NCBI GenBank assembly: GCA_051531975.1
Contig: JAOPTT010000009.1
Span: 32,001-96,000 of the forward strand
Direction of reading: 5' to 3'
Source of the DNA: Spirochaetaceae bacterium
GTDB lineage: Bacteria; Spirochaetota; Spirochaetia; DSM-2461
DNA: 64,000 bases
Shown: piece after piece, positions 1 to 64,000 of the stretch
Numbering within the stretch: position 1 is the stretch's first letter
How the letters are laid out: each line of letters starts with the position of its first letter
The notes under the pieces: generated by a model
The model's database searches: none
What the model saw: the letters and a program-made list of their open reading frames with translations, nothing else
Told to the model about the DNA's origin: nothing
Translations under genes and position numbers: made by a program

Positions 1-8
1 AATTAATA

Positions 9-2351
9 ATGAGGTATCTTATGGGGATTGATTCAAGATTACGGATTGCATTTTTTACAGCTTTTATGGAGGGTGAAGATTGGAATTCACCTTTATGGAA
101 AAGTGTAGATGCAGAATGTAAAAAACTTGATATTGATCTTATAATATTTCCAGGACGAAATATAATAAATGCATATGATCAAGAGGCTGTTTTTGATGAA
201 ATGTTTGAATTTTTTAGCCCTGAAGAGTTTGATGGTTTAATATTTGCATCAACATCTCTAATGTATTCTTTTCCAAAAGAGAAGTTAATCTCAATAATAG
301 ATAGATATAAACATATTCCCACTGTTAGCCTTGGTATTGAGTATCCAGGAATATCATCTGTAGTTTTTGATAATTACAAAGGCATGTCAGAATTAGTTGA
401 GCATTTAGTACTGAGCCACAGTTGTAATAAATTTGGTATGTTAAATGGGCCTCTAAATCATGATGATAGTTTACGAAAAAAAAGAGGAGTTGAAAAAGCT
501 TTAAAAAAATATGAGTTAAAACTTAAAACTGAACATATTATACATATTGATATAGCAAGAGTTGAATTAAGAAATGCTTTAAATCCACTATTCCAATATA
601 AAGAACTGGAAATAGATGTTTTAATATGTGCAAACGATACAATGGCATCTGAAGCAATTGATATATTTAAAGAGCATGGATATACGATACCTGAGGATAT
701 AATAATTACAGGTTGTGACCATAGTATTTATTCATTAAACCAATTCCCATCTATTACCACTGTTGATCAATCAGTTTCTGAAATGGCTACTAAATCTGTT
801 GAAATTCTATATTCGTCAATAATAAACAAGACAACAAATATAAATCATGTAGTAGATACTCACTTAATTCTTAATGAATCATGTGGATGTAAAATGAGCA
901 CTACAAATCAAACTATGGATATTAAATTCTTAGAAAATGTACTTCTTTCTTCAATATCTAAAAGAGATGACTACTTCTATAATCAGGTAAAAAATACTTT
1001 ATATATGAACCTAATAGGTCAGAATTTAGAAAAGTATAAAAATAGTCTATTTACTAGTTTCGATATTCAGCTCGAAGAACAAATGGACAAAGATGAATTA
1101 AAATTTGCTAATAAATTGTATAGAGATATAATTCTTCTTTTTGAAAATTTTGAATCAAGAGAAGCTCAGAAGAATATCCAGTTATCAAATTTAAAAAAGA
1201 CTATTACTAGGGGACGTTATGAGAACCTTATAACTTCTGGAAACTTGAAAATTCTACTAGATAATATATATTCAGCATTTAATGATAATGAAATTGGTAC
1301 TTCTTATATTCTATTATACTCAAAGAATAGTTCAGAAAAGGAGCTCGAATTTGTATACGCAGTTAAAGAGGGCAATTTAATAGATACAAAAAGTCATAAA
1401 AGTAAATTCTCAAAAAATCAACTAATGACTACATCATTTTTTGATTTTAATAATAGGGTAACCTTAGTTGTATTACCTCTGTTTTCATCCACAAAATATT
1501 TTGGTTTTTTGGTTGTTGAAGCCAGTGAGCAAGATAGTAGTTTGTATGAGGATATACAGATGATTTTAAGTAGTGCTTTAACAAATGTTTTATCAACAAA
1601 AGAGCTTAAAGAGACACAAAGCCTACTAATTGAGTCAGAAAAGATGGCATTTCTTGGAAATCTTGTTGCAGGGCTTGCCCATGAGATTAATACACCTGTA
1701 GGTGTAACTGTAACTGCAGCTTCCTACTTAGATGATTTAATATTAGACATATATAATGACTATCACAGTAATAAGTTAACAAAAACTAAAATTGAAAATT
1801 TCTTAGAGTTTGCGAAAGATTCATCTGATCTAATAAAAAGTAATATTAAAAATACTGTTTCGCTTATCAATAAATTTAAAAAAATATCTTCAAATACTGA
1901 TTTTGAACTGAAGAAAGTCTTTGATCTATCTGAAGAAACTAACAATATATTTAGAAGACTTAATAAGAATTTGACAGATGTTATTACAAACATAGATGTT
2001 CCAGAAATACTTCTAATCGATAGTTATAAAGAGACTTTTTATGAAATATTCAAAGGACTTTTTATAAACTCTATAGATCATGGTTTTAAAGATGGAATTG
2101 GAGAAATTTCAGTAAAAATATCAAAAACATATAATTTAGTTAAAATTACGTATTCAGATAATGGAATAGCATGTGTTGAATCATTACTTGAAAAAATGTT
2201 TGATCCTTTTTTTACTACAAAAAGAATTCAAGGTTTTACAGGGCTTGGATTAACTATAATATACAATCTAATCAAAAATAGGTTAGGTGGCGAAATTGAT
2301 GTTGCAATAATAAATGGTCAGCTTACTTTTACTATTATTGTTCCAGTTTAA
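9..2351 (+). CDS. Cytoplasmic sensor histidine kinase with N-terminal LacI/GalR-type ligand-binding domain
   Basis: N-terminal motifs VVFDNYKG, LICANDTMA, IPEDIIITGCD, TTVDQ. C-terminal H-box LVAGLAHEINTP, N-box FINSIDHG, FDPFFTT, GTGLGL-like G box. No TM segment. Start may be ATG 21. Confidence 0.85.
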   Translation: MRYLMGIDSRLRIAFFTAFMEGEDWNSPLWKSVDAECKKLDIDLIIFPGRNIINAYDQEAVFDEMFEFFSPEEFDGLIFASTSLMYSFPKEKLISIIDRYKHIPTVSLGIEYPGISSVVFDNYKGMSELVEHLVLSHSCNKFGMLNGPLNHDDSLRKKRGVEKALKKYELKLKTEHIIHIDIARVELRNALNPLFQYKELEIDVLICANDTMASEAIDIFKEHGYTIPEDIIITGCDHSIYSLNQFPSITTVDQSVSEMATKSVEILYSSIINKTTNINHVVDTHLILNESCGCKMSTTNQTMDIKFLENVLLSSISKRDDYFYNQVKNTLYMNLIGQNLEKYKNSLFTSFDIQLEEQMDKDELKFANKLYRDIILLFENFESREAQKNIQLSNLKKTITRGRYENLITSGNLKILLDNIYSAFNDNEIGTSYILLYSKNSSEKELEFVYAVKEGNLIDTKSHKSKFSKNQLMTTSFFDFNNRVTLVVLPLFSSTKYFGFLVVEASEQDSSLYEDIQMILSSALTNVLSTKELKETQSLLIESEKMAFLGNLVAGLAHEINTPVGVTVTAASYLDDLILDIYNDYHSNKLTKTKIENFLEFAKDSSDLIKSNIKNTVSLINKFKKISSNTDFELKKVFDLSEETNNIFRRLNKNLTDVITNIDVPEILLIDSYKETFYEIFKGLFINSIDHGFKDGIGEISVKISKTYNLVKITYSDNGIACVESLLEKMFDPFFTTKRIQGFTGLGLTIIYNLIKNRLGGEIDVAIINGQLTFTIIVPV

Positions 2352-2414
2352 AGTAATTAATTTTATTATAGCAAAACCTGGCTTCTTTATTGTAAGGTAG
2401 GACAGGAGCAATCG

Positions 2415-3158
2415 ATGAAAAATGGTGTACTAATTATAAAAAATATAACTAGAGAAGAACCAGGGATCTTATCTGAACTTTTAATGCAAAAGGAAATACC
2501 CTATACCATTGTAGATCTTGATAAGAATGAGACATTTCCTGATATAGACGATTATGACGCCTTAGTAGTTCTTGGTGGACCAGATAGCGCAAACGATGAA
2601 AACTCAAAAATATCAGATGAATTAAATTATATAAAATCCGCAATTAATAAAAACATACCATATTTAGGAATATGTTTAGGACTACAGCTTCTAGTTAAAA
2701 GTTTGGGAGGGCAAGTCGTTAATACTACAAAAAGTGAAATTGGTTTTGTTAGCCCTAACAATGATAATTACGATATCACTTTAACTAAAGATGGAGAAAA
2801 AGATCACCTGTTTTCTGGGTTAGGTCATTGTTTTAATGTCTTTCAACTACATGGAGAGAGCGTTGAACTCACAGATAACATGACTCTGTTAGGATATGGT
2901 AAAGATTGTAAAAACCAGATAGTGAAAATTGATGGGTTAAATGCATATGGAATACAGTGTCACTTTGAATTAACAGAAGATCTATTTATTAAAATAGTTA
3001 AAGAGGATCCTGAATTATTGGAACTAGATTATAATCTCTTAGTAGGTAACTTTAAAAGTATATATCAAGATTATTTACAAACAGGGACTAAATTATTTAC
3101 TAATTTCTTAGATATCTCCGGTGTGTTAAATAGTAATAGGACAACTAATGGAAATTAA
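2415..3158 (+). CDS. Type 1 glutamine amidotransferase (GMP-synthase-like)
   Basis: LVVLGGP, LGICLGLQ nucleophile, QCHFE His-Glu; RBS AGGAG upstream. Confidence 0.9.
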   Translation: MKNGVLIIKNITREEPGILSELLMQKEIPYTIVDLDKNETFPDIDDYDALVVLGGPDSANDENSKISDELNYIKSAINKNIPYLGICLGLQLLVKSLGGQVVNTTKSEIGFVSPNNDNYDITLTKDGEKDHLFSGLGHCFNVFQLHGESVELTDNMTLLGYGKDCKNQIVKIDGLNAYGIQCHFELTEDLFIKIVKEDPELLELDYNLLVGNFKSIYQDYLQTGTKLFTNFLDISGVLNSNRTTNGN

Positions 3159-3492
3159 TAAAGGAGATATCTTTTTTGCCCCAGTTTATGATGAAAATGG
3201 AAATAAGAGGGATATTGATCATCCTCAAGTTGTAATTCAAGAGACTGTTATCAATCAAAGTCGGATAGATACAGTAGTTGCGTGTGGATTATCAACAAAT
3301 ATGAAACGAGCATACATACAAGGAAATATATTATTAGACTTAAATGAGGGCAATTTACCTAAGAGAAGTATAATAATTGTTTCTCAAATATCTGTTGTCA
3401 AAAAAAGTGATATCAAAGAATATATTGGCAGTTTATCGGATAATAGGGTTCAGCAGATCTTTGCTGGAATGAATCTTATACAAAATGTTTAG
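3148..3492 (+). CDS. PemK/MazF-family toxin-like protein
   Basis: KGDIF, HPQVVIQ, TVVACGLST, S..IVSQI..V, IGSL pattern typical of the PemK fold. Confidence 0.75.
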   Translation: MEINKGDIFFAPVYDENGNKRDIDHPQVVIQETVINQSRIDTVVACGLSTNMKRAYIQGNILLDLNEGNLPKRSIIIVSQISVVKKSDIKEYIGSLSDNRVQQIFAGMNLIQNV

Positions 3493-3501
3493 GAAGGTAA
3501 A

Positions 3502-4428
3502 ATGAATAAATACTTAGATATAAATAGAGTTGAATTCCTAATTACTGGTAACTGTACATCAAACTGTAAACACTGCTCCAACAGTAATGTAGGTGGTAAA
3601 AGCCAATACCTTACATTAGAAAAAGGCAAAAAAATCTTAGACTCTGTAAAGAAAGAATACCAGTTAAATTCAGTGATGGTATTTGGTGGAGAACCACTGC
3701 TTTATCCAGAAACCACTATCCAACTATTAAAGTATGCAAAAAAGCTGAACATACCAAATAGGCAAATAATAACGAATGCTTTCTGGACAAAAGACAGATC
3801 AAAAATTGATAAAATATGTCAAATGTTAAAAGACGCAGATGTTAATGATATATTAATCTCTATAGATAGTTTCCATGATGAGCATTTAGATTATGATCTT
3901 GTTGAATATGCTGTGTCTAAGTTGAGTAAGTTGAATTTTCCTAATATTAAGTTGCACCCATGTTGGTATATTTCAAAAGATGATAATAATAAATATGATA
4001 CACATACAAATAATTTATTAGAAAATCTAGCAAAGTATGGAATCCCAAGAAGTGATGGGAATACTCTCTTTGCTGCTGGTAATGCGGTTAAAAACTTTCC
4101 TAATAGGTTTAAACCATTAGACAACATTAAACATATAGACTGTGGGAAACTACCTTATACCGAGAGCCCAAAACTATTAGAATCTATTGGTATCGATCCT
4201 GATGGTAAAGTCAGTAGTTTATGTTTTGGGCAGAGTATTGAAATTGAAGATTTCCTAGAAAATTATGATCCATATTCAGATGAAGTTATGAGTCTCTTTC
4301 TAGAACAAGGAGTCACCGGTTTAACAAAACTAGCTGATCAAAAAGGTATAACCTTTAGTATTTCTGATTACTACTCTATATGTGATGCTTGCACAGAATT
4401 AAGAAACAAACTAAGTGATATCTCATGA
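3502..4428 (+). CDS. Radical SAM protein
   Basis: CTSNCKHC (CxxxCxxC), FGGEP, ITNAFW, ISIDSFH, C-terminal CDAC. Confidence 0.9.
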   Translation: MNKYLDINRVEFLITGNCTSNCKHCSNSNVGGKSQYLTLEKGKKILDSVKKEYQLNSVMVFGGEPLLYPETTIQLLKYAKKLNIPNRQIITNAFWTKDRSKIDKICQMLKDADVNDILISIDSFHDEHLDYDLVEYAVSKLSKLNFPNIKLHPCWYISKDDNNKYDTHTNNLLENLAKYGIPRSDGNTLFAAGNAVKNFPNRFKPLDNIKHIDCGKLPYTESPKLLESIGIDPDGKVSSLCFGQSIEIEDFLENYDPYSDEVMSLFLEQGVTGLTKLADQKGITFSISDYYSICDACTELRNKLSDIS

Positions 4429-4539
4429 CTTAGATTATAGAAGATCGTATATAAATAAATCCAGGAACTAATACCTTCGCAGAAATAGAAAATATTTGAG
4501 TTTATAGGTTTAGTTCCTAAATTTAAATGTTCATTGTAT

Positions 4540-5346
4540 CTAACTTACTGCTCTGTATTTAGTTTTTTCATATTGTTCTAATAAAGATTCAATAACAGGT
4601 ATATTTTTAAAATAACTTTTTAACAAATTGTAGCTTACTAAAGAGTCCTGTTTTTTCTTTTCACTTAAAGGTGTAGACATCGCCCTTAACATAATATTCT
4701 TCCCACTATTTTTAACTGAAGTAAAAGCAAAGATATCAGTTTTAAATCCATACTTTATTAAAAATTCTGTTCTCAAAGAGTCTGCTAAAATTGCTGTAAG
4801 CTGTTCTTTATAGACACTGTGCCTAGTTGCTGAACTTAAAGTTTTTGGCTTAAGCCTGTTTTGGGCAGTAAATTGACAACAAGATACAGATAAAATATAT
4901 CTAGCATTAGTTTTTATACCTAAAGCAATAGTATAGTCTGTTGCCATATCACATGCATGCAAAGAAAAAACTACACTCACACTGTTTTTGAAATCAACTT
5001 TATTAACATCCGAAGTTATAAAACTCATATTATCTAATCCAAGTTTCATTGCTGTTTCTTTGGCTTCGGACATAAGTCTCTCATTTTGTTCAATACATGT
5101 GAATTTAATAATTCCTGGGAACTCATCTTGGTAGAACCATGCAAGATAGAATGAGACAAAGCAGTTCCCTGCACAGCTCTCAACTAAATGTATGGTACTC
5201 TTTTTTGTTATTTTTTTAAGAATTGAATCCATCTGTTTTTTATAATCCTGAAGCTGTTTCAACTTTAAAGATCTTCCTGCATATAATTTATTACCGGAGT
5301 GGCCTAGTTTTATTGCTTTATAAAGACTTTCAATATTTTTAATCAT
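4540..5346 (-). CDS. SAM-dependent methyltransferase (Methyltransf_32-like)
   Basis: ESCAGNCFVSF, SLHACDMATD, SVSCCQ motifs. Confidence 0.8.
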   Translation of the reverse strand: MIKNIESLYKAIKLGHSGNKLYAGRSLKLKQLQDYKKQMDSILKKITKKSTIHLVESCAGNCFVSFYLAWFYQDEFPGIIKFTCIEQNERLMSEAKETAMKLGLDNMSFITSDVNKVDFKNSVSVVFSLHACDMATDYTIALGIKTNARYILSVSCCQFTAQNRLKPKTLSSATRHSVYKEQLTAILADSLRTEFLIKYGFKTDIFAFTSVKNSGKNIMLRAMSTPLSEKKKQDSLVSYNLLKSYFKNIPVIESLLEQYEKTKYRAVS

Positions 5347-5787
5347 AATAATCCTACTAATTAATTCTGAAATACAGAATGTATTTGGGAGAGTTAGGAA
5401 AGTCTTTGTTTAATGATTTTTATTTAAATGGCAGTGTTTCTTAACGATATAATCATAAACAAAAACTCATAAAATTCAATTAATTAGCAACATTATGTTT
5501 TAATTAAAAGAGAATCTAGGTCAATTTAAATTGTCCTAACATTTTGAGTTAATTTAGTTTTGATTATTATCGTTTCCAAATTATAGAAAAGCTTTAAAAC
5601 TCAGCTAATAGATGGACAGGCCACTCCTTGTAGAATATATAAAATGAATACTATATGTCCTTTATATTAGGCATATAATAAACTATCTATAGATAAAAAT
5701 AAATATGCCAGGAGAGAAAACATATTTATTCAATTTTATTTTGTAGAAAAAACTCTACAATTGTTGATATAATTATTAATGAAAGTA

Positions 5788-6267
5788 TTAAATCCCACTA
5801 CCTTCTTGGAATACACAATCAATACATTCATCTTCAGAAATTAAACCTATTTTCATTAATAATCCAAAAATTTTACATCCAGCACAGAATTTAAAAATAG
5901 CTTCAAGAAAGGAAAAAAGTGATAATATTCCCAAAGTTATTATTCCTAGCGTTGCATAACCAAAACTTATGAAAACCAAAGAAACTAGTGACATAAAAAG
6001 TCCAATTCCTGCAGCAAATCTTTTAGGTTTAAATATAACAATTCTATTTCGGAATTTTAATAATTTTCCGACTACTTTTCTAGACGTCAGTGCTAATAAG
6101 CTATACTTTGGAGATAAAAAAGCACGTATAAAAAAATCTACGATTAGAAATATCACTGGTATAACTGATAACGTATATATTGATAATACAGAGAGTATAA
6201 ATACCTGTATCGCAACCCCTCTTACATCTTGTTCTTTTACTCTAAATGGTCTATTTATTTTCATCAT
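5788..6267 (-). CDS. DUF4395-like membrane protein
   Basis: PKRFAAGIG and LEAIFKFCAGC motifs; hydrophobic helices. Confidence 0.8.
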   Translation of the reverse strand: MMKINRPFRVKEQDVRGVAIQVFILSVLSIYTLSVIPVIFLIVDFFIRAFLSPKYSLLALTSRKVVGKLLKFRNRIVIFKPKRFAAGIGLFMSLVSLVFISFGYATLGIITLGILSLFSFLEAIFKFCAGCKIFGLLMKIGLISEDECIDCVFQEGSGI

Positions 6268-6363
6268 ACTTAATAATAGTAACAGTTACCAATAAAAGGC
6301 AATAGTAAATACCAGCAATTCCCCATAATTCCCACCTGATTAGGGTGTTTTTGAGTAAAAAAG

Positions 6364-7134
6364 CTATTTTGAGGGTTCTAGGACAGGTATATTAAGGATT
6401 CCAAGTTCATTGTAATAGCGTATTAGGATATCTTGGATCTCACCACTATTAATCATTTCATTGTATGAGTTTTGTATAATATTAAAGGTTTTAATCGAAA
6501 TATTTTTATTAAATGCCATGTATGAAAGTTCCCCTTCCCTAAAAAGCATAACTTCTTCTACATCTAACTTAGAGTATCCAAAACTTTTTAATGCGGGTAT
6601 TAAAGTTATTGAATCTGCAATTATTAGATCTATTCTATTTGAATAGAGCATTTTAATCTCCTGCTCCATTGAATTTACAGCCACAATATTATGGTCTGAC
6701 ATACCTAATTCAATTAAGTACGAATGGTTTTTTACACCTCGAATTACTCCAACAGAATATTCTCTTATATCTTCAATAGTATTAATTTTTATTTCATTTT
6801 TCTTCAATTTAAAAAGATACATATTGGATGGAGGAATTATTGGACCAATCCATCTAAAGAGGTTTTCTCTATCCTCTGTTTTATATGTTGTATACAGCAT
6901 TGTATCGTTATTAGTTAAAACTGAATTATATGCCCTGGTCCATGGGAAAGTCTTAATATAATACTTTACTTTAGAATGTCTCAATATAAGATTTACAATA
7001 TCAGTTGCCATTCCAGTCTTAATACCATCTTTTTTATACATAAATGGATAGTAGTTATCTAGTGTTATAACATTTAGGTTTTGTGAGTAGATATTAACAG
7101 TTAAAATAAAAAACAGAATTAATATTTTTTTCAT
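6364..7134 (-). CDS. Family 3 extracellular solute-binding protein
   Basis: Signal peptide; YYPF, FPWTRA, TEDRE..FRWIGP, RIDL motifs. Confidence 0.85.
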   Translation of the reverse strand: MKKILILFFILTVNIYSQNLNVITLDNYYPFMYKKDGIKTGMATDIVNLILRHSKVKYYIKTFPWTRAYNSVLTNNDTMLYTTYKTEDRENLFRWIGPIIPPSNMYLFKLKKNEIKINTIEDIREYSVGVIRGVKNHSYLIELGMSDHNIVAVNSMEQEIKMLYSNRIDLIIADSITLIPALKSFGYSKLDVEEVMLFREGELSYMAFNKNISIKTFNIIQNSYNEMINSGEIQDILIRYYNELGILNIPVLEPSK

Positions 7135-7321
7135 AATTTCACCAAGCTTACTATTAATATTAATGTAATTTTACTCAGCTTGCTATAATTATTAAATATA
7201 TTTTATCTGACTTTCTCAATATATACTGAAGATCTTCATACAGAAAGTTTAGTTTGGTTTTAGATAGTAAATGTTCCTAATAAGTCTGGCGATATATGAA
7301 TACATAGGTTATAATAAATTT

Positions 7322-7597
7322 ATGGAAAATGAAAAAATAGTAGAAACAAATGTTATTGGTATATGCACAGGAAAAACTTGTAGCTCAAAGAACTCTGAAG
7401 ATATAGTACAAATGGTTACAACAATTTTGAATGTAGGTGTAGGAGAAACAACTCCCGACGGTAAATTTCGAGTCGAAGCTGTTGCATGTATGGGTAAATG
7501 TGAAAGTGCTCCTAAGGTTGTAGTTAACGGAGAAGTTTTAATACAGCAAACAGTAGAAGACTTAGAGGTAATATTAGCTGATCTATTAGTTGAATAG
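7322..7597 (+). CDS. Thioredoxin-like [2Fe-2S] ferredoxin (NuoE/HydC-like)
   Basis: CTGKTC ... GETTPDGKF ... CMGKCESAP. Start moved to ATG 7322, 6 nt after a TATAAT box. Confidence 0.85.
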   Translation: MENEKIVETNVIGICTGKTCSSKNSEDIVQMVTTILNVGVGETTPDGKFRVEAVACMGKCESAPKVVVNGEVLIQQTVEDLEVILADLLVE

Positions 7598-7601
7598 TTC
7601 T

Positions 7602-8933
7602 CTAATGATTCTTAAGAGTTTTTATCGCCCAAAACAGTGTCATTAAAGCTGCTGACCAATTTATAAATATTAACCCAGTCCACACACCTTTTTCTGCCAT
7701 AGAAAAGTTGAAACAAAGTATATAAAAAATTATCGCCGGAGCTATTATCTGCCTATATAGTCCCATCCACATAATAAGTTTTGGCTTTTTTAATCCTTGT
7801 AATAGTGCGTTGCTCTGAAATAAGATTATGTAACTATAAAATGTAAAACCTTGTAGGAGCAGATAATCATAACCCATTCTAATAACATCTTCTGTATCAG
7901 TAAAAAGGCTTATTATTTGCTTTCCAAATATTAGTACTGGTGGAAGAATTATTAACATGACTACAAATCCCCCAAGTAAGGAGAGTTTGTAAGACTTAAT
8001 TACTCTATCTATTTTATTTGCTCCATTATTTTGCCCTACCATCGCTCCTAGTGCAACATTTAATCCGGCAGCAGGAACTAAAGCTATCTGCTCAACCCTA
8101 ATTGCAGCTCCATATGCAGCAACAGCATTACTTCCAAATGCTGCTATAAACCAAGTAATAACAAATGTTCCTATACTCATTGTTAAAAAGTTCGCAGTAG
8201 CTGGAACTGCCTGTTCTATAATTTCTTTAATATAGATCTTATCTAATTTATAGTCGCTTTTATTTAAATCTTTTAATCCCTCAGCTTTTAATACCTTATA
8301 TAACAAATATATTAAGCTTAGAAATTGAATTAGTACTGTTGCTAATGCAACTCCAGATTCATTCATTTTTAATGTATACATAAAGAGGGGATCTAAACCT
8401 ATATTTAATAGACAACCAATAATAAGAATATTTCTATAACTAACAGTATCGCCTCTAGATGCTAAAGCAGAAGAGAATACAGGAGCTAGATTTATTATAG
8501 GCATTCCGATAATTATAACTCTTCCATAATCCATGGCACCTCTAAGAACATCCCCCTCAGCTTTTAATAATCTAAAGACTGGTTCTAAAAGTAACAGTAG
8601 AATTATTGTGCTTATTAAAGAGAAAATAGTAGAAATGACAATCGATTGACTTAGATATTTTCTAGATTCATATATCTTTTTAGCACCAATCGAATTAGCA
8701 ATTAATGCTCCAGATGCTGCTGAAAAACCAATACCAAGAGACATAACTAATAAGTACAAAGGGAAGTTTAGTGCTAAAGCAGCTAGAGAATCGGTGGAAA
8801 GTTGACCTGCCCAGAAACTGTCTACAATATTGTAAAGTGTATTAAATAAAAGACCTACACTTATTGGTATTGCAAGTCTTTTCATATGTGGCAAAAGTGG
8901 CCCTTGTGTCATGTCTAATGAATTTTGTACCAT
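7602..8933 (-). CDS. MATE family efflux transporter
   Basis: LYNIVDSFWAGQL, LNIGLDPLF, GVALAT, about 12 TM helices; AAGGAG RBS before ATG 8933. Confidence 0.92.
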   Translation of the reverse strand: MVQNSLDMTQGPLLPHMKRLAIPISVGLLFNTLYNIVDSFWAGQLSTDSLAALALNFPLYLLVMSLGIGFSAASGALIANSIGAKKIYESRKYLSQSIVISTIFSLISTIILLLLLEPVFRLLKAEGDVLRGAMDYGRVIIIGMPIINLAPVFSSALASRGDTVSYRNILIIGCLLNIGLDPLFMYTLKMNESGVALATVLIQFLSLIYLLYKVLKAEGLKDLNKSDYKLDKIYIKEIIEQAVPATANFLTMSIGTFVITWFIAAFGSNAVAAYGAAIRVEQIALVPAAGLNVALGAMVGQNNGANKIDRVIKSYKLSLLGGFVVMLIILPPVLIFGKQIISLFTDTEDVIRMGYDYLLLQGFTFYSYIILFQSNALLQGLKKPKLIMWMGLYRQIIAPAIIFYILCFNFSMAEKGVWTGLIFINWSAALMTLFWAIKTLKNH

Positions 8934-9132
8934 TTGATGCTCCTTTTTCAATGTTAGCTTATATATAGAAGAAGCAAAACACATTAATAACTAAAGGTGT
9001 TAATAATAGATCAACGACGACATAGCAATTTAAATAGCACTAAATATTAGTTTAAAAAAAATAAGTACTATCCTATACTTAATCTAATGAAATATTTTCA
9101 TTTAATCTAAAAATGAATATTAAGGAGAAAAT

Positions 9133-9621
9133 ATGAAAGTAGCATTTATGGTTATAGACATGCAAAAAGAGTATTTTAAGGGCAGTTCAAAAGAATCTAT
9201 GGAATCTGCAGCCGAGTATATTAATGAGGTTTTGGAGTATTTTAGAGAGAAAAAGCTACCTATAGTGTGGGTTCAGGATATTGCTAAAGAGTCTGGAGTT
9301 GTTCCTGGTACTAAAGGTTTTGAGGTCATAGATATCCTAAATAAAAGTGATGATGAATTATCAATATATAAAGAATATGGCAATACTTTTAATAAAACAG
9401 AGTGTGGAGGTATCCTAAAAAAAGAGGGTGTTGATGTGATTGTTTTAGCTGGTTATTGTGCTGAAAATTGTGTTTTATCTACATACCGAGGAGCATTGGA
9501 TCTAGATTTTACTCCTATCCTCTTAAAAGATGGCATAGCCAGTGGAGACGCTAAAAACTTGGAATTTGTCGAAAAAATAAGTGATACAGTGCCATATAAC
9601 ATCGTCAAAAAATTGCTTTAG
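9133..9621 (+). CDS. Isochorismatase-family cysteine hydrolase
   Basis: VIDMQ, K..GNTF, AENCVLST catalytic triad motifs. Confidence 0.9.
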   Translation: MKVAFMVIDMQKEYFKGSSKESMESAAEYINEVLEYFREKKLPIVWVQDIAKESGVVPGTKGFEVIDILNKSDDELSIYKEYGNTFNKTECGGILKKEGVDVIVLAGYCAENCVLSTYRGALDLDFTPILLKDGIASGDAKNLEFVEKISDTVPYNIVKKLL

Positions 9622-9629
9622 GAGAAGTT

Positions 9630-10082
9630 ATGCTGACCTTTGAACCTGCAGAGTTTATGGATGCAGAAGAGTTAACTAGAATACAGATTTGTTCATTTGC
9701 AAAAGATGTTGAGGCTTGTGGAGATGGCCCTCCTGGTTATGATTCTGTAGAAAGTCAAAATGAGAAGATTCTCAAATATAATTTCTATAAAATATTAGAG
9801 GATAAAGTTATCGTAGGTGGGTTTTATTATACCTTATTGGATCCTGATACTTTAGAGCTTATAAGACTGTTTATTGAACCTAAACATCAGGGGAAAGGGT
9901 TAGGTTGCAAGGCGTTAGAGTTCTTAGAAACACTAAGTGAAATAAAAGTTATAACTCTAGAAGCTTCAGATTTTAATATTCAAAACCAGAAGTATTATGA
10001 AAATAGAGGTTATAATAATGTAGGGAAAAAATATTATACCGAGAATGACTATTCTGTTGTATATAAAAAAGTTATAAAATGA
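9630..10082 (+). CDS. GNAT acetyltransferase
   Basis: HQGKGLG acetyl-CoA motif, YYENRGY. Confidence 0.85.
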   Translation: MLTFEPAEFMDAEELTRIQICSFAKDVEACGDGPPGYDSVESQNEKILKYNFYKILEDKVIVGGFYYTLLDPDTLELIRLFIEPKHQGKGLGCKALEFLETLSEIKVITLEASDFNIQNQKYYENRGYNNVGKKYYTENDYSVVYKKVIK

Positions 10083-10173
10083 TTTCATAATCTTAAATTC
10101 TAAGCATATTTACCTTGTAAAAATTAAATTAAATAAAGTTTATTTATATATAATAATAGTGTAATCTACAACC

Positions 10174-11688
10174 ATGAATAAGAAAGTACAAGAGTTATTA
10201 CAATTACCAGTTTTATCTATATTTTTATTATTAACAGTAGGAACTTCATTTTCAAGCCATATGTTTTTAGACGGCGTTACAATGGCTGCAATATCCCGTA
10301 ACCTTTCAGTAGGTCTTGGATCATATTGGGACATGTTTTATACAACAGACATTAATCATTTTATTTCACATCCCCCTTTTGGTTTGTGGTTAGAATCAAT
10401 TTTATTTAGAATTATTGGAGATAAACCATGGGTTGAGTCTCTGTTTGGATGGTCACTAGGTATTTTCTCGATATATTTAATATCAAAGCTATGGAAAAAG
10501 GTTACAGGTAAGACCAGTGGTTCATGGTGGGTTATATTAATTACTCTTTTTAGCCCAATATTAACATGGTGTTTTAATAATAATATGCTTGAAAATAGTG
10601 TTGTTGTATTACTTTTAATTTATACATTATTGGTGATTGAAGCCTTTAATTCCAATAATATTCTAAAGCTTTCATTATTTTCACTATCATCTGGTATTAT
10701 AATGTTTTTAGCTTTATCTACTAAAGGACCACCAACACTGTTTCCCATAATACTACCACTGGTTATTCCTCTTTTTCTGAAAAAGTTCAGTATAAAAAAA
10801 GGTTTAACTATTTTAAGCTTAATCTTATTAACAATTATGTTATCAGTTGGTATTACATATTTAATTAGTGGAGATGAATTTATGAGATTCATTAGTAGAT
10901 ATATTCGCCACCAGTTATTACCTAGTATAAACGGTGATGTTGAAGTTTCCCCTAATAGGTTACTAATATTACAAATCCTACTTAAACAACTGCTTTTAGG
11001 ACTAATATTGATAGTTATATCGATAACTACTATTACCAAGAAAAAAAATATTTTAAAGGAAAATAGCTGGATTATTGTTCTTATTGTCTTGGGACTTGCC
11101 GGAAGTTTACCTTTCTTGATTTTTAAAAAACAGATGGCTTGGTATTTAATGCCAAGTATTCCATTCTTTACTATAGCAATAAGTATTTTAACAGCTCCCA
11201 TTGCAGAAAAAATAGAGGTGTTTATATATAAAAAAATAGGAGTTTTCAATAATATTATTACAATTTTCACGGCCTGTTTAGTATTGATTTCTCTATTTTC
11301 AACCACTATATATAAAGGTAAATCATATTTAGCTCCTGAAATTGTAATAAGAGATATTTTTTCTTCAGGTAAAGATGGATCAAATAAAGATAAAGCAAGA
11401 TTTTATAGTGAATATACATGGCAAAATTTCAACCTAGATATTGTAAATCAGAAAGTTGAAATCCCAGTAGGAAGTAGTATCGCTACTCAAGAAACACTAC
11501 ACGATTTTTGGCGAATGAATGCTTATTTTCAGAGAGTTTATAGTGCTAATCTTAGTCTTAGAATAAAAAGTGATGGTGACTTCTTTATAGCTGGGGAAGT
11601 ATCAAAAGATAATTTTTCTCCATTTGGTTTTAGACCTATTAGTAATAAAAAGGCTGTTTATAACTTTTTTGAAAAAACAAACAAATGA
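10174..11688 (+). CDS. ArnT/PMT-like (GT39/GT83, GT-C fold) integral membrane glycosyltransferase
   Basis: FLDG..MA, SHPPFGLWL, KGP motif, WYLMP; many TM helices. Confidence 0.8.
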   Translation: MNKKVQELLQLPVLSIFLLLTVGTSFSSHMFLDGVTMAAISRNLSVGLGSYWDMFYTTDINHFISHPPFGLWLESILFRIIGDKPWVESLFGWSLGIFSIYLISKLWKKVTGKTSGSWWVILITLFSPILTWCFNNNMLENSVVVLLLIYTLLVIEAFNSNNILKLSLFSLSSGIIMFLALSTKGPPTLFPIILPLVIPLFLKKFSIKKGLTILSLILLTIMLSVGITYLISGDEFMRFISRYIRHQLLPSINGDVEVSPNRLLILQILLKQLLLGLILIVISITTITKKKNILKENSWIIVLIVLGLAGSLPFLIFKKQMAWYLMPSIPFFTIAISILTAPIAEKIEVFIYKKIGVFNNIITIFTACLVLISLFSTTIYKGKSYLAPEIVIRDIFSSGKDGSNKDKARFYSEYTWQNFNLDIVNQKVEIPVGSSIATQETLHDFWRMNAYFQRVYSANLSLRIKSDGDFFIAGEVSKDNFSPFGFRPISNKKAVYNFFEKTNK

Positions 11689-12068
11689 GAAGCTGTAAAG
11701 TTTATTAGGAAAGCAGTTAATATTCCTATTCCTTGTGGAATCGTTTTATAAGGTATATTGGGAAAAACTGTAAGCAGAAGATTTAGAACTATTAAATTGA
11801 TTAGTAGTCCTACTAATGAAACCGATACAAACTTTACATATCGAACAAATGTTAATGAAGCACCTTTATACGTCCACAGGGTATTTATTATATAGTTCTG
11901 AGATACCGCAATAATAAAACATATAATAGCTGCTATATTTTTATCTAACATATATCTATCTGCGATTATATAAAAAATGATTAAGTTTGTTATTAACCCT
12001 AAGGAGCCAACTAGACCAAAACTTATTAGACGCTTAAATATATTCATTTGATAAATCTTAAAAGCCAA
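11658..12068 (-). CDS. GtrA-family flippase
   Basis: Four TM helices; FGLVG, NYIINTLWTY, NF.ASHLFVF. Confidence 0.85.
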   Translation of the reverse strand: MAFKIYQMNIFKRLISFGLVGSLGLITNLIIFYIIADRYMLDKNIAAIICFIIAVSQNYIINTLWTYKGASLTFVRYVKFVSVSLVGLLINLIVLNLLLTVFPNIPYKTIPQGIGILTAFLINFTASHLFVFSKKL

Positions 12069-12748
12069 ACTTTAAATAATGCTTCAAAATATATTTTTAA
12101 ACTCATTTTAGATTTACCAGCACTACGTTCAATAAAAACGATAGGAAATTCTAAAAAACTAAAACCATTTTTAATTGCCCTAGTTTTTAGTTCAATCTGA
12201 AACATATAACCCTTTGATATTATAGAATCAAAATTGATAGATTCTAATACTTCTTTTTTCCAAAAATTGAAGCCACCAGTCATATCTTTTATTCCACTTT
12301 GTAGAATTATTCTAGAATATAATGACCCATATGAGGATATAATACTTCTAAACCGACTCCACCCTTCAATACCTCCGCCATTAATATATCTAGAGCCAAT
12401 TACAAAATCACACTTCTCATCAAATTTAGACATCATGGATTTTAAATACTTGGGTTGGTGGGAAAAGTCAGCATCAAATTGACATATATAATCATAATTG
12501 CTATTTAAAGCCCATTTAAATCCTTGAATATATGCGTAAGCTAACCCTTCTTTAATTTTACTTTCCACTAGATAAAGGTTTTTAGTTCGAATCATAAGGT
12601 CTTTTACACATAAGTTAGTACCATCGTTTGAATTACCGTCAACTACTAAAATATCTACATGGGGACAGTTACTAAAAACTTTAGTAATAATATGGCTAAT
12701 ATTTTCAATTTCGTTATATGTTGGTATTATAATCAAGTTTTTTGACAT
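12044..12748 (-). CDS. Polyprenol-phosphate glycosyltransferase (GT2, Dpm1/GtrB-like)
   Basis: IIPTYNE, VVDGNS.DGT, DADFSH, GSRY..GG, D.TGGF, GYMFQIE, GKSKM. Start set at ATG 12748. Confidence 0.92.
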   Translation of the reverse strand: MSKNLIIIPTYNEIENISHIITKVFSNCPHVDILVVDGNSNDGTNLCVKDLMIRTKNLYLVESKIKEGLAYAYIQGFKWALNSNYDYICQFDADFSHQPKYLKSMMSKFDEKCDFVIGSRYINGGGIEGWSRFRSIISSYGSLYSRIILQSGIKDMTGGFNFWKKEVLESINFDSIISKGYMFQIELKTRAIKNGFSFLEFPIVFIERSAGKSKMSLKIYFEALFKVWLLRFIK

Positions 12749-12754
12749 AATGCC

Positions 12755-12783
12755 ATAATAAAGCTTCATATTATAGCTGTCAA
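12755..12783 (-). promoter_or_regulatory. Sigma70-type promoter, leaderless
   Basis: TTGACA-17 nt-TATTAT, then 6 nt to ATG; no SD. Confidence 0.7.
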
Positions 12784-12792
12784 TAATAAAGC

Positions 12793-12821
12793 TTGTCAGA
12801 GATTATCATATATATTATTAT
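12793..12821 (+). promoter_or_regulatory. Sigma70-type promoter, leaderless
   Basis: TTGTCA-17 nt-TATTAT, then 6 nt to ATG 12828; no SD. Confidence 0.65.
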
Positions 12822-12827
12822 CAAATA

Positions 12828-13472
12828 ATGAAAAAGCTCATCATACTTTTTATATCAATCCAATCAATATATTCAAATAATTTTGACCAGTTAAACCAAG
12901 CAATTAAAAAATTAGATTATGACAAAACATTATTGAGTTTTGAAGCTGAAACAACAATATCTAATTATAATAAGATTACAGCTAAAACTTTAGTTAAATA
13001 TGATCCAAAGAATAAAGACCCTTATAGTTTGTTATTAAAAGATGATAAACCTCCTACTGAAATAGACATTAAAAAATATAAAAAACAGAGAAGTAAAAAC
13101 AAAAGTTTTAGTGCTGTAGATTATTTAGGAAAAACATTTACCTTTGTCTCTCAAGAAGATGATATTGCATATTATACCTTCACTTCGAAAAAAAATATTA
13201 TCCCAGGTTTTCCTTCAAAAATGCCAGGAAGATTATGGCTAGATGTGACAAATAAAATGATTACAAAAGTTGAAATATTAAACAAAGAAAAAAAAGTCAT
13301 ATTCCCAGGTGTTTCTCTGAATATGTTTATAATGGAACTTAAATTTTTACCATTTAATAAAGATATTACAGTTTTAGATTCAATGGATACATTTATAGAT
13401 GCCAAAATCTTTACTAAAAAGCTTAAACAAAAAATTAAAACAAGAACAAAGAACTATCTATCTGTCCCTTAG
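12828..13472 (+). CDS. Hypothetical exported protein
   Basis: MKKLIILFISIQSIYS signal peptide; basic, beta-rich; no recognised motif. Confidence 0.7.
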   Translation: MKKLIILFISIQSIYSNNFDQLNQAIKKLDYDKTLLSFEAETTISNYNKITAKTLVKYDPKNKDPYSLLLKDDKPPTEIDIKKYKKQRSKNKSFSAVDYLGKTFTFVSQEDDIAYYTFTSKKNIIPGFPSKMPGRLWLDVTNKMITKVEILNKEKKVIFPGVSLNMFIMELKFLPFNKDITVLDSMDTFIDAKIFTKKLKQKIKTRTKNYLSVP

Positions 13473-13499
13473 TGACGATGCAAGAATTAAATAATTATA

Positions 13500-13528
13500 T
13501 TGTCATAATTATTTATAGCATATATAAT
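13500..13528 (+). promoter_or_regulatory. Sigma70-type promoter of the radical SAM/Tat operon
   Basis: TTGTCA(13500)-17 nt-TATAAT(13523); a second TGGTATAAT at 13530. Confidence 0.65.
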
Positions 13529-13562
13529 TTGGTATAATTTTAAAAAAAATGGATGGTATAAA

Positions 13563-14573
13563 ATGGCTAATATTCTCCTTACCGAACAGTGCGTAAGATC
13601 ATGCCCATATTGTTTTGCTAAGAAACATATGGAGAATTCTGAAAATAAAAACTTGCAATGGGAAGATTTTATTTATATTGTTGATCTTTTTGAAAAGAGA
13701 AACCCTAGATATATGTCTCTTTTAGGTGGAGAACCTACTCTACATAAACATTTTGTAGACTTTGTTTTATACTTAATAAATAGAGATTTTGGTGTAACAG
13801 TTTTTACAAGTGGTATTATGAGTCCTTCTAAATTAGAGGCTTTAAAAAAGGCTTTAGCAGAGTTTCCAAAAGCAAAGGTAAGTTTTGTTGTAAATCTAAA
13901 TCATCCATCAATGTCTGATGAGAAAGAACTAGAGAGAATTGATGCATTTCTAGATGAGTTTGGAGAGAGTTGTACTTTAAGTTTTAACTTTTATACGTTA
14001 GATATGGAGATGGAATATCTTTTTGATTATATTGAAAGATTTAACTTAAATAGACATATTCGAATCGGTTTAGCTCATCCAATTCCAGGAGAAAAAAACC
14101 TTTGTATTCCTACTGACCAATTTGACGAAATGGTCGAAAAATTAGCAACATATATACCTATGTTTATTAAATATAGAGTTAGCCCTGGGTTTGATTGTGG
14201 ATTCCCACTTTGTAAATTTACCGATGATCAATTAGGTAAATTTAAGAAATTAGAAAAAGGTAATGGCTCAGGTTCTGTTAAATTTGGTTGTAATGCTGCA
14301 ATTGATATTGGTCCAGATATGACTGTATGGTCTTGTTTCCCTTTATCTAAGTATCATAGAAAAAGTCTATATGACTTTGATTCAGTTGATGCTGTTTATG
14401 AGTATTATCAAACAATGCATTATAATGTGAGAGATAAAAAAGCTGGAGTTTTTGAAGAGTGTGAAGGATGCCGATATCAAGAAAGTGAGTTATGTAAAGG
14501 TGGTTGTCTTGCGCATATAGTTAATACTGATGAAAGCATTATTAAGGAGGCTAGTGGTGTTAAACGTAACTAA
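13563..14573 (+). CDS. Radical SAM/SPASM-domain protein
   Basis: CVRSCPYC, LLGGEPT, PLC, GCNAAIDIGPD...SC, CEGC...CKGGC. Confidence 0.92.
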   Translation: MANILLTEQCVRSCPYCFAKKHMENSENKNLQWEDFIYIVDLFEKRNPRYMSLLGGEPTLHKHFVDFVLYLINRDFGVTVFTSGIMSPSKLEALKKALAEFPKAKVSFVVNLNHPSMSDEKELERIDAFLDEFGESCTLSFNFYTLDMEMEYLFDYIERFNLNRHIRIGLAHPIPGEKNLCIPTDQFDEMVEKLATYIPMFIKYRVSPGFDCGFPLCKFTDDQLGKFKKLEKGNGSGSVKFGCNAAIDIGPDMTVWSCFPLSKYHRKSLYDFDSVDAVYEYYQTMHYNVRDKKAGVFEECEGCRYQESELCKGGCLAHIVNTDESIIKEASGVKRN

Positions 14574-15429
14574 AAAAATAATTGTTGCTGCTTATGAGCC
14601 AAAGTTTGCAAATGATATTGGTAAACAGAAAATAGTATATTACACAGATAAATTAGAAGACGTTCTTACAATTTATGGTGATGCCATAGATAAAAACGAA
14701 CTTATGTGTATAAAAGTTGATACTGATAAAAATCTATCTGAACTTGAATTTAAAGATGAATGGCAAAGTATTCCAATTGCCCTTTATACTCCATCTGTTG
14801 GTGATCTATCAGAGATGTTAATACAGGGTAAGAAACTAAAAAAGTTTAATATCCAGATTTTCTTACCAATAGAAAATAAAGATACAATTAGAGATCTTAG
14901 AATACTTTCTTCTGTCGGTATCAATTGTGGTTTTTATATTAAAGATGAAAATTCAGATGTAGACTGGGAACAAGTTGATGATCTTTTTTATTACTATGCT
15001 TATACAAATACTGAAAAAGGAAATATAGAACCTTTTAGATATATAATTGAAAAAGACTATAGAGAAAAATCATTTGATTTTAGAGCTGTAATATTTGATG
15101 ATCCAAATAAATTTGTTTATGTAGACAAGGATTTTAACTATTCAGTAAATCTTGATGAACTTACTAAAGGTTCTTTTCTTGGTAATGGAATTGATGAGTT
15201 AAAATCATATATAAATGAAGAAATAGATTATGTTTCAAAAAAATCAGATATGTTTTCTAAAAATGAAATCTGTTCATACTGTAGTAGTTGGAGGTTTTGT
15301 AGATCTAATTATTTTTCTCAATGTCAAAAGAATGAAACATATAAAATGTTGTTTGATAGTGTTTCTGATTATCTTGAAGTTCGAGTAAAACAACCATCTC
15401 AGAATGTGGAAAAAAAATGGCAGTTATAA
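14557..15429 (+). CDS. Radical SAM-associated accessory protein with C-terminal SPASM-like Cys cluster and no CxxxCxxC
   Basis: AAGGAGG 6 nt before GTG 14557; CSYCSSWRFC...C at C-terminus; overlaps both neighbours. Confidence 0.7.
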   Translation: MLNVTKKIIVAAYEPKFANDIGKQKIVYYTDKLEDVLTIYGDAIDKNELMCIKVDTDKNLSELEFKDEWQSIPIALYTPSVGDLSEMLIQGKKLKKFNIQIFLPIENKDTIRDLRILSSVGINCGFYIKDENSDVDWEQVDDLFYYYAYTNTEKGNIEPFRYIIEKDYREKSFDFRAVIFDDPNKFVYVDKDFNYSVNLDELTKGSFLGNGIDELKSYINEEIDYVSKKSDMFSKNEICSYCSSWRFCRSNYFSQCQKNETYKMLFDSVSDYLEVRVKQPSQNVEKKWQL

Positions 15430-16523
15430 TTTTTAAGGCTATTGAATATTGTAATTCAAATTGTATTTATTGCAGCGTTATAGAGAAAGATGAAGGCCAT
15501 ACTATGAGTTATGAAAGGCTTGAAACTGTTTTTATACGTATGAACCAATATTTGGAAGAACTTCCAGACGAGATAATCGATTTTACTTGGCATGGAGGGG
15601 AAGCAACCTTATTAGGTCCTGAATATTTTAGAAAAGCTTTAGAGTTTCAGAATGTTCACTGCAAAAAGACTAAGAATAGGATTAAGCATATAATACAATC
15701 TAATTTAACATGTATTACCCAAGAAATTATTGATGTTCTTAAAGACCTAGGTATAAACTCAATAGGATCAAGTTATGATCCTATTGAGGGAATTAGAGGG
15801 ATTGGTAAAAATAGAGACTCTAAATTATATAAAGAATTGTTTTTTAAAGGTGTTGATTTAGTTGAGAAAAATGGAATGACTTGGGGGATTATTTATGTTG
15901 TTCATAGAAGATCTTTAGAAGACCCCGTAGGAATTTTTAACCATTTGTCAAACTTAAATTTAGGCACATCTCCTGTTTTTAACTGTATATATTTGTACGA
16001 GGATGATAAACATCATTTAAGTATTACCCCCGAAGAGTTTGCGGACTTTTTAGGAGCTCTTGTCCCTTTATATATGGAAAATCCTGAAAAATATAAATCT
16101 ATACGACCACTAAGCATGTTTATTGACTCTATAAAAGAAAAAACACCATTAGGTTGTGATTATGCAGGAAATTGTGCAAATTATTGGCTATATATTGGAC
16201 CTACTGGTGAACTATCCCACTGTGGTAGAGCAGGTGATCAAAGAATAATAAGTTATGGAAATATCGACGATACTAGCCTAAAGGAAGCACTAAATCATCC
16301 TTACCGGAAAAAAATACTTGCTAGACAGACGTATTTGGTTGATAATGATTGTAAAGGCTGTAAATATTGGGGCATATGCCATGGTGGATGTCCAGTGGAT
16401 GCATTGTCTATGACTGGTGACATTATGAATAAAGCTATGTCATGCGAAATGGTAAAAAGATTAATGTCAAAATATATTGAACCCTTAGTTGATAAAGAAG
16501 TGCAATTTTATCCTAATAATTAA
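15417..16523 (+). CDS. Radical SAM/SPASM peptide or protein maturase (anSME-like)
   Basis: CNSNCIYC, WHGGEATL, QSN, CDYAGNC...IGPTG..SHC, CKGCKYWGICHGGCP...C. Confidence 0.93.
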   Translation: MAVIIFKAIEYCNSNCIYCSVIEKDEGHTMSYERLETVFIRMNQYLEELPDEIIDFTWHGGEATLLGPEYFRKALEFQNVHCKKTKNRIKHIIQSNLTCITQEIIDVLKDLGINSIGSSYDPIEGIRGIGKNRDSKLYKELFFKGVDLVEKNGMTWGIIYVVHRRSLEDPVGIFNHLSNLNLGTSPVFNCIYLYEDDKHHLSITPEEFADFLGALVPLYMENPEKYKSIRPLSMFIDSIKEKTPLGCDYAGNCANYWLYIGPTGELSHCGRAGDQRIISYGNIDDTSLKEALNHPYRKKILARQTYLVDNDCKGCKYWGICHGGCPVDALSMTGDIMNKAMSCEMVKRLMSKYIEPLVDKEVQFYPNN

Positions 16524-16553
16524 AGTTAGGTTTTATATAAAGAGGTGTGAATT

Positions 16554-16760
16554 ATGAATGAGAAAGAAATCATGGAAACTGGATCAGAGAGCAAAGTAAT
16601 TTCTAGAAAGGAAGCTTTAAAAAGAATTTCTAAGATCGGTTTAGGTATTGGTGCTGCAGTTGTTGCTACAAGTTGTGATCTTTATTATTACGACTATACT
16701 TATAGTGACTATAGTGATTATTATTACAGCTACTATGTTTATACAAACTACTACTGGTAA
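16554..16760 (+). CDS. Putative RiPP precursor: Tat-like lipoprotein signal plus Tyr-rich core
   Basis: RBS AGAGGTG; SRKEALK Tat-like motif, hydrophobic GLGIGAAVVA, lipobox-like ATS-C41; core DLYYYDYTYSDYSDYYYSYYVYTNYYW. Confidence 0.85.
   Translation: MNEKEIMETGSESKVISRKEALKRISKIGLGIGAAVVATSCDLYYYDYTYSDYSDYYYSYYVYTNYYW
16701..16718 (+). repeat. 9-nt tandem repeat encoding YSD-YSD
   Basis: TATAGTGAC TATAGTGAT. Confidence 0.8.
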
Positions 16761-16763
16761 TCT

Positions 16764-16970
16764 ATGCTGAGTTTTGTAGAGATTGCAATAGTAGGTGGAG
16801 CGATTCTTTTAATTTTTGGATCAACGAAACTTCCAAAATTGGGCCGAACAATGGGTCAAAGTTTGACAGAGTTTAAAAAAGGACTTAAAGAGGGTATGAC
16901 AGATACTAATGTTACTGATGAAAAGAAAGATGAAGAAGTAGCTGATAAGTCTGATATTGTGAATGAGTAA
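16764..16970 (+). CDS. tatA: Twin-arginine translocase subunit TatA
   Basis: EI.IV...LLIFG..KLP.LGR.MG..L.EFKKG signature; acidic tail. Confidence 0.95.
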   Translation: MLSFVEIAIVGGAILLIFGSTKLPKLGRTMGQSLTEFKKGLKEGMTDTNVTDEKKDEEVADKSDIVNE

Positions 16971-17673
16971 TACATTAACATTTTTTGAACACGTCAAAGA
17001 ACTTAGAAATAAATTAGGAATCTCTTCCATTGTATTTGTAGTGGCATCTGTGTTTGGTTACATAATTTTTCCATCTGTAATTAGTTATTTTAATAACTTT
17101 TTAGATGTAGGACTTCATGTAACCAAATTATATGAGGGCTTTTTTATGCGAGTGCAGGTTTCTCTTTATATTGGTCTTATATTTTTTATACCAGTTTTTT
17201 TATTAAATCTTTTGTTATTTATAGTCCCAGGTTTTGAGAAAGGTGATAAAGCAGTATTTGTTTCATTATTTCTTCTCAGTATCATTTTGTATGTAGTTGC
17301 TATACTTTCAGTTAGTATCTTTTTACCTATCACTATAAATTTTCTTCAATCAAAATCTTTTATTCCTGATACTCTTAATAAGATATTTTCATATGGTGAA
17401 TTTATAGATTTCTTTTTTACTTTTTTGTTAGCATTTTGTGTATCATTACAGTTTCCAGTTGTATTATTGGTTTTGCTGTATTTCAAAATATTAAAAACTG
17501 CTTGGTTAACTAAGTTTATTCCATACTTTGTTCCTGTTGCATTATTGTTGTCAGCAATAATGACTCAAGATATACTTTCTCAATTTTTGGTTGCAGTACC
17601 ACTGTTTGTTTTATATTTATTGTGTATCTTAGCTGCAAAGAAGTTAAAATGGGGTGTTGATGATATTTCTTGA
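16963..17673 (+). CDS. tatC: Twin-arginine translocase subunit TatC
   Basis: FFEHVKELR, EGF, FIVPG, QFPV, TQD..SQ..VAVP..LY; six TM helices. Confidence 0.92.
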   Translation: MSNTLTFFEHVKELRNKLGISSIVFVVASVFGYIIFPSVISYFNNFLDVGLHVTKLYEGFFMRVQVSLYIGLIFFIPVFLLNLLLFIVPGFEKGDKAVFVSLFLLSIILYVVAILSVSIFLPITINFLQSKSFIPDTLNKIFSYGEFIDFFFTFLLAFCVSLQFPVVLLVLLYFKILKTAWLTKFIPYFVPVALLLSAIMTQDILSQFLVAVPLFVLYLLCILAAKKLKWGVDDIS

Positions 17674-19288
17674 AATAATTGCAATTCTTTTTATTATTTT
17701 TATTATTAATCCACAAAACTCTGTTTCTATGTTACGGAAAGCTGGTGTTTTAGTTGGAAAATTAAGAAAAGTAATAAATCAATTAAAATCTTATTCTAAA
17801 GACTTTAATATAACTAATCTTGATAATGAAGTTGCAGGTAATAAAAATAGTGGGGTAAATGTTAATAATGGAAAAGCTGACCATTCAACCACAGTAACAA
17901 AGATGGTTCTTTTAGATGTTATTGAAGCTAGTTATAGTATTAACATGACAAAAAATATAATTCCTTTTCTATTTGATAACAATCCAGATATTGTAAGTAA
18001 AACTATTACTATCTTAAAAAAGGATCCTCTGTTTTCATTTGAAAAGAGAGATTCATTTAGTAACTGGAATGTTGAAAAATTAGTAAGGAATCCCAATTCA
18101 GAATATTTTAATAAGGTTTTTGATCCTAATAGAGTTGCTGAAGTATCAGGAGCTATCTTTAGTATTCCTAAGGAATCTTTTGAGAAACATTATAAAAATC
18201 TCGCTGACTTTAACGGTATAGATAATTTAAACATGAAAACAATATTTTCTAAAGATAAAAGCTCATTTTTTGGTGAGTTTAAAAACTTAAGAAAAAAATA
18301 TATCGCTAAGTGCTATCCTCCACAGGGATTTGTATCACCTAGTTATAGATGTAATCTAGATTGTTCCTATTGTTTTTCTAAAGACTTATTGCAAAAATTT
18401 AATAACGATATGACAGTTGAACAATTTACATTGTATTTAAAAAAGCTTAAGGCTGACTATAATATTAAGGAAATTGGATTTTTTGGTGGTGAACCAACTT
18501 ATTTCAAAAAATTAAATGAGTTTATAGATGTAGTTGAAAATGAAAAACTATTTTGTAATATTGCCTCAAATGGTATTGTTGAAAATCAAATCTGGGAAAA
18601 AATTGTTTCTAGAGGTAGTCTAGCAATGATTACATTTCATATTGAGGATAATGATTTTTATACTAACGATACCCACTTACCTAATATTATATCTAATATT
18701 AAAAGTGCTAACCAATTTAAAAAACAGATAACTTTTAGATATAATATCGTAGATAGTGAGAGAACTGATTGGAGTTTTCTAAATAAATATATTGATTTAG
18801 TTTCACAGTTTAGGTTTAGTTTTGCTATTCCATTTCCTTCTGGTAATGGTGAAAACGAATATGTATCATTAGATGAGTTAAATAAATTTGGAAAAACAAT
18901 TGTTTCTATGATCGATCATATAGATTTTTATAGTAGAAATAGACCATATGAAATTGTATTAGCTAAACCTATACCTCTATGTGTTTTCTCTGAAAAAGAA
19001 TATTTGAGAATTTTAGAAAAAGTCAGATACAAAAATGTATGTGAAATTGATAAAAATAATAATACAAATAATCTTATAATTAATCCTGATGGTTCATACC
19101 AGTCATGTGTAGGTTTAAATAAAGACAAGTACATATTCAATGACTTTTTAGGTCAAGAGTCTCTTCCTAGCAGTTATCATATGAATATTGATAGAGTTAT
19201 AAATAAACCAATGATGGATGACTGTAAAAAGTGTTATCTATTTAATATCGGAGTCTGCCAAGGGGCTTGTTATGCCTACACCCAGTAA
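17654..19288 (+). CDS. TatB-like N-terminal domain fused to radical SAM/SPASM enzyme
   Basis: N-terminus FLEIIAILFIIFIINPQ...LRKAG.LVGKLRK (TM helix, Pro hinge, amphipathic helix); CNLDCSYC, FFGGEP, PLC, IINPDG...SC, CKKC...CQGAC. Start may be ATG 17660. Confidence 0.8.
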   Translation: MLMIFLEIIAILFIIFIINPQNSVSMLRKAGVLVGKLRKVINQLKSYSKDFNITNLDNEVAGNKNSGVNVNNGKADHSTTVTKMVLLDVIEASYSINMTKNIIPFLFDNNPDIVSKTITILKKDPLFSFEKRDSFSNWNVEKLVRNPNSEYFNKVFDPNRVAEVSGAIFSIPKESFEKHYKNLADFNGIDNLNMKTIFSKDKSSFFGEFKNLRKKYIAKCYPPQGFVSPSYRCNLDCSYCFSKDLLQKFNNDMTVEQFTLYLKKLKADYNIKEIGFFGGEPTYFKKLNEFIDVVENEKLFCNIASNGIVENQIWEKIVSRGSLAMITFHIEDNDFYTNDTHLPNIISNIKSANQFKKQITFRYNIVDSERTDWSFLNKYIDLVSQFRFSFAIPFPSGNGENEYVSLDELNKFGKTIVSMIDHIDFYSRNRPYEIVLAKPIPLCVFSEKEYLRILEKVRYKNVCEIDKNNNTNNLIINPDGSYQSCVGLNKDKYIFNDFLGQESLPSSYHMNIDRVINKPMMDDCKKCYLFNIGVCQGACYAYTQ

Positions 19289-20195
19289 GGTTGGAGTCAA
19301 TTACATAATATTCAATGAACTCTGGGACGATGTTTTAGAAAATGAAAGTAATCAACCTATTAAGACAATTGAGCTAAATAAGTTAAAAACTATATATTTT
19401 GACTATTTATCAAATGCTTTAAAAAACCTACAACAATCACATACAAATATCGCAGTAACTGTTTGGCTAATTGAGATTTCTGAATCAGGTATAAAAGAAG
19501 TCGATCTTAGAGAGCAATTATTTAATACATTACCATACGTAAGAATTTATACAATTCCATTCATGAAAATAAGAAATTATATTTCAGCTGCAAAGAGACT
19601 AGCAAAAGGATTATATAGATCTCCTAATGAATTACACGAATTTTTAATTCTACATATAATAAAACTATCAACAACTCCTTATATTGCTATTTTAGACACT
19701 GATAATCTATTTCTAAGGCAAGATGCTTTGAATATTATTTTCCAATCATTAGAAGAAGATAAAGATAAATGGATAGGTTGTATCATGGAAAAAGGTATTA
19801 AGAGACCTTATAACGATGGATTCACTCAAATGAGAGAGAGAATGCATAGTGTAGCCCTTTTTATTATTAAAGATCGATTTAATAAAGGATTTACTGAGAC
19901 AACAAATTGGCGGATAGATACTTTTGATAAAGTTAAATTAATACAAAATGATGAATGCAGAGATTATTATCATAAGTATAAATTCTTCGATACTTTGGCG
20001 TTGTTAACCGATCTATTTAAATATAACTTTGGTGTAAATAGAATAAAAGAGTTAAACAAAGAATTAAACTCCCAAGAGTTTGAAAAATTAACCATAGTTA
20101 ACGATCTTTTTGTTCATAGTAAATATTTGCATGGAATAGATTATATTTTTGAAAACTTAAAAGATAATAAATTCATTTCTTCAATTCAAAGGTAA
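19272..20195 (+). CDS. Putative GT-A fold glycosyltransferase or nucleotidyl-sugar transferase
   Basis: TPYIAILDTDNLFL DxD motif after a beta strand; late His (FVHSKY); ATG overlaps end of previous gene. Confidence 0.5.
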   Translation: MPTPSKVGVNYIIFNELWDDVLENESNQPIKTIELNKLKTIYFDYLSNALKNLQQSHTNIAVTVWLIEISESGIKEVDLREQLFNTLPYVRIYTIPFMKIRNYISAAKRLAKGLYRSPNELHEFLILHIIKLSTTPYIAILDTDNLFLRQDALNIIFQSLEEDKDKWIGCIMEKGIKRPYNDGFTQMRERMHSVALFIIKDRFNKGFTETTNWRIDTFDKVKLIQNDECRDYYHKYKFFDTLALLTDLFKYNFGVNRIKELNKELNSQEFEKLTIVNDLFVHSKYLHGIDYIFENLKDNKFISSIQR

Positions 20196-20203
20196 AAAAA
20201 GTC

Positions 20204-20255
20204 TTTTACGACTAAAGTATGATGTTATTAATCACTTTTACACCTATAGTCTGAT
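20204..20255 (+). promoter_or_regulatory. Tandem 20-bp operator-like direct repeats
   Basis: TTTTACGACTAAAGTATGAT (20204) and TTTTACACCTATAGTCTGAT (20236); 16/20 identical, 32 bp apart. Confidence 0.55.
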
Positions 20256-20303
20256 ATCGTTTTAATATATTAAATACTAATCTTATCTTATATGGAGGTC
20301 GCA

Positions 20304-21536
20304 ATGTCAATGTATAAAATAGTATTAGTAATAATTAGTATTTCACTTCTATTTTCATGTACAGAGCAAGAGTATTTAGAATTAACGGGTGATTATTCTA
20401 TTGGAACATCAGTTTTTGAATTAGAAGACAAATCAAGGTTAGAATATTATTCTGAGGAAGTATCTGAAAATAGAACAATTGTAATCAGAGCATGGTATCC
20501 AATTGAAGCCAAATCGGGTAAAACACTTCCACAATATAATGGTAAGGGAGTAGCAAAAGAATTTCAAAAACTTTTTGGTATACCTTCCTTTTTAATGAAA
20601 GATAATATTGGAAGAGCCTATACTGATGGAAGCCCTTTAAAAGGTAAATATCCTGTAGTCATTTTTAATCATGGTTTTAGTTCATGGGAATCTCAAAATG
20701 CTACAACAATGGAAGAAATAAGTTCCAACGGTTATGTTGTGCTAAGTATAAATCATCCATACGAAAGCCTTTTTACTCAATTTAATAATATGGATAGTGT
20801 TAAATTCTCTATACCTGGTTATAAAGATAAGCTTAAAGCTATGAATAAAGATATTGATGATATAACTAACGAGTTAATACAAATGGTTAAAACTATTAAA
20901 GAAGCAACTACTGAGAAGTTATATAAAGAAGCTGTTATTAAAATTACTCAATCAAAGGCTTACAAACCTGTTTTCCCATCTTTAAAATTGTGGATTGAAG
21001 ATACAGCTTTTTTAATCTCATCTCTAAATGATATTAATTTAAGTAATATAATCGACAGTGATAATATTGCAGTTATAGGTCACTCTTTTGGAGGACTTGT
21101 ATCTAGTGAACTTTCAATGTTAGGAATTAGTGGTATTAAGTGTGGCATAAGTTATGATGGACCTGTTCTATTTGATAATATGAATAAAGATATTTCTCTG
21201 AAAACCCCATTTCTATTTTTAGCAAGTACCAATGCTAAGTATGGAAAAACTGTTGTTGATCTGTCAGGTCAAAATGATTTTTTAACAACAAAAACTGATA
21301 AAAAAGTTATTTCAGGCTCAATAAATGGTAGTGGGCATTATAATTTTTCAGATATGGGTTATGTCTCTTTTCTTAAAAGAACATCGATGTTAGGTCCTAT
21401 TGATGGAGTTAAGTCGTTACAAATTATGAATGGTATAACACTGTCTTATTTAGACCATCATTTAAAAGGTGAAGTTGATCCAACCAATTCTTGGTTAAAA
21501 ATTTACCCTGAATGGAATGTAAGCAGATCTAACTAA
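20304..21536 (+). CDS. Alpha/beta-hydrolase lipoprotein (PAF-acetylhydrolase/dienelactone hydrolase-like)
   Basis: Lipobox LLFSC; WYP, YPVVIFNHG, GHSFGG, HYNFSD. Confidence 0.88.
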   Translation: MSMYKIVLVIISISLLFSCTEQEYLELTGDYSIGTSVFELEDKSRLEYYSEEVSENRTIVIRAWYPIEAKSGKTLPQYNGKGVAKEFQKLFGIPSFLMKDNIGRAYTDGSPLKGKYPVVIFNHGFSSWESQNATTMEEISSNGYVVLSINHPYESLFTQFNNMDSVKFSIPGYKDKLKAMNKDIDDITNELIQMVKTIKEATTEKLYKEAVIKITQSKAYKPVFPSLKLWIEDTAFLISSLNDINLSNIIDSDNIAVIGHSFGGLVSSELSMLGISGIKCGISYDGPVLFDNMNKDISLKTPFLFLASTNAKYGKTVVDLSGQNDFLTTKTDKKVISGSINGSGHYNFSDMGYVSFLKRTSMLGPIDGVKSLQIMNGITLSYLDHHLKGEVDPTNSWLKIYPEWNVSRSN

Positions 21537-22326
21537 GACCAACTAGTTCAAATCTACTATTAACACCAGTTTTTTTAAAAATGTTTGTTATATGTGTTTT
21601 GACTGTGGGTATTGATATAAATAGTTCTTCGCTAATTTGTCTGTTTGATTTTCCTTTTAAAATATAATGTACAACCTCTTCCTCTCTGGGGGAGAGGCCT
21701 TCAATTTTTTTTGTGTTAATGTTATGTGTAATACTCGTATAATAAAGAATACAGTATAAAAGATATATGAATGGATATAGACGAATAGGTAAGGTATCTT
21801 GAGATATTATATCAAAAGCTATTAATGGAAGAAGAATCATATCATATTTTGAACTCTGTTTTTCAAACTTGGTTTTGTTCTTTTTAATTACACTACCAAA
21901 CATCGTAAATGCAAATAGAATAACAATAAATATCCGTATATAATTTACATGTGGAGATAATATTGTAATAAAATTATTTTCAATTTTCATAACAAATAAG
22001 ATAGATATTAAAATTATCAAACCACTAAAAATGTAAAATGCCAAAATTGGTTTTAAATATTTATGGTGCTTATATTGTAATTTAACAAGGCTTAACATAA
22101 ATAATATGACCATAATAGAAGTTGAATAATTTAGAATATAAATTATTGAAGGGTGAATTGAACTTATATTAATATTTAGATAAAAAATTATTAGTGTTAA
22201 TAATTGAAGTATTGTAAAAGTACAAAAGACCCAGAAATATTCTGAGTTAAGATTTTTTAATTTTTTTAGTATAAGTACACCTGCAACAATTATCGATGCA
22301 AGGTATAGGATGTAAATATGAATCAT
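21529..22326 (-). CDS. Membrane-bound LuxR-type transcriptional regulator
   Basis: Multiple TM helices plus LSPREEEV...GKSNRQIS.ELFIS..TVKTH...IFKK HTH. Confidence 0.9.
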   Translation of the reverse strand: MIHIYILYLASIIVAGVLILKKLKNLNSEYFWVFCTFTILQLLTLIIFYLNINISSIHPSIIYILNYSTSIMVILFMLSLVKLQYKHHKYLKPILAFYIFSGLIILISILFVMKIENNFITILSPHVNYIRIFIVILFAFTMFGSVIKKNKTKFEKQSSKYDMILLPLIAFDIISQDTLPIRLYPFIYLLYCILYYTSITHNINTKKIEGLSPREEEVVHYILKGKSNRQISEELFISIPTVKTHITNIFKKTGVNSRFELVGLS

Positions 22327-22426
22327 AATACTTAGTTTAGATAAATTATATAATTAAATCCATGTCGTTTCTGATATTTTTCTTATATAATATATTTAGA
22401 AGTTATGTAATTAAAGGGAATCTTAT

Positions 22427-23050
22427 ATGAAACACGAATGGAGAAAAAAAGAAAAAGCAATTTATATACCTAAAACTGAACCTGTGGTTATTGATGTCCC
22501 AGAGTATCAATTTGTTACAATTAAAGGAGATGGTAGTCCCGCTAGTGATCTATTTCAAGAATGTATTGGTGCATTATATGCAATTTCGTATGCTATAAAA
22601 ATGAACTTAAAAAAAGAGTCTGAAGTTAAAGGTTACACTGACTATACAGTTTACCCATTAGAAGGAGTTTGGGATATTAATGATAAAGCAAAAAAGACTT
22701 TTAATGGAACATTAAATAAAGATGATTTAGTATTTAAACTTATGATTAGACAACCAGATTTTGTTACACCTGAGTTTTATAATAAAATGTTGGAAACTTC
22801 TAAAATTAAAAAGCCTAATCTTATGTTAGATAAAGTAAAGTTTGAAAAAATATCTGATGGAAAATGTATTCAGATGTTGCACATAGGTAGTTATGATGAT
22901 GAACCCAAAAGTTTTTCAATAATGGAAGAATTTGCAGAGACTGAAGGATTAACTAGAGAATCAAAAGTTCATAGAGAGATATACCTTTCTGACTTTAGAA
23001 AAGTAGCTACTGAGAAACTAAAAACCGTACTTAGGTTTAAGGTTATATAA
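22427..23050 (+). CDS. GyrI-like small-molecule-binding protein
   Basis: HEWRK.EK..Y.P, VYPLEG.W, MIRQP, H.GSYDDE, HREIYLSD. Confidence 0.85.
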   Translation: MKHEWRKKEKAIYIPKTEPVVIDVPEYQFVTIKGDGSPASDLFQECIGALYAISYAIKMNLKKESEVKGYTDYTVYPLEGVWDINDKAKKTFNGTLNKDDLVFKLMIRQPDFVTPEFYNKMLETSKIKKPNLMLDKVKFEKISDGKCIQMLHIGSYDDEPKSFSIMEEFAETEGLTRESKVHREIYLSDFRKVATEKLKTVLRFKVI

Positions 23051-23051
23051 T

Positions 23052-23588
23052 TTAGTCCATATTATTAATTTTATTAAGTGTATTTAAGTTTCTTGTTGTT
23101 GAAATAACTTTTAGTCTGTTTTCTAAGAATTTATTTGAAAGCTTAGATTTACCATAACCACCAGGACAATACAGATATACTATATTATCTAAAACTTCTA
23201 ATTTATCTGGTGCTTTTACATATTCCATAACCTTAGTAATGTTTTCTAATAAAGGTGGTTCTGATAAAAAAGAGATTAATATTTTATTCCCAATATTTTC
23301 TAGATCTAAACCTTTAAATGGAAAATTGTCTAAAACCTCAGTTATATGATATTTAGTAATAACAAATACACTAACTTCAAATTTATATTTTTTAAAAATT
23401 AACTCTTCTATATTTTTTCCAATAATTTCTGTCTTATTATCTGACTCAAGTAATATATTACCTGTCTGTAAATATGTAATAATATTGCTGTAACCATTTA
23501 ACAGTAGTAGCTCTTTTAGTTCGGTCATTTTAATTTTTTTTTGACCACTTACATTGATTCCTTTTAATAATATTAAGTATCTAGTCAT
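23052..23588 (-). CDS. DUF1697-family protein
   Basis: LLKGINVSG, TYLQTGN, T.RN.NT motifs. Confidence 0.85.
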   Translation of the reverse strand: MTRYLILLKGINVSGQKKIKMTELKELLLLNGYSNIITYLQTGNILLESDNKTEIIGKNIEELIFKKYKFEVSVFVITKYHITEVLDNFPFKGLDLENIGNKILISFLSEPPLLENITKVMEYVKAPDKLEVLDNIVYLYCPGGYGKSKLSNKFLENRLKVISTTRNLNTLNKINNMD

Positions 23589-23599
23589 ATCCGGGATCC

Positions 23600-23908
23600 T
23601 TATGCTGTTGGGTCAAAATCTTCAGATATAAAAATAGTCATATTAGGAAATGCTTTATCCCGATCTTCTATTAACGTTTGATATTCAGGGCTATTAAAAA
23701 CATCTTTAATAATCTGGGAATTAGGAAAGCTTATTACAGCTAATATTTGAGGAGCATTCCCTAATATAACATCTATAATTTTGGATCTAAAAACTATTTC
23801 TCCCTGGTTTTTAATAAACAGAGGCATGGCTTTTGATATGTAACTTGTCATGGCTGTTTGTTCCCCAGGGTTTATATCATTTAATATATTTAAATAGGTT
23901 TTTTTCAT
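23600..23908 (-). CDS. DUF1330-family protein
   Basis: ISFP...FNSPEYQ....R motif. Confidence 0.75.
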   Translation of the reverse strand: MKKTYLNILNDINPGEQTAMTSYISKAMPLFIKNQGEIVFRSKIIDVILGNAPQILAVISFPNSQIIKDVFNSPEYQTLIEDRDKAFPNMTIFISEDFDPTA

Positions 23909-23998
23909 ATTACATCCTTTAACAACATAATTTTCTTATTTAAGTATATATTAAAAAAAGGATGACTGCATTAGATTATCTGTTTATGACCTTTTTGA

Positions 23999-25867
23999 TT
24001 AAGTTATCTTTTCCCAATCTTTGTATAGTTTCTCTAGCCGTACTTCAAGTTTTTCTAACTTAGTTGCAACTTTTCTACCTTTTTGGTGATCATTACTATT
24101 TAAAAGAGATTTAAGTTCCTGCTCCAATTGCATTTTCTCTTCTTCAGCATTTTCAATCCTTTTCTCAATATCAATAGAATTTACTGTTTTAACTTTAATG
24201 CTGCGTTCTGTACCTCTAGTTTTAATTTCACCATTGAGTCTAGGAAGTACTGGATACCTAAACTTAAAATACTCTGAGAAATTACCATCAAAGGAAGTAA
24301 ACTTTTTATCTGATATTTCAATTACCCTATCTACTAACTGATCTAGAAAAAATCTATCATGAGATATAACCAACACAGTCCCACTAAAATTATTAATAGC
24401 TTGTTCTATCATCTCTCTGCTATTTATATCCATATGATTTGTTGGCTCATCTAATATTAAAAAGTTTGTATTCTGGTACATTAATCTTGCAAGTTGTAAC
24501 CTGTTTACTTCTCCACCAGAAAGAACAGATAGGTGTTTATCCATATCTTGAAACTCAAATGAAAACTTTTTGGCAATATTGAATGCTTCATCCGCTGTTA
24601 AAGGACCCCAGCATCTTATCTCATCTGTTATTGTAATTGCACTGGAATCAAATGATGGAACTTGTGATAGATAACCAACCTTCTGACTAGGTCCAATTCT
24701 AAGCCCTTTATTGTTCCAATCACCATGATTTAGTACAACATTTATAAAAGTAGTTTTTCCAACACCATTTGGTCCAACTAGGGCAACTTTCTCCCGACAT
24801 TGAATATCTAAAGCTGCATTTTTAAAGAGTACTTTGTCATCATAACTGAAACTAAAATCTTTAACTTCCATTGCTATGTGTGACTTAGAGTTTTCCTCAC
24901 CAAAATTTAGTTTTATGTTATCGTTTTCAATTTGTGGTCTTTCTAAGTTTTTATCAAGTTCAAACTGTAACTTTTTTTTATTTGCACTAAGTTGATCCAT
25001 GATTTTAGCAGGTGGATTATTCTGAGACATTGCGATTGATTGTAACTCTTTAAGTTTACGTTTAATTCGTACTATTTCTTTTTTTGAAGACTCATATGCA
25101 CTTTTTTCAATAATTGCATGCCTATATTTTTCTAATCTTAGGGAGGAATATTTACCATTAAAAGTTGTAAGTTTACCATTAAACATATCAAAAAGAGTTT
25201 CACATGTTTTATCTAATAGATAACGGTTATGAGATACAATTAATACAGCGGATTTATACCCTTGGATAAAAGATTCTAGCCATGCTAATCCTAAATAATC
25301 TAAATGATTCCCAGGTTCATCCAATATTAAAAGTTCAGGTTCTGAAATTAATGCTTTAGCAAAAAAAACTAGAGACCTCTCCCCTCCAGATAGGGAACCC
25401 ATAGACTGATCTAAGGAGTTATCAAGACCGAGCTTTTTAAGTAATGCCTCACCTTTATCAAGTGCAGAATATCCTCCAAGAGTTTCAAACTGTTCAGAAA
25501 CCTTTTGGTAATCTGTAAGTAATGCTTCCATTGTCTCTGGATTTGTATCTACCATTGATGATTCTAGTTTATGAAGTTTATCCATAATAGGGGTCAATTC
25601 TGTTATTAAAAAGTCCTGAAGGGGCATTTCAGAGTCAAATTTTGGTTGCTGGGGAAGGTATCCAACATTTAGATCTTTTTTTAGAAAGAGAGATCCATTA
25701 TCCTGTTCGGTTTCACCTAGTAATAGACGAATTAGTGTAGTTTTTCCTACGCCATTAGGGCCTATCAAACCAATTTTTTGGCCTTCCAAGATTCTAAAAT
25801 CTGTATCAATTAATATATCTTTTGATCCATTGTTAAGGTTTAGTTTTGTAGCTTTTACCAGTTCCAT
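23999..25867 (-). CDS. ABC-F family ATPase
   Basis: Two NBDs (GPNGVGKT twice, LSGGE twice, LDEP.NH twice); no TM; C-terminal coiled coil. Confidence 0.93.
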   Translation of the reverse strand: MELVKATKLNLNNGSKDILIDTDFRILEGQKIGLIGPNGVGKTTLIRLLLGETEQDNGSLFLKKDLNVGYLPQQPKFDSEMPLQDFLITELTPIMDKLHKLESSMVDTNPETMEALLTDYQKVSEQFETLGGYSALDKGEALLKKLGLDNSLDQSMGSLSGGERSLVFFAKALISEPELLILDEPGNHLDYLGLAWLESFIQGYKSAVLIVSHNRYLLDKTCETLFDMFNGKLTTFNGKYSSLRLEKYRHAIIEKSAYESSKKEIVRIKRKLKELQSIAMSQNNPPAKIMDQLSANKKKLQFELDKNLERPQIENDNIKLNFGEENSKSHIAMEVKDFSFSYDDKVLFKNAALDIQCREKVALVGPNGVGKTTFINVVLNHGDWNNKGLRIGPSQKVGYLSQVPSFDSSAITITDEIRCWGPLTADEAFNIAKKFSFEFQDMDKHLSVLSGGEVNRLQLARLMYQNTNFLILDEPTNHMDINSREMIEQAINNFSGTVLVISHDRFFLDQLVDRVIEISDKKFTSFDGNFSEYFKFRYPVLPRLNGEIKTRGTERSIKVKTVNSIDIEKRIENAEEEKMQLEQELKSLLNSNDHQKGRKVATKLEKLEVRLEKLYKDWEKIT

Positions 25868-25912
25868 AATAATACAATTTTAAAACAATACAATAGAATA
25901 GTCTCTACTACT

Positions 25913-26479
25913 TTAGTTTAATTTTTTAGCAATAACAAATAGGGAGTCATTAGGTTCTAATTCTTCATACTCACTATATTCTATAACTTCATAATTTTTA
26001 CTAATAAGATCTATAAGTTTTTGCGTCGGGAAGTATACACAGTGCATGTCATCAAAATCTTCTGTTTTATCTCCAATCCAAAAGCTATGTATTATTAACC
26101 CGTCAGGTTTTAGAACTTCATGTTGTCTAATTAATGATTTTTTTAACTGGTCTAACTCAAAATGATGCAATACTTTACAAGAATAGATAGCACTAAACTT
26201 TTTTTGACACTTTATAGTTATTGCATCAATTTCTAAAAAATCACCCTGAGGAAATCTAATCTTTGCTCTCTTTATAAATTCTTCAGAGTAGTCGGTTCCA
26301 GTGACATTATAGTTTTCTGATAACCAGATATAATCATTTCCTGGCCCCATACCTAGTTCTAGAATGTTGCTACCTCGACCTAAGTTTTTAATAATGCTAC
26401 TCTTAAAGCTTGAATTATCGTAGCCTTGGCACATTTTAATGTACTGATCTACACCTTTAGGTGTGTTATATGTATCCAT
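25913..26479 (-). CDS. Class I SAM-dependent methyltransferase
   Basis: ILELGMGPG, GTDYS, LKPDG; start set at ATG 26479. Confidence 0.88.
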   Translation of the reverse strand: MDTYNTPKGVDQYIKMCQGYDNSSFKSSIIKNLGRGSNILELGMGPGNDYIWLSENYNVTGTDYSEEFIKRAKIRFPQGDFLEIDAITIKCQKKFSAIYSCKVLHHFELDQLKKSLIRQHEVLKPDGLIIHSFWIGDKTEDFDDMHCVYFPTQKLIDLISKNYEVIEYSEYEELEPNDSLFVIAKKLN

Positions 26480-26511
26480 ATCTATAACTATATAACACAC
26501 AGGAGAGAGTT

Positions 26512-27183
26512 GTGTACAAAAAATATAAATATGAAACCCATTGTCATACTTCTGAAAGTAGTGAATGTAGTCGTATCACAGGTGCAGAATTAATTCGAGG
26601 ATATAACAATGCTGGTTATTCAGGTGTTGTAATTACTGATCACTTCTATAATGGCAACTGTACTGTTTCTACAGATCTATCATGGGATTTATGGGTTTCT
26701 GAGTTCTGTAAAGGATATGAAAATGCTCTTGAGGAAGCAAGAAAGTTAGATATGGATCTTTTTTTCGGATTTGAATTTTCATACTTATGTGCAGATTTTT
26801 TAATTTATGGACTTAGCCCAAATTATTTATTAAATAACCCAGATATTAAAAATTGGACGATAGAGGATTATTATAAACATTCAAGGGATGAAGGAGGGTT
26901 TATAATCCATGCTCATCCTTTTAGAGAAGCCCCATATATAGATGAAAATAGATTATTCCCTAATAGTATTGATGCTGTAGAAGTATTTAATGGTAGGAAC
27001 ATAGATGACCAAAATGACAAAGCTAAAATATATTCAGATAAATACAATTTAATTAAAACCTCAGGCAGTGATTCCCATAAGTGTGATGAAATTAAAGGTC
27101 ACGGTATAGTTCTAAAAAAACGTGTTAGAACTATTTCTGAGTTTATTCAAATATTAAAGAGTGGAGAGTATCAAAATGTCTAA
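26512..27183 (+). CDS. PHP-domain phosphoesterase
   Basis: HCHT, ITDH, AHP, EVFNG, GSDSH. Confidence 0.9.
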   Translation: MYKKYKYETHCHTSESSECSRITGAELIRGYNNAGYSGVVITDHFYNGNCTVSTDLSWDLWVSEFCKGYENALEEARKLDMDLFFGFEFSYLCADFLIYGLSPNYLLNNPDIKNWTIEDYYKHSRDEGGFIIHAHPFREAPYIDENRLFPNSIDAVEVFNGRNIDDQNDKAKIYSDKYNLIKTSGSDSHKCDEIKGHGIVLKKRVRTISEFIQILKSGEYQNV

Positions 27184-27670
27184 TGAAAGTCATATATTAA
27201 GATTCGCTACAGCAGAGGATATAGATAATGTTTCTAATGTTATTAGAGATGCAAATAAGCCTGTTGCACTTATTCTTCACTTAACACCAGAAAATTGCCC
27301 AAAACACCCTTCTAACTGTAATTCTGGTTGGATCGCCGATGCTATGGGTAAAGGTGAAGTTTTTTTTATATTAGAAATAAAAGGAAAAGTTATTGGATGT
27401 ATTGCATATCAGGATGCACAAGCGGATGTATGTTATTTAAGCCGTTTAGCAGTATTACCTGAATTCCAGAAGCAAGGATATGGTGAAAAATTAACTTCTT
27501 ATTTCCAACAATATGCTAAAGATCAAGGTAAAAAAACTGCAGGTATTGGGGTTATTAATCAGAATACTAATCTTAAAGATTGGTATAAAAAAATAGGATA
27601 TATCGAGACAAAAATTAAGAACTTTAAACATTTGCCTTTTGATGTATGTTTTATGGAGAAGAAAATATGA
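27176..27670 (+). CDS. GNAT acetyltransferase
   Basis: RLAVLPEFQKQGYG, WYKKIGY. Confidence 0.85.
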   Translation: MSNESHILRFATAEDIDNVSNVIRDANKPVALILHLTPENCPKHPSNCNSGWIADAMGKGEVFFILEIKGKVIGCIAYQDAQADVCYLSRLAVLPEFQKQGYGEKLTSYFQQYAKDQGKKTAGIGVINQNTNLKDWYKKIGYIETKIKNFKHLPFDVCFMEKKI

Positions 27671-28854
27671 GCCGTGATATGTTTAAGTTAAAATCAAATA
27701 TTAAGAAATTCTATATATATAAAGTTTTTACTGGTATGTTCTTCTTTGTTCCAATTATGGTTCTTTTTTGGCAGGATAATGGTTTAAGTTTAACTCAGAT
27801 AATGTTATTACAATCTATTTTCTCTATATGCACTGTTATTTTAGAAATTCCATCTGGTTATTTTGCAGATGTTTTTGGTAGAAAGAAAACTCTGTTTATT
27901 GCAAGTGTAACAGGATTTTTAGCTATGTTATCATATAGTTTAGGTCATAATTTTAATCAGTTTATCATTGCAGAAGTATTTTTTGCCTTAAGTGTTTCGT
28001 TTACATCTGGGACACTCTCTGCTTTTGTATACGACACTCTAAAAAATATTGGTGGAGAGAACGACTATAAAAAGGTTTGGGGTAATATACTTTTTTATGG
28101 AATGATCGCATTAGCAATATCTAATGTATTAGGTGGTCTTATTGCAAAAATTGATTATAGATATACCTTTTATATTGCATTACCATTTTTTGCTTTAATG
28201 ATACCTTTTGTTTTTACTTTTGAAGAACCTGAGAGACATAAAATGATTATGGAAAAAGGATATACTAAAGAGTTATTTAAAATTATCAAAATGACTATCT
28301 TCCATGATAAAAAACTACGGTGGATAATTATATATTCTGGAATAGTTTACGCATTTAACCAGTCTGCGTTATGGTTATACCAGCCTTACTTTCAGTTATC
28401 TGGCCTTGATTTAGGTTTTTTTGGTGTGGTTTTTGCATGTTTTCAGGTAGTTTCAGCTTTTTCTGCTAAATATGCCCATAAATTGGAAGTTAAGTTAGGA
28501 CAAAAATACTCTCTAATGATGCTTATATTCTTAGTTGCAATTAGCTTTTTATTGATGAGTAGCTTTGTATTTCTATTTAGTTTTAGTTTTTGTTTCATTC
28601 AACAATTTGTTAGAGGATTTAAAAGCACTGTTGTTACAGACTATATAAATAGGTTAACAACATCTAGTATGAGGGCAACAGTATTGTCTGCAGAAAGTTT
28701 TGCAAGTAGACTTTTTTATGCAACAATAATCCCTTTGTTTGGTTTAGCCGCTGACCTATTTAGTCTACGATTAGCACTGTTACTTATTGGTTTAACATCT
28801 TTGGCTGCTGGAAGTGTCATTTTACTCATCCTGAAAAGAGACGAAGTTATATAA
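27667..28854 (+). CDS. MFS transporter
   Basis: EIPSGYFADVFGRK motif A, SGT..A..YD, RATVLS; about 12 TM. Confidence 0.92.
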   Translation: MSRDMFKLKSNIKKFYIYKVFTGMFFFVPIMVLFWQDNGLSLTQIMLLQSIFSICTVILEIPSGYFADVFGRKKTLFIASVTGFLAMLSYSLGHNFNQFIIAEVFFALSVSFTSGTLSAFVYDTLKNIGGENDYKKVWGNILFYGMIALAISNVLGGLIAKIDYRYTFYIALPFFALMIPFVFTFEEPERHKMIMEKGYTKELFKIIKMTIFHDKKLRWIIIYSGIVYAFNQSALWLYQPYFQLSGLDLGFFGVVFACFQVVSAFSAKYAHKLEVKLGQKYSLMMLIFLVAISFLLMSSFVFLFSFSFCFIQQFVRGFKSTVVTDYINRLTTSSMRATVLSAESFASRLFYATIIPLFGLAADLFSLRLALLLIGLTSLAAGSVILLILKRDEVI

Positions 28855-28907
28855 ATATCTAATGTTAATGTTGTATAAATTATAGTAACATTAGATTGAG
28901 GATTATT

Positions 28908-29186
28908 ATGGAAATTCAAGATTTAAAAAGTATAATTCATAGTTCAGAGCAGAAACTATCTGCTGAACTAATTAAAACCTGGGATGATATTAAAATTAGT
29001 CCCGCCCTGTGGGTTGAAGCTTCAAATGGTAAGTTCTGGGCTGTTGCAATAATGGCAGATGAAGTTATTTGGTATAACCATATAGAAGGTGGTTTTAATG
29101 TTTCGACTTTTAAGACTTACGGAGAGATCTCTGAATATTGGAATGAAAATACATATTTACATGACCTATTATGGCACCTCTTTTGA
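28908..29186 (+). CDS. Conserved hypothetical protein
   Basis: GAGG RBS; FWAVA...VIWYN.IE.GFN.S...G.I.EYW pattern. Confidence 0.7.
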   Translation: MEIQDLKSIIHSSEQKLSAELIKTWDDIKISPALWVEASNGKFWAVAIMADEVIWYNHIEGGFNVSTFKTYGEISEYWNENTYLHDLLWHLF

Positions 29187-29629
29187 TCTTAAATTACAAA
29201 GAGATTGAAGAAGATATTTTTGAAGAACTTTTAGAGCTTAGAGTCAAAGTTATGAAAGAAAGCCTTACCAAATTAGGACGATTTGATGAAAAACGAGCAA
29301 GATTAAGGTTAAGAGACAGTTTTAATCCAAAAAATTGTTATGTTATTACTGATAATAATGATATTCAGGGTTTCTTCCAGTACTCCTTAGATTCAGATTA
29401 TATAAAATTAGACCACCTATACATAGATTTAGAATTTCAAGGTTTGGGTTTAGGTAAACTAGCCATGGATTTTATAAAAAATATAGCTAGTTCTAAAAAT
29501 ATGGCTATAAGATTATACGCCTTAAAACAGAGCCCGGCTAATGACTTCTATATTAAAAATGGTTTTGTTGAAATTGAACAAGAAGAGTTTGATAATGTAT
29601 ATGTTTTTAACTCTTCTAGTCACCTATAA
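29171..29629 (+). CDS. GNAT acetyltransferase
   Basis: LDHLYI...QGLGLG, A..FY...GF. Confidence 0.85.
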   Translation: MAPLLILNYKEIEEDIFEELLELRVKVMKESLTKLGRFDEKRARLRLRDSFNPKNCYVITDNNDIQGFFQYSLDSDYIKLDHLYIDLEFQGLGLGKLAMDFIKNIASSKNMAIRLYALKQSPANDFYIKNGFVEIEQEEFDNVYVFNSSSHL

Positions 29630-29650
29630 CTACGTATAGTTATAAATATG

Positions 29651-30760
29651 TTATTGTTCACTCCATGTTGCTATCTCTTTTAGTCTATCTATAATTGGAA
29701 GATGTTGTGTACACTCTTTTTCGCATAATCCACAAGCTGTACATGTTTCTGCAGTTCCTTTTTTCCCTGCAAGAATACCCCACTCATAAGCTCCGTCCAT
29801 TGAGTCTTTTAACTGCTGATCTGTTTTTTTGAATACGTGTTTTTCGTTATAGAACTGTAAAAAACTTGGAATCTTTATATCTTGAGGGCAGATGTCGCAA
29901 TAACCACAACCAGTACATGCCTCGTTCATTGAAGCCCCAATTTTGCTTTTTACATCCTCAATTTCCTGGTCTGTAAATGGCTCTGATTCATCAGCAATTC
30001 TACAAGCTGTATCTATATGTTCTTTGGTTGTAAAACCATTAAGAGCCACTGTAATTTGAGGGCACGATATGATAAACCTAAGAGCAGCTTCTGTTGCAGA
30101 TTCATTACCATTTGTAATAAATTCTAGCTCTTTTTCATGGGTTGGAATTGCTCCTCCAGCTAAGGGATTCATTGCCACTACACCATAATCCATATCGTAT
30201 GCAGCTTTTACTCCATCCCATCTGTATGGAAAGTTTAAAATGTTCATACCAAGTAATATTCCATCAATTTTGCCATCTTCTAATATAGCCTTAACATCAT
30301 TTCCTGGTTGGTGAGAGGACAGTACTATATGGTCAATTAAACCCTCTTTTTGACACTGTAATAGACCGTCGTATTGGCCTCCAGGTTTCATAGCCAGTTC
30401 ATAATGTTCAGTTTTTCTAATACACCAGATATGATAAAAATCTATTTTTTTAACATTAAGTCTTTTTATAGAGGTTTTAACAGCTTCAATAGCTTTTTCT
30501 GCAGTATCAAATTTTGTAGGCATACCTTTTGTTGCTACATAAAATTGCCCAGGCATATTTTTAAAAGCTTCACCAAATATTAATTCACTTGTATCGCTAC
30601 AATAACCAGGGGCAGTATCAAAATAGTTAATACCTTTTTCATTTGCATATTTAACAATCTCAGCATTCTCTTCTAAAGATTTTTTTTCATCAAATCTCAT
30701 TCCACCAAAACCAACTGCTGATACTTTTTTACCTGTTTTACCATATGTATTATAAATCAC
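29651..30760 (-). CDS. Aldo/keto reductase with C-terminal 4Fe-4S dicluster
   Basis: GFGGMR, YFDTAPGY, MNPLAGG, CTGCGYC..CP, CTACGLCEKECTQ. Confidence 0.92.
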   Translation of the reverse strand: MIYNTYGKTGKKVSAVGFGGMRFDEKKSLEENAEIVKYANEKGINYFDTAPGYCSDTSELIFGEAFKNMPGQFYVATKGMPTKFDTAEKAIEAVKTSIKRLNVKKIDFYHIWCIRKTEHYELAMKPGGQYDGLLQCQKEGLIDHIVLSSHQPGNDVKAILEDGKIDGILLGMNILNFPYRWDGVKAAYDMDYGVVAMNPLAGGAIPTHEKELEFITNGNESATEAALRFIISCPQITVALNGFTTKEHIDTACRIADESEPFTDQEIEDVKSKIGASMNEACTGCGYCDICPQDIKIPSFLQFYNEKHVFKKTDQQLKDSMDGAYEWGILAGKKGTAETCTACGLCEKECTQHLPIIDRLKEIATWSEQ

Positions 30761-30911
30761 GAAATGTTACCTCTTTTTAAATATTATATACTATATATAG
30801 GGAAAGTTAAAAGTATCATATTAACTTACATCCATGTATCAATTATGTCGAAACAACACATCTTTGTAGGTTTTTACCTCTTAAAAGTTAACTTTTTAGT
30901 CGTTTAAAATA

Positions 30912-30927
30912 TGGCATCAGAATTGCA
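30912..30927 (+). promoter_or_regulatory. Sigma54 (-24/-12) promoter
   Basis: TGGCATCAGAATTGCA: GG-N10-GC, matches TGGCAC-N5-TTGCW except one base; AGGAGG RBS follows. Confidence 0.75.
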
Positions 30928-30950
30928 GGTAGAAGACATAGGAGGAATCT

Positions 30951-31316
30951 ATGAAGCTATTAATAGTAGATGATTCAAATATTATGCGAAGAGCTATAGC
31001 AAAATATCTAAGAGATTTTGATATTACAATTGTTGGAAGTGCTGGTAATGGAGAGATTGCTTTATCTATGTGTAAAGCTACTAAACCCGACTTGGTAACA
31101 CTGGATATAACAATGCCAAAAATGGATGGCTTAACATGTTTAGTTGAGATCCTGAAATTTGCACCAGAAACAAAGGTTTTGATTATCAGTGCATTAAAAG
31201 ATAGTGCTACAGGATTAAAAGCTCTTAAAAAAGGAGCTAAGGGTTTTTTACCTAAACCATTTACAGAAGAACAGCTTCAGGACGAAATTAAATTAATTTG
31301 TCAGGAGTCTATATGA
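30951..31316 (+). CDS. CheY-like single-domain response regulator
   Basis: IVDDS, LDITMP.MDG, ISA, KPF. Confidence 0.93.
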   Translation: MKLLIVDDSNIMRRAIAKYLRDFDITIVGSAGNGEIALSMCKATKPDLVTLDITMPKMDGLTCLVEILKFAPETKVLIISALKDSATGLKALKKGAKGFLPKPFTEEQLQDEIKLICQESI

Positions 31317-31759
31317 ACGAATCTGAACTAAAGGCATTTGTAGATATTGTAACCAGTTATTTTGAAAGTATAACAGGATTAAAAACTACTATGGGTCTTC
31401 CATTTATAAAAGATGATGATACAGATGTATTTGATTATACAGGAATCATCGGGATTTCAGGTACCAGAAAAGGTGCCATATATTTTACAACTTCAAAAGA
31501 GTTATTAACACAGTTTGCCTCATATATCTTAGAAGGTGAAGAGTTAAACGGTGAAGAGTTATATGATTTGGTTGGTGAAATGACAAATACCATAAGTGGG
31601 AATATGAGGGAGTTTTTTGGAACTACATTCCATATTTCTGTACCTATAATCTTAAAAGGTCGAATAGAGAATATACAGATGAGATTAAATCCTCCAGTTT
31701 TTATAATACCAATTGAGTGGCAAGGATACTGTTCTCATTTAGCCATAGGTTTGGAGTAA
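31313..31759 (+). CDS. cheX: Chemotaxis phosphatase CheX
   Basis: TGIIGISG..KG, GEMTNTISGN (ExxN), ISVP; ATGA overlap with the CheY-like gene. Confidence 0.88.
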   Translation: MNESELKAFVDIVTSYFESITGLKTTMGLPFIKDDDTDVFDYTGIIGISGTRKGAIYFTTSKELLTQFASYILEGEELNGEELYDLVGEMTNTISGNMREFFGTTFHISVPIILKGRIENIQMRLNPPVFIIPIEWQGYCSHLAIGLE

Positions 31760-31761
31760 TC

Positions 31762-34518
31762 ATGGATTCAAACTTATTAGATATACTTTGGATAATTGTT
31801 GCTTCATGTCTTGTTTTTATAATGCAAGCTGGGTTTGCTATGGTAGAAACAGGTTTAACACGGTCAAAAAATAGTATAAATGTTGCTATTAAAAACTTAA
31901 CAGACTTAGGTGTTTCAACATTAATATTTTGGCTTGTTGGTTTTGGTTTCATGTTTGGTAAAAGTTATTTAGGGTATATAGGCACAAATAACTTTATTTT
32001 TAGCTCTGATACAACTTGGAAAGCAGCTTTTTTCCTATTCCAAGCTATGTTTTGTTCTACATCTGCAACAATTGTCTCTGGTGCAATTGCTGAAAGAGTT
32101 AAATATGGAGCTTATATTATTGGGACTATCTTTTTGTCCGGAATAATTTATCCTATTTTTGGACATTGGGTATGGGGTGGAATAGTTCCTAATACTGGAG
32201 CCGGCTGGTTAGGAGCATTAGGATTTATTGATTTTGCAGGTTCAACTGTTGTTCATAGTTTAGGTGGTTGGGTTGCATTGGCTTTTCTTTTTGTTATTGG
32301 ACCAAGGACAGGAAGGTATAAAAAAGATGGATCTCCAGTATCTATAAGTGGAAGTAATATTCCCATGGTAGTTTTAGGAGTTCTAATTTTGTGGTTTGGT
32401 TGGTTTGGTTTTAATGGTGGGAGTACCCTGGCTATGGATAATACTGTACCAGGAATTATTTTAAAAACTACTCTTTCTGCAGCAGCCGGCATGGTTTTTA
32501 CCCTTGCAGCAGGTTGGTCAATATTAAAGAAACCAGATGTTGGACTAGTTATGAATGGAGCATTAGCAGGTTTAGTAGCTATAACAGCACCTGTTCATGC
32601 TGTATCAGAAGCCCAGGCTATTTTAATTGGTGGAATAGGTGGACTTGTAATGTTATTTTCTACTTTTGCACTAGATAAGTTAAAAATTGACGATGCAGTT
32701 GGTGCAATTCCTGTGCATTTAGTAGCTGGAATCTGGGGAACATTAGCTGTAGGAATATTTGGTGATCTGAATATATTGGGAACAGGTCTTAGTCGTGAAT
32801 CACAAATTATTAGTCAACTAATTGGAATTCTAACTTGTGGCGGGTGGGCATTTATTTCCGCATTCATATTTTTAAAGGTACTAAATAGATTTTACCCACT
32901 TCGTATAAGTATAACAGATGAACTTGATGGTCTAAATAAGTGTGAGCACGGTGCATCTACAGAAATATTTGATCTATATACTGTTCTTCATGAGCAAGCA
33001 TCCACAGGGGATATTACTTTAAGAGCACCAGTGGAACCCTTTACTGAAGTTGGGCAAATTGCTTCAATTTATAACGAAGTAATGGATAAGTTAGAAGACA
33101 ATACAGTTGAAAAGTCTGACTATTTAAATATATTAGCAAATGTTTCAGATGGTATGTTTTTATTAACCCGTGATGGTAGAATAACTAAATATTACTCCCA
33201 TAGCTCAGACCAAATTTTAGAATCAAAATCCTTATCAGGAAAGATTTTAGTTGAGATAATTGAGCCTATATTTATGGAATCAGAACGGGATCAGATACAA
33301 GATTTTATAGATTTATCATTTGATCCAGAGATTGCATGGAGGCATATAGAACGTTTAAATCCCATAGCGGAAGTAGATGCATTTTTTGATAATGCAGAGG
33401 GTGGATTCCGAATTAAACACCTAGAATTTAATTTTAAAAGAGTAGAAAAAGATGGGATTATAAATAACCTTCTTGTTTTATTAAAAGATGTCACAGAGGA
33501 ATATGATCTAAACCTTGAAATAGAAAAAACGAAAGAGAAAGGAAATTTGGACATGGAGCTTTTATATAGAATCCTTCATGTGGAACCAAATATTTTAAAA
33601 GAGTTCTTTAATAATGCAAGTAAAGACCTTTCTGGAATAAATTCTATATTCAAAGACCATAGATATACCCCTAAAAATAGATTACAAAGGGCATTTAGAT
33701 TGAGTCATGGGTTAAAAGGAGATGCAGAACTATTAGACCTATCATTTATCTCAGAGAAAGCTGAGGAATTAGAGTTTTCTATGCAGAAGATGTTAAAAGA
33801 TGACGTTATTGATACAAATAAATTTATACCACTAACAATAAAATTCAGTGAATTACAGAAAGTTTTTAGTAAAATAGAAGGATTATTAGATAAATGGACT
33901 GTTTTTAGTGGGAACATTGGAAGTGATGTTTCGTCTCCATCAGAATATTTTGAATCTTACCTATTAAAAATGACACAACGTATTTCAAATAAACAAAATA
34001 AGAATGTTCAACTTAATTTACATAACTTTTCATTAAATCTATTTCCAGAATCTAACCACAAATCAATTAGAGATATATTAGTACAGCTAATTAGGAACAC
34101 AATTTCTCATGGTTTAGAGTTAACTGAAGAAAGAATCTCTAATAATAAACTGGATATTGGAAGAATACAAATTAAAACTGAATCGAAAAATGACTTCATT
34201 ACACTGACATATTCTGATGATGGTAGGGGTTTAGATATTGAACGTATTCGTCTTCAGGCATTAGAAAATGGCCATATAACAGATAATCAGTATAAATTAC
34301 TTCCTGATTCATCTATACCAAAACTTATATTTCAAGATGGTTTATCTACAGCTGATAGCTCAGATATTATGGCAGGAAAAGGAGTAGGTATGCCCCTTAT
34401 AAGTAATATAATAAACAAGTTAGATGGAAGTATTGGAATAAAAACAAAGCAGAATATAGGGTGTCAATTTATTATAAATATTCCTAAAGCTAAAACAATA
34501 GAAAAGGTTACTAATTAA
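31762..34518 (+). CDS. Ammonium transporter (Amt) fused to HAMP/PAS, Hpt and CheA-like HATPase domains
   Basis: MQAGFAMVE.G, SGAIAER, DFAGSTVVH, WFGWFGFNGGS, DDAVGAIPVH; then ANVSDG (PAS), FRLSHGLKG (Hpt), LIRNTISHG, DDGRGLD, F..GLST, GKGVGM. Confidence 0.9.
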   Translation: MDSNLLDILWIIVASCLVFIMQAGFAMVETGLTRSKNSINVAIKNLTDLGVSTLIFWLVGFGFMFGKSYLGYIGTNNFIFSSDTTWKAAFFLFQAMFCSTSATIVSGAIAERVKYGAYIIGTIFLSGIIYPIFGHWVWGGIVPNTGAGWLGALGFIDFAGSTVVHSLGGWVALAFLFVIGPRTGRYKKDGSPVSISGSNIPMVVLGVLILWFGWFGFNGGSTLAMDNTVPGIILKTTLSAAAGMVFTLAAGWSILKKPDVGLVMNGALAGLVAITAPVHAVSEAQAILIGGIGGLVMLFSTFALDKLKIDDAVGAIPVHLVAGIWGTLAVGIFGDLNILGTGLSRESQIISQLIGILTCGGWAFISAFIFLKVLNRFYPLRISITDELDGLNKCEHGASTEIFDLYTVLHEQASTGDITLRAPVEPFTEVGQIASIYNEVMDKLEDNTVEKSDYLNILANVSDGMFLLTRDGRITKYYSHSSDQILESKSLSGKILVEIIEPIFMESERDQIQDFIDLSFDPEIAWRHIERLNPIAEVDAFFDNAEGGFRIKHLEFNFKRVEKDGIINNLLVLLKDVTEEYDLNLEIEKTKEKGNLDMELLYRILHVEPNILKEFFNNASKDLSGINSIFKDHRYTPKNRLQRAFRLSHGLKGDAELLDLSFISEKAEELEFSMQKMLKDDVIDTNKFIPLTIKFSELQKVFSKIEGLLDKWTVFSGNIGSDVSSPSEYFESYLLKMTQRISNKQNKNVQLNLHNFSLNLFPESNHKSIRDILVQLIRNTISHGLELTEERISNNKLDIGRIQIKTESKNDFITLTYSDDGRGLDIERIRLQALENGHITDNQYKLLPDSSIPKLIFQDGLSTADSSDIMAGKGVGMPLISNIINKLDGSIGIKTKQNIGCQFIINIPKAKTIEKVTN

Positions 34519-35174
34519 TGACAGCTATCAAAAAAGAGAGACGAAACTTATTAACAAAATATGTTAATGAGGACACTATTGAGTATATAAATAAAACAGG
34601 TTCAAATCCAATGGCGGCTTCTAATAGAAAGGTTACAATTCTCTTCTTTGATATAAGGAATTCAACAGGTATTGCTGAGATTTTATGTCCATCAAATTTT
34701 GCAACTTTTTTAAGTGAAATCTTTACTGATATTATGGATCTTATTTATGGAAATGGAGGTTCAGTAAATAAAATGTTAGGGGATGGAATAATGGCTACAT
34801 TTGGATGTCCTGTTAGCTCTGGAAACGATCCACTTAATGCAGTAAATACAGCACTTCAGATAGTAGAGTATTTAAATACTTTTAATGATGTGAGGCCAAC
34901 ATATATAGCAGAACCAATAAAAGCAGGGGTTGGTATTGCCACTGGTATTGTTTTTACAGGTGTTATAGGTTCAATTCATAGGGAAGAATACGCAGTTCTA
35001 GGGGATTCTGTAAATATTGCCAGTAGGTTAGAGTCACTAACTAAAAAAATAGTTACTTCAGTTCTAGTTGATGAAAATACATATAAAGAAACTCTAACAG
35101 ACTTTAAGTATATAAATTGTTACAAAGGTTATATACGAGGTAGAAAAGAACCACTTAAAATGTACTCATTATAA
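34518..35174 (+). CDS. Class III adenylate/guanylate cyclase, catalytic domain only
   Basis: FFDIRNST, KMLGDGIMA.FG, GD.VN.ASRLE; TAATG overlap with the Amt fusion gene. Confidence 0.9.
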   Translation: MTAIKKERRNLLTKYVNEDTIEYINKTGSNPMAASNRKVTILFFDIRNSTGIAEILCPSNFATFLSEIFTDIMDLIYGNGGSVNKMLGDGIMATFGCPVSSGNDPLNAVNTALQIVEYLNTFNDVRPTYIAEPIKAGVGIATGIVFTGVIGSIHREEYAVLGDSVNIASRLESLTKKIVTSVLVDENTYKETLTDFKYINCYKGYIRGRKEPLKMYSL

Positions 35175-35217
35175 TCGCATTGACAATATTTTTTTTGTAA
35201 TATCAAAAGGAGATTTA

Positions 35218-35590
35218 ATGAATATTTAAGCTATTATGCATAAGCCAAAAAGTAAAACCAGATGCTTACATAGTTGGTGAAAATTGGCACAATAGTCAGC
35301 CATGGTTACAAGGCGATCAATTTGATGGTATTATGAATTACCCTGTTAATTACTCCGGCTTAAAATATTTTGCTAAAGAATCAATTAGCACACAGACTTT
35401 TAAGTGGATGATTAATGAAGCGTTGATGAGAAACACATGGCAGGTAAAAGAGGTGATGCTAAATCTATTAGATTCCCACGATACCCCCCGATTTGTGAAT
35501 ATATGTAACATGGATTTTAGACGATCTTTGCTTGCCATGAGTTTTTTCTAACATTTGTTGGTACTACATCTATCTATTATGGAACCGACC
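35218..35590 (+). pseudogene. Remnant of GH13 neopullulanase/cyclomaltodextrinase
   Basis: AAGGAG-ATG MNI*AIMHKPKS, then frameshifted KPDAYIVGENWH...WLQGDQFDGIMNYP, NLLDSHDTPRF, frameshift, TFVG..SIYYG. Confidence 0.8.
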
Positions 35591-35702
35591 TTTTAACAGA
35601 TACAACATTAATTATTACGAGTAGTAATAAGAGTGTGATTTTTGATGAATATTCAATAAAAGTACTCCACAGATTATCCTAATTTAATGTATTATTTAAA
35701 TC

Positions 35703-36185
35703 ATGATAAGAGAAGCCACAATTAACGATGCACAGCAAATATGTGAAATATATAACCACTATATAGAAAATACAGATGTAACATTCGAAGAAAAATTATT
35801 AAAAACCTCTGATATGGTAGAACGTATGTCAGAGGTTCTTAAAACATTACCATGGCTTGTATATACCGAGAATAACAAAATCCTAGGGTATGCTTACGCG
35901 TCTAAATGGAAAAGTAGAATTGCTTATAAATTCTCAGTTGAATCCACAGTTTATATCTCTGAAAAAAGTATAACAAAAGGTCTTGGTACCAAACTTTATA
36001 AAGCATTAATAGAAGAACTTAAAGTTCAAAATATTCACTGTGTTATTGGGGGAATCGCCTTACCAAATGACAAAAGTTGTGGATTACATGAAAAATTAGG
36101 TTTTGAAAAAGTTGCTCAATTCCCTGAGGTTGGCTTTAAGTTTAATAGATGGATAGATGTAGGTTATTGGCAGCTTAATATTTAG
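35703..36185 (+). CDS. Phosphinothricin/methionine-sulfoximine acetyltransferase-like GNAT
   Basis: IYNHYI, TFEE, GYAYA, VESTVY, LPN..S..LHEKLGF, VGFKF.RW.DV. Confidence 0.9.
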   Translation: MIREATINDAQQICEIYNHYIENTDVTFEEKLLKTSDMVERMSEVLKTLPWLVYTENNKILGYAYASKWKSRIAYKFSVESTVYISEKSITKGLGTKLYKALIEELKVQNIHCVIGGIALPNDKSCGLHEKLGFEKVAQFPEVGFKFNRWIDVGYWQLNI

Positions 36186-37164
36186 AAAAATCTAAATCTA
36201 TTAGCTGTTTATCAGATTCAATAATTTTTTTCCATTTTACAATATGTTCTGGTATGGATTTGCTTGTTGGGTTTTCTTTGTAAAATAGTACATATAATAT
36301 TATTAATCTTAGTTTCAAAAATTTAGGAATCATTGCTAGTTGCTCCTTCTCGATAGAACAAACACTCCTAAACCCTTTTAAGAAGTTAGTCATGAAAAAT
36401 TCCGAGAAACCTAATAATTTATCCTCTGGAACTTTCATCATTCCATAAAATAGAGGCATTGCAATTTCATTAACAAACCAATGGTATTCACAGTCATCAA
36501 AATCTTCCATTGTTATATTATTACCATCAAAATAGAAATTCCATCGATGGAAATCTCCCTGAATCAGACCAAAGGTTGATTCTGCTATATTCTGGGAGTG
36601 TAAATCAGCTAAACATTCTTCAATTTTACTTTGCACCTTAGTTTGTTCTAATGGGACGTATTTTGAGTAGTTTTTTATAATTGGATCATTATACCATTCA
36701 GGTCTTCTACTTGTTACATCTTTAAAGGTATATTTTTTAGATAGAGAGACTAATCTACCAACTTCATTTCCCCAACTTTGTAATATTTCATGGTCCCACT
36801 TTTTAGTATTGAAATAACTACTGAATGAGAACTTTTTGCCTGAAGACTTTTGATAAGATAAAACATAATATTCCACATCAAATAATAATATTGTTTCAAT
36901 ATAAACGTTGTTAATCGATTTAATATAACTTTGAACATTGGCCCCATTTTTAGATAGATAATTAACAAAGTTTACTTCACCCATAAGTTCTTGGATTTGA
37001 TTATCTTTCGAGTGTATAACTTTTAATATGTATTCAGAAGAATCTTTTGAACAGATATATTTTAGTTTTTCTGGAGTTCCAATATCTTTAATCTTATTTG
37101 TAAAACCAAAAAGTGGAACTACTTTTTTAAGAATTTCAGTCATATACTTATAAACATAAGCCAT
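36175..37164 (-). CDS. APH/choline kinase-family phosphotransferase
   Basis: ILK, FGLIQGDFHRWN, DFDD..Y.W. Confidence 0.85.
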   Translation of the reverse strand: MAYVYKYMTEILKKVVPLFGFTNKIKDIGTPEKLKYICSKDSSEYILKVIHSKDNQIQELMGEVNFVNYLSKNGANVQSYIKSINNVYIETILLFDVEYYVLSYQKSSGKKFSFSSYFNTKKWDHEILQSWGNEVGRLVSLSKKYTFKDVTSRRPEWYNDPIIKNYSKYVPLEQTKVQSKIEECLADLHSQNIAESTFGLIQGDFHRWNFYFDGNNITMEDFDDCEYHWFVNEIAMPLFYGMMKVPEDKLLGFSEFFMTNFLKGFRSVCSIEKEQLAMIPKFLKLRLIILYVLFYKENPTSKSIPEHIVKWKKIIESDKQLIDLDFSKY

Positions 37165-37186
37165 GATTTAATATAGGACAAGATTA

Positions 37187-38062
37187 TTAATTTTTTTCTA
37201 ATGTAACAGAATTATTTCTTCCTGATTCTTTAGCCCTATAAAGGGCATCATCTGCTCTTTTAATAAAACTATCATGGTTATCTTCTAAGTTAAAAAGAGT
37301 TAGTCCTAAACTACATGTAATCTGTGTTACTGGCTCAAAATTATATTCTGAGATTTTTATTCTTATACGTTCAGCAAGCAATAACCCATCTTCTAGACTA
37401 GTTTCTGGTAGAAGTAATATAAACTCTTCACCTCCCCATCGGGCAAAAAGGTCTGTATCTCTAATAAGGTTATGAATAATCTGGGATAAACAAATTAAAA
37501 CTGTGTCTCCAACCAGATGGCCATGGGTATCGTTTACATTTTTAAAATGATCTATATCTAACAATATTAATGATAAAGGTTTTTTATATCTTCTAGTTCT
37601 AGATATTTCTAAGTCTAAAACTTCAGTAAATTTAAATCTATTAAAGGCTCCAGTTAACTGGTCCGTAGTAGCTTGTAGAGTTATCTTCTCTTTAGCTTCT
37701 AATAAAAGTGTTTGATCATATATTACAATACTAACTAGCCCTGGTTCATAAAATGAAAAAACAACATCTTGTTGCATATTTTCATAAACTGATTTTATCA
37801 TTTTATTTTGTGGTATTTTTATTAAGTATTTATCAACTATTGAGTTCATAAAAACATCAGATTTAAGTGATAAAGTAACTCTTATTTTTCGTGCAATTTT
37901 TTTTTCTAAAACTTCAGGAAAGATATCAGAAAGCTTTTTACCTATAATATCTTTTTTTAATATCTTTGTATTTATTTCTAACCACTGATTCCAGGCGTGT
38001 ACTTCTAAATCTTTATCTATAAGCAGAATCCCATCTTTAATTGTATCTAAAATTGTTAACAT
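37187..38062 (-). CDS. PAS-GGDEF diguanylate cyclase
   Basis: DQLTG.FNR, DIDHFK.VNDT.GH..GD, RDTD I-site, RWGGEEF, ADDALY.AK..GRN. Confidence 0.93.
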   Translation of the reverse strand: MLTILDTIKDGILLIDKDLEVHAWNQWLEINTKILKKDIIGKKLSDIFPEVLEKKIARKIRVTLSLKSDVFMNSIVDKYLIKIPQNKMIKSVYENMQQDVVFSFYEPGLVSIVIYDQTLLLEAKEKITLQATTDQLTGAFNRFKFTEVLDLEISRTRRYKKPLSLILLDIDHFKNVNDTHGHLVGDTVLICLSQIIHNLIRDTDLFARWGGEEFILLLPETSLEDGLLLAERIRIKISEYNFEPVTQITCSLGLTLFNLEDNHDSFIKRADDALYRAKESGRNNSVTLEKN

Positions 38063-38697
38063 TAGCAGTTCTCCATAAAAATATTAAGGGCTTCTTGTAA
38101 CCATTTAAATGAGCTATTATTTGTTAAAATTATTAAGTGTCCAGTTATTTGTTGCTCTTGGAATTCTAAAAATGTTTCAATAATAATAACTTTATCATAC
38201 TCTTTCCCAGTATCATCAAACATAACACTATGATCAGCTTTGTAATCTATAGATGGTGCTGTAAACTGTACCGAAGTATTAAGTAGTTCTGATAACTTTC
38301 CAACACATGATGAACTTACAATATTTGAAATTTCTAATATTGCACCATCTATATCATCGTTATCATATTCTCTGACATCCTTTTCGATATCATTAATTTT
38401 ATATAAAAGTTTAACTAAATTTAATGTCGACTTTTTCTCAATAAAAAATAGAGATTCTCCCTCGAAAGTTCCTTTAAACATCTGAGCTGCTAAATGAATA
38501 TCATCTTCATCTTTAAATTTTTTACTTACAAAATCATTCAGTTCAGAAACATCTATAATCTCCAAGGATGGTGCATGTAGTGTTGCAAAACTCTCAAACA
38601 TATCAGCTATTAACGAAGCCGCATATCCAAAAGATATATTAATTAATTCTGATAAAATTTCTCTGTCTTCGTTAGTTAGTTCTATTGTTTTTCCCAT
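38062..38697 (-). CDS. CheC-family phosphatase
   Basis: Two ExxN motifs (ELINI, EISNI), FTAP. Confidence 0.85.
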   Translation of the reverse strand: MGKTIELTNEDREILSELINISFGYAASLIADMFESFATLHAPSLEIIDVSELNDFVSKKFKDEDDIHLAAQMFKGTFEGESLFFIEKKSTLNLVKLLYKINDIEKDVREYDNDDIDGAILEISNIVSSSCVGKLSELLNTSVQFTAPSIDYKADHSVMFDDTGKEYDKVIIIETFLEFQEQQITGHLIILTNNSSFKWLQEALNIFMENC

Positions 38698-38698
38698 C

Positions 38699-39064
38699 TT
38701 AACCTAGTAGTTCTTTAAAAATTTTAGTCATTTTTTCATCATTTATCGGTTTATGCATTATACCAACAGCACCGGAAGCCATAACTTTATCTTTAGCAGT
38801 TTTTTGAATATCTGCAGAAATTATATATACTTTAGCATCAGAATTTATTTCAATTATCTTATCTAAAGCTTCAAACCCATCCATTACAGGCATTGTTAAA
38901 TCCAAAAAAACAATATCTGGTTGTATTTCTTTGTAAGATTGAACACCTTCAGCACCATTTTCCGCTAGAAACAGTTTAAATTCAGAATCTAAAGTTCTTT
39001 CAAGACTTCTACTAATCATACGTCTAGATAGAAGGGAGTCATCAACAACCAATATTTCTAACAA
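38699..39064 (-). CDS. CheY-like response regulator
   Basis: VVDDS, LDLTMPVMDG, SADIQ, KP; TTG start with AGGAG. Confidence 0.92.
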   Translation of the reverse strand: MLEILVVDDSLLSRRMISRSLERTLDSEFKLFLAENGAEGVQSYKEIQPDIVFLDLTMPVMDGFEALDKIIEINSDAKVYIISADIQKTAKDKVMASGAVGIMHKPINDEKMTKIFKELLG

Positions 39065-39217
39065 TTTATTCTCCTAATAATAATCTTTATATTATATATT
39101 ATAACTCGGTATATTCAAGAAAGAGCTTTAAAATTATAAACTACTACTATAGTAGTATTGACTAAAAATAGTTTTAGGTTGAAAGTTAAGATATATTAAA
39201 AACAGGGAGTATATAGT

Positions 39218-39268
39218 ATGCAAATGATAAAATTCAACCACGGATCCCTTCTCGGATTCCATCTCTAG
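39218..39268 (+). CDS. Putative 16-aa leader peptide (MQMIKFNHGSLLGFHL)
   Basis: AGGGAG RBS; stop codon overlaps the 5' arm of an inverted repeat (39267-39311); lies upstream of the ABC exporter pair. Confidence 0.5.
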   Translation: MQMIKFNHGSLLGFHL

Positions 39269-39403
39269 ATAGTTATTCTTTTTATTTAAACACTAAAAAA
39301 ATTAACTATCTCTCGTCAGCCTTATTGGGACAACTTTAATGAAATTATTAAATTTTATAATTTGTCATATTAAAAAATGTAAATTAAAAACAAGGAAACC
39401 ATC

Positions 39404-41200
39404 TTGAAACGGTTTAAATTATTATTTTCCTTTTTAAAAGGATCAGTTGGAATATATGTATTAGCAATTATTTTTTGTCTAATATCAGTCGGGATATCTC
39501 TTTTTATACCTTTGATAGTAAAGGTTGTTATAGATTCTATTATTGGATCAGAACCATTTAACGTAAGTGGGTTAGTAGGTTATGTCTTTAGTTTTAGAAC
39601 TGGGATTATAGCAAAAGATCTATTGATTTTTAGTTTTATAGGTGTTCTTTTTGTCGTTTTTTCATCAATTTTAGAGTTTTGCTATACAGCATTAATTACG
39701 ATAGCATCTCAAAGAGCTGGTAAAAAAATGAAGGATAAGATGTATTCTCATATCCAGAAATTAGATTACGAATACCATGCAAAAGCTGAAATTGGGGATT
39801 TGATTCAAAGATGTACTACAGATATCGAGAACAGTATGATCTTTTTAGCAGAGCACTTTATTCAGATTTCTAGAGTAGTATTTATTATGGGAATTACAAT
39901 CGGGCTAATGTTATCTTTAAATGTAACAATGTCTATTGTATCAATGGCTTTGGTTCCATTTATTTTTATCTACTCTTATATTTTCTTTAAGAAAGCTCAG
40001 AAAGTATTTGAGGCACAGGAAAAAACAGATGCAAAGTTAAGTAGTGTTCTCCAAGAGAACCTAACAGGTATAAGAGTAGTAAAAGCATTTGCTAGACAGG
40101 ATTACGAAATTAACAAATTCGATACTGCTAATAAAAACCATAGAGCACGAACTATGGATATTATTAAAGCAATGTCTAAGTTCTGGTCGGCATCTGATGG
40201 TCTCTCTTTTATCCAGATAGGTGTTGTTTTAGGTTTTGGTAGTTATTTTGTAGTTACTGGGGTATTTGGAATAGGTATGATAGTTGCATTCTTTACTTAT
40301 GTTGAACGTATTATGTGGCCAGTAAAGCAGTTGGGGCGGTTATTAGCAGAAACAGGAAAAACTTCAGTTTCCCTTAAAAGGTTACAGGAAATTCTTGATA
40401 CTAATACCGAGACTTTAGAGGATTCAAATTATAAACCTTATATTATTGGGGAGATTGAGTTTCAGAATGTATCCTTTTCTTATCCAAATGGAACCCACGT
40501 TTTAAATGATGTAAGTTTTAAGATAAACAAAGGTCAATCAGCGGCAATTATTGGTCCTACAGGTGCAGGTAAAACTACTCTGATTCATCTACTACATAGG
40601 TTATACGAGAATTACACAGGAACTATTTTAATTGACGGTACAGATATAAGAGGAATTAATAAAAGGCATTTAAGACAGAATGTAAGTCTTATTTTACAGG
40701 AACCTTTCCTTTTTAATAAAACTGTTAAGGACAATATATCCTATGCTAGGGAAGAGTCCCACGATAACCAGATATTTAATGCAACAGGGATTGCATGTAT
40801 ACATGAATCAATTGAAGATTTTGATAAAGGTTACGATACACTAGTTGGTGAGGGTGGAGTTACCCTATCTGGTGGACAGAAGCAGAGGATTGCAATAGCA
40901 AGAACCCTGATTTCAGAGAACCCTATAGTAATTTTTGACGACTCTTTAAGTGCGGTGGATACAGAGACGGATAAAGTTATTAGAAAAAACTTAAAAGAAG
41001 GGGATATTAAGCCTACTTCTATAATTATTTCCCATAGGGTTTCAACAGTTAGAGATGCGGATGTAATTATCGTATTAGAGGATGGTATGGTTACTGCAAA
41101 TGGTACCCATAGTCAGATTAGAGAACAGGATAATCTTTATAGACGTATTCTGGACATACAGAGTGATATTGAAAAAGAATTTCACACTACGTTTGCCTAA
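39404..41200 (+). CDS. ABC exporter, TMD-NBD half transporter (degenerate-site subunit)
   Basis: Six TM; GPTGAGKT, LSGGQKQR, FDDSLSAVD. Confidence 0.93.
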   Translation: MKRFKLLFSFLKGSVGIYVLAIIFCLISVGISLFIPLIVKVVIDSIIGSEPFNVSGLVGYVFSFRTGIIAKDLLIFSFIGVLFVVFSSILEFCYTALITIASQRAGKKMKDKMYSHIQKLDYEYHAKAEIGDLIQRCTTDIENSMIFLAEHFIQISRVVFIMGITIGLMLSLNVTMSIVSMALVPFIFIYSYIFFKKAQKVFEAQEKTDAKLSSVLQENLTGIRVVKAFARQDYEINKFDTANKNHRARTMDIIKAMSKFWSASDGLSFIQIGVVLGFGSYFVVTGVFGIGMIVAFFTYVERIMWPVKQLGRLLAETGKTSVSLKRLQEILDTNTETLEDSNYKPYIIGEIEFQNVSFSYPNGTHVLNDVSFKINKGQSAAIIGPTGAGKTTLIHLLHRLYENYTGTILIDGTDIRGINKRHLRQNVSLILQEPFLFNKTVKDNISYAREESHDNQIFNATGIACIHESIEDFDKGYDTLVGEGGVTLSGGQKQRIAIARTLISENPIVIFDDSLSAVDTETDKVIRKNLKEGDIKPTSIIISHRVSTVRDADVIIVLEDGMVTANGTHSQIREQDNLYRRILDIQSDIEKEFHTTFA

Positions 41201-41209
41201 GGAAGAGTT

Positions 41210-42961
41210 ATGAAAAAAAATATATGGGGACGTTTAATCTCCTATTCAAATAGTTACAAAAAAAACTTTGTATTAATGATTGTTTTAATAGTTCTTTGCG
41301 GAATAGTAGAGGGCTCTATGCCCTTTATTAGCGGCTGGATAATAGACAATGTTGTTGAGACAGGTAACCTTGATATGCTAAAAATTGCTGGGGTTATCTA
41401 TGTTTTTGTTATTAGTGTGCAGGTTTTATCTGTTTACTGGTTTATCTACCATGCAGGTAAGGTTGAGTCAGGAATGGCTTACGAGATAAGAAAGGCAGGT
41501 TTTGCTAAACTTCAACATCTCTCGTTGTCATTCTTTGATAAAAACTCTGCAGGTACAACTTTGTCTAAATTAACAAGTGATGTTGGACGGGTTTGTGGAA
41601 CTATAGCATGGGGAATAATTGACTACTCATGGGGTATTGTTATGATGTTAACAATGACAATCTTAATGTTTATTAGAAGTTGGCAGTTAGCATTAGTTAC
41701 TTTAGCAATTATGCCTATTTTATATGGTGGTGGTTTTCTATTTCAGAAGGTTATTATTAATAAATACAGGGCAGTTAGAAAGATAAATGGAATCATTACC
41801 GGTGCTTATAACGAAGGTATCATGGGTGCAAGAACTGTTAAAACTTTAAGCCAAGAGGACAGATCTCTATCTGAATTCCAGGAAAAGAGTTTAGATATGC
41901 GTACAAAAGCTATTAAAGCTGGAATAATTGGTGGTATATTTTTCCCTTTTGTTGGTTTTATGGCAACTATAGGTACCTCTTTAGCACTTTATGCAGGTGG
42001 TTCTGCTGTTATTAGTGGGGCAATTACATATGGACTTTTTGCATCTTTTATTTTTAGTTCAATGCAGTTTTTCTACCCTGTTTATCAGATGTCTCAGACG
42101 TTTGCTAACCTCCAGTATGCACGGGCAGCTGGGGAGCGAATAATAGACTTAATGGATACACCAGAGGAGATTGTTGACTGTGTTAAGTCTGATACAGCTA
42201 CAAAAATAAAAGGAGACGTTAGATTCGAAAACGTCAACTTTGAATATGTAAAAGGTGAAACTGTATTAAAAGACTTCTCCATAGACATTAAAAAAGGTGA
42301 GAGCATCGCTTTAGTTGGTGAGACTGGATCTGGGAAAAGTACTATTGTTAACCTTGCATGTAGGTTTTATGAACCAACAGAAGGTAAGATATATATTGAT
42401 GGAAAAGACTACAAAGAGATTAGTCAAAAGGATCTGCACAGTAGTTTAGGTTATGTGCTACAAAGTCCATATCTATTTAATGACTCTATAATGGAGAATA
42501 TTAGATTTGGTAGGTTGGATGCAACAGAAGAAGAAATTATCTCAGCATGTAAGGATATTAATGCCCACGAGTTTATTATGAACTTAGAGCATGGGTATTC
42601 AACAAAGGCTGGAGAGAGTGGGAAACTTCTATCTACAGGGCAAAAGCAGTTGGTTTCTATGGCTAGAGCAATATTAGCTGACCCATCTATATTTGTATTA
42701 GATGAAGCTACATCCTCTGTAGATGCAGAGAGTGAGGTTATAATACAAAAAGCTATAGATAAGTTATTACATGGTCGAACTAGCTTTATAATAGCCCATA
42801 GGCTTTCAACTGTTGTACATGCCGATAGAATACTTGTAGTTAATAAAGGTGAAGTTATAGAGCAGGGTAGCCACCTAGAGCTAATTGAGCAAGGTGGACA
42901 TTACCATAAGTTATATACAAATCAGTTTTTCGAAGAGAGGGAAGCAGAGCTTCTAAAATAA
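41210..42961 (+). CDS. ABC exporter, TMD-NBD half transporter (partner subunit)
   Basis: GETGSGKS, LSTGQKQL, LDEATSSVD, IAHRLST. Confidence 0.93.
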   Translation: MKKNIWGRLISYSNSYKKNFVLMIVLIVLCGIVEGSMPFISGWIIDNVVETGNLDMLKIAGVIYVFVISVQVLSVYWFIYHAGKVESGMAYEIRKAGFAKLQHLSLSFFDKNSAGTTLSKLTSDVGRVCGTIAWGIIDYSWGIVMMLTMTILMFIRSWQLALVTLAIMPILYGGGFLFQKVIINKYRAVRKINGIITGAYNEGIMGARTVKTLSQEDRSLSEFQEKSLDMRTKAIKAGIIGGIFFPFVGFMATIGTSLALYAGGSAVISGAITYGLFASFIFSSMQFFYPVYQMSQTFANLQYARAAGERIIDLMDTPEEIVDCVKSDTATKIKGDVRFENVNFEYVKGETVLKDFSIDIKKGESIALVGETGSGKSTIVNLACRFYEPTEGKIYIDGKDYKEISQKDLHSSLGYVLQSPYLFNDSIMENIRFGRLDATEEEIISACKDINAHEFIMNLEHGYSTKAGESGKLLSTGQKQLVSMARAILADPSIFVLDEATSSVDAESEVIIQKAIDKLLHGRTSFIIAHRLSTVVHADRILVVNKGEVIEQGSHLELIEQGGHYHKLYTNQFFEEREAELLK

Positions 42962-42964
42962 ATC

Positions 42965-42990
42965 TAAGGGAGGTGTAAAAGCTTCCCTTA
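42965..42990. terminator. Hairpin between convergent genes (probable terminator)
   Basis: TAAGGGAGG-TGTAAAAG-CTTCCCTTA. Confidence 0.65.
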
Positions 42991-43200
42991 ACCTCTTTCG
43001 TTTTTAATAATACCATCTAAAAATCTTCTTAATAGTTGGTCTCCACAGTTTACAAAGTTCCTGTGTCCTCTACTTCTAAACAGAGCATTTATCTCTGTTT
43101 TACTAAGATTCATCTCAGCTTTTTCCAATGTCTCTTTAACATCTGTATCTTTCATAGAAAATGCAATTCTTAGTTTTTTTAATATTTCGTTATTATCCAT
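42988..43200 (-). CDS. DUF1456 (YehS-like) protein
   Basis: NN.ILKKLRIA, CGDQ.LR.FL.G. Confidence 0.85.
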   Translation of the reverse strand: MDNNEILKKLRIAFSMKDTDVKETLEKAEMNLSKTEINALFRSRGHRNFVNCGDQLLRRFLDGIIKNERG

Positions 43201-43207
43201 AGGTTTT

Positions 43208-43258
43208 ATTATATATAAGTTAAAATAAATTGTAAAAGGATTAAAATAGTTTTAATAT
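43208..43258. promoter_or_regulatory. Overlapping divergent leaderless sigma70 promoters sharing one -35 region
   Basis: Minus strand TTTACA-17-TATAAT-7 nt-ATG; plus strand TTGTAA-17-TAATAT-6 nt-ATG. Confidence 0.65.
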
Positions 43259-43264
43259 ATATCT

Positions 43265-43726
43265 ATGCTTAGTTATCAGTTTGATTTTGATATAGAAGAA
43301 GGAAACATAAACACATTTCTAATTGGATCCAAGAAACTTTTTGGACAGATCCAAAATATAGGAACTCTACTAGGTAATTCTATCGATATTGGTATAGATA
43401 TGGAGTACAAACTTATAGAACTGGACAATAGTATAATCTCATATAATCTGACTTTTAGTATAAAATATCCTGTTCAGAAGCTTTTAGGTGCGAATTTAGG
43501 TAGGTGGCAGATAGAGGCATGGATTAACCGAGGATTAGATCTGATTTTAAACAGAGTAGAGATTGAGCAGTGTTTTTCCTCCATTGATATGTTAGCAACA
43601 GAGATAGAGTTAGATAAAAATATAGTATATGTTAAAATTCCTGAGAATATTTTAGAGATAGCACTTGAAGATTTTGAAAAATTGTCTATATTATTGTTTA
43701 GGAAATTAACTTTTAAAGAGAAATAA
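43265..43726 (+). CDS. Hypothetical protein
   Basis: 153-aa ORF with promoter directly upstream; no recognised motif. Confidence 0.65.
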   Translation: MLSYQFDFDIEEGNINTFLIGSKKLFGQIQNIGTLLGNSIDIGIDMEYKLIELDNSIISYNLTFSIKYPVQKLLGANLGRWQIEAWINRGLDLILNRVEIEQCFSSIDMLATEIELDKNIVYVKIPENILEIALEDFEKLSILLFRKLTFKEK

Positions 43727-43737
43727 GGAAGTATTAT

Positions 43738-43947
43738 ATGAGTGATTATGATGATTATGAATATGATGATGATGGCAACGTATCCCTAGACGATGTTATC
43801 GATGATGAATATTCTAAAAATGGCAAAAACAACGACGATTGGAGCGACAACCTAGATGATATGGATTCTGGTGAGTGGGATAAACAATACGGTATTGATA
43901 ACGATGATGACATAGATGAAGATGTAGACCCTTGGGATCTAAATTAG
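43738..43947 (+). CDS. Small, extremely Asp-rich protein
   Basis: AAGGA RBS; 25 Asp and 4 Glu in 69 aa; followed by a terminator. Confidence 0.7.
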   Translation: MSDYDDYEYDDDGNVSLDDVIDDEYSKNGKNNDDWSDNLDDMDSGEWDKQYGIDNDDDIDEDVDPWDLN

Positions 43948-43965
43948 AATTATAGAGTAGTTTAT

Positions 43966-43995
43966 AGGGGCGAAACAGATCGCCCCTTTTCTTTT
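43966..43995 (+). terminator. Rho-independent terminator
   Basis: AGGGGCGA-AACAGA-TCGCCCCT followed by T-rich tract. Confidence 0.85.
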
Positions 43996-44003
43996 ATAAA
44001 GTT

Positions 44004-45080
44004 TTAGATGATTTCCCTAAGAAAGTCTTCGTTAAAAATCTTAGACAGTTCCTGTTTTGTAGGACCATACTCTCCAACATCTTTTAAACCCTTGTCTTTT
44101 AAAGTTTCACTAAAACACTTCCACTTCCGATATGCTGGATGACTTTCAAGTACATACTTCTCTTTAAAAAATAGTAGTTGCTGACTTTTATTAGATTTAT
44201 GGTTATAAAAATTCATCTGCTGTTTTGCTAAGTCAATTTTAATTCTAGTATGAAGTTCTGGTAATAATTTATTATTAAAATCATCGTAGTTGTAAAAAGA
44301 AATTTTAATAGAGTTTTTATGTATTTTTATAATATCAGCATTATGTATATCGCCATAAAAAATACCAGCCATTCCAATAAATACTCTAAGCACCGGATCT
44401 AAATCCTGTACTGCGCTTGAGTGTATATAAAATGAATCGTTATCGTTAATACCAGTAGGTGCTTCTGTACACAGATCTATAATGTTCTTTTTATCCCCGG
44501 TAGAAAATAGTAATTTTTTACTTAGAGATACTGCTTTTAAAAAGTTTCCTAAATAAGTTTTAATACTGTCCTGTATAGTTGTAGGTAGAGAACTTGTAAC
44601 ATTTTCACTTCTAAATCTAGCTAGGGCTAAATAAACAAGTAGATCCTCTTTTTGAATCTTGATGTCATCTAATAAAAGTCTTTTTTGAATACTGTATAGA
44701 TAGTTCTCTCTGCTATCAGTATCTTTAAATAGGTAGAACATTCCAGGAGCTATAGGTGTTACAGGGTTATTAAATATATTCTCTAGAAACTGATGAATTT
44801 CTCTCTGTTTAATTCCAGGGGAGCTTATTACAAGTATTTTTGTAGTATCAGCCCATGCTTCTTTTACCTCTTTAAAAAGGTTCTGTGGGTCATTGTTATC
44901 TATATCTACATTGTAGTGTACTATTTCAGCTTCACCACTATCTTTGAGGCTATATCCATCTTCGTTTAATGTTTCAAAAAGCTCGCTTTTATCACTACCA
45001 TTAAAATCTTTGAAACTTATATCTTTTGTTAATAAATTGTTCTTAATTAAGCTTGTTATCACTGAGTTTGTATTGTTCAG
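44004..45080 (-). CDS. Homolog of the C-terminal part of DNA phosphorothioation-associated putative methyltransferases
   Basis: LRVFIGMA...YGD...DIIKIH..S.KISF..Y.DF....PEL..RIKIDL...KE..V...HP.Y pattern recalled for that family. AAGGAG lies 6 nt before an in-frame CTG (45080); the ORF track start is GTG 45062. Confidence 0.55.
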   Translation of the reverse strand: MNNTNSVITSLIKNNLLTKDISFKDFNGSDKSELFETLNEDGYSLKDSGEAEIVHYNVDIDNNDPQNLFKEVKEAWADTTKILVISSPGIKQREIHQFLENIFNNPVTPIAPGMFYLFKDTDSRENYLYSIQKRLLLDDIKIQKEDLLVYLALARFRSENVTSSLPTTIQDSIKTYLGNFLKAVSLSKKLLFSTGDKKNIIDLCTEAPTGINDNDSFYIHSSAVQDLDPVLRVFIGMAGIFYGDIHNADIIKIHKNSIKISFYNYDDFNNKLLPELHTRIKIDLAKQQMNFYNHKSNKSQQLLFFKEKYVLESHPAYRKWKCFSETLKDKGLKDVGEYGPTKQELSKIFNEDFLREII

Positions 45081-45195
45081 ATATTGCTCCTTAGAATTTT
45101 AGTTGGATTGACATTCTATCGGAGAGATATAGATCTATACAACCTATATAGGTATAAATAATTGTAAATAATTTTCAGGAATTCACTTGACAGAA

Positions 45196-45467
45196 AAGTT
45201 ATCCACAACCTTTCAAGAGAAATTCCATCTGGTTGTGGATAACTTGGGGAAAACACTTAAGAGTGCAAAATTTGGGGGTTTCAGCTTGTCTACTAAATTT
45301 TCAAAAAATTCACGAAATTTAAAAAAAAGTGTAAAACTGGCCAAAAATACGGGATATTTCCCTATATAGAAACCTCTAAGCATGAAATTTCGGGGTTTTA
45401 GCCTAGTATATACATTTTGTAATATTCAGAACGCCCTTGGTATTGCTTGTGGATAACTTATGGAAAA
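45196..45467. promoter_or_regulatory. DnaA-box cluster in an intergenic region
   Basis: TTATCCACA 45199-45207; TGTGGATAA 45234-45242 and 45448-45456; near-box TATGGAAAA 45459-45467. First two boxes sit in a perfect 15-bp inverted repeat. Confidence 0.7.
45268..45402 (+). repeat. Imperfect 18-bp direct repeat
   Basis: AAATTTGGGGGTTTCAGC (45268) and AAATTTCGGGGTTTTAGC (45385), two mismatches. Confidence 0.6.
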
Positions 45468-46469
45468 CTATTTATTAGGATTAAGGCAGATAGCATCTGG
45501 GATAGTGATCGCAAACTCTGTTCCACCGTCTCTAGCAGGCTTACAGCTGATATTTCCGTTATGATAACGTGATAGTAAGTTATATGAGATTGCAAGACCA
45601 AGACCATAGTGGTTGTCGGCTCTTCTGGTAGTATAGAAGGGATCAAAGATATGTTTTACCTCTTTCTCTGCTATACCTACACCGTCATCTCTAATGATAA
45701 GGATTAGATCCCGGACATGTTGTTCTGTAGTAATAGTTACTTCTCCGAATTCATCCTCTTTAAAGGCGAACTCAAATGCGTTCTCAATTATGTTTTTTAC
45801 TACAATAGACAGACTCATTTGGGATATGTTTATCCACAAGTTTTCTGGTAAATCAAGTTTAATAGTATGCATCTTTCCAAAAGAGTTATTTGTACTTACT
45901 CGACAGCAAGCAAAATCAACAAACTCAGAAATTTCAACAGGACTTGAATCATCTTCTGCATTACCTCCAGAGATTTCTGTAAACTTCTCCACAAGGGATA
46001 TAGACTTTAATAGGTTATTCATTGTTAGATCTAACATCGGTTTAGCATCGTCTAACAGTGACTTTCCCTCTTCGCTATGAATAACATCTTCTAGGTAACT
46101 AAGGGCTGTTAACGATACTCCTAATGGGGTATTTAACTCATGAGCTATACCAGATACTAAGGAGTTAAGAGAGGATAATTTTTCATCTTGTATTATGCCT
46201 TGCTGGCTCGCCCAAAGGGCATCAATATATTCTAAAGATGAGTCTCTGCTATCAGTTAACTCTTTATTTTTTCTATTTAAAGCTTTTATCTTCTGTCTCT
46301 GTCTATTAAACATTATATATAAAGCCGATAAACTAAGGGTTAAAAAAAATATAGATATGGTTAGTGTAATAGTCTCTTTTTGAAAGTTTAATATGAAGAA
46401 TATAGATATAGCTATTATATTTAAAGAAACCAATATATATAGATATCTACTTTTTATAGTTTGAGTCAT
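45468..46469 (-). CDS. Sensor histidine kinase, two TM, no periplasmic domain
   Basis: GIAHELNTPLG, IIENAFEFAF, DDGVG, FDPFYTT, YGLGL. Confidence 0.92.
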   Translation of the reverse strand: MTQTIKSRYLYILVSLNIIAISIFFILNFQKETITLTISIFFLTLSLSALYIMFNRQRQKIKALNRKNKELTDSRDSSLEYIDALWASQQGIIQDEKLSSLNSLVSGIAHELNTPLGVSLTALSYLEDVIHSEEGKSLLDDAKPMLDLTMNNLLKSISLVEKFTEISGGNAEDDSSPVEISEFVDFACCRVSTNNSFGKMHTIKLDLPENLWINISQMSLSIVVKNIIENAFEFAFKEDEFGEVTITTEQHVRDLILIIRDDGVGIAEKEVKHIFDPFYTTRRADNHYGLGLAISYNLLSRYHNGNISCKPARDGGTEFAITIPDAICLNPNK

Positions 46470-46505
46470 AAAATCATTTTAACCTCTAAAACCGTATAGG
46501 TAAAC

Positions 46506-47477
46506 TCAATTAGAAATTATTCCAGGGATGATAAGTTTGAAGGAACTACCTTCCCCTAATTTAGACTTAACCTTTAGTTCTCCGTTATAATGTCGAAGCA
46601 CTAAATTGTAAGATATTGCTAATCCTAGACCATAATGGTTTTCTCTTTTTTTAGTAGTAAAAAATGGGTTGAATATTTTCTTAATAATTTCGCCATCGAT
46701 TCCAGCACCATTATCATTAATTTTAAGTATTAAGTCCTGTCCAAATTTCTCTGTTTCAATTGTAATTAGTCCTTTCTGCCCATCAATAAATGCAAAATCA
46801 TATGCGTTTTCAATTATGTTAACCAGTATAGTAGATAGGGTAGTTTGAGATACATTTAATACAACATCGTCTTTAATTTTATACTCTACTTTTATACCCT
46901 GATGCATTCTTCTATCTTGATCCACTTCGTTAACAGCATAATCTAAAAAGTCTTTTATACCTACTTTTGCTAAGTTGGTATTTGGCTCTGTATCTGCAAT
47001 CCCTCTAAAGTATTTTAACAGAGCGATAGATTTTTTTATGCTTTCAACAGTCATTTCAACCATTGGTCCAGCATCACCTATTACTTTTAAACCACTTTCA
47101 CTTTTAAAAAGCTCTTCTATATAGGTTATTCCTGTTAAAGATATACCTAATGGTGTATTTAGCTCATGGGCAACCCCAGCAACAAGTGAGTTAAGTGATG
47201 ATAACTTTTCATTCTGAATAATTTCATGCTGACTTATCCAAAGAGCATCGATATACTCAACAGCATTTGCCTTACTCTCTATTAAACTTTTATTCTCTTT
47301 CTCAAGATTCTCTAAGTCCTCTTTTTTAATTAATATCAGATAAATAAATACTGCATTAAGAGCTAATATAAAAATTACTGTCACATAGTATAGCTGCATA
47401 AAGATCAGGAAAATAAAAAGAGAATTTAACAGTGGTATAACAAAATATAAAGGTTTTTTTAAAATATATTTGAACAT
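46506..47477 (-). CDS. Sensor histidine kinase, paralog of 45468-46469
   Basis: Shared EYIDALW.SQ..IIQ.EKLSSLNSLV; GVAHELNTPLG, DNGAG, FNPFFTT, YGLGL. Confidence 0.92.
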   Translation of the reverse strand: MFKYILKKPLYFVIPLLNSLFIFLIFMQLYYVTVIFILALNAVFIYLILIKKEDLENLEKENKSLIESKANAVEYIDALWISQHEIIQNEKLSSLNSLVAGVAHELNTPLGISLTGITYIEELFKSESGLKVIGDAGPMVEMTVESIKKSIALLKYFRGIADTEPNTNLAKVGIKDFLDYAVNEVDQDRRMHQGIKVEYKIKDDVVLNVSQTTLSTILVNIIENAYDFAFIDGQKGLITIETEKFGQDLILKINDNGAGIDGEIIKKIFNPFFTTKKRENHYGLGLAISYNLVLRHYNGELKVKSKLGEGSSFKLIIPGIISN

Positions 47478-47517
47478 ATATTGATTATAGTACATCTAGA
47501 CTATTAAAGAAAATGAA

Positions 47518-48381
47518 TTATTCACCAAAATAGCTAAAATATAGGTTATTGACAAATCCAGAATCTATAAGACTTTGTAATGCTGTGTTATAACGCTTAA
47601 TTGTAGCTTCATCTAATATCTGAGAAAAACCAGTAGTTATATCGTATGAAATAATAGAAGTATCAATAAATCTAAAGTCCCAACCGTTTAACTTAGAGTA
47701 GTGCTGCATTATTCGTTTAACTTCAGGTACAACATCAATCTCACCATTATGCAGTGCTTCCATAGCAACTGTGGTTGTTGGGTATTCAACTAATATAATA
47801 TCTTTATAATCTCGTAGGGCTTGGTAGATGTGTCCTCTAGTTTGTACTCCAACTCTTTTCCCATATAAAGATTTAATAATTTCATCTCTATCTGTAGGGT
47901 ATTCTGTAGGATCATCTGCTCTAACTACAGTTACATATTTTAGAATTTCGTAGGGTATACTCAAATTAAGAAAGGTTCTGTAGTCGGGAAGGTCAGGAAC
48001 AGCAAGGGCTGAGTGTGCTTCTCCTATCTTTATTTTTTGAACAACAGGGCCAGCATCAGAATAAGAGTTCAGCCTATACGTTTGTCCCATTTTATCCATA
48101 ACAGCTTTCTCGAGGTCAACATAAAAACCTTTTAGTACGCCATCGGAATCTAGATACATTCCAGGTGCACCATCGGCTCTAACATATATTTCTAATGTAT
48201 CCTTTAATCCTATAGTAACAAGTGGTTTTGTTCCTGTTTCGGGTTCTTTAGCTACAACACTATCAGCAGTTTGTGTAGTAATAGATTCTTCTATAATCTC
48301 AAGTTCAGATTCAGCTTTTTTACAGCCAAAAGTTAAGGTGAGAATTAATATATTTAAAATTAGTATAAGTTTCTTTGTCAT
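47518..48381 (-). CDS. Family 3 solute-binding lipoprotein
   Basis: Lipobox LTFGC; VRADGAPGMY, GFYVDLEKAV, VGVQTRG. Confidence 0.85.
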   Translation of the reverse strand: MTKKLILILNILILTLTFGCKKAESELEIIEESITTQTADSVVAKEPETGTKPLVTIGLKDTLEIYVRADGAPGMYLDSDGVLKGFYVDLEKAVMDKMGQTYRLNSYSDAGPVVQKIKIGEAHSALAVPDLPDYRTFLNLSIPYEILKYVTVVRADDPTEYPTDRDEIIKSLYGKRVGVQTRGHIYQALRDYKDIILVEYPTTTVAMEALHNGEIDVVPEVKRIMQHYSKLNGWDFRFIDTSIISYDITTGFSQILDEATIKRYNTALQSLIDSGFVNNLYFSYFGE

Positions 48382-48422
48382 GTGATTATTATATCATAAA
48401 GTTAATGTAAAATTAATATCTA

Positions 48423-49280
48423 TTATTGACCAAAGTAATCATTATATAACTTATCTACATATCCTGAATCTATAAGAGCATTAAGTGCTGTATTATATCT
48501 ATCTAATACTGATGTATCTAATGCTTGGGAAAATCCAGTACCTATATCTAAACCAAAAATTGGAGCTCCAACAGGTTTCACATTCCAATTGTTTATTTTT
48601 CCATAATGTATACCAATACGTTTAACTTCAGGTACTGCATCTACTTCTCCATTGTTCAGAGCTTCCATAGCAACTGTAGTTGTTGGATATTCTATAATTT
48701 CAATATCTTTGTGATCTCTAAGTACTTGATAAATATGACCTCTTGTTTGAACACCAACTTTTTTACCATATAATGTTTTAATAGCATCTTCTTTATTATT
48801 TGGGACATCTATCGTTGAGTCTGAAGGTAAAAATATTACAAAATCAAGGATCTCATACCCATCACTGATATTTAAGAAGGCCTTATAGTCTGGAAGTATA
48901 GGAGTAGCTAAAGCTGAGTGGGAAGCTCCTGATTTTAAATTTTGTAACAGTGGTCCTAGGTCAGTATATGCAACTAAATCATATTTTTGACCCATCTCCT
49001 TCATAACAGCCTTTTCTAGGTCAACGTAAAAACCTTTAATAGAACCATCTGTGTCTAAGTACATTCCAGGTGCACCATCAGCTCTCACCATTATTTGTAA
49101 AGAATCTTCTTTTGTTATTTGTAATAGAGGTTTCTTTTCATCTGAGTCAACTGACAATTCCTCTGTAACTGTTTCTTTTATTGTTTCTGGAGCATTTTCA
49201 GAGATTTCTAATTCCGAACCTTTTTTACTACAACCTAGTAATAAAAATATTAATGTTACTATTATTGATAATTTCTTCAT
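48423..49280 (-). CDS. Family 3 solute-binding lipoprotein, paralog of 47518-48381
   Basis: Lipobox LLLGC; long identical blocks shared with the neighbour. Confidence 0.85.
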   Translation of the reverse strand: MKKLSIIVTLIFLLLGCSKKGSELEISENAPETIKETVTEELSVDSDEKKPLLQITKEDSLQIMVRADGAPGMYLDTDGSIKGFYVDLEKAVMKEMGQKYDLVAYTDLGPLLQNLKSGASHSALATPILPDYKAFLNISDGYEILDFVIFLPSDSTIDVPNNKEDAIKTLYGKKVGVQTRGHIYQVLRDHKDIEIIEYPTTTVAMEALNNGEVDAVPEVKRIGIHYGKINNWNVKPVGAPIFGLDIGTGFSQALDTSVLDRYNTALNALIDSGYVDKLYNDYFGQ

Positions 49281-49350
49281 CTTTTTTACACCTTTTAGCT
49301 AAGTCATATTATGATACCAATATATCTATTAATGTTAGTGTGAGGAACCT

Positions 49351-52300
49351 ATGGAGTCAAGTTTAAAAAACAAAAAAGAAGTTAGAAATCTTTCAGAACC
49401 CCAGAAAATGATTTATTTGGGGGAATCTATGCACCCTGGAGTTAGCTTAAATACGGTTGTGACCACCAGTTGTTTAGGAAATCATAATGATTTAACTATT
49501 TTGAAAAAAGTAATCAAAGAGGTTATTGAAGAGAATCCAGGCTTACATATCAAAATTGATCTTAAAAATGGAAGTCCCACACAGTATATAGATAATAATT
49601 TAGATCATGAGATTTTAATCATGGATTTTAGGAATGCAGCTATTGAAAAAGAAGTTTCTTGGCTAAATTCTGAAATATCTAGAATTTATACCCTTGATAA
49701 AGGTAATCTATTTAATTTAATTCTCTTTTATAAAAATGATTCTTCATTAAATTTACTAATTTCAATGCATCATATTATATGTGATGCTTGGTCTCATCAG
49801 TCTATTGCAACCCAAGTTTACGATAAATATGAAGCTATACTTAAAGGTAATTTAAGTACTTTACCGCCCAAATTATCCTACCTAGAGTATGTTGAAACAG
49901 AGAAAAATTATATAGATTCTAAAAGATGTAAGCTTAGTGGAGACTATTGGAAGTCAAAGTTTGTACAACATGAAACATTACCAGAATTTTATAAAGATAT
50001 TAATAATAGAGCTCGTGCTGTATCTAAACAGTTTCATAATAGTTTTAATGGAGATATCCAGAAAAAAATATTAAAAATTTGCGATGAAAATAATATTTCT
50101 TTTGCAACATTTTTTTTAGCATGCTTGCTCATCAGTTTAAGTAAATTAAATGATAATAAAAAACATGTTCTAGGCACATTATCGTATAATAGATTAGGGA
50201 AGAAAGAAAAAACTGCAGTTGGTATGTTTGTAAATACGTTACCCTTGATTTTTGACTTAACAGAGACTAATGATTTCCAATCAATAGCTAAATTAATAGA
50301 TAATGATATGGCTGGACTAATGAAGAACCAACGTTATCCATTAAGAATGATTACTAATGATAAAGAATTAAAACAACTCAATATTGCAAATCATTTAGAT
50401 CTGATTTATTCATATCAGAATATCATTCTTCCATATGATTATACATATCATTTTAGTGGGTATAGTACTCACCCTATTTTATTTAGACCAACTAGGAGTG
50501 GTGTTGATGGAGACTTCTTTTTAGATATCGATTATCAGATTGATTGTTTTTCAGAAGATGAAATTATAAATATTTCAAATATTTTTCAGAATGTAATAGA
50601 GAATCTTGATTATGATCTAAAAAAGTCCATCAGTTTGGGATCAGATCAATTCCTACAAAATACTGAATTAAAAATCATAAAAAAAGATCATAACCTAAAT
50701 CAAACCCTACACGGTATTTTTGAAGATAAGGTATTGGAATATCCAGATAATATTGCTGTTACTTTTAAAGAACTGTCTATTACTTATAGGGAGCTTAATA
50801 GACGGGCTAATATTCTTGCAAATATGTTGATTGAGCTTGGTGCTGGAGAGGAAAGTCCTGTTGCACTTTTATTAGATCGATCTAAAGAGATGATGATAGC
50901 TATTTTAGCTGTATTAAAGGCAGGAAGCTGTTATCTGCCTATGTCACCTGATCAGCCTATTAAAAGAACAGAGAAAATAGTTGAACTAAGTGGTGCAAAG
51001 ATTGTTTTATGTAATAAAGATTGTGGCGAAGGTAAAAAAGAAGGCATCGTTAAGTTAGACTTACGAACAATTGAATACGGTGTAGAAGATGTTCCTAATT
51101 TAGATATTGGTGTAAAACCAGGAAATCTTGCATATATTATATATACTTCAGGATCTACTGGTGAACCAAAAGGTGTTATGGTTGAACATAAATCTGTAAT
51201 TAATAGACTTTTATGGATGCAAGAAGAGTACCCTTTAAATGAAGACGACGTAATAATGCAAAAAACACCCTATACATTTGATGTTTCTGTATGGGAACTT
51301 TTTGCTTGGTATTTAACTGGATCAAGGCTTCATTTTTTAATACCAGGGGCAGAAAAAGAACCATTAACAATTATTGAATCTATATTCAAACAGAAAATAA
51401 CAATAATTCATTTTGTACCATCTATGTTAACTCTATTTTTAGAGTATCTTGATGGGTTTGGGTCTATAGACCACATTAAAACTATTCGACGTGTTAGTTG
51501 TAGTGGAGAAGCTATAAATACTGAACATGTAAATAGATTTAGAGAAATAGTTAGAGAGTATATTCCTGCAGAATTATATAATTTATATGGACCAACTGAA
51601 GCTACAGTTGAAGTATCTATATTCGATTGCCTTGCTAATATACATAACTTTGTTCCTATTGGGAAACCAATTGATAATGTGGAAATATATATATTAGATG
51701 CAAACGGAGTCGTTTTACCGACCGGACAATCAGGAGAACTACACATTGGTGGAGTCTGTTTAGCAAGGGGATATTTTAATAAACCAGATCTGACTAATGG
51801 AAGTTTTAAATTTCATGAAGGATTACAAAAGAGACTATATAGTACTGGAGATCTTGGAACTTATTTAGATGATGGAAATATAAAGTATCAGGGAAGAATT
51901 GATAATCAAGTTAAAATTAGAGGGAACAGAGTTGAACTTGGGGAGATAGAGAGTTGTCTATTATCAATAGAATCTGTTTCTGAAGTCGCAGTTATTGCAC
52001 CTGTGGATGAAAATGGAAATGCCTATTTAGGTGCATATATAATTGCCGATGAAGAGATTCCTCATGCCGACTTAAGGCACCATATTCAGAGAGAACTTCC
52101 ATCGTACATGGTACCATCTTATTTTATTCAGATGGATGAATTTCCACTGAGTTCTAGTGGCAAGTTAGACCGTAAAGCTCTTCCTGAACATGTAAATAAA
52201 AGGAAGAAAGTAAAAGCTTTCCACGCTCCTATAAACGATAGGGAAGAAGAGATATGTGAAATCTGGGAAGATGAACTTAAAATAGAGGGAATAGGTCGGG

Positions 52301-53610
52301 ATGAGAACTTTTTTGATCTTGGTGGAGATTCTCTATCACTTATAAAAGTTCACTTTTCCCTTGAGCAAAAGTATATAGTATCTTTGCAAGATCTATTTGA
52401 ATATCAGACAATCGAGGGTTTAGCCCAACATATTCATATTCGAATTCAGGAGAAGGTTACATATGACGATGTAGGTTATTCGAATATTGTTAAACAGAAT
52501 ATTGAATCGAAGAAAATAATGAACTATTTTAGTAGTTTAAAAAATGATTCTGATATTGAACGAGTAAATTATTCTAAGATATTGATAACTGGTTCTACAG
52601 GTTTTTTAGGTGCTTATTTAGTTAAAGATTATTTGGAGAATAGTAGCTCTTTACTCTACCTTTTAGTTCGAGCAGATACATTAGATAGTGCTTTTAGTCG
52701 ATTAAAATCAAAGTTAAGTTTTTATTTTGGAGATGATTTTTACGATGGTTACAAAGAGAGGATAATTGTTATTTTAGGGGATGTCTCAGAAGACTTTCTA
52801 GGTATGGATGAAAAAGAGTTTATAAACCTTTCTAAAGAGATCGAAACTGTTATTCACTCTGCAGCTAATGTTAGACATTATGGTGACCGATTAGATATGA
52901 ACAAAATCAATGTACTTGGTACACGGAATGTTTTAGATTTTTGTAATGAATCTGAATCTAAGAAAATGTTTTTTGTTTCAACATTAAGTGTAGGACTGAA
53001 TTCTGTAAAACCAGGCTGGAGTCTACATTTTACTGAAGCTGATAATCCAGAAACTAATAACAGTGGTAATGTTTATATCGATAGTAAAATATTAGCCGAG
53101 GAACTTGTTAGAGACTATATCTCTAGTTATGGTGGTCAGATATACCGTGTTGGAAATCTAGTTAGTGATTCAGAAACCGGAGTGTTCCAGGAAAACAGGG
53201 AAGATAATGGTTTTTATAAAATTATGAATGAGTATAAAAGGAGAAACTTGGCTCCAGATGTGGATATACCATTTATAGATTTATCATTTATAGACCAGAC
53301 AGCAAAAGCTATTAGATTATTAACCACATGTAATGTTTCTGATACTTTCCATCTATTTAATCCAAATACCATAACAATACAGGATATGTTTTATAAGAAT
53401 GAAACTAAAATAGACACATTTAAAAACTATGTAAACAATATTGTTTATGGTGATTCTGTTTTAACCCATGGCTATTATCTAGAAAATATAAATATGCTTG
53501 GTTTTATCCCTTATTGCAATAAAACTGAGAGTCTATTAAATAGACTAGGTTTTAATTGGGAACCTGTTGGAAACATTGAAATTGATAACTTATGGGACAG
53601 TTGGGCATAA
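49351..53610 (+). CDS. Stand-alone monomodular NRPS: C-A-T-R (thioester reductase)
   Basis: HHIICDA (C); YTSGSTGEPKG, FDVSVWE, NLYGPTE, Y.TGDL, SGKLDRKAL (A); FFDLGGDSL (T); ITGSTGFLG and YIDSK (R). Confidence 0.93.
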   Translation: MESSLKNKKEVRNLSEPQKMIYLGESMHPGVSLNTVVTTSCLGNHNDLTILKKVIKEVIEENPGLHIKIDLKNGSPTQYIDNNLDHEILIMDFRNAAIEKEVSWLNSEISRIYTLDKGNLFNLILFYKNDSSLNLLISMHHIICDAWSHQSIATQVYDKYEAILKGNLSTLPPKLSYLEYVETEKNYIDSKRCKLSGDYWKSKFVQHETLPEFYKDINNRARAVSKQFHNSFNGDIQKKILKICDENNISFATFFLACLLISLSKLNDNKKHVLGTLSYNRLGKKEKTAVGMFVNTLPLIFDLTETNDFQSIAKLIDNDMAGLMKNQRYPLRMITNDKELKQLNIANHLDLIYSYQNIILPYDYTYHFSGYSTHPILFRPTRSGVDGDFFLDIDYQIDCFSEDEIINISNIFQNVIENLDYDLKKSISLGSDQFLQNTELKIIKKDHNLNQTLHGIFEDKVLEYPDNIAVTFKELSITYRELNRRANILANMLIELGAGEESPVALLLDRSKEMMIAILAVLKAGSCYLPMSPDQPIKRTEKIVELSGAKIVLCNKDCGEGKKEGIVKLDLRTIEYGVEDVPNLDIGVKPGNLAYIIYTSGSTGEPKGVMVEHKSVINRLLWMQEEYPLNEDDVIMQKTPYTFDVSVWELFAWYLTGSRLHFLIPGAEKEPLTIIESIFKQKITIIHFVPSMLTLFLEYLDGFGSIDHIKTIRRVSCSGEAINTEHVNRFREIVREYIPAELYNLYGPTEATVEVSIFDCLANIHNFVPIGKPIDNVEIYILDANGVVLPTGQSGELHIGGVCLARGYFNKPDLTNGSFKFHEGLQKRLYSTGDLGTYLDDGNIKYQGRIDNQVKIRGNRVELGEIESCLLSIESVSEVAVIAPVDENGNAYLGAYIIADEEIPHADLRHHIQRELPSYMVPSYFIQMDEFPLSSSGKLDRKALPEHVNKRKKVKAFHAPINDREEEICEIWEDELKIEGIGRDENFFDLGGDSLSLIKVHFSLEQKYIVSLQDLFEYQTIEGLAQHIHIRIQEKVTYDDVGYSNIVKQNIESKKIMNYFSSLKNDSDIERVNYSKILITGSTGFLGAYLVKDYLENSSSLLYLLVRADTLDSAFSRLKSKLSFYFGDDFYDGYKERIIVILGDVSEDFLGMDEKEFINLSKEIETVIHSAANVRHYGDRLDMNKINVLGTRNVLDFCNESESKKMFFVSTLSVGLNSVKPGWSLHFTEADNPETNNSGNVYIDSKILAEELVRDYISSYGGQIYRVGNLVSDSETGVFQENREDNGFYKIMNEYKRRNLAPDVDIPFIDLSFIDQTAKAIRLLTTCNVSDTFHLFNPNTITIQDMFYKNETKIDTFKNYVNNIVYGDSVLTHGYYLENINMLGFIPYCNKTESLLNRLGFNWEPVGNIEIDNLWDSWA

Positions 53611-53649
53611 TAACTATCTTTTGACCTGAATAACTACTTTAATCGGGTC

Positions 53650-54496
53650 ATGAGGGGTTATATGTATATATGGCAGTCAAATAATTGGCCTAGTTTTAAT
53701 TGGGACGATAAAAAAATTCAAGAATCATTATTATTAACCAAGAAGAGCCAAGGGTATATTTTAGGTGTAAATTCACTCTTTAATCAAAAAGAGTTAGGTG
53801 AAATAATAACAACTGAAGCATCTACAACTTCTGCAATTGCAAAACATACCGATGGGCTAGTTGAACTACTCTTAGATGCTATTCGTAACTATAATGTACT
53901 ACTAACAGAAGATAGACTATTTGCTTGGCACGCAGCACTATTTCCTACTGGTTTCTCTGGAATGACAAAAATTGAAGTTGGTTGTTGGCGAAGTAGTAAA
54001 ATCCCAATGCAGGTTATTTCTGGATCTTTAGGTAAAGAGAAGGTTCATTATGTTGCACCTGAGTCGGAATTTATGGTCAAAGAGCTAGATGATTTTTTTT
54101 CTTGGTGGAGCAGTTCCATAACTGAAATCGACGGTCTTATTAGAGCAGACTCAGAAAGGTTCTGGAGATATTACAGAGTGGTTAAATTGGTTTTTTGATA
54201 TGTTTTCTAGAAGTATCGATAACTCTAAAGTTTTGGTAGAACGTTCTATATATATTAACAGTTTCTATAAGAAGATTTTGGATATTGATATAAGTAAAAG
54301 ACAGTTAAAGGTAATTAAAAAACTCCTAGAACGTTATCCTGATGATTATATTGGAGGATTAACAAATAAAAAATATGTATCAATAACAAAGGTTAGTTCT
54401 GAAACTGCTAAAAGAGATATTAGGGATCTGTTGCTAAAAGGACTTATTGTTCAAAATGCTGGAGGTGGTCGTTCCACTAGTTATAGACTTGCTTAA
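53650..54496 (+). pseudogene. Fic-family (DUF4172-Fic-HTH) gene with internal deletions and a frameshift
   Basis: YIWQ..NWP.F.WD start, LFAWHAALFP, MQVISG..G.EKVHY.AP. HPFxDGNGR is absent. The shifted frame reads TQKGSGDITEWLNWFF into the C-terminal HTH (TAKRDI..L...G, GGGRSTSY). Confidence 0.8.
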
Positions 54497-54604
54497 TTAA
54501 TGTGTATAAACACATAATTGTTATTCCTATACCTATAATATCTGTAAAAATAGTGTTTTATCTATATACTAAGATTAATTGTATGTTTCCATGTCCTTAT
54601 ATCT

Positions 54605-54671
54605 GGATTGTTGATTAACAATCCGTACAATTTGTAATTGCAATTGACAAATTGTACAACTATGATAGACT
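54605..54671 (+). promoter_or_regulatory. Two adjacent palindromes overlapping a sigma70 promoter
   Basis: GGATTGTT-gatt-AACAATCC; GTACAATTTGT-N11-ACAAATTGTAC; TTGACA(54644)-16-TAGACT, ATG 5 nt later. Confidence 0.55.
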
Positions 54672-54676
54672 AAAAT

Positions 54677-55843
54677 ATGATTAATAGGCAACTTGAAGAT
54701 GAAATTAAGATCTTAGAAAACGAATTCCCAATAATTGCAATATTAGGTCCAAGGCAATCAGGTAAAACTACAATCTCTAAAAAACTATATCCAGATTTTG
54801 AATATATATCCCTAGAAGATTTGGATCATAGAGAATTTGCTAGTAGTGACCCAAGAGGATTTATAGAAAAATATTCTAAAAATATAATATTTGATGAGAT
54901 TCAAAGAGTTCCCTTATTAATGTCATATCTACAAACTCACGTAGATAATAATAAAGAAAATGGTAAGATTATTATAACAGGATCACATAATTTTTTACTT
55001 ATGGAGCAAATAAGTCAATCCTTGGCAGGTCGAGTTGGAATTACTAAATTATTACCCTTTTCGTATAAAGAGATGGCATCGGTAGATATAGGTATTAATG
55101 AACTTATTTTTAAAGGTGCGTATCCAAGAATTTACGATCAAAATATAAGACCCGAGGTATTTTATAAGAATTACATAGCAACCTATATTGAAAAAGATAT
55201 TAGGCAGATAAAACAAATCACAAAAATTGATGATTTTCTAAAATTCATAAAATTATTAGCTGGTAGAACAGGACAAGAATTAAATACAAATACTCTAAGT
55301 GAAGAGTGTGGTGTATCCCATAATACAATTAAAGAGTGGATATCTGTTTTAGAAGCTAGTTTTCTAATATACAGATTAAAACCTTTTCATAAAAACTATA
55401 ATAAAAGAGTTGTTAAGAATCCGAAAATTTATTTTACAGATACAGGGTTAGTTTGTAGTCTGCTTGGTATCAGAAAGAAAGAAGATATAGATTATCACTT
55501 TTTGAAAGGTAGTCTTTTTGAAACCTTTATAGTTAACGAATTTATTAAGTATAATTTTAATTTTGGTGAGAAGTTCGATATATATTTTTGGAGAGATAAT
55601 CACAAAAAAGAGATAGATTTAATTCTTGATTTAGGTATTGAACAATTAGCATTTGAGATAAAATCAGCCAAGACAGTCCAAGAGAAGTTTTTTGATACAC
55701 TTAAATATTGGGAAAAGTTAACAAGTAAAGATAGAAGTAATATTTATCTTATATATGGTGGTCAGGAAAACTACATTAGAGAAAATTTTAATGTTGTGTC
55801 TTGGGATAATATTTATGATGGAGTAATTAAAAAGACGACTTAA
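54677..55843 (+). CDS. AAA_14 / DUF4143 ATP-binding protein
   Basis: GPRQSGKT, FDEIQR, ITGS, SLAGR, PKIYF.DTG, FE.F, YFWR...EIDL, EIK. Confidence 0.9.
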   Translation: MINRQLEDEIKILENEFPIIAILGPRQSGKTTISKKLYPDFEYISLEDLDHREFASSDPRGFIEKYSKNIIFDEIQRVPLLMSYLQTHVDNNKENGKIIITGSHNFLLMEQISQSLAGRVGITKLLPFSYKEMASVDIGINELIFKGAYPRIYDQNIRPEVFYKNYIATYIEKDIRQIKQITKIDDFLKFIKLLAGRTGQELNTNTLSEECGVSHNTIKEWISVLEASFLIYRLKPFHKNYNKRVVKNPKIYFTDTGLVCSLLGIRKKEDIDYHFLKGSLFETFIVNEFIKYNFNFGEKFDIYFWRDNHKKEIDLILDLGIEQLAFEIKSAKTVQEKFFDTLKYWEKLTSKDRSNIYLIYGGQENYIRENFNVVSWDNIYDGVIKKTT

Positions 55844-55859
55844 TAAAGCCGCCTAATTA

Positions 55860-57569
55860 TTACATTCTGTCTAAAACTTCTATCCCTAGAAGGTCTAAAC
55901 CTGATTTTATTGTTTCTGCTACTTTGTTTATAAGAAGTAACCTTGAGTTTTTCTCTAACTCTTCTGAATTCATAATGTTTATAGCATTGTAGAATGTATT
56001 AAACATCTGTGCTAATTCGTATACGTAGTCTGCAATAACATTAGGTTTACACGTATCTGCAGCTTTTATTACTACACCATGGAACTTAGACATCTGTATA
56101 ATTAACTTATTCTCAATTTCTGATTCAAACAGTAAGTCTGTAATTGAGTCTGAACCTTTAAAATCTGCTTTTCGTAAAATAGATTGGATTCTAGCATAAA
56201 CATATTGAAGATAAGGTGATGTATTGCCTTCGAAACTTAGGTTTTTATCCCAGTCGAATATAATTGCACTACTTCTGTTTTGACTTAGGTCTGAATATTT
56301 AACAGCACCTAAACCAACAACCCTAGCTATCTCTTTTTTCTCTTCTGTTGATAGTTCTGGGTTTTTCTCTTCTACAATTTTAAGTGCTCTACTCTCTGCT
56401 TCATCTAATAAAGTTTCTAACCTAATTACATTACCTTTACGGCTGCTAAAGTGGGCATCTGCAAACTTCATAAGACCAAAAGTTACATGGATATTCTCTA
56501 CATTCCAACCTAACATCTCCGAAACTCTAAAAAACTGCTTAAAGTGGTCAGCTTGCCTGTCATCTGTTACGTAAATTAACTTATTAATATCGTAGGATTC
56601 CATCTTCTTTTTAATACATGCTAAGTCCGAAGTTGCATACAGAGTTGCACCGTCTGATTTTCTAATTAGGCACGGGTGTAGATGTTCACTTTCGTCAAAC
56701 TCAACAATTAATGCACCCTGGCTCTCTTTAGCTATCTTTTTTTCTGTTAACTCTTCTATAACACCTGGCATTGAATCAAAATAATAGGACTCTCCCCAAT
56801 ATGTATCAAAGTCTACATCTAATCGTTTATATAGTTTGTTATACTCTGTAATTGAGTTATCTATAAACTCTTTCCATAGTTTCGTATTACCTTCGTCCCC
56901 ATCTTGTAGCTTTTTAAGTTCAGCTCTAGCTTGTGGAAGTAAAGTTTCATCATCAGCACTAGCTTTTTCAAACTGCACATATATTCTTTCTAACTCTTCT
57001 AATGAGTTTTCAGCATATTTATCTTTATCTAACCAGTTATCATAACCAACAATTAACTTACCAAACTGTGTACCCCAGTCTCCTAGGTGGTTATCTGCAA
57101 TAACTTCTCGTTTTAAAAACCGGTAAACTCGTTTAATTGAGTCACCAATAATTGTAGATCTAAGGTGAGCAACATGCATACGTTTTGCAATATTAGGTGA
57201 TGAATAATCAATTACTGTTACACCTTTTTCAATTTCTAAATCATACTCCCAAGACTGTGGGTTAAAAGATTTTATATATTGGTTTAGAGATTCTGGTTTT
57301 AAAAAGAAGTTAATAAAACCTGGACCTGCAATATCGGCTTTTAATATTATACCGTCAGTTTTAATGTTTTTAAGGATTTCTGTTGCAACTTCTCTTGGGT
57401 TTCTGCGGAGTTTTTTAGAGGAAACTAAAGCAATATTAGACTGAAAATGTCCTAAGCTTATATCTTTTGTAAACTGAACTGATACATCACTGTTATCAAT
57501 TTCTCCATTAAAACTTGCCTGTACAGCCTGGGCTAAAGCTTCTGTAACAACATCTGTTAAAATCTTCAT
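55860..57569 (-). CDS. argS: Arginine--tRNA ligase
   Basis: AGPGFINF, DYSSPNIAKRMHVAHLRSTIIGD, GDWGTQFG, KSDG..LYATSDLA, SSRKG, GNTSPYLQY.YAR. Confidence 0.97.
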   Translation of the reverse strand: MKILTDVVTEALAQAVQASFNGEIDNSDVSVQFTKDISLGHFQSNIALVSSKKLRRNPREVATEILKNIKTDGIILKADIAGPGFINFFLKPESLNQYIKSFNPQSWEYDLEIEKGVTVIDYSSPNIAKRMHVAHLRSTIIGDSIKRVYRFLKREVIADNHLGDWGTQFGKLIVGYDNWLDKDKYAENSLEELERIYVQFEKASADDETLLPQARAELKKLQDGDEGNTKLWKEFIDNSITEYNKLYKRLDVDFDTYWGESYYFDSMPGVIEELTEKKIAKESQGALIVEFDESEHLHPCLIRKSDGATLYATSDLACIKKKMESYDINKLIYVTDDRQADHFKQFFRVSEMLGWNVENIHVTFGLMKFADAHFSSRKGNVIRLETLLDEAESRALKIVEEKNPELSTEEKKEIARVVGLGAVKYSDLSQNRSSAIIFDWDKNLSFEGNTSPYLQYVYARIQSILRKADFKGSDSITDLLFESEIENKLIIQMSKFHGVVIKAADTCKPNVIADYVYELAQMFNTFYNAINIMNSEELEKNSRLLLINKVAETIKSGLDLLGIEVLDRM

Positions 57570-57591
57570 GTTAACTCCTATTGGACATAAT

Positions 57592-59229
57592 TTACACTTT
57601 TTTAATGTCTATTGGAAGTCTGTAATTGTTAAGAGTGTTAATCTTCTTTTTGTTTTTAACAACAGAAGCTAAAGAGCCACCGTTTTCGAATACTACTTCG
57701 TCCATAAATCTCTTAATCATCCATACACCTCGTCCATGGGAATAAGCTTCCTCATTGTCAGATTCTAATAAAATACTAAGTCTGTCAAAGTCCGTAGGGT
57801 CTGGAATGTCATCCTGATTAAACCCAGAGCCCTGATCTTCAATATTTATGGTTATATCTTTACAGGTTAATAGATACTGAATGTTAACAGATAAAGTTGT
57901 ATTCTCTTTGTTTCCATGTACAACAGCATTTACTAGTAACTCGTTATAAGCAATTAGAGCCTGCTGACAATCATCGTATTCGTAGTCATAACTAATTAAA
58001 TTTTGTCTTAATACCTCAATCTCTCTTGGGACAGATTTTATTGAATTTATTACACTATTATATACTAGAGGCGTTTTTACTTGCATATATATTAGACTTA
58101 AATCGTCATCTAGAATTGTTGTTCCTGTTGTTTTATTAACAAATCTCATAATATCATCGTTATCTTTTTTAAGATTATTTCCCATTTTGCATAACTGTTG
58201 TCTTAATATTTTATCGTTACTTCTTTCCCAAGATGCATCTTTTATCTCTATAATTGCATCGGAATAAAAAAATAGAATATCGTTATTTTTTAGGTCTATC
58301 GATTTAACATGGTAACTACTCTTTTCGTCATAACCTAGGTGCATACCAGGTGCCCTAGGTACTAATTCAGCTTCCCCGTTTCTAATTAAATACGGATGTT
58401 CTCCATTTGCACTGCAATAATAAAACTTCATTTCGGTGGAATCGTAAACAGAAACAAACATTACAGGGTATTGATCCGAGGTAATATAGTCCTGAATATC
58501 TATATTTACCATCTCAACAAATGTTGCTAAATGTAGTGGTATATCTAACAAGGATATATGCCTATCACACACGGATTTTAACAGAGTTGCATACATGGAC
58601 GCTTCTAACCCGTGGCCTGTACAGTCAACTATTATTGTTGCTATGTTACCACTATTGGTTTTAATAATATTAAAAAAATCACCACCCATCTCTTCCGAGG
58701 GGTTATATAGTGCTCTAATATTTACTTGTTCATCTAATGGTAGTTCTTTTGAGTTTAGTACTTGTTGAATTTCCTGTGCTTTTGATATGGCGTCTTTTTG
58801 TAAAAAAAGCTGATCTGCTAGTTTAAGTTGTACATTGTATAGCTGTTTTTGCTGGTTAATTATTCTCCGGGCAATCTTGAGCCTAATACTAAGGGCCTTA
58901 GGGTCGATAGGTTTTGGGATAAAATCGTCTGCACCTGCTGCAAAACCTATGTCTGCATATTTTTCATCTGTGTTTGACGTTACCATTATTATATATGTAT
59001 ATAATCCAGTATCTTTTTCTTTTAATCTGATTTTTTTTATAAGATCTATTCCACTTAAATTAGGCATCATCCAGTCAATTAAGGCGATTCTTGGAGGAGA
59101 CTCATCTTCTAGTTTATTCCAAGCATCAAGACCATCAACAGTTTCAATTACATTAAAAGACATTTTAATTAATATGGATTTAAGTAGCTTTCTGGATGTT
59201 AATGAGTCTTCTGCAATTAATATATCCAT
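57592..59229 (-). CDS. Receiver-PP2C (SpoIIE)-GHKL (RsbW-like) fusion protein
   Basis: AEDS, DWMMP, KP; GGDF, DCTGHG, SDAI.E, DDDLS; ELLVNAVVHGN, DQGSGF, GRGVW. Confidence 0.9.
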   Translation of the reverse strand: MDILIAEDSLTSRKLLKSILIKMSFNVIETVDGLDAWNKLEDESPPRIALIDWMMPNLSGIDLIKKIRLKEKDTGLYTYIIMVTSNTDEKYADIGFAAGADDFIPKPIDPKALSIRLKIARRIINQQKQLYNVQLKLADQLFLQKDAISKAQEIQQVLNSKELPLDEQVNIRALYNPSEEMGGDFFNIIKTNSGNIATIIVDCTGHGLEASMYATLLKSVCDRHISLLDIPLHLATFVEMVNIDIQDYITSDQYPVMFVSVYDSTEMKFYYCSANGEHPYLIRNGEAELVPRAPGMHLGYDEKSSYHVKSIDLKNNDILFFYSDAIIEIKDASWERSNDKILRQQLCKMGNNLKKDNDDIMRFVNKTTGTTILDDDLSLIYMQVKTPLVYNSVINSIKSVPREIEVLRQNLISYDYEYDDCQQALIAYNELLVNAVVHGNKENTTLSVNIQYLLTCKDITINIEDQGSGFNQDDIPDPTDFDRLSILLESDNEEAYSHGRGVWMIKRFMDEVVFENGGSLASVVKNKKKINTLNNYRLPIDIKKV

Positions 59230-59240
59230 TTAACCTACTT

Positions 59241-59582
59241 TTAAAGTTCTGTATTTTCTATAACTTGTTTGGTTATAGTATAAATATCTTCTAAATCTAA
59301 TGTTAGTTCTTTAATTAATTGATGATTGTTTTTTTGTGATTCATATTGTATTTTCTCTGATAATTTCTGCATTTTAATTGCACCTACTGAGGCACTTGAA
59401 CCCTTAATTCCATGGGAAATTTCATGAATTTGTCCAATGTTTTCTAATTCTACTGCTTTTTTAAGTTCTTCTAATTGTCCTGGAGTTTCTTCTAAATAGC
59501 AACTTAAGACTTCTTTGGTTATCTCTAAGTCGTTCATTGTCCGGGATATCAAACCTTCTATGTCTAAAAATACATCATCCAT
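59241..59582 (-). CDS. Stand-alone Hpt phosphotransfer protein
   Basis: SHGIKGSSASVGA. Confidence 0.9.
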   Translation of the reverse strand: MDDVFLDIEGLISRTMNDLEITKEVLSCYLEETPGQLEELKKAVELENIGQIHEISHGIKGSSASVGAIKMQKLSEKIQYESQKNNHQLIKELTLDLEDIYTITKQVIENTEL

Positions 59583-59636
59583 AATATAATTATTATTGAT
59601 GATACTGTTATTTTCCAGTAAGTTCTTTAATTAAAA

Positions 59637-60341
59637 CTATGTTAAAATTTTATATAGCTCTTTTTCTAGCTCTAATAAGTTTGGGTTATGCAAAGTTCTT
59701 TGGGTATGGGGGATTGGATTTGTTATATGTTTTTTAATAGTAACAGGTCTCTTTGAAAGAACTATTATTTCATCTCCTAACAATATAGCTTCGTGGATGT
59801 CGTGGGTTACAAAGATTGCTGTTCTCTCCTCTTTTCTCCACAAATTATTAAATAGTTTAAACAGATTTAATTTTAATGCTAAGTCTAAACCTTTAAAAGG
59901 TTCATCCATTAATATTGAATTAGAAGGATAAGCAAATGCTCTAGCAATAGATACCCTTTGTCTCATTCCTCCACTTAGCTGATTTGGATAATAGTTTTTA
60001 AACTCAAAAAGTTCTAACTGTTCTAAGTAATATTGTACTCTTTTATTGGCCCCATCTAATGGCAGATTATCTAAAACAAATTTAATGTTCTGCTCTGTAG
60101 TTTTCCATGGCAGAAGCCTAGGTTCCTGATAGATGTAACTTAGTTCAAAGTTATCTGGAAGTTGTATAACTCCACTATCAGGTTTTAATGTATTAGAAAT
60201 TAAGTTCAGTAGAGTTGTTTTTCCACAGCCAGATGGACCTAATATTACAGTTACTTTACCTTTGTTTATGGTTAGATTTAGATCTGTAAAAATAGGAAGA
60301 TCCTTATAGGTGAAGTTTATGTTATTTAATTTAATGTCCAT
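59637..60341 (-). CDS. NitT/TauT-type ABC importer ATP-binding subunit
   Basis: GPSGCGKT, QEPRLLPW, YP.QLSGGMRQR, MDEPF, VTHD. Confidence 0.92.
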   Translation of the reverse strand: MDIKLNNINFTYKDLPIFTDLNLTINKGKVTVILGPSGCGKTTLLNLISNTLKPDSGVIQLPDNFELSYIYQEPRLLPWKTTEQNIKFVLDNLPLDGANKRVQYYLEQLELFEFKNYYPNQLSGGMRQRVSIARAFAYPSNSILMDEPFKGLDLALKLNLFKLFNNLWRKEERTAIFVTHDIHEAILLGDEIIVLSKRPVTIKKHITNPIPHTQRTLHNPNLLELEKELYKILT

Positions 60342-61072
60342 TTCTTCTTCCATATATTAAAAATCTTTTCGGTTATTACACTTAATAGTATAGCTATTAC
60401 AGTCCAGGCGAATACTTCTTCTGTTACTAAAAAAGCTTTTGCTTCGTTTAAACTTGTACCAATACCCCATTCCGGCTGACTAATAACTTCTGCTGCAACA
60501 ATAACTTTCCAAATTACACCTAAAGATAGAGAGGCCCCTGCTAAAATAAATGGTATGATAGATGGTATATATATTTGGAATACCTGTTTCTTTAGTGGTA
60601 TTTTGTATGTATTAGCCATATCTAAAAGATTTTGGTCCACTGTTGTTAATCCCTCTATTACATTGCCACATACAATTGGAAATGCCATTAAAAAAGCGAC
60701 AAAAATAGGCACATAGTTAACGTTAAACCATATAAGTGCTAATAAAATAACTGATATAACAGGGGTAGTTCTAATTACTGAAATTATAGGCCTAACAAAG
60801 AGACTAAATTTAGGGAATATTCCGGCTAATACACCTACAATTAAACCTGCAGAAAATGATATTAGAAACCCTATAGTCCCACGTAATAGAGTAGTCCCAA
60901 CTTGGATAATAAAACCTTTTTGAAATGTAATGGATATTAGAGATTTTAATACTACGAGTGGGGATGGAAGTATAACTTCCGCCCCAATAATAAGGGCAGA
61001 AACCTTCCATATGATAATTAGTATTGTGATAGAAAGTAGAGATAGTAGATGTTTTCTACCTATTCTTTTCAC
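60326..61072 (-). CDS. NitT/TauT-type ABC importer permease
   Basis: ILPSP, R.TP, WKVIVAAEV, GIG; six TM. Confidence 0.9.
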   Translation of the reverse strand: MKRIGRKHLLSLLSITILIIIWKVSALIIGAEVILPSPLVVLKSLISITFQKGFIIQVGTTLLRGTIGFLISFSAGLIVGVLAGIFPKFSLFVRPIISVIRTTPVISVILLALIWFNVNYVPIFVAFLMAFPIVCGNVIEGLTTVDQNLLDMANTYKIPLKKQVFQIYIPSIIPFILAGASLSLGVIWKVIVAAEVISQPEWGIGTSLNEAKAFLVTEEVFAWTVIAILLSVITEKIFNIWKKKWTLN

Positions 61073-61075
61073 AGA

Positions 61076-62014
61076 TTACCTCTTAATGTCCATGTAAAAA
61101 TCGTCTGAAGGCATAGAACCACCAATAGATTTAGGATCAGATTCAAAAAGAACTTTATAATATGTCTCTAGGCCAGCTTTAGCTTCTTGGGCATTAATAA
61201 AACCTAAGTTAAGCCTAGGCATTGCTTTTGTTATAAGTGGTCCAGTTACTCCAAGTTTTACAGCAGCACCTTTTTGACCAGCTTCCATTGGATTTTTTAT
61301 AACCCAGTTTATTGAATTTTCTAACTCTTTTAAAAATATTTTAACAACTTCAGGATGCTCTATAATTAGAGATTTTTTTACAACAATACAAGATAGAGGG
61401 TAATCACCAAACTCTTTCTGGAAATCTAAAACTACCTTCATTTTTCTGTTTTTTAATAAAACCTTAGTAATTAGAGGTTCAGGTAGAATTCCAGTTTCTA
61501 CTTTGTTTCCAATTAACATAGGGGCTAAAGCAACATGATTATATGTATAATCAACATCAACATCTGTTTTTGGAGCTAAACCATTTTTATTTAAAAGGTT
61601 ATTAAAAAGAAAGCCAGGAGTAGAAGATCTAGCAATGTTATATACTTTTTTGCCTTTTAAGTCTTTCCAAGTTTTAATATCATCTCTACTACTAATTACA
61701 TATAAAGTACCATTACCTGTAACTGCAGCTAGTTCATAATCTGACTTTTTATTGAAGATTATAGCAGCTAAATTTGTAGGTAGTGCAGCAATGTCATAAG
61801 AACCTGATAGTAGTCCCGCTGTAACTAGTTGAGGTGTATTAACTATACTATATTCTACTTTAGTATTGTCCCCAAAGTTTTTATTCCCATGTATAAGATT
61901 AACCATGGAGAGTCCTGTTGGTCCCTTTAAAGCTGCTACATTTATTTTAATATCTTCTGCAAAGATACCTGTAGTCAGAATTAAAGAAAGAACCAAAAAG
62001 TGTAGTTTTTTCAT
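61076..62014 (-). CDS. NitT/TauT-type ABC importer substrate-binding protein
   Basis: Signal peptide; LKGPTG, A.LPTN.AA, LPEP, IGG.MP.DDFY. Confidence 0.88.
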   Translation of the reverse strand: MKKLHFLVLSLILTTGIFAEDIKINVAALKGPTGLSMVNLIHGNKNFGDNTKVEYSIVNTPQLVTAGLLSGSYDIAALPTNLAAIIFNKKSDYELAAVTGNGTLYVISSRDDIKTWKDLKGKKVYNIARSSTPGFLFNNLLNKNGLAPKTDVDVDYTYNHVALAPMLIGNKVETGILPEPLITKVLLKNRKMKVVLDFQKEFGDYPLSCIVVKKSLIIEHPEVVKIFLKELENSINWVIKNPMEAGQKGAAVKLGVTGPLITKAMPRLNLGFINAQEAKAGLETYYKVLFESDPKSIGGSMPSDDFYMDIKR

Positions 62015-62066
62015 CTGTTATTCCTTCTATTTAGTATTGTTAGATTATATATAACTCTTTATAAAT

Positions 62067-62092
62067 AAAAAAGCCTCTGTAATACAGAGGCT
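62067..62092 (-). terminator. Rho-independent terminator
   Basis: AGCCTCTGTA-A-TACAGAGGCT with an A-tract on the left (U-tract on the minus strand). Confidence 0.85.
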
Positions 62093-62112
62093 ATGTGTTA
62101 ATTAAATTTTGT

Positions 62113-63534
62113 TTATATTGCTACAATGATACTTGCTCCAAGAGCTAAACCTTCAGTATTTGTTTGAAAGTCAGGTAAGAAAAAGTAGTGTGCATTAAAG
62201 TTTAATGATACAGGACCTAATCCTATACCAAGACCAGCACTAATTCTTGGATTGATAAATGATGGGCTATAATCTTCGCTATAAGGGAACTCCATACCAG
62301 AACCTTCTATAACTTCTTCTATAACACCTGTTAATAATTTTGTAGTAAAACTATCATCTTGTGACGAATCAACGTCGAAACTAATATTTGTTTTACCAAA
62401 TTTAAGATCGGCACCAGCTGCTACTTTTAGAGTTAATACAGACATTACTTTAATACCAGTAGATACTTCTAAAGGAATTGTAAAGGCTGTATTTGTTAAA
62501 GAAAACTCTGCAGATAGTAGTGGTTCTCCACCTGTATCTGGAGCATCTGGAGCTAATAAACTAGTAAGATCACTTGTTGCTACAATGTCATATCCAGTAT
62601 AAATAAAACCAGAACCTAAAGAAACTCCAGTCCATTTAAGGATAATAGGAATTCCCCAAGACTTAATTAATTGATAATTTGCTGTAATACCAAATATTTG
62701 GCTTGTCATTACAGCTTCCATTGGTAAGTCTTCTATTGGCTCATCACTAAGAGTAATCTCAGTTCCTAGGATATCAATACCAATACCATCGCTTCCTGCT
62801 GTCATGCTTAAAGATCCAAAAACAACACCAAGATACAGTCGATCTACTAACCAGCTAAAGTTAAGTCCAACATTTGCTGAAAATCCTTGTAGACCTATAC
62901 CTAAAGATAGACCTTCATCTTCTAGTAGGGTTGTAAGATCATCCATTGTTGATGAACCTGTAAAATATCCAAGTGCTGTCTGTGAAATTTCAGAACTATA
63001 AGATACTGAACCTAATATACCTACTTGAACTGCAAATAGTTTATATCCTTGTAATCCAAACATTGAACTAGCTACTGAAGTTTGAGCATTTGCATCTGCA
63101 AAACCAGATAAAACACTTAACGTATTACCTAGTGCATCTATTGCCTCGGTTAATGCTGCTGTATCTCCATTAGCTAATACTTCATCTGCTATTTGTGATA
63201 TTATAGCGTCAGCAACCATATCATCAACAATATCAAAATCAAACGCATCGTCATTTTCTAGATCTTCTAATGTTGTCCAGTTTCCAGCATCAATTCCCTC
63301 TACAATGTCTAAAGTGCTATTAACTTGGTCAACTGTATAACCCTCTTCGTAAAGTGAAATTTCTATTTCAGCAACTGCTGCGGCATCAATAGTTCCTGCA
63401 AAAGCAGACAGGTCAACATCAGCTGAGTTCCCACTATTTAAAGCTTCTAACATTGCTTCCATGTCTAATGCTTGAGCAGAAATGGCTCCAACAGATAAAA
63501 ACATAATAATTAAAAAAGTTAGTATTTTTTTCAT
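62113..63534 (-). CDS. Acidic exported protein with probable C-terminal outer-membrane beta-barrel
   Basis: Signal peptide (..AISA-Q); acidic helical N-domain; alternating amphipathic strands in the C-terminal two-thirds; AAGGAG RBS. Confidence 0.6.
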   Translation of the reverse strand: MKKILTFLIIMFLSVGAISAQALDMEAMLEALNSGNSADVDLSAFAGTIDAAAVAEIEISLYEEGYTVDQVNSTLDIVEGIDAGNWTTLEDLENDDAFDFDIVDDMVADAIISQIADEVLANGDTAALTEAIDALGNTLSVLSGFADANAQTSVASSMFGLQGYKLFAVQVGILGSVSYSSEISQTALGYFTGSSTMDDLTTLLEDEGLSLGIGLQGFSANVGLNFSWLVDRLYLGVVFGSLSMTAGSDGIGIDILGTEITLSDEPIEDLPMEAVMTSQIFGITANYQLIKSWGIPIILKWTGVSLGSGFIYTGYDIVATSDLTSLLAPDAPDTGGEPLLSAEFSLTNTAFTIPLEVSTGIKVMSVLTLKVAAGADLKFGKTNISFDVDSSQDDSFTTKLLTGVIEEVIEGSGMEFPYSEDYSPSFINPRISAGLGIGLGPVSLNFNAHYFFLPDFQTNTEGLALGASIIVAI

Positions 63535-64000
63535 ATCTATAATCTCCTTATATTTTTTATTGATAGTTTCTTCGATTATAATTATATACTATGTATAACC
63601 AAAATGTAATTAAAAGTGCACTTAATAGGTAATTAATTGTAAATTAATACAAACTTTGTTCGATGGAACTAATTCTGCAAGTTTTACATTTTAGTATTGT
63701 TGATTCGTAAGAGTCTATTAACAAAAGTCCAACACTGTTATAAATATACTCTTTTAAACTGTCCTGAACTTGCTGAAATAGTATAGGAGTAACCAGAGAG
63801 ACAACAAAAATAAGAGGGTGACTTTTTTTTATAATAAATTGGGTTGCCCAGAAATATCCTTGAATGTTTTTAGCTATTTTACTTCCAGTTTTTATATGGG
63901 GAATATATTCTTTTATCCCACTGGTTCCTAAAAAATCATTAATATCTATAACTAATTTCAAAGGTATTTTATCTAATAAATCCTTCGATGCCGGAATAGT

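Follow-up and report, generated by a model that had tools for sequence, protein, structure and literature searches.

A 64,000-nucleotide stretch of the genome of a marine Spirochaetaceae bacterium (contig JAOPTT010000009.1, assembly GCA_051531975.1; here called the window) carries what we take, with a probability of about 0.6, to be a single operon for a tyrosine-rich peptide that is modified in the cytoplasm, exported by the Tat pathway and probably anchored to lipid. The case is built from which genes are present, how they are conserved and linked, where they fall in trees and the failure to find further Tat substrates; every biochemical step is inferred. The parts of an earlier note's reading, a modified and Tat-exported lipopeptide system, that sequence can address all held. 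Eight genes are packed tightly at 13563-20195, all on the forward strand of the open reading frame (ORF) listing (Table 1); only one of the seven junctions is wider than 3 nt, a 30-nt gap upstream of the peptide gene, and at the other six the genes overlap or lie at most 3 nt apart. The ORF list and the Pfam and NCBIfam scans bore out both the largely overlapping gene order that had been described and the absence of a peptidase or ABC exporter among the operon genes. The single promoter that had also been claimed was not borne out: the best forward-strand sigma-70-like match lies at 13500-13528, but such sites occur in the region at chance level (52 observed vs 51.8 +/- 6.8 in shuffles). There were no terminator-like sites in 12700-20500, vs 1.7 expected.

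Table 1. Features of the operon, in window coordinates.
Feature	Position	Strand	Length	Description
Best sigma-70-like promoter match	13500..13528	+		TTGTCA-17-TATAAT; 11/12 matches; 35 nt upstream of gene 1; position-based only
rSAM1 (gene 1)	13563-14573	+	336 aa	Radical-SAM enzyme, Cys-rich SPASM-like C-terminal region; first in conserved trio
acc2 (gene 2)	14530-15429	+	299 aa	Accessory protein, degenerate radical-SAM/SPASM fold, without CxxxCxxC; conserved C-terminal Cys cluster
rSAM3 (gene 3)	15417-16523	+	368 aa	anSME/DynA/DarE-like radical-SAM/SPASM enzyme
Precursor (gene 4)	16554-16760	+	68 aa	Tyr-rich peptide
Precursor signal/leader	16554..16676	+		n-region, SRKEALKRI (Tat-type, RK variant), hydrophobic stretch, lipobox ATSC
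Precursor lipobox Cys41	16674-16676
Precursor core	16677..16760	+	27 residues	Follows Cys; 14 Tyr, C-terminal Trp, then stop codon
tatA (gene 5)	16764-16970	+	68 aa	PF02416 5.7e-14; genome's only TatA-family match
tatC (gene 6)	16963-17673	+	236 aa	PF00902 2.4e-33; sole genome match; in cluster-borne TatC clade
TatB-rSAM fusion (gene 7)	17654-19288	+	544 aa	TatB-like helix module, middle domain, radical-SAM/SPASM
orf8 (gene 8)	19218-20195	+	325 aa	Putative transferase; lineage-restricted; likely true start 19272

The peptide gene has a Shine-Dalgarno-like AAAGAGGTG upstream of its ATG and encodes a precursor that reads ...SRKEALKRISKIGLGIGAAVVATSC followed by DLYYYDYTYSDYSDYYYSYYVYTNYYW; it matched no NCBIfam model. 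The Tyr-rich peptide with a Tat-type signal and a lipobox is conserved: four other spirochaete clusters have one beside the corresponding enzymes, and their precursors share a common signal, a lipobox Cys-Asp and a Tyr-rich core. R18, A21, L22, R24, I25, K27, S40, C41 and D42 are invariant in four spirochaete orthologues, three of which have RR. True twin-arginine motifs occur in the peptides of the four other clusters (TRRDALKRI, SRRQALERI, SRREALKRI and SRRDALKRM); the window precursor has RK, not RR. The 68-residue product would be made with a signal peptide acting as its Tat targeting signal, and this signal probably doubles as a leader recognised by the maturases because it is conserved far past the Tat consensus (RREALKRIA across phyla). 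Bufferins, which are MNIO-modified RiPPs acting in the periplasm, likewise have a signal peptide, for general secretion, in place of the classical leader. They combine Sec signals with MNIO enzymes, whereas the system here is predicted to combine a Tat signal and radical-SAM enzymes with a translocon of its own and a lipid anchor.

The trio of rSAM1, acc2 and rSAM3, together with a Tyr-rich peptide bearing a twin-arginine-type signal, defines a family that has no curated model. Of 80 loci fetched, 72 had all three trio genes, and at least ten phyla are named in their record titles. A strict motif, RR[EDQNR]A[LIM][KER][RKN], was found in an adjacent small ORF at 52 of the 80 loci, and in one with 12% Tyr or more at 45; the other 28 loci have no such ORF, and many of them, though not tallied systematically, end at contig edges or carry variant motifs. 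In 54 family precursors the cores consist of 39.5% Tyr, 16% Ser and 13% Asn, and the spacings between tyrosines peak at 3, 6 and 9 residues (1117, 903 and 839 pairs) vs 2, 5 and 8 (545, 606 and 682). Read by eye, the hydrophobic region ends at a lipobox Cys or an AxA-type site, as in real signal peptides; the lipobox is present in 13 of the 54 and so is not general. Core length and sequence vary widely: repeat cores in other phyla reach about 150 residues, Elusimicrobia members have cores poorer in Tyr, and several cores contain few Ser and keep Y-x-N or Y-x-R. The leader, but not the core, of one deltaproteobacterial precursor matched TIGR04117 weakly (E 0.013).

The enzyme identities assigned earlier (radical-SAM/SPASM, SPASM-like accessory and anSME-like radical-SAM/SPASM) were upheld, in gene 1 with a SPASM match below cut-off and in gene 2 by fold. 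rSAM1 has CVRSCPYC at residues 10-17 and matches Radical_SAM (PF04055, 5.7e-15) and SPASM (TIGR04085, 21 bits, under the cut-off of 27); it is 58-64% identical to three spirochaete orthologues, has relatives in 99 stretches of the genome_contigs collection and has no solved structure related to it by sequence. No Pfam or NCBIfam family matched acc2, and its homologues (430 clusters at 50% identity), where named at all, are called only "hypothetical protein". Its AF2 model (pLDDT 85.8) was matched best in Foldseek by CteB (5why), ChlB (9gm3), TigE and anSME (4k39), with TM scores of 0.49-0.58 and all E values above 0.001. C248 is invariant and C251 and C257 nearly invariant among 28 acc2 sequences, and one orthologous acc2 contains an internal TAG. 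rSAM3 matches both the Radical_SAM and SPASM domains. Its top NCBIfam match, nearly full length, is DynA (4.5e-40, 137.7 bits, cut-off 450), followed by DarE (2.6e-38, 131.9 bits, cut-off 650), anSME (4e-37, 128.1 bits, cut-off 349) and GrrM/OscB (6.4e-23, 81.3 bits, cut-off 310), with weaker matches to AmcB (1.5e-20), YhhB (1.2e-16) and XyeB (3.2e-13); among solved structures, anSMEcpe (4k37, 1.5e-16) is nearest in sequence. The comparison with maturase families that the earlier note had in mind thus yielded matches to anSME, DynA, DarE and the triceptide enzymes, but all far below their cut-offs. No radical-SAM enzyme of the operon attains any curated NCBIfam cut-off, and the chemistry is therefore not transferable by homology.

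In the proposed pathway, rSAM1, the catalytically degenerate acc2 and the anSME/DynA-like rSAM3 would modify the Tyr-x-x repeats in the cytoplasm, most likely by C-C or C-O cross-links from the Tyr ring to a neighbouring residue, comparable to three-residue cyclophanes. Tyr cross-links within three-residue motifs are our best guess, by analogy with the triceptides (XyeB, GrrM/OscB, FxsB, YhhB and AmcB), in which an anSME-like radical-SAM/SPASM enzyme acts on repeated aromatic-x-x motifs, similar to the period-3 Tyr spacing seen here. The triceptides differ in that one radical-SAM enzyme acts there, vs two and a pseudo-radical-SAM protein here, where rSAM3 scores far under the curated models, the precursor combines a Tat signal with a lipobox, the cluster includes translocon genes and the cross-links are predicted ones. 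DarE and DynA, the best matches of rSAM3, make aromatic ether and C-C cross-links in darobactin and dynobactin; beyond the gap in score, the core sequence here is unrelated to theirs, and darobactin clusters have an ABC-type exporter and a released product. The TIGR04133/TIGR04134 radical-SAM/lipoprotein system and the CXXX-repeat target TIGR04117 similarly pair a radical-SAM enzyme with a putative lipoprotein or repeat-peptide target, but rSAM1 reaches only 23.3 bits against the TIGR04133 cut-off of 425.

A different chemistry is suggested by anSME, an O2-sensitive enzyme that modifies its substrates in the cytoplasm ahead of export, the order of events proposed here. rSAM3 might likewise oxidise the Ser (or Cys) of Y-S repeats to formylglycine-type aldehydes and form no cross-links, as anSME is its closest solved relative and among its top NCBIfam matches, and Ser is the second commonest core residue. 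This seems unlikely, given that rSAM3 falls well below the anSME cut-off, that DynA and DarE outscore anSME, that the operon has no sulfatase, that no C/S-x-P-x-R sulfatase motif was seen by eye in this peptide or the family precursors, and that the Ser-poor cores still keep Y-x-N or Y-x-R. PQQ and mycofactocin both derive from Tyr-containing peptides, and PqqE and the mycofactocin maturase are among the weak matches of rSAM1 and rSAM3, so the peptide could be imagined to be consumed in making a small cofactor from its Tyr, its signal-like N-terminus serving only as a leader. We give this very little credence, for the cluster has no peptidase, the tat genes are linked, the precursors are built like complete signal peptides, lipobox or AxA site included, and cores differ so much in length and sequence.

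Cross-linking of this kind would leave a rigid, Sec-incompatible peptide, to be passed to a translocon formed by the cluster TatA and TatC, and the tat genes do look dedicated to the cluster rather than housekeeping. The 98.5%-complete genome has one tatA and one tatC, both in the cluster. Neither Tat-signal model (TIGR01409 or PF10518; positive controls in 12 of 14 genomes) had a match at E <= 10 anywhere in the genome, the window precursor itself being unscored, and only this precursor was judged a convincing Tat-type signal among 49 hits of a permissive regex scan; the absence of other substrates depends on these two short HMMs and the regex rather than a trained predictor. In a set of 61 related genomes, four have acc2, and in each of them the only tatC is that of the cluster; a genome of the same genus as the window, 96% complete, lacks the cluster, tatC and tatA. 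The same cluster, in identical gene order, is present in four other spirochaete genomes from three families, and a fragment of it in a same-genus genome. The linkage of radical-SAM genes to tatA, tatC and a short Tyr-rich lipoprotein that the earlier note proposed to look for is thus found in other genomes. In the TatC tree, the five cluster TatCs form a clade (86/86), apart from the 14 TatCs of housekeeping type in the same family (100/98). The cluster TatC of one genome is joined to that of the window (100/100) and not to those of its own genus. TIGR01409 had 4 and 2 matches over cut-off in two housekeeping-Tat genomes of the latter genus, vs 0, 0 and 1 in cluster-only genomes. In one orthologous cluster tatA is missing and sits instead on a different contig, at its end.

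The earlier note had conceded that these might be the genome's only, housekeeping tat genes, with the radical-SAM genes unlinked in other genomes. They are the only ones; the radical-SAM genes are linked to tat elsewhere, and no other substrate was found. Alternatively, a Tat system for general export may have come to lie in the cluster by historical accident and the peptide may leave by Sec or stay in the membrane, for which the absence of any other tat genes in the genome, the peptide's RK motif, its lack of a Tat-signal HMM score and a second tatC elsewhere in one spirochaete with a tat-bearing cluster might be cited. We consider this improbable in view of the lack of any other Tat-type signal in the scans of this genome, the cluster TatC clade that spans three families, the member of that clade that does not group with its own genus, the near-complete relative without cluster or tat, the contrast in TIGR01409 matches and the fusion of TatB to a cluster-type radical-SAM enzyme.

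In this fusion (gene 7), a TatB-like N-terminal helix (residues ~1-55) is followed by a domain of no assigned family (~90-225) and a radical-SAM/SPASM region (226-544) with CNLDCSYC; the family matches cover residues 227-332 (Radical_SAM) and 470-542 (SPASM). The N-terminus matches small TatA_B_E ORFs downstream of tatC in relatives (E 1e-6 to 2e-12), which themselves match PF02416, and one database homologue has precomputed PF02416 and PF04055 assignments. The fusion, tatA and tatC, all recognised earlier, travel together with the cluster in relatives, as seen in linkage and the TatC tree. CxxxCxxC is absent from two orthologues of the fusion, and so catalysis by this protein is not general. 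The fusion would fill the TatB position, so that the receptor complex would gain a fourth enzyme, perhaps only a non-catalytic binding domain in some relatives, to make a final modification or to proofread. REMPs (TorD, DmsD, NapD) are described as binding one particular Tat signal peptide and retaining their substrate until it has matured in the cytoplasm (PMC3316669, PMC8428690). Such holding is the role proposed for the TatB-fused domain, acc2 or both, a proposed likeness of role; REMPs are soluble and serve cofactor-containing enzymes, whereas the candidate here is a radical-SAM-fold domain that forms one protein with a translocon subunit.

After export, Lgt and LspA (one and two copies in the genome) would lipidate Cys41 and cleave before it, giving a 28-residue lipopeptide on the periplasmic side, to which orf8 may add a sugar. 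No Pfam or NCBIfam family matched orf8, and it has only three homologues (46-51% identical), one of them downstream of rSAM4 in a same-genus genome. For the "DxD transferase" of the earlier note, Foldseek matched LARGE1, SpsA, LgtC and others of GT-A fold (313 matches at E <= 0.001) and the D-x-D is invariant in 4 of 4 homologues, but the model is of low confidence (pLDDT 60.4). As modelled, orf8 is probably a GT-A-fold glycosyltransferase.

The product could also be envelope material rather than a small bioactive compound. Cytoplasmic enzymes would cross-link and glycosylate it, and Tat would deliver it to the surface as a rigid component with a structural, adhesive or redox role, giving an anaerobe a replacement for the tyrosine cross-linking that needs O2; export would be as above and the role alone would differ. 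The long, Tyr-rich repeat cores, the lack of protease, immunity or exporter genes, a GT9 glycosyltransferase after rSAM3 in 31 of 80 loci (and the GT-A-like orf8 here), a lipid anchor that would hold the product on the cell, and family records that by their titles are all MAGs from largely anoxic settings make this a real though lesser possibility, weakened by the mere 27 residues of the window core and the Tyr-poorer Elusimicrobia cores.

Literature searches returned no published description of the system. The trio with a Tat-leader Tyr-rich precursor is widespread and not unique to this genome; the embedded Tat genes and the fusion with TatB occur in a single subgroup of spirochaetes. Genes for tat lay inside the fetched flank at 10 of 80 loci, including tatA directly downstream of the precursor in four Bacteroidota loci. 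Of 10 non-spirochaete trio genomes tested, 8 had tatC elsewhere in the genome; it was not found in the other two, which are of unknown completeness. In the spirochaete operon, several radical-SAM enzymes, a Tyr-rich peptide with an export and lipid-anchor signal, and the sole Tat components of the genome, one of them joined to an enzyme, seem to make up a single system dedicated to modifying and exporting the peptide.

The eight tightly packed plus-strand genes that the earlier note described were all recovered as ORFs, and their junctions are overlaps or tiny gaps; the sole real intergenic gap, of 30 nt, precedes the peptide gene, and G+C is even across the operon (27-33%). A strong sigma-70-like site lies 5' of gene 1, but since such sites were no commoner than in shuffles (52 versus 51.8) and a terminator-like site was not found, a single promoter for the operon is plausible only. 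RNA mapping to the operon amounts to a single contig, from the only metatranscriptome run for this sample, and does not suffice to claim expression. The genes just upstream look like a set for the glycosylation of proteins or glycans at the periplasmic face; in other genomes the two downstream neighbours showed no association with the cluster.

Features of the cluster, its surroundings and related loci (positions after a locus handle are those of the fetched locus; all others are window positions)
Feature	Location	Strand	Description
Sigma-70-like site	13500-13528		strong match, 5' of gene 1
Operon	13563-20195	+	genes 1 to 8
Gene 1, rSAM1		+	radical-SAM enzyme; CxxxCxxC at residues 10-17; SPASM match sub-threshold
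Gene 2, acc2		+	no Pfam or NCBIfam family
Gene 3, rSAM3		+	radical-SAM/SPASM enzyme
Gene 4, precursor		+	68-aa peptide; Shine-Dalgarno-like sequence 5' of its ATG
Genes 5 and 6		+	tatA and tatC
Gene 7, rSAM4		+	544 aa; radical-SAM/SPASM domain at residues 226-544
Gene 8, orf8		+	no family, no Pfam match
RNA contig	15437-15597		161 nt
Upstream genes	10174-12769		PMT_2-type membrane glycosyltransferase (504 aa, +), just 5' of the cluster; GtrA-like protein and GT2 polyprenyl-phosphate-sugar-synthase-like gene (both -), directly upstream
Downstream neighbours	20292-21536 and 21529-22326		PAF-acetylhydrolase-like lipase with lipoprotein-type N-terminus; multi-pass membrane protein (-) with C-terminal LuxR/GerE HTH
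Spirochaete cluster	L033, 5865-8010		YcaO-like gene and TPR protein
Spirochaete cluster	L035, 2733-5031		YcaO-like gene and TPR protein
Spirochaete cluster	L034, 10723-11397		PNP_UDP_1 phosphorylase/nucleosidase-family gene, divergent from rSAM1
Spirochaete locus	L047, 6615-12956		two tandem trios, the first divergent
Bacteroidota locus	L052, 12957-13862		GT9-family gene after rSAM3
Bacteroidota locus	L052, 14525-14930		tatA paralogue(s) right after precursor
Deltaproteobacterial loci	L086, 5086-8142; L082, 8283-9874		three to five tandem precursor paralogues; conserved TQGQDEC after the signal

The Tat motif, S/T-R-R-x-F-L-K, lies close to the N-terminus and is followed by a stretch of moderate hydrophobicity. 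The precursor runs from an n-region through SRKEALKRI and a hydrophobic stretch to ATSC and then 27 residues with 14 Tyr, its motif thus being S-R-K-E-A-L-K, with RK rather than RR; orthologues carry T/S-R-R-x-A-L-K/E, and one of their peptides reached 15 bits in a Tat-signal scan with a cut-off of 16.7. Residues 38-41 form an A-T-S-C lipobox in which S40 and C41, together with D42, are invariant in all four sequences. The sequence features of a lipoprotein are thus present, and the genome encodes Lgt and two copies of LspA. The core contains Y-Y-D, Y-S-D (twice), Y-Y-S and Y-T-N, that is, the aromatic-X-X repeats that are a feature of triceptides, and Tyr-Tyr spacing across the wider family peaks at 3, 6 and 9.

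A sample of 61 genomes from the same class showed how far this arrangement is kept. The gene 7 protein has clear orthologues in four other genomes, and the acc2 profile was found in the window's genome and three others; the fifth genome bearing gene 7, of the same genus and 81% complete, retains just the final part of the cluster, where a contig ends. Three complete orthologous clusters share the order rSAM1, acc2, rSAM3, peptide, (tatA), tatC and the gene 7 protein, and their peptides retain the RR motif, the S-C-D lipobox junction and a Tyr-rich core, so that the peptide is conserved in homologous clusters. One of the clusters is without tatA, which lies at the edge of another contig, and the acc2 gene of one orthologue has an internal TAG. 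The phosphorylase/nucleosidase-family gene beside one cluster (L034) might salvage 5'-deoxyadenosine.

None of the three maturase genes (rSAM1, acc2 and rSAM3, here called the trio) reached the cut-off of a curated NCBIfam maturase family. Compared by sequence with solved structures, rSAM1 gave no match at E <= 0.01, and its score against the rSAM/lipoprotein-system model TIGR04133 was 23.3 bits against a cut-off of 425. The triceptide and 3-CyFE models likewise all scored rSAM3 under cut-off (bits/cut-off: GrrM/OscB 81.3/310, AmcB 73.5/425, YhhB 60.6/445, XyeB 49.1/450, FxsB 31.6/370), and the comparison that the earlier note had suggested, of the rSAMs with these two groups of models, therefore assigned no membership. 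DynA (4.5e-40), DarE and anSME were among the best models for rSAM3, together with several maturases that form cyclophanes, and every one scored far under its curated cut-off. Darobactin and dynobactin differ from the present system both in the enzyme, with rSAM3 below the equivalog cut-offs (DarE 131.9/650, DynA 137.7/450), and in the substrate, theirs being a W-containing heptapeptide type of core to which the window's core is unrelated. An anSME-type oxidation of Ser would be the rival to cross-linking: the closest solved relative of rSAM3 is anSMEcpe (1.5e-16), although rSAM3 scores 128.1 bits against a cut-off of 349.45 for the anaerobic sulfatase maturase and the operon is without a sulfatase. 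The period-3 Tyr pattern, taken with the affinities of rSAM3, makes aromatic cross-links the most likely chemistry.

The second gene, acc2, had been called a SPASM-like accessory, and its predicted structure (pLDDT 85.8, from a 28-sequence alignment) bears this out. The best structural matches were the rSAM/SPASM maturases CteB, ChlB, TigE and anSME (TM 0.49-0.58, every E > 0.001); the SAM-cluster motif is absent and the C-terminal Cys cluster is kept, with C248 invariant and C251 and C257 nearly so. This model fits a degenerate rSAM/SPASM protein. A predicted complex of acc2 with the precursor scored 0.00, which, with alignments of 28 and 4 rows, is uninformative either way. The acc2 family comprises 430 clusters at 50% identity (E <= 0.001), or 267 at 1e-30, and the six members looked up were unnamed or 'hypothetical protein'.

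Ahead of its radical-SAM/SPASM domain, the gene 7 protein has a TatB-like N-terminus, consisting of a transmembrane helix, a Pro hinge and an amphipathic helix. Residues 1-79 gave no match to PF02416 (TatA_B_E) at E <= 0.1, and orthologous proteins gave two weak ones (0.024 and 0.092). A profile of these proteins did, however, pick up small ORFs located after tatC in housekeeping tat loci from 16 relatives (E 5e-6 to 2e-12); three of these ORFs themselves match PF02416 (1.4e-4 to 7.7e-3), and one database homologue carries precomputed PF02416 and PF04055 together. On this transitive evidence the TatB-rSAM/SPASM fusion proposed earlier is accepted as the probable identity of gene 7. The fusion family is rare, with 12 other clusters among 5.8 billion, and its CxxxCxxC is lost in two orthologues.

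Central to the interpretation is whether the Tat genes serve this peptide or general export; the earlier note had raised the prospect that they are the genome's only, housekeeping set. They are indeed the sole tatA and tatC of a 98.5%-complete genome, but five lines of evidence speak against a housekeeping role. First, other substrates were not seen by two HMMs and a regex, simple detectors rather than a trained predictor: TIGR01409 and PF10518 found nothing in the genome at E <= 10 (controls were positive in 12 of 14 genomes), and among 49 matches to a permissive regex only this peptide was judged to have a convincing Tat-type signal. Second, none of the four genomes in the class sample that bear acc2 has a tatC besides that of the cluster. 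Third, a 96%-complete genome of the same genus, in two contigs, lacks the cluster, tatC and tatA alike. Fourth, a 27-row TatC tree unites the five TatCs from clusters in one clade (86/86), with the TatC of a stand-alone tatA-tatC-tatB operon in another spirochaete as its sister (96/89), and both stand apart from the 14 TatCs of housekeeping type in the same family (100/98); in one cluster-bearing genome, TatC is placed with that of the window (100/100) instead of with those from the other seven members of its genus. Fifth, two housekeeping-Tat genomes of that genus have 4 and 2 proteins over the TIGR01409 cut-off, several of them beside tatC, against 0, 0 and 1 in genomes whose sole tatC sits in the cluster. 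General export would be favored by the second tatC in the genome of one tat-bearing cluster, by the RK in the window's motif and by the simplicity of the detectors. Taken together, the five lines argue that the cluster's tat genes are not housekeeping.

A scan with the rSAM1 profile, using one genome per species, yielded 99 related stretches, and 80 of them were retained. Record titles place the trio in at least ten phyla, mostly in uncultured anaerobes, and name Spirochaetota, Bacteroidota, Nitrospirota, Nitrospinales, Thermodesulfobacteriota/deltaproteobacteria, Elusimicrobiota, Planctomycetota, Acidobacteriota, Verrucomicrobiota, Armatimonadota, Veillonellaceae, a Thorarchaeota MAG and others. 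All three trio genes are present in 72 of the 80 loci, and contig ends truncate most of the others. Beside it, 52 of the 80 have a small plus-strand ORF that matches the strict pattern RR[EDQNR]A[LIM][KER][RKN], and in 45 of the 80 there is at least 12% Tyr past the motif; variants such as SRKDALKRM, SRKEALKRI and SRRCAMKRI were missed by it. As in RiPP systems, then, a conserved RREALKRIA-type N-terminus and a variable Tyr-rich core stand next to modifying enzymes. The hydrophobic stretch ends either at a lipobox-like Cys (13 of 54 precursors by regex) or at AxA-type sites (sequences read by eye), and the N-termini look like real signal peptides; Tyr makes up 39.5% of the core residues, Ser 16% and Asn 13%. 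Eight precursors from other phyla matched no NCBIfam model, apart from a single leader-only match (TIGR04117, E 0.013). Tandem precursor paralogues occur in two deltaproteobacterial loci. In the spirochaete locus with two trios (L047), a Tyr-rich precursor lies upstream and a tatC/tatA pair of a different clade about 1.5 kb downstream.

Outside the spirochaetes, tatC is usually not near the trio and was found elsewhere in 8 of 10 such genomes, while in four Bacteroidota loci (L052, L049, L055 and L063) one or two tatA paralogues directly follow the precursor. This fits a family that would need Tat and would supply it in hosts that lack it.

A GT9-family (heptosyltransferase-like) gene follows rSAM3 in 31 of the 80 loci, across many phyla. 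It is absent from the window's cluster, whose end carries the unrelated, GT-A-like orf8. The orf8 model is of low confidence (pLDDT 60.4), with 313 Foldseek matches at E <= 0.001 led by GT-A enzymes (TM 0.3-0.45), and its D142-x-D144 is invariant in four of four sequences. Of its three database homologues, one lies after the fusion gene in a congeneric genome; with so few, and with its absence from the three complete orthologous clusters, orf8 was rejected as part of a conserved system. Two of those clusters (L033 and L035) have in its place, after the fusion, a YcaO-like gene (PF02624 at 1e-17 and 3.5e-16, weakly matching the thioamidation YcaO of the McrA type) and a TPR protein, neither of which is in the window's cluster. 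The long repeats and the glycosyltransferases in other phyla point to envelope material, rather than a 'natural product', as a possible role of the peptide.

A pathway can be proposed from these gene contents. The trio would modify the Tyr-x-x repeats in the cytoplasm, and the putative Tat signal, which is conserved well past the Tat consensus, would double as the leader. A translocon of TatA, TatC and the TatB-rSAM protein would export the product, the fused domain acting as last-step enzyme or checkpoint, and Lgt and LspA would then lipidate and cleave at Cys41. In its full form this amounts to a substrate-dedicated, enzyme-gated Tat system, in which the TatB-rSAM protein performs or checks the final modification at the TatBC receptor, one cross-linked Tyr-rich lipopeptide is the sole cargo of the genome's Tat, and maturases, cargo and translocon move between spirochaete lineages as a unit. 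We hold this tentatively, at a probability of about 0.35.

Compared with known rSAM-modified peptides, what is new is the putative Tat-signal leader, the embedded and apparently dedicated translocon, the probable TatB-enzyme fusion and the predicted lipid anchor. Among freely accessible main-text articles, none was found that describes a Tyr-rich peptide with a Tat signal and rSAM modification, or TatB fused to an rSAM, nor any that joins twin-arginine, ribosomally synthesized and SPASM; the retrieved passages of PMC10352776, on RiPP mining in Bacteroidales, contain none of the terms 'Tat', 'twin-arginine' and 'tyrosine'. Pfam and NCBIfam scans found no curated model for any unfamiliar part of the system. 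If the enzyme-gated, dedicated Tat system is real, it would give the Tat pathway its first enzyme-translocon fusion and its first exported RiPP-like family, joining two fields so far apart in that radical-SAM peptide maturation would feed the export of folded proteins. It would also explain how O2-sensitive cytoplasmic enzymes decorate peptides that act outside the cytoplasm, and the TatB-enzyme fusion would give natural access to a question of Tat biology, namely how maturation is tied to the handing over of the signal peptide to the receptor complex. Given its breadth across phyla, its mostly uncultured anaerobic hosts and the lack of a curated model, the family, with two rSAMs, a pseudo-rSAM, often a GT9 enzyme and Tyr-rich repeats behind a Tat-type leader, is a large untouched target for the study of new Tyr chemistry and of a possible envelope function.

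Follow-up and report, generated by a model that had tools for sequence, protein, structure and literature searches.

The locus

The window, meaning the whole 64,000-nt stretch of spirochaete DNA that was analysed, contains a small open reading frame (16554-16760) flanked by genes for radical SAM (rSAM) proteins and for Tat components. All features given below lie on its plus strand. The frame encodes a peptide of 68 aa, MNEKEIMETGSESKVISRKEALKRISKIGLGIGAAVVATSCDLYYYDYTYSDYSDYYYSYYVYTNYYW, followed by a stop codon; a Shine-Dalgarno-like sequence read from the DNA, AAGAGGTG (16540..16547), ends 6 nt 5' of the ATG. Three genes precede it: rSAM1 (13563..14573; 336 aa); a pseudo-rSAM partner (14530..15429; 299 aa); and rSAM2, an rSAM/SPASM protein (15417..16523; 368 aa). 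Four genes follow: tatA (16764..16970; 68 aa); tatC (16963..17673; 236 aa); rSAM3, a TatB-like::radical SAM/SPASM fusion (17654..19288; 544 aa); and a gene for a 325-aa protein (19218..20195). The tatA and tatC genes, directly downstream of the precursor, are absent from an earlier note on this DNA that was made from sequence inspection.

The start of the 325-aa gene overlaps the end of rSAM3, and it probably is the last gene of the operon. Its product belongs to no family; the Atlas gives only unnamed clusters, one of them with 20% GT2 members, which was not taken as evidence. The best promoter-like site, TTGTCA-17-TATAAT (13500..13528), has 11 of 12 matches and lies just 5' of the first cluster gene. 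It gives only a hint of a cluster promoter: the region holds 50 promoter-like sites, not above chance (shuffle mean 50.3). No terminator-like site was found in 12700-20400. The metatranscriptome of the probable source sample, in which data are very sparse, yields a single 161-nt contig (15437-15597) inside rSAM2 and leaves the precursor uncovered. A defence-system label was tried and rejected, PADLOC having given just generic viperin-type rSAM matches.

A family of tyrosine-rich precursors

The precursor has three parts. Residues 1-40 (16554..16673) form the predicted signal or leader: a polar n-region, S17-R-K-E-A-L-K23, R24-I-S-K27, and an h-region from I28 to S40. Cys41 (16674..16676), the predicted lipobox cysteine, closes the sequence ATS-C and is followed by Asp42. 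The core, residues 42-68 (DLYYYDYTYSDYSDYYYSYYVYTNYYW; 16677..16760 with the stop codon), contains 14 Tyr in 27 residues.

The earlier note had described this peptide accurately. The translation contains the Tat-like motif in its RK variant (SRKEALK, residues 17-23); the Gly/Ala-rich h-region, uncharged (IGLGIGAAVVATS, 28-40), up to ATS-C41; a Tyr content of 52% after Cys41, with a terminal Trp; and the triplets YYD, YSD (twice), and YTN. Tandem Repeats Finder also returns the YSD pair as a 9-nt DNA tandem repeat (TATAGTGAC; 16701-16721; 2.3 copies, 91% match). The core lacks His, as read from the translation, and inspection by eye reveals no C/S-x-P-x-R sulfatase-type motif.

Sequence comparison indicates that the frame is a real gene, beyond what chance would give, because homologous ORFs in relatives share its leader, Tyr-rich core, and gene order. 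The search covered 40 relatives and found such ORFs in three. That the frame arose by chance in AT-rich DNA was considered and rejected, because it is conserved across loci of very different G+C content. A broader locus scan returned 69 loci, 41 of them with an rSAM2 ortholog at 40% identity or more (40 near full length, one a fragment); three of these repeat loci already seen among the 40 relatives. The earlier note had proposed looking for unannotated homologs next to rSAM genes, and they exist: 34 of the 41 orthologous loci yield 36 further precursors, making 37 with the window.

By these comparisons the family is widespread and unnamed. A protein database search with the single window peptide matched just one other protein. 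The family alignment found 38, all unnamed or labelled 'hypothetical protein', and the member listing of sequence clusters gave no informative names. The family leader reads [IL]-[ST]-R-R-[DE]-A-L-K-R-[IM]-A-K, followed by the Tyr-rich core. Among the 37 precursors the first Arg is invariant (37/37); the second is present in 36/37; and the A, K, and following R are present in 37/37, 35/37, and 37/37. The window alone carries lysine at the second Arg. Tyr-rich ORFs at two further loci have RG (L030) or CR (L058) in place of RR, and therefore the twin arginine is less conserved than the adjoining [DE]A[LI]KRIA.

Family cores are 41.9% Tyr, 14.7% Ser, and 13.7% Asn, with Ser nearly absent (1-2%) from the deltaproteobacterial ones; Tyr is the single residue common to nearly all. 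In most cores the tyrosines recur every three residues, with enrichment of up to 3.3-fold at lag-3 and lag-6 and depletion at lag-2. The window precursor is the shortest member of its family, and its core is the shortest of 36 compared. That core has a lag-3 ratio of 1.08, without a clear period of three because it is saturated with Tyr. Some other cores exceed 130 residues, and two members end in a C-terminal Peptidase_S74 chaperone domain.

The probable maturation cassette

No component of the cassette carries a Pfam or NCBIfam name. The rSAM1 protein matches PF04055 (E 5.7e-15), with CxxxCxxC near its N-terminus and a weak SPASM-like C-terminus; it passes no NCBIfam cut-off and has no sequence match in the PDB. 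In 39 of 41 loci an rSAM1 ortholog precedes the partner gene.

The partner protein, present in 38 of the 41, has no family in Pfam, NCBIfam, or PADLOC. Its AlphaFold2 model (pLDDT 87.2) nonetheless shows a predicted radical-SAM/SPASM fold, without the CxxxCxxC motif. VIA-align places anSME first (4k36_A; Z 12.7, 264 residues aligned, rmsd 4.0) and ChlB second (9gm3_A; Z 12.6), with CteB at Z 11.2; the top Foldseek matches are CteB, anSME, and SuiB. Conserved C-terminal cysteines are C248, C251, and C257, plus the nearly invariant C271. In a set of 1.84 billion, the partner family counts 418 representatives with E<=1e-3, of which 268 reach E<=1e-30. Complex prediction of partner and precursor from family alignments scored 0.00 in both runs, a result that weighs neither for nor against binding.

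The rSAM2 protein falls in the DynA/DarE/anSME branch. All its NCBIfam scores are below cut-off: DynA, 137.7 bits (cut-off 450); DarE, 131.9 (650); anSME, 128.1 (349.45); and GrrM/OscB, 81.3 (310). Against the PDB, its profile finds anSME 4k36 (E 3.6e-24) as the sole solved sequence relative. These matches put rSAM2 closest to the aromatic cross-linkers and anSME, and it is likely the cross-linking maturase. Its orthologs in the 41 loci, from several phyla, share 40-62% identity. The trio of rSAM1, partner, and rSAM2 occurs in Spirochaetes, Bacteroidales, Ignavibacteria, Elusimicrobia, Nitrospirae, and Deltaproteobacteria.

The earlier note had linked the peptide to cyclophane-forming rSAM enzymes. 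That link holds in part: rSAM2 sits in the aromatic cross-linking/anSME branch, but it reaches no curated triceptide cut-off. The most likely chemistry would be a Tyr-ring to C-beta cyclophane at Tyr-x-Asp/Asn/Ser triplets. This is an extrapolation, because rSAM2 scores below every curated cyclophane, darobactin, and anSME cut-off.

The same enzymes could modify the core by a route other than Tyr-to-C-beta cyclophanes, an alternative that is unlikely but deserves serious weight. It may comprise anSME-like C-beta oxidation of Ser, Asp, or Asn; epimerisation; Tyr-Tyr biaryl or ether formation; or backbone changes, and other lineages may add GT9 glycosylation or YcaO chemistry. Here the anSME relationship counts in its favour. 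Not only is anSME the sole solved relative of rSAM2, it is also the best NCBIfam match of a Bacteroidales rSAM2 (143 bits, no family cut-off being reached). The presence of a third rSAM beside the two active ones suggests multiple reactions. Of the 41 loci, 23 have a GT9-like gene next after rSAM2, and in two loci the two genes are fused; in the spirochaete loci L029, L031, and L033 a YcaO gene (PF02624, E 1.1e-17) stands directly after rSAM3, at the position of the 325-aa gene. The share of Ser and Asn in the cores fits as well. But Ser nearly disappears from the deltaproteobacterial cores, whereas Tyr is common to nearly all, and its recurrence every three residues suits a three-residue motif; nor does the core contain the sulfatase-type motif. 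Cyclophane formation is retained as the most likely chemistry.

Predicted cleavage site and lipidation

The window leader has the layout of a signal peptide: an n-region of ~24-27 residues, then a 13-residue uncharged stretch up to Cys41. Mean Kyte-Doolittle hydrophobicity is 1.89 over the 14 residues that open with the uncharged h-region. The lipobox, V-A-T-S-C41, has small residues at -1 and -2 and a Cys directly after the h-region, and it fits a permissive pattern. A classical lipobox has Leu, Val, or Ile at -3; Ala at this position is atypical.

The permissive pattern is found in 16 of 36 precursors, and 20 of 36 have no Cys at that place. In the Cys-less members this position after the h-region holds an AxA-type site for signal peptidase I. 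Judged by these patterns, the site after the h-region, whether Cys or AxA, behaves as that of a cleaved signal peptide. Among the six spirochaete loci whose cluster includes tat genes, five have precursors that share Cys-Asp with the window; the remaining one, L031, has SR-C, not a lipobox sequence. The genome encodes Lgt (PF01790, one match, E 1.5e-57) and LspA (PF01252, two matches, E 5.9e-28 and 1.3e-16). Tat lipoproteins are a recognised substrate class, according to the available text of PMC13673990. The lipoprotein leader proposed in the earlier note thus finds support in the window, where Cys41 holds the lipobox position and Lgt and LspA are encoded, but does not extend to the whole family, in which just 16 of 36 precursors have a lipobox.

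Could Cys41 remain unlipidated? It might belong to the modified core, for example as a thioether partner, or the signal might be an uncleaved anchor or be cut by signal peptidase I. The atypical A-T-S-C, the many precursors without Cys, and the SR-C of L031 lend this some credit, as does the presence of thioether-forming CteB among the closest folds of the partner. It is nevertheless rather unlikely. Cys41 comes right after a 13-residue uncharged h-region, with small residues from -1 to -3; it occupies the place of the AxA sites of Cys-less members; Cys-Asp recurs at the spirochaete loci with tat genes; and both lipoprotein enzymes are present. Lipidation of Cys41 is the preferred reading for the window.

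Tat signal and Tat genes

Sequence comparison shows the leader to be of Tat type, as the earlier note had held. The window's RK position is RR in 36 of 37 precursors, and directly downstream lie tatA and tatC, the latter the sole copy in the genome. TatA matches PF02416 (E 5.7e-14), scores 52.9 bits with TIGR01411, just below the cut-off of 53.9, and is the sole PF02416 match in the genome. TatC matches PF00902 (E 2.4e-33) and the PDB TatC 4b4a (E 4.5e-20); it is the sole TatC of a 5.46-Mb, 98.5%-complete genome. Within the window's class, 8 of 401 genomes have the partner-protein marker. All eight have tatC on the same contig within ~9 kb; the cluster tatC is the sole copy in five and an extra beside another tatC in three.

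The TatP default pattern, RR.[FGAVML][LITMVF], fits 36 of 37 precursors; the window fails it because it has RK, not RR. Lysine at the second Arg position did not block export, according to the available text of PMC1182353. The Tat-signal models TIGR01409 (NCBIfam) and PF10518 (Pfam) do not match the window peptide. Of two family orthologs, TIGR01409 scores one (G039) at 15.0 bits, below its cut-off of 16.7, and leaves the other (G022) undetected. The same model gives no match in the window's own genome at E<=10, whereas 12 of 14 control genomes gave matches; as a census of Tat substrates this has low sensitivity, because TIGR01409 misses or underscores family orthologs. Two regex scans of the genome found no other convincing candidate.

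The N-terminus of rSAM3 is TatB-like by sequence comparison. The protein consists of an N-terminal helix, hinge, and amphipathic helix (~1-49), then a linker, a helical domain, and an rSAM/SPASM domain whose CNLDCSYC motif is intact. In all four orthologs compared, the first 80 aa match TIGR01410 tatB below cut-off (15.2-29.6 bits against 56.5; E 0.019, 0.023, 0.0011, and 7.4e-07). A profile of six rSAM3 N-termini finds TatB chains as its top four PDB matches (E 2.9e-07 to 0.0069), with alignments that start at residue 1; in the best, 9e02_F (E 2.9e-07), residues 1-68 align with 1-70. One database homolog carries precomputed PF02416 and PF04055 matches. The AlphaFold2 model places helices at H2-18 and H20-49, both with low confidence. 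Among ten orthologs the rSAM motif is intact in eight and degenerate in two, and therefore catalysis by the TatB-fused domain cannot be general.

This arrangement suggests, tentatively, that Tat could serve here as a private export machine with its own enzyme: the TatB::rSAM protein would dock on TatC and finish or proofread the polycyclic Tyr peptide, and Tat would be kept for one 68-residue substrate. We regard this as a possibility rather than an expectation.

Alternatively, the leader would serve mainly for recognition by the maturases; export would be through Sec or would not occur, and the adjoining Tat would serve other cargo. The window has RK, and the ORFs of L030 (RG) and L058 (CR) lack the arginine pair entirely yet keep [DE]A[LI]KRIA; most loci outside the spirochaetes lack tat genes in the cluster; and the Tat-signal HMMs stay below their cut-offs. 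Set against these points are the near-constant RR of the precursors, the tatC gene within ~9 kb in every marker genome of the class, the lack of another Tat substrate found in the window's genome, and the fusion of TatB to a cluster enzyme. Together they make a recognition-only leader improbable.

Proposed mechanism

Built on the observed gene, family, conserved synteny, Tat-type leader, sole in-cluster tatC, TatB likeness of rSAM3, and rSAM fold of the partner, the favoured reading is that the frame probably encodes a precursor whose product is a tyrosine-rich lipopeptide, modified by radical SAM enzymes and exported by Tat; its chemistry, event order, lipidation, proofreading, and role are what we infer. 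The 68-aa peptide would be made in the cytoplasm, where its leader, [ST]-R-[RK]-[DE]-A-L-K-R-I-[AS]-K, would double as the docking site for the cassette and as a twin-arginine signal. There, rSAM1, the pseudo-rSAM partner, and rSAM2 would put radical cross-links into the core. The cross-linked product would be unfit for unfolded threading through Sec and so would pass to the private Tat, composed of TatA, TatC, and the TatB-like rSAM3. At the translocon, the rSAM/SPASM domain of rSAM3 may carry out a final modification or act in proofreading of the cargo. Outside the cytoplasm, Lgt would lipidate Cys41 and LspA would cut off residues 1-40. The end product would be a 28-residue, lipid-anchored, polycyclic Tyr peptide in the cell envelope. 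The earlier interpretation is supported in large part, in its Tat-type leader, its lipobox position, and its link to a cross-linking rSAM branch; its triceptide D/N generalisation is too broad, and the cross-links, the signal peptidase II cleavage, and the redox, metal-binding, adhesion, or antibacterial roles that it proposed are hypothetical.

That the product is instead an unmodified Tyr-rich structural or adhesive lipoprotein, with the radical SAM enzymes acting elsewhere, is very improbable: the cores of more than 130 residues and the two Peptidase_S74 domains, typical of fibres, would suit it, but the leader is more conserved than Tat requires, the trio co-occurs with a leader-bearing Tyr-rich gene in six or more phylum-level groups, and the partner and rSAM2 resemble RiPP maturases.

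Comparison with known systems

Triceptides are three-residue cyclophane RiPPs made by the rSAM/SPASM 3-CyFEs XyeB, GrrM/OscB, FxsB, YhhB, ChlB, and HtkB, as described in the available text of PMC11499958. The same text defines their motif as aromatic-X2-X3, with X3 specific to each family, so that the earlier note overstated the case in calling aromatic-x-D/N typical of triceptides. It gives YDR as the native motif of ChlB, and Tyr is thus known as a substrate aromatic. The present system is alike in that an rSAM/SPASM maturase adjoins a precursor with tandem aromatic-X-X motifs; the YYD, YSD, and YTN triplets of the window and the family's Tyr period of three conform to aromatic-X2-X3 as that text defines it; and ChlB (9gm3) ranks second among the fold matches of the partner. 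However, rSAM2 scores far from the triceptide families: besides GrrM/OscB, AmcB 73.5 bits (cut-off 425), YhhB 60.6 (445), XyeB 49.1 (450), and FxsB 31.6 (370). Further differences are the leader, here a Tat signal with lipobox; the cores, which here can exceed 130 residues; and the enzymes, which here include a pseudo-rSAM and an rSAM fused to the translocon besides two active rSAMs. The literature search found no triceptide with Tat export.

The aromatic cross-links that DarE forms are an ether and a C-C bond, according to the available text of PMC9055067. DarE and DynA (NF038005, NF041298) are the best-scoring NCBIfam families for rSAM2, albeit far below cut-off. Their cores contain Trp, whereas the core here is Tyr-rich, and in place of an ABC exporter this cluster has Tat genes.

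In the HXS system, the rSAM pair HxsB/HxsC and the helper HxsD mature the signal-peptide-bearing repeat protein HxsA in the cytoplasm, and action is periplasmic (available text of PMC13128918). It resembles the present cassette, insofar as that text describes it, in having two rSAMs, a helper, and a substrate with a signal peptide. The sequence matches are weak, both far below cut-off: rSAM2 to HxsB, 60.7 bits (370), and rSAM1 to HxsC, 29.6 (267.9). The HXS repeat is His-x-Ser, in contrast to the Tyr-rich core here; HXS has neither Tat genes nor a lipobox; and its peptidoglycan-binding counterpart is missing from the window cluster. The generic PADLOC matches do not indicate an antiphage role for this cluster.

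Class II Tat substrates, the Tat-dependent lipoproteins (PMC13673990), likewise have a twin-arginine-type signal that closes in a lipobox Cys. For cofactor enzymes, with their Tat proofreading chaperones (see PMC3712460), the known logic is that one signal peptide serves as targeting sequence and as binding site for a dedicated maturation factor. Here the cargo would be a 28-residue peptide in place of a folded cofactor enzyme. Unlike in Tat proofreading systems, the TatB-like subunit is here itself fused to a radical SAM domain. In the available text of PMC13673990, a 2026 Tat review, the terms 'radical SAM', 'RiPP', and 'spirochaet' do not occur.

Among solved structures, 4k36 of the anSME family (TIGR03942) is closest to rSAM2 and also heads the fold matches of the partner. 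An anSME modifies an exported protein in the cytoplasm ahead of export. The likeness ends at the score of rSAM2, 128.1 bits against 349.45, and at the substrate: the cluster contains no sulfatase gene and the core no C/S-x-P-x-R.

Implications

A RiPP leader is as a rule cut off by a dedicated protease, and ABC or similar exporters carry the product out of the cell. In this precursor the leader reads as a twin-arginine lipoprotein signal, and therefore general envelope machinery (Tat, Lgt, and LspA) would finish a radical-SAM product. A literature search that covered few subscription journals found neither a Tat-signal Tyr-rich rSAM substrate nor a TatB-rSAM fusion; within the literature searched, this export and membrane-anchoring route for such peptides appears to be new. 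If the private-Tat reading is true, the window would hold the first RiPP-type product with a Tat-lipoprotein-signal leader and the first translocon-fused maturase.

The reason why some peptides use Tat could be simple: cross-links introduced by oxygen-sensitive cytoplasmic enzymes would block unfolding. A TatB::radical-SAM fusion, together with a Tat apparently kept for one peptide, would offer a minimal system in which the long-standing question of Tat proofreading and quality control could be tested directly. A poly-tyrosine rod of this sort, whether periplasmic or anchored by lipid and perhaps polycyclic, would add a new type of component to the envelope. The cassette itself is widespread in anaerobic diderm bacteria, including, by record titles, gut and rumen Bacteroidales.

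The precursor and its gene cluster

The precursor gene (16554–16760, + strand) translates as MNEKEIMETGSESKVISRKEALKRISKIGLGIGAAVVATSCDLYYYDYTYSDYSDYYYSYYVYTNYYW. All features that the earlier note had read from the DNA are present: the leader motif S17-R-K-E-A-L-K23; an uncharged Gly/Ala/Val run (residues 28–40) with A-T-S-C41 at its end; a 27-residue tail after Cys41, with 14 Tyr, a final Trp, and the Y-x-D/N triplets YYD, YSD (twice), and YTN; and a 9-nt tandem repeat (16701–16721). A Shine-Dalgarno-like sequence, AAGAGGTG, lies upstream, with 6 nt between its end and the ATG. The precursor is single-copy in its own genome (5.46 Mb, 98.5% complete, 31.5% G+C), and is almost certainly a real gene and a member of the family described below.

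The cluster (13563–20195) lies entirely on the + strand. Its genes overlap or nearly abut their neighbours, and no terminator-like sites were found within it. In order, these encode rSAM1 (13563–14573; PF04055, E 5.7e-15); a 299-aa partner protein (14530–15429), with no family assigned; rSAM2 (15417–16523), an rSAM/SPASM protein; the precursor; TatA (16764–16970; PF02416); TatC (16963–17673; PF00902); rSAM3 (17654–19288), a 544-aa rSAM/SPASM protein; and a 325-aa protein (19218–20195), with no family assigned. The top NCBIfam matches to rSAM2, all below cut-off, are DynA (137.7 bits), DarE (131.9), and anSME (128.1). The start of rSAM2 (15437–15597) exactly matches one 161-nt metatranscriptomic contig, from a library of the probable source sample; this is the sole RNA-library cover of the cluster. 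Flanking genes encode a PAF-acetylhydrolase-like lipoprotein with a classical LLFS-C lipobox (20292–21536) and a multi-pass membrane protein whose C-terminus carries a LuxR-type HTH (21529–22326).

Conservation of the cassette

Full-length rSAM2 orthologs (54–62% identity) are present in 3 of 40 relatives, G022, G039, and G037. The remaining three genomes in an rSAM2 tally of 6 in 41, as well as the extra places in the window's own genome and G039, hold different rSAMs (24–27% identity). The gene order in all three relatives is rSAM1, partner, rSAM2, small ORF, tatA (lacking from the G039 cluster), tatC, and rSAM3. Each small ORF repeats the leader of the precursor, with RR versus the RK of the window, and continues into a Tyr-rich tail.

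A scan in which each species was represented by one genome yielded 69 loci. An rSAM2 ortholog of 40% identity or more is present in 41 of them (nearly complete in 40, a fragment in one); three of the 41 repeat the relatives' loci. Record titles place them in the Spirochaetales, Spirochaetaceae, and many Bacteroidales, and also in the Ignavibacteria, Elusimicrobia, Nitrospirae, Syntrophaceae/Deltaproteobacteria, and Thermodesulfobacteriota. Upstream, tblastn finds rSAM1 in 39 of the 41 loci and a partner-protein gene in 38. Altogether, 36 leader-bearing precursors were found across 34 of the 41 loci. Two loci carry paired tandem precursor genes with differing cores (L054, 7000–7631; L056, 7122–7721). 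Two more loci, L030 (3684–4103) and L058 (3788–4102), encode Tyr-rich ORFs in which RG or CR replaces RR and the following DAIKRIA is kept, so the leader core is more conserved than the RR pair. In L047 there is a Tyr-rich ORF, but its N-terminus could not be placed. No precursor candidate was found in the remaining four, L051, L053, L063, and L067; in the first, second, and last of these the contig ends close to rSAM2, and in L063 the other cassette genes are missing.

Leader and cleavage site

Alignment of 37 precursors, anchored at the first Arg, gives the leader consensus [IL]-[ST]-R-R-[DE]-A-L-K-R-[IM]-A-K. The first Arg is invariant (37/37), as are the Ala and the later Arg (37/37 each); the second Arg occurs in 36/37, with Lys in the window alone, and the Lys in 35/37. 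The generic Tat consensus is S/T-R-R-x-F-L-K. Because the invariant Ala and subsequent R-[IM]-A-K exceed it, we infer that this segment is also recognised by one of the cassette's components. The TatP default pattern fits 36 of the 37 leaders, and according to PMC1182353 a Lys in place of the second Arg did not block export.

A lipobox-like Cys follows the h-region in 16 of 36 precursors, under a permissive pattern; in the others an AxA-type site occupies that position (for example, ...MSADA-Q and ...TFA-Q). Such alternation at one position would be expected of a genuine cleaved signal peptide. Asp directly follows the Cys in the window and in five of the six spirochaete loci whose clusters contain tat genes. 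The window's genome encodes Lgt and two LspA proteins. Curated Tat-signal models did not reach their cut-offs on the precursor family. Overall, export of the precursor by Tat is probable, and lipidation of Cys41 is somewhat favoured.

A Tat system apparently dedicated to the cluster

The window's genome has one TatC gene and one TatA-family gene, both inside the cluster. Among 401 genomes of its class, the partner-protein marker occurs in eight, and all eight have tatC on the same contig, at most about 9 kb away. That tatC is the only one in five of these (G000, the window's own genome, and G022, G037, G039, and G340) and an extra copy beside another tatC in three (G177, G191, and G239). When both queries were searched among the 40 relatives, 11 had TatC without an rSAM2 ortholog.

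The Tat-signal model TIGR01409 has no match in the window's genome at E<=10, and has matches in 12 of 14 control genomes. Two regex scans of the same genome revealed no other convincing Tat substrate: the precursor alone combined the pattern [ST]-R-[RK]-x-[A/F]-L-K with both a moderate h-region and a lipobox. TIGR01409 also misses known members of the precursor family, so the claim is limited to no other Tat substrate having been found.

A PF02416 search of four cluster genomes (G000, G022, G037, and G039) found no free-standing TatB. The first 80 residues of each of four rSAM3 orthologs match the tatB model TIGR01410 from profile position 1, below cut-off (E 0.019, 0.023, 0.0011, and 7.4e-07). 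A profile of six rSAM3 N-termini, searched against the PDB, returned TatB chains as its top four matches (E 2.9e-07, 1.2e-4, 0.0023, and 0.0069), aligning residues 1–68 to TatB 1–70, and one rSAM3 database homolog has precomputed PF02416 and PF04055 assignments. In the AlphaFold2 model (mean pLDDT 74.7), helices 2–18 and 20–49, both of low confidence, precede a disordered linker, a confident helical domain (75–220), and the rSAM/SPASM domain. By sequence, then, rSAM3 is a predicted TatB fusion, with a TatB-like transmembrane and amphipathic helix joined to an enzyme domain. Of 10 orthologs, 8 (that of the window among them) have intact CxxxCxxC and GGEP motifs; in two the motifs are degenerate. 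Since some lineages can dispense with these catalytic motifs, part of the role of the fused domain may be recognition instead of catalysis. Literature searches found no TatB-rSAM fusion, and a term search of a 2026 review of Tat evolution (PMC13673990) returned neither 'radical SAM' nor 'RiPP'.

The partner protein

Neither Pfam nor NCBIfam has a model of the partner-protein family, which counts 418 representatives among 1.84 billion at a threshold of E<=1e-3 and 268 at E<=1e-30. Along almost its full extent, the structural model (pLDDT 87.2) aligns with rSAM/SPASM peptide maturases: anSME (Z 12.7); ChlB with leader bound (12.6); CteB (11.2); TigE (10.1); and SuiB (9.3). CxxxCxxC is missing; C248, C251, and C257 are kept, and C271 mostly so. 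Given an rSAM/SPASM-type fold without CxxxCxxC, the partner protein is, on its model, a pseudo-rSAM, and it may, speculatively, act as a scaffold or leader binder. The G037 gene (L014, 8281–9116) is broken by one in-frame TAG, which may reflect decay or assembly error; the rSAM3 motif is degenerate in the same genome.

Core chemistry and known systems

The 36 cores (2680 residues) comprise 41.9% Tyr, 14.7% Ser, 13.7% Asn, and 5.6% Asp. Most display a Tyr period of three, with lags 3 and 6 enriched up to 3.3-fold and lag 2 depleted; the period is strongest in deltaproteobacterial and some Bacteroidaceae cores, which read (N-Y-x)n. The window core, the shortest of the 36, has a lag-3 ratio of 1.08 and no visible period, because it is so Tyr-rich. 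The triceptide motif, as defined in PMC11499958, consists of tandem aromatic-X2-X3 units, and the Tyr period fits units of this type. Cyclophane chemistry on the core Tyr residues is a tentative proposal.

Triceptides are the closest analogue for core motif and enzyme class; DarE and DynA are the top-scoring enzyme families for rSAM2; and Tat lipoproteins are also among the closest analogues of the precursor system. By their membership criteria, none of the enzyme families compared includes these enzymes. A further close analogue is the HXS system, in which an rSAM pair and a helper mature an exported repeat protein (PMC13128918). No published description of the present precursor and cassette was found in the literature.

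Two versions of the system

The spirochaete version (6 of 41 loci) adds tatC and the TatB::rSAM3 fusion, with in-cluster tatA in five of the six, and often YcaO and TPR genes too. Downstream of rSAM3, L013 (5865–6929) and L014 (2967–4031) encode a TPR protein and a protein with a YcaO domain (PF02624; E 1.1e-17 for the L013 copy); the window has at the YcaO position the unrelated 325-aa protein without family (19218–20195). In groups other than the spirochaetes, the gene after rSAM2 is GT9-like (heptosyltransferase family) in 23 of the 41 loci (for example, L034, 7128–8015, and L036, 7130–7999), and in two deltaproteobacterial loci a single ORF joins it to rSAM2 (L060, 5854–8064; L061, 5842–8043). 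This placement suggests that the Tyr/Ser-rich product may be glycosylated there.

Peptidase_S74 is an intramolecular-chaperone domain typical of trimeric phage tail fibres. Two Bacteroidales precursors (L032, 8040–8804; L042, 8085–8807) carry it at the C-terminus, after the Tyr/Ser-rich region (E about 2e-16). In the Ignavibacteria locus L036, a B12-binding radical SAM gene (8377–9846) immediately follows the precursor.

Follow-up and report, generated by a model that had tools for sequence, protein, structure and literature searches.

A conserved fusion of a TatB-family module to a radical SAM/SPASM-like enzyme in a Tat-linked RiPP cluster of a Spirochaetaceae bacterium

Within a stretch of 64,000 nucleotides from the genome of a Spirochaetaceae bacterium (referred to as the window), one open reading frame directly downstream of tatC starts in the manner of the Tat subunit TatB and continues as a radical SAM enzyme. 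This raises the question whether the gene represents a genuine and conserved fusion and, if so, which role an enzyme may play at a protein-export receptor. Based on profile searches, structure prediction and comparison of related loci, we are highly confident that a conserved TatB-family fusion is encoded here inside a Tat-linked RiPP cluster; the data give good support to the homology of the domains, to the conservation of the fusion and to a Tat module that appears to be dedicated. The genes form a mobile module of the order rSAM1, 299-aa protein, DynA-like rSAM2, precursor, tatA, tatC and tatB::rSAM3 (Table 1).

Table 1. Features of the tatB::rSAM3 locus, with positions in the window
Feature	Position	Strand	Remarks
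rSAM1, radical SAM, 336 aa	13563..14573	+	First gene of the conserved cluster; C-terminal Cys-rich, SPASM-like tail
Conserved 299-aa protein	14530..15429	+	Cys-rich C-terminus (CSYCSSWRFCRS...C); seed-built HMM
rSAM2, radical SAM/SPASM, 368 aa	15417..16523	+	Nearest to the aromatic cross-linking maturases DynA and DarE
Precursor, 68 aa	16554..16760	+	Tat-type signal SRKEALKR and hydrophobic region; Cys in lipobox-like ATSC; Tyr-rich core DLYYYDYTYSDYSDYYYSYYVYTNYYW
tatA, 68 aa	16764..16970	+	PF02416, E 5.7e-14
tatC, 236 aa	16963..17673	+	PF00902, E 2.4e-33; HxxELR and Thr/Gln of the TatB-binding polar cluster kept
tatB::rSAM3, open reading frame	17654..19288	+	Open throughout; 544 aa if started at GTG
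TatB-like module, residues 1-48	17660..17803	+	Glu5 invariant in the transmembrane helix; Pro18 at the hinge; R26, K27 and G29 invariant in the amphipathic helix
Low-complexity linker, residues 49-71	17804..17872	+	Length and sequence differ among homologues
All-helical domain, residues 72-228	17873..18343	+	Conserved; motif DPxFxFEKR; loosely HEAT/ARM-like
Radical SAM core, residues 229-435	18344..18964	+	CNLDCSYC and GGEP
SPASM-like C-terminal domain, residues 436-542 and stop codon	18965..19288	+	Seven invariant Cys
Downstream conserved protein, about 307 aa	19272..20195	+	Counted from ATG 19272; no Pfam match

The likeliest start of tatB::rSAM3 is the ATG at position 17660, which falls inside the 3' end of tatC, yields a protein of 542 aa and is also used by the database copy P0001. 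A first-pass annotation of this DNA had recognized the layout of TatB at the N-terminus, i.e., a Glu, a hydrophobic helix, an NP hinge and an amphipathic helix. Both the N-terminal sequence of the fusion, MIFLEIIAILFIIFIINPQNSVSMLRKAGVLVGKLRKV, and the helices predicted by AlphaFold2 for residues 2-16 and 18-48 agree with this description. Toward the linker, the model is of low confidence (pLDDT <50 for residues 34-75), and the corresponding alignment columns are gapped and unconserved.

A fusion of this kind might be artificial, with separate tatB and rSAM genes having been joined through loss of a stop codon, through a frameshift or through incorrect assembly. Among the best 150 cluster representatives, 12 matched from profile positions 1-11; together with P0046 and P0006, the N-terminal module was found in 14 sequences. 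Homologues thus keep the fusion: these sequences originate from different assemblies, share only 25-45% identity in the N-terminal region and contain one open frame each. In IMG, the names of two fused members combine 'radical SAM' with 'Sec-independent protein translocase'. Moreover, in another assembly of the run containing the window, an independently assembled contig (25,158 bases) spans positions 16500-19300 with zero differences and zero gaps, so that no indel is indicated there; because the run may be the source sample, this assembly tests the assembler and not the biology. As far as sequence data go, an artefact is therefore hardly conceivable, and this explanation was dropped on account of the conservation in 14 sequences and the second assembly. 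On visual inspection, a long N-terminal extension at locus L028 was put down to a spurious reading frame in DNA of high GC content.

In order to assign the N-terminal module, it was compared with Tat-family models. The window protein itself matched the NCBIfam model TIGR01410 (tatB) weakly (E 0.017-0.018, 15.6 bits) and was matched better by spiralin_repeat (E 0.0002-0.0004), in a region spanning the helix into the K/N-rich linker; the latter match is probably compositional. No relevant Pfam family was obtained at E<=10 for the N-terminal 70-75 residues, residues 1-227 or residues 71-227. Since the N-terminus from the window is weak on its own, the case for TatB homology rests on the orthologues. 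TIGR01410 was the top Tat-family model for all five fused N-termini analyzed (E 2.3e-7, 1.3e-6, 9.3e-4, 0.017 and 0.064), followed by other TatB models, with TatA models scoring worse or giving no match. The curated cut-off of TIGR01410 (56.5 bits) lies above all fused N-termini, of which the best reached 31.2 bits, and PF02416 matched one of the five, below its cut-off. When a profile of the five N-termini was searched against the PDB, TatB chains ranked at the top (9e02_F, 1.8e-5; 9e03_B, 0.0032; 2mi2, 0.81), and no TatA chain was among the matches. Furthermore, the spirochaetal genome G040 encodes, 3' of tatC, a free-standing TatB of 84 aa sharing 45% identity (E 3e-11) with the N-terminus of the fusion encoded in G040 itself. 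In hhalign, the fused-N-terminus profile aligned with this free-standing TatB at 98.5% probability (E 2.3e-15), in comparison to only 82.7% for the TatA of the window.

Residues Glu5, Pro18, Arg26, Lys27 and Gly29 are invariant in all six fused N-termini. According to Deme et al. (2026, PMC13323110), Glu8 of TatB is bound by Thr208 and Gln215 of TatC (E. coli numbering) in the cryo-EM structure. These Thr/Gln partners in TM5-6 (T..D..SQ motif) are kept in each of the five TatC proteins adjacent to a fusion. The fused hinge reads NP, DP, AP or SP in place of GP; a hinge without Gly is typical of the lineage, because the free-standing TatB of G040 also lacks this Gly and has KP. Judged from sequence, the fused N-terminus is closer to TatB than to TatA, and the first-pass view that a TatB-family rather than a TatA-like module is joined to a radical SAM/SPASM-like enzyme directly 3' of tatC holds across the family. 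Its topology, read directly from the sequence, is N-out/C-in, which suits a cytoplasmic iron-sulfur enzyme. We consider it rather probable that the gene is a true TatB paralogue whose cytoplasmic C-terminus was extended by gene fusion with the helical domain and rSAM3.

The enzyme part has the hallmarks of a complete radical SAM protein, as originally annotated: CxxxCxxC (CNLDCSYC), GGEP and a matching fold. PF04055 covers residues 227-332 (E 2.9e-12, 47.5 bits, cut-off 29.5), and Foldseek placed the core next to SuiB (5v1s, E 1.1e-8), with SkfB, anSME and viperin also being matched. C-terminally, Cys 441, 461, 483, 522, 525, 533 and 537 are invariant across 11 aligned homologues, the last block having the spacing CX2CX7CX3C. 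The SPASM model TIGR04085 reached 24.1 bits (E 3.6e-5; cut-off 27), and PF13186 did not match the fusion protein. What had been described as an unassigned stretch of about 130 aa corresponds in fact to a domain of about 150 aa that is helical and conserved. It is modelled by AlphaFold2 with helices only (pLDDT 85.2); no Pfam family, no PDB match in Foldseek at E<=0.001 and no usable match in an Atlas feature search were obtained. VIA-align in wide mode retrieved helical repeats with a best Z of 6.7, a range that is common for helical models. The alignment places this domain in unfused homologues as well; therefore, the TatB module replaced no domain within the fusion protein.

Catalytic motifs are not retained throughout the family. 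Eleven of the 14 fused members keep all of them; P0028 (from genome G009), P0035 and P0046 have lost CxxxCxxC and GGEP, as compared with none of ten unfused relatives. P0028 retains its SPASM-like cysteines, and the remainder of its cluster, which encodes an RR precursor, is intact. In these three members the fused domain must be non-catalytic and thus no maturase, and catalysis at the receptor is therefore not the general function of the fusion. Nothing was found to indicate that the fused enzyme performs the last modification, as the first-pass annotation had suggested.

rSAM1 matched PF04055 (E 5.7e-15) and, below its cut-off, TIGR04085 (E 3.3e-4, 21 bits); it occurs in the same gene order at loci L004, L005, L011 and L027. 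The seed-built HMM placed the 299-aa protein between rSAM1 and rSAM2 at the same four loci and detected fragments of it in L006 and L024, where these contigs begin; no Pfam or NCBIfam model matched it. rSAM2 contains a SPASM domain (PF13186, E 2.6e-5) and was matched by NF041298 DynA (E 4.5e-40, 137.7 bits, cut-off 450) and NF038005 DarE (E 2.6e-38, 131.9 bits, cut-off 650). By these scores, it is related to the DynA/DarE maturases and is a member of neither family. The small tatA product was assigned by TIGR01411 (tatAE, 52.9 bits) as compared with 14.3 bits for TIGR01410. In one RNA run of the same sample, none of the stretch was found.

The precursors of the cluster share a twin-arginine-type signal, an invariant Cys closing the hydrophobic region and a Tyr-rich core. 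All seven Tat-type loci encode such a signal, with RR in five and RK in two, the window representing the RK type. The RR orthologues (L005, L006, L011, L024 and L027) fit the pattern [ST]RR[DEQ]AL[KE]R. The Tat-signal model TIGR01409 did not match the window precursor with its RK-type SRKEALKR and gave 16.3 bits for the L005 precursor (cut-off 16.7) and a score below cut-off for that of L006; the model is insensitive in that it misses even the RR precursor of G009. Using the regular expression [ST]R[RK]x[FLIVMA][LIVMF][KRQ] followed by an uncharged stretch, the precursor was the sole fitting ORF genome-wide.

The source genome (5.46 Mb, 98.5% complete) contains one tatA and one tatC: the single PF02416 match is the 68-aa tatA, there is a single TatC match, and the earlier statement that the operon contains no separate tatB is thereby borne out. 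No Tat signal was detected in this genome by TIGR01409 at E<=10; for comparison, three genomes with an ordinary Tat pathway each yielded at least one match above cut-off in a full-size protein. tatC was found in none of three other genomes of the same genus. Thus, no other recognizable Tat substrate is encoded, and the module appears to supply the Tat translocase for one substrate.

Association with Tat was also evident across loci. A TatC match is present in the locus of each of the six fused genes, with tatC directly upstream in five (the window, L005, L006, L011 and L024), where the fused gene overlaps or abuts the tatC stop codon. By contrast, none of the 14 unfused relatives whose upstream sequence extends over 2.7 kb or more had a TatA or TatC match. 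The tatC genes located immediately 5' of the five fusions form one group (support 85/99), separate from 12 further tatC genes. A single clade comprising all six Tat-locus tatC genes was rejected (p-AU 0.006) because of L027, where tatC is found close by but 3' of the fused gene and on the other strand, and represents a long-branch outlier. At L004, the cluster is the same except that the enzyme is unfused and Tat genes are missing from its surroundings; only one TatA-family match was found in that genome. The fusion is therefore not obligatory.

Genes for PqqD-like proteins were found in none of the seven Tat-type loci as opposed to 13 other loci (jackhmmer with the PqqD of L025, which matches PF05402 at E 3.1e-18), and these 13 sister clusters carry leader-type Tyr-rich precursors. 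By this comparison only, the Tat signal and TatBC would stand in for the RRE-leader pair. The corresponding first-pass proposal, in which the TatBC receptor replaces an RRE, is thus supported by comparison at the level of clusters, but a domain swap inside the protein is not, since the middle domain also occurs in the unfused relatives. An RRE (PqqD-like wHTH, PF05402) was not detectable in the fusion, whose middle domain is predicted to be all-helical; a very divergent RRE may be encoded somewhere in the cluster, e.g., within the 299-aa protein.

Based on these results, a working model for the locus can be formulated. The TatB-like helix would slot between TatC subunits via the invariant Glu and the conserved Thr/Gln of TatC, so that as many as three enzyme domains would be positioned at the cytoplasmic side of a (TatBC)3 receptor. 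The precursor would dock through its Tat signal, which would thereby take the role played in sister clusters by the leader peptide and a PqqD-type RRE. The tethered domain may then modify the Tyr-rich core or, where the catalytic Cys are lost, merely hold or check it; cross-linking by rSAM1 and rSAM2 would occur earlier or simultaneously. TatA would subsequently pass the already cross-linked peptide, presumably a poor Sec substrate, across the membrane, and the precursor Cys might be lipidated or the signal cut just ahead of it. Maturation or proofreading on the Tat receptor in this form has, in our estimation, an even chance of being correct. According to the structural study by Deme et al. 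(2026, PMC13323110), Tat substrates touch the core complex via the signal peptide only, and TatB is disordered past the amphipathic helix; the fused domain would therefore not be fixed in position. A more elaborate version, which we regard as tentative, assumes that three fused enzymes under (TatBC)3 form a cytoplasmic chamber for maturation and checking. The Tat signal would double as RiPP leader in place of PqqD-type recognition, only the correctly cross-linked core would be released to TatA, and the export of one lipid-anchored, radical-SAM-cross-linked peptide would be the only purpose of the entire Tat pathway in this genome as well as in G009. In this version, the locus would represent a Tat translocase with enzymatic quality control inside its receptor.

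Two rival explanations have to be weighed against this model. The TatB-derived helix could serve as a mere anchor that retains the enzyme in a membrane-bound state, close to a substrate of the lipoprotein type but outside the receptor, with TatA and TatC acting as a two-component translocase, as is the case in many Gram-positive bacteria. The weak score of the window N-terminus against TatB models (E 0.017), the NP, DP, AP or SP hinge instead of GP and the L004 genome, for which one TatA-family gene and an unfused enzyme seem to suffice, are in line with this explanation. A plain anchor, however, would not need five invariant TatB positions including the Glu that pairs with the Thr/Gln of TatC; the hinge Gly is missing in the free-standing TatB of G040, too, and the strict co-occurrence with tatC (6/6 fused versus 0/14 unfused), including abutting or overlapping genes at five loci, also speaks against it. 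Anchoring alone is accordingly regarded as unlikely. Alternatively, the fused domain might mainly represent a built-in proofreading factor or holdase, functionally analogous to the chaperones TorD, DmsD and NapD, which bind signal peptides; it would bind the Tyr-rich core and free it for transport only after rSAM1 and rSAM2 have introduced the cross-links, its own chemistry being dispensable. The three fused members without catalytic motifs (versus 0/10 unfused), and in particular P0028 with its SPASM-like Cys and intact RR-precursor cluster, would fit such a role, but every catalytic motif is kept in the other 11, and the unfused relatives look like ordinary maturases of PqqD-containing clusters; a mainly non-catalytic function of this kind is considered improbable.

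With the TatB of TatABC from E. coli, and from N. salsuginis and M. xanthus (PDB 9e02 and 9e03; Deme et al. 2026, PMC13323110), the fusion shares the Glu-containing transmembrane helix, the hinge Pro, the amphipathic helix, the adjoining tatC and the best-matching models and structures. In ordinary TatB, a short disordered tail forms the end of the protein, whereas the fusion continues for about 470 residues with the helical domain and the radical SAM enzyme, lacks the hinge Gly and scores below the curated TatB cut-off. The TatAd-TatCd pair of Bacillus subtilis is encoded together with its substrate PhoD, a folded enzyme, and is not known to include a TatB or a fusion of an enzyme with one of its subunits. 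Both cases feature a translocase beside an apparently single substrate; in the window, this substrate is a small, presumably modified peptide and an enzyme is fused to TatB. The REMPs TorD, DmsD and NapD are soluble, separate and non-enzymatic cytoplasmic factors that hold a Tat substrate until it is mature. The fusion is a candidate for a similar holding role, but shows no homology to them, and its checking module would be a covalent part of the receptor.

Among RiPP enzymes, SuiB (5v1s), SkfB and PqqE with PqqD share the catalytic fold, CxxxCxxC, putative auxiliary-cluster Cys and a small peptide encoded nearby; here, by contrast, no RRE is detectable, the precursor has an export signal in place of a leader and the enzyme would be tethered to the membrane via a translocase subunit. 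DarE and DynA are the best NCBIfam matches of rSAM2, and the aromatic-rich core suggests aromatic cross-links. Unlike in those systems, rSAM2 scores far under the cut-offs, the core is long and Tyr-rich, and export would proceed via Tat and not an ABC transporter. NisB-NisC-NisT forms a non-covalent membrane-associated complex with an ABC transporter and a leader peptide. Maturation at the exporter is the common idea, yet neither Tat nor a gene fusion is known to be involved there.

If the receptor model is correct, the locus represents a naturally occurring integration of an enzyme into a receptor for protein export, with a Tat signal in place of a leader and in genomes that apparently contain no further Tat substrate. 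It would offer a tractable system for the long-standing question of Tat 'proofreading', i.e., how the state of a cargo is sensed, with the catalytically dead fused variants as a natural control separating binding from chemistry. Furthermore, it would represent a new logic of substrate recognition for RiPPs and could open access to Tyr-rich peptides of a new class, which are probably cross-linked and lipid-anchored. In a search of the literature outside subscription journals, neither a TatB-enzyme fusion nor a Tat-exported radical SAM RiPP was found to be described; passages in PMC10924467 mention TatB and radical SAM separately. Throughout the literature searched, Tat subunits appear as small stand-alone membrane proteins, and RiPP enzymes are said to find their substrates by leader and RRE.

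Finally, the gene for the downstream protein of about 307 aa is likewise located 3' of the rSAM3 gene in L003, L028 and L029, and a YcaO-like gene takes its place at other loci.

Based on the annotation of the window, eight forward-strand genes are arranged head to tail between 13.5 and 20.2 kb, several sharing a few overlapping bases (see table). The radical SAM enzyme rSAM2 scored E-values of 4.5e-40 and 2.6e-38 against the NCBIfam models of dynobactin and darobactin maturases, respectively, far under the family cut-offs. Neither the precursor nor the fusion protein nor the family-less proteins of this cluster are represented by a model in NCBIfam release 20.

Features of the cluster in the window and in related loci
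Feature	Locus	Position	Strand	Remarks
rSAM1	window	13563-14573	+	radical SAM domain confirmed by Pfam/NCBIfam
299-aa protein	window	14530-15429	+	matches no known family
rSAM2, radical SAM/SPASM enzyme	window	15417-16523	+	best matches: dynobactin and darobactin maturases
precursor, 68 aa	window	16554-16760	+	directly after rSAM2; Tat-type signal, Cys, Tyr-rich core
tatA	window	16764-16970	+	PF02416 E 5.7e-14; tatAE 52.9 bits
tatC	window	16963-17673	+	PF00902 E 2.4e-33
TatB-radical SAM fusion (rSAM3)	window	17654-19288	+	open from GTG 17654
~307-aa protein	window	19272-20195	+	matches no known family; last of eight genes
precursor	L005	3128-3382		Tat-type signal, Cys, Tyr-rich core
precursor	L006	1660-1902		Tat-type signal, Cys, Tyr-rich core
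precursor	L024	1570-1851		Tat-type signal, Cys, Tyr-rich core
precursor	L027	5364-5816		Tat-type signal, Cys, Tyr-rich core
precursor	L011 (G009)			Tat-type signal, Cys, Tyr-rich core
ordinary Tat operon (spirochaetal MAG)	L022 (G040:C3)	1225-2381	minus	tatC, tatB 84 aa, tatA 60 aa

Profile comparisons identify the N-terminus of the fusion as a TatB-family module, an assignment settled by the orthologues because the window N-terminus alone is weak evidence. The first-pass annotation had recognized the layout of TatB in the segment following tatC, and its reading of that sequence was reproduced. The profile match it anticipated was missing from Pfam for the window protein and was obtained with TIGR01410 (tatB) for orthologues: E-values were 2.3e-7, 1.3e-6, 9.3e-4 and 0.064 for four other fused proteins and 0.017 (15.6 bits; weak taken alone) for the window, all five scoring under the curated cut-off of 56.5 bits. 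Next-best matches were other TatB models, with TatA models scoring worse or not at all. For the window, the TatB match is outranked by NF038028 (spiralin_repeat, E 0.0002-0.0004), which spans the helix into the K/N-rich linker; this match is probably compositional and represents a pitfall for automatic annotation. When all PDB sequences were searched with a profile built from the five N-termini, TatB chains ranked first (9e02_F, E 1.8e-5; 9e03_B, 0.0032; 2mi2 of E. coli, 0.81), and TatA chains were not among the matches.

Furthermore, in addition to the fused gene of L006, G040 has a separate Tat operon of the ordinary kind. Its free-standing TatB shares 45% identity (E 3e-11) with its fused N-terminus and matched the fused-N-terminus profile with 98.5% probability (E 2.3e-15); window TatA reached 82.7%. 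Since the hinge of this free-standing TatB is KP, the missing hinge Gly is a lineage trait. As tatB follows tatC in this operon, its fusion to the next downstream gene is easily pictured. Six fused N-termini all have Glu5, Pro18, Arg26, Lys27 and Gly29. In the recent cryo-EM structures (Deme et al. 2026, PMC13323110), TatC and TatB assemble as a (TatBC)3 trimer in which TatC Thr208 and Gln215 bind TatB Glu8; each of the five TatCs whose gene immediately precedes a fusion retains both TatC residues.

The possibility of a lost stop codon or an assembly error, raised in the first-pass annotation, was addressed by homologues and by a second assembly. A profile of five fused proteins, searched against 1.84 billion cluster representatives, yielded 160 matches at E<=1e-30, and in 12 of the best 150 the alignment began at profile position 1-11. 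Including P0046 and P0006, 14 sequences retain the fusion and share, by inspection, the N-terminal motif MF.(L/I)G..E, a hydrophobic stretch and P..(I/V)P..(F/L)R.(I/L)G; the automatic IMG names of two of them each combine 'radical SAM' with 'Sec-independent protein translocase'. The second assembly, derived from the one public run containing the window, spans positions 16500-19300 in a 25,158-base contig with zero differences; as this run may be the source sample, only the assembler is tested. In view of the 14 fused sequences and the identical second assembly, the fusion can for practical purposes no longer be regarded as an artefact. Homology of each part and conservation of the fusion are established at the sequence level.

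In the protein database, the fusion starts at ATG 17660 (542 aa), 14 bases ahead of the tatC stop; residues are numbered from this codon. Both CNLDCSYC and GGEP, on which the earlier radical SAM assignment was based, were found, and the Pfam radical SAM domain covers residues 227-332 (E 2.9e-12). Seven C-terminal Cys are invariant among 11 aligned homologues, and the SPASM model scored 24.1 bits at a cut-off of 27. AlphaFold2 modelling from the homologue alignment (mean pLDDT 76.7) placed two helices at the N-terminus (residues 2-16 and 18-48); the linker is predicted to be disordered (pLDDT <50, residues 34-75), and a confidently modelled helical domain (approximately residues 72-220) precedes the radical SAM barrel, for which SuiB (E 1.1e-8), SkfB, anSME and viperin are the nearest solved structures. 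The K/N-rich linker is encoded at 17804-17872. Because basic residues follow the helix, the sequence places the enzyme on the cytoplasmic side. Members with and without the TatB module share the middle domain (residues 72-228), recognizable by the motif DPxFxFEKR; modelled alone, it consists of helices only (pLDDT 85.2). It belongs to no Pfam family, fold searches returned weak HEAT/ARM-like matches, and it is not visibly an RRE; a helical-repeat surface could plausibly bind an extended Tyr-rich peptide.

In total, 31 loci including the window (5 from genome contigs, 25 from metagenomes and 1 from the genome of a relative, G009) were annotated with HMMs derived from the proteins of this cluster; the set does not include L007, which is only distantly related and belongs to another phylum. 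All six loci with a TatB-module gene (window, L005, L006, L011 from G009, L024, L027) contain a TatC match, in five of them directly upstream of the fusion. Upstream sequence of at least 2.7 kb was available for 14 unfused relatives, and TatA and TatC matches were absent from all of them, the remaining 11 loci being too short to judge. The fusion is thus strictly associated with tatC. In L027, tatA and a very divergent, opposite-strand tatC lie downstream of the fusion (8818-9846).

In a tree of 19 TatC sequences, the five upstream-adjacent tatC genes form one group (UFboot 85, SH-aLRT 99), parted by a 99/97 branch from 12 other tatC genes, which come from the window's family and from G040. 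By this grouping, the window TatC is nearer to the TatCs of distant metagenomic spirochaetes that carry this cluster than to those of its own family, as would fit inheritance or transfer of the module as one unit. The tatC of L027, an outlier on a long branch, groups with another long-branch tatC (G012:C18), not with the cluster genes; a single clade of all six fused-locus tatCs was rejected (p-AU 0.006).

A three-part small ORF follows rSAM2 in all seven loci of this cluster type. It combines the motif [ST]R[RK][DEQK]AL[KE]R with a hydrophobic stretch, whose last residue is an invariant Cys (ATSC, SSC, TSC, SNC or VDC), and a core of little else than Tyr, Asp, Ser and Asn. In the window, L005, L006, L011, L024 and L027, the core has 27-55 residues (e.g., YYSDYYSNYYSDYY) and is matched by no NCBIfam or Pfam model. 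Five precursors contain RR, and those of the window and L004 contain RK; the L005 precursor reached 16.3 bits on the Tat-signal model (cut-off 16.7). Sequence features point to a Tat-type signal on these precursors. The Cys position would fit a lipoprotein signal, signal peptidase I cleavage just before Cys being equally possible.

More distant clusters with rSAM1 and rSAM3 relatives encode Tyr-rich peptides with a leader-like N-terminus (...KKH..(V/I)(Q/S)GS...) and a PqqD gene (L025: PF05402, E 3.1e-18). By jackhmmer, PqqD-like ORFs occur in 13 loci and in none of the seven Tat-signal loci. This contrast gives the earlier idea that the Tat receptor takes the place of an RRE its best comparative support and suggests that Tat signal and receptor replace leader recognition. 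The 299-aa family-less protein could harbour a hidden recognition domain. In these sister clusters (L025 1-8735; similar genes in L032 and L034-L047), relatives of rSAM3 and rSAM1, not fused to TatB, occur together with PqqD and with short precursors that are rich in Tyr and lack an export signal. L025 also encodes a transglutaminase-like protein (PF13471), an HPr-kinase-like protein, a nucleotidyltransferase (PF14907) and a family-9 glycosyltransferase, resembling lasso-peptide gene sets.

Regarding the mechanism, the fusion helix would fill the TatB site of the (TatBC)3 receptor, and the signal-docked precursor would offer its core to the tethered domain for modification. Tat may be used because a cross-linked core could not thread through Sec, and the precursor Cys would be lipidated after export. 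In the solved complexes (Deme et al. 2026, PMC13323110), the substrate touches the core complex via its signal peptide only, and TatB is mobile past the amphipathic helix; the approximately 25-residue linker of the fusion is in keeping with flexible tethering and not with a rigid chamber. CxxxCxxC and GGEP are both missing in 3 of 14 fused members (P0028 from G009, P0035, P0046) and in none of 10 unfused members, so that the fused domain there must act without radical chemistry; it would merely hold or check the core. These three represent natural 'dead enzyme' versions of the fusion. P0028 (L011, G009:C2) retains the SPASM-like Cys, and the rest of its cluster is intact and includes a precursor with RR.

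The window genome (98.5% complete) contains one tatA and one tatC. A six-frame TIGR01409 search found no Tat signal at E<=10, and a regex scan gave 23 loose RR matches, none Tat-signal-like by eye, the fuller Tat motif being fitted by the precursor only. Hence, no other Tat substrate is detectable in this genome. Over-cut-off TIGR01409 signals in full-size proteins were found in G008, G039 and G040, representing ordinary Tat systems; G009, whose sole tatC is that of the cluster, had none, the test being insensitive as it also misses the RR precursor of G009. Among 38 genomes of the order (one family), 12 contain tatC and three an rSAM3 gene. The three other genomes of the window's genus lack tatC; in one of these three, G023 (81% complete), an rSAM3 gene is located at the very start of a contig.

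In a search of 8.1 million PMC papers and 0.36 million preprints, neither an enzyme fusion of a Tat subunit nor a radical SAM RiPP carrying a Tat signal nor the present Tyr-rich family was found to be described; all parts are of known kinds, and their combination is new.

Directly after the fusion, most metagenomic relatives carry a YcaO-like gene (L005 5865-6929, L006 4682-5812, also L024, L027 and L030), matching TIGR03266 (E 2.1e-13) and TIGR00702 (E 4.5e-9) under both cut-offs; the window, L003, L028 and L029 encode the unrelated, family-less ~307-aa protein in its place. Adjoining the cluster (20292-22326), a PAF-acetylhydrolase-like alpha/beta hydrolase (PF03403, E 2.2e-25) with a signal- or lipoprotein-like N-terminus is encoded, together with a minus-strand multi-pass membrane protein carrying a C-terminal LuxR/GerE HTH (PF00196, E 2.3e-18), which may regulate the cluster.
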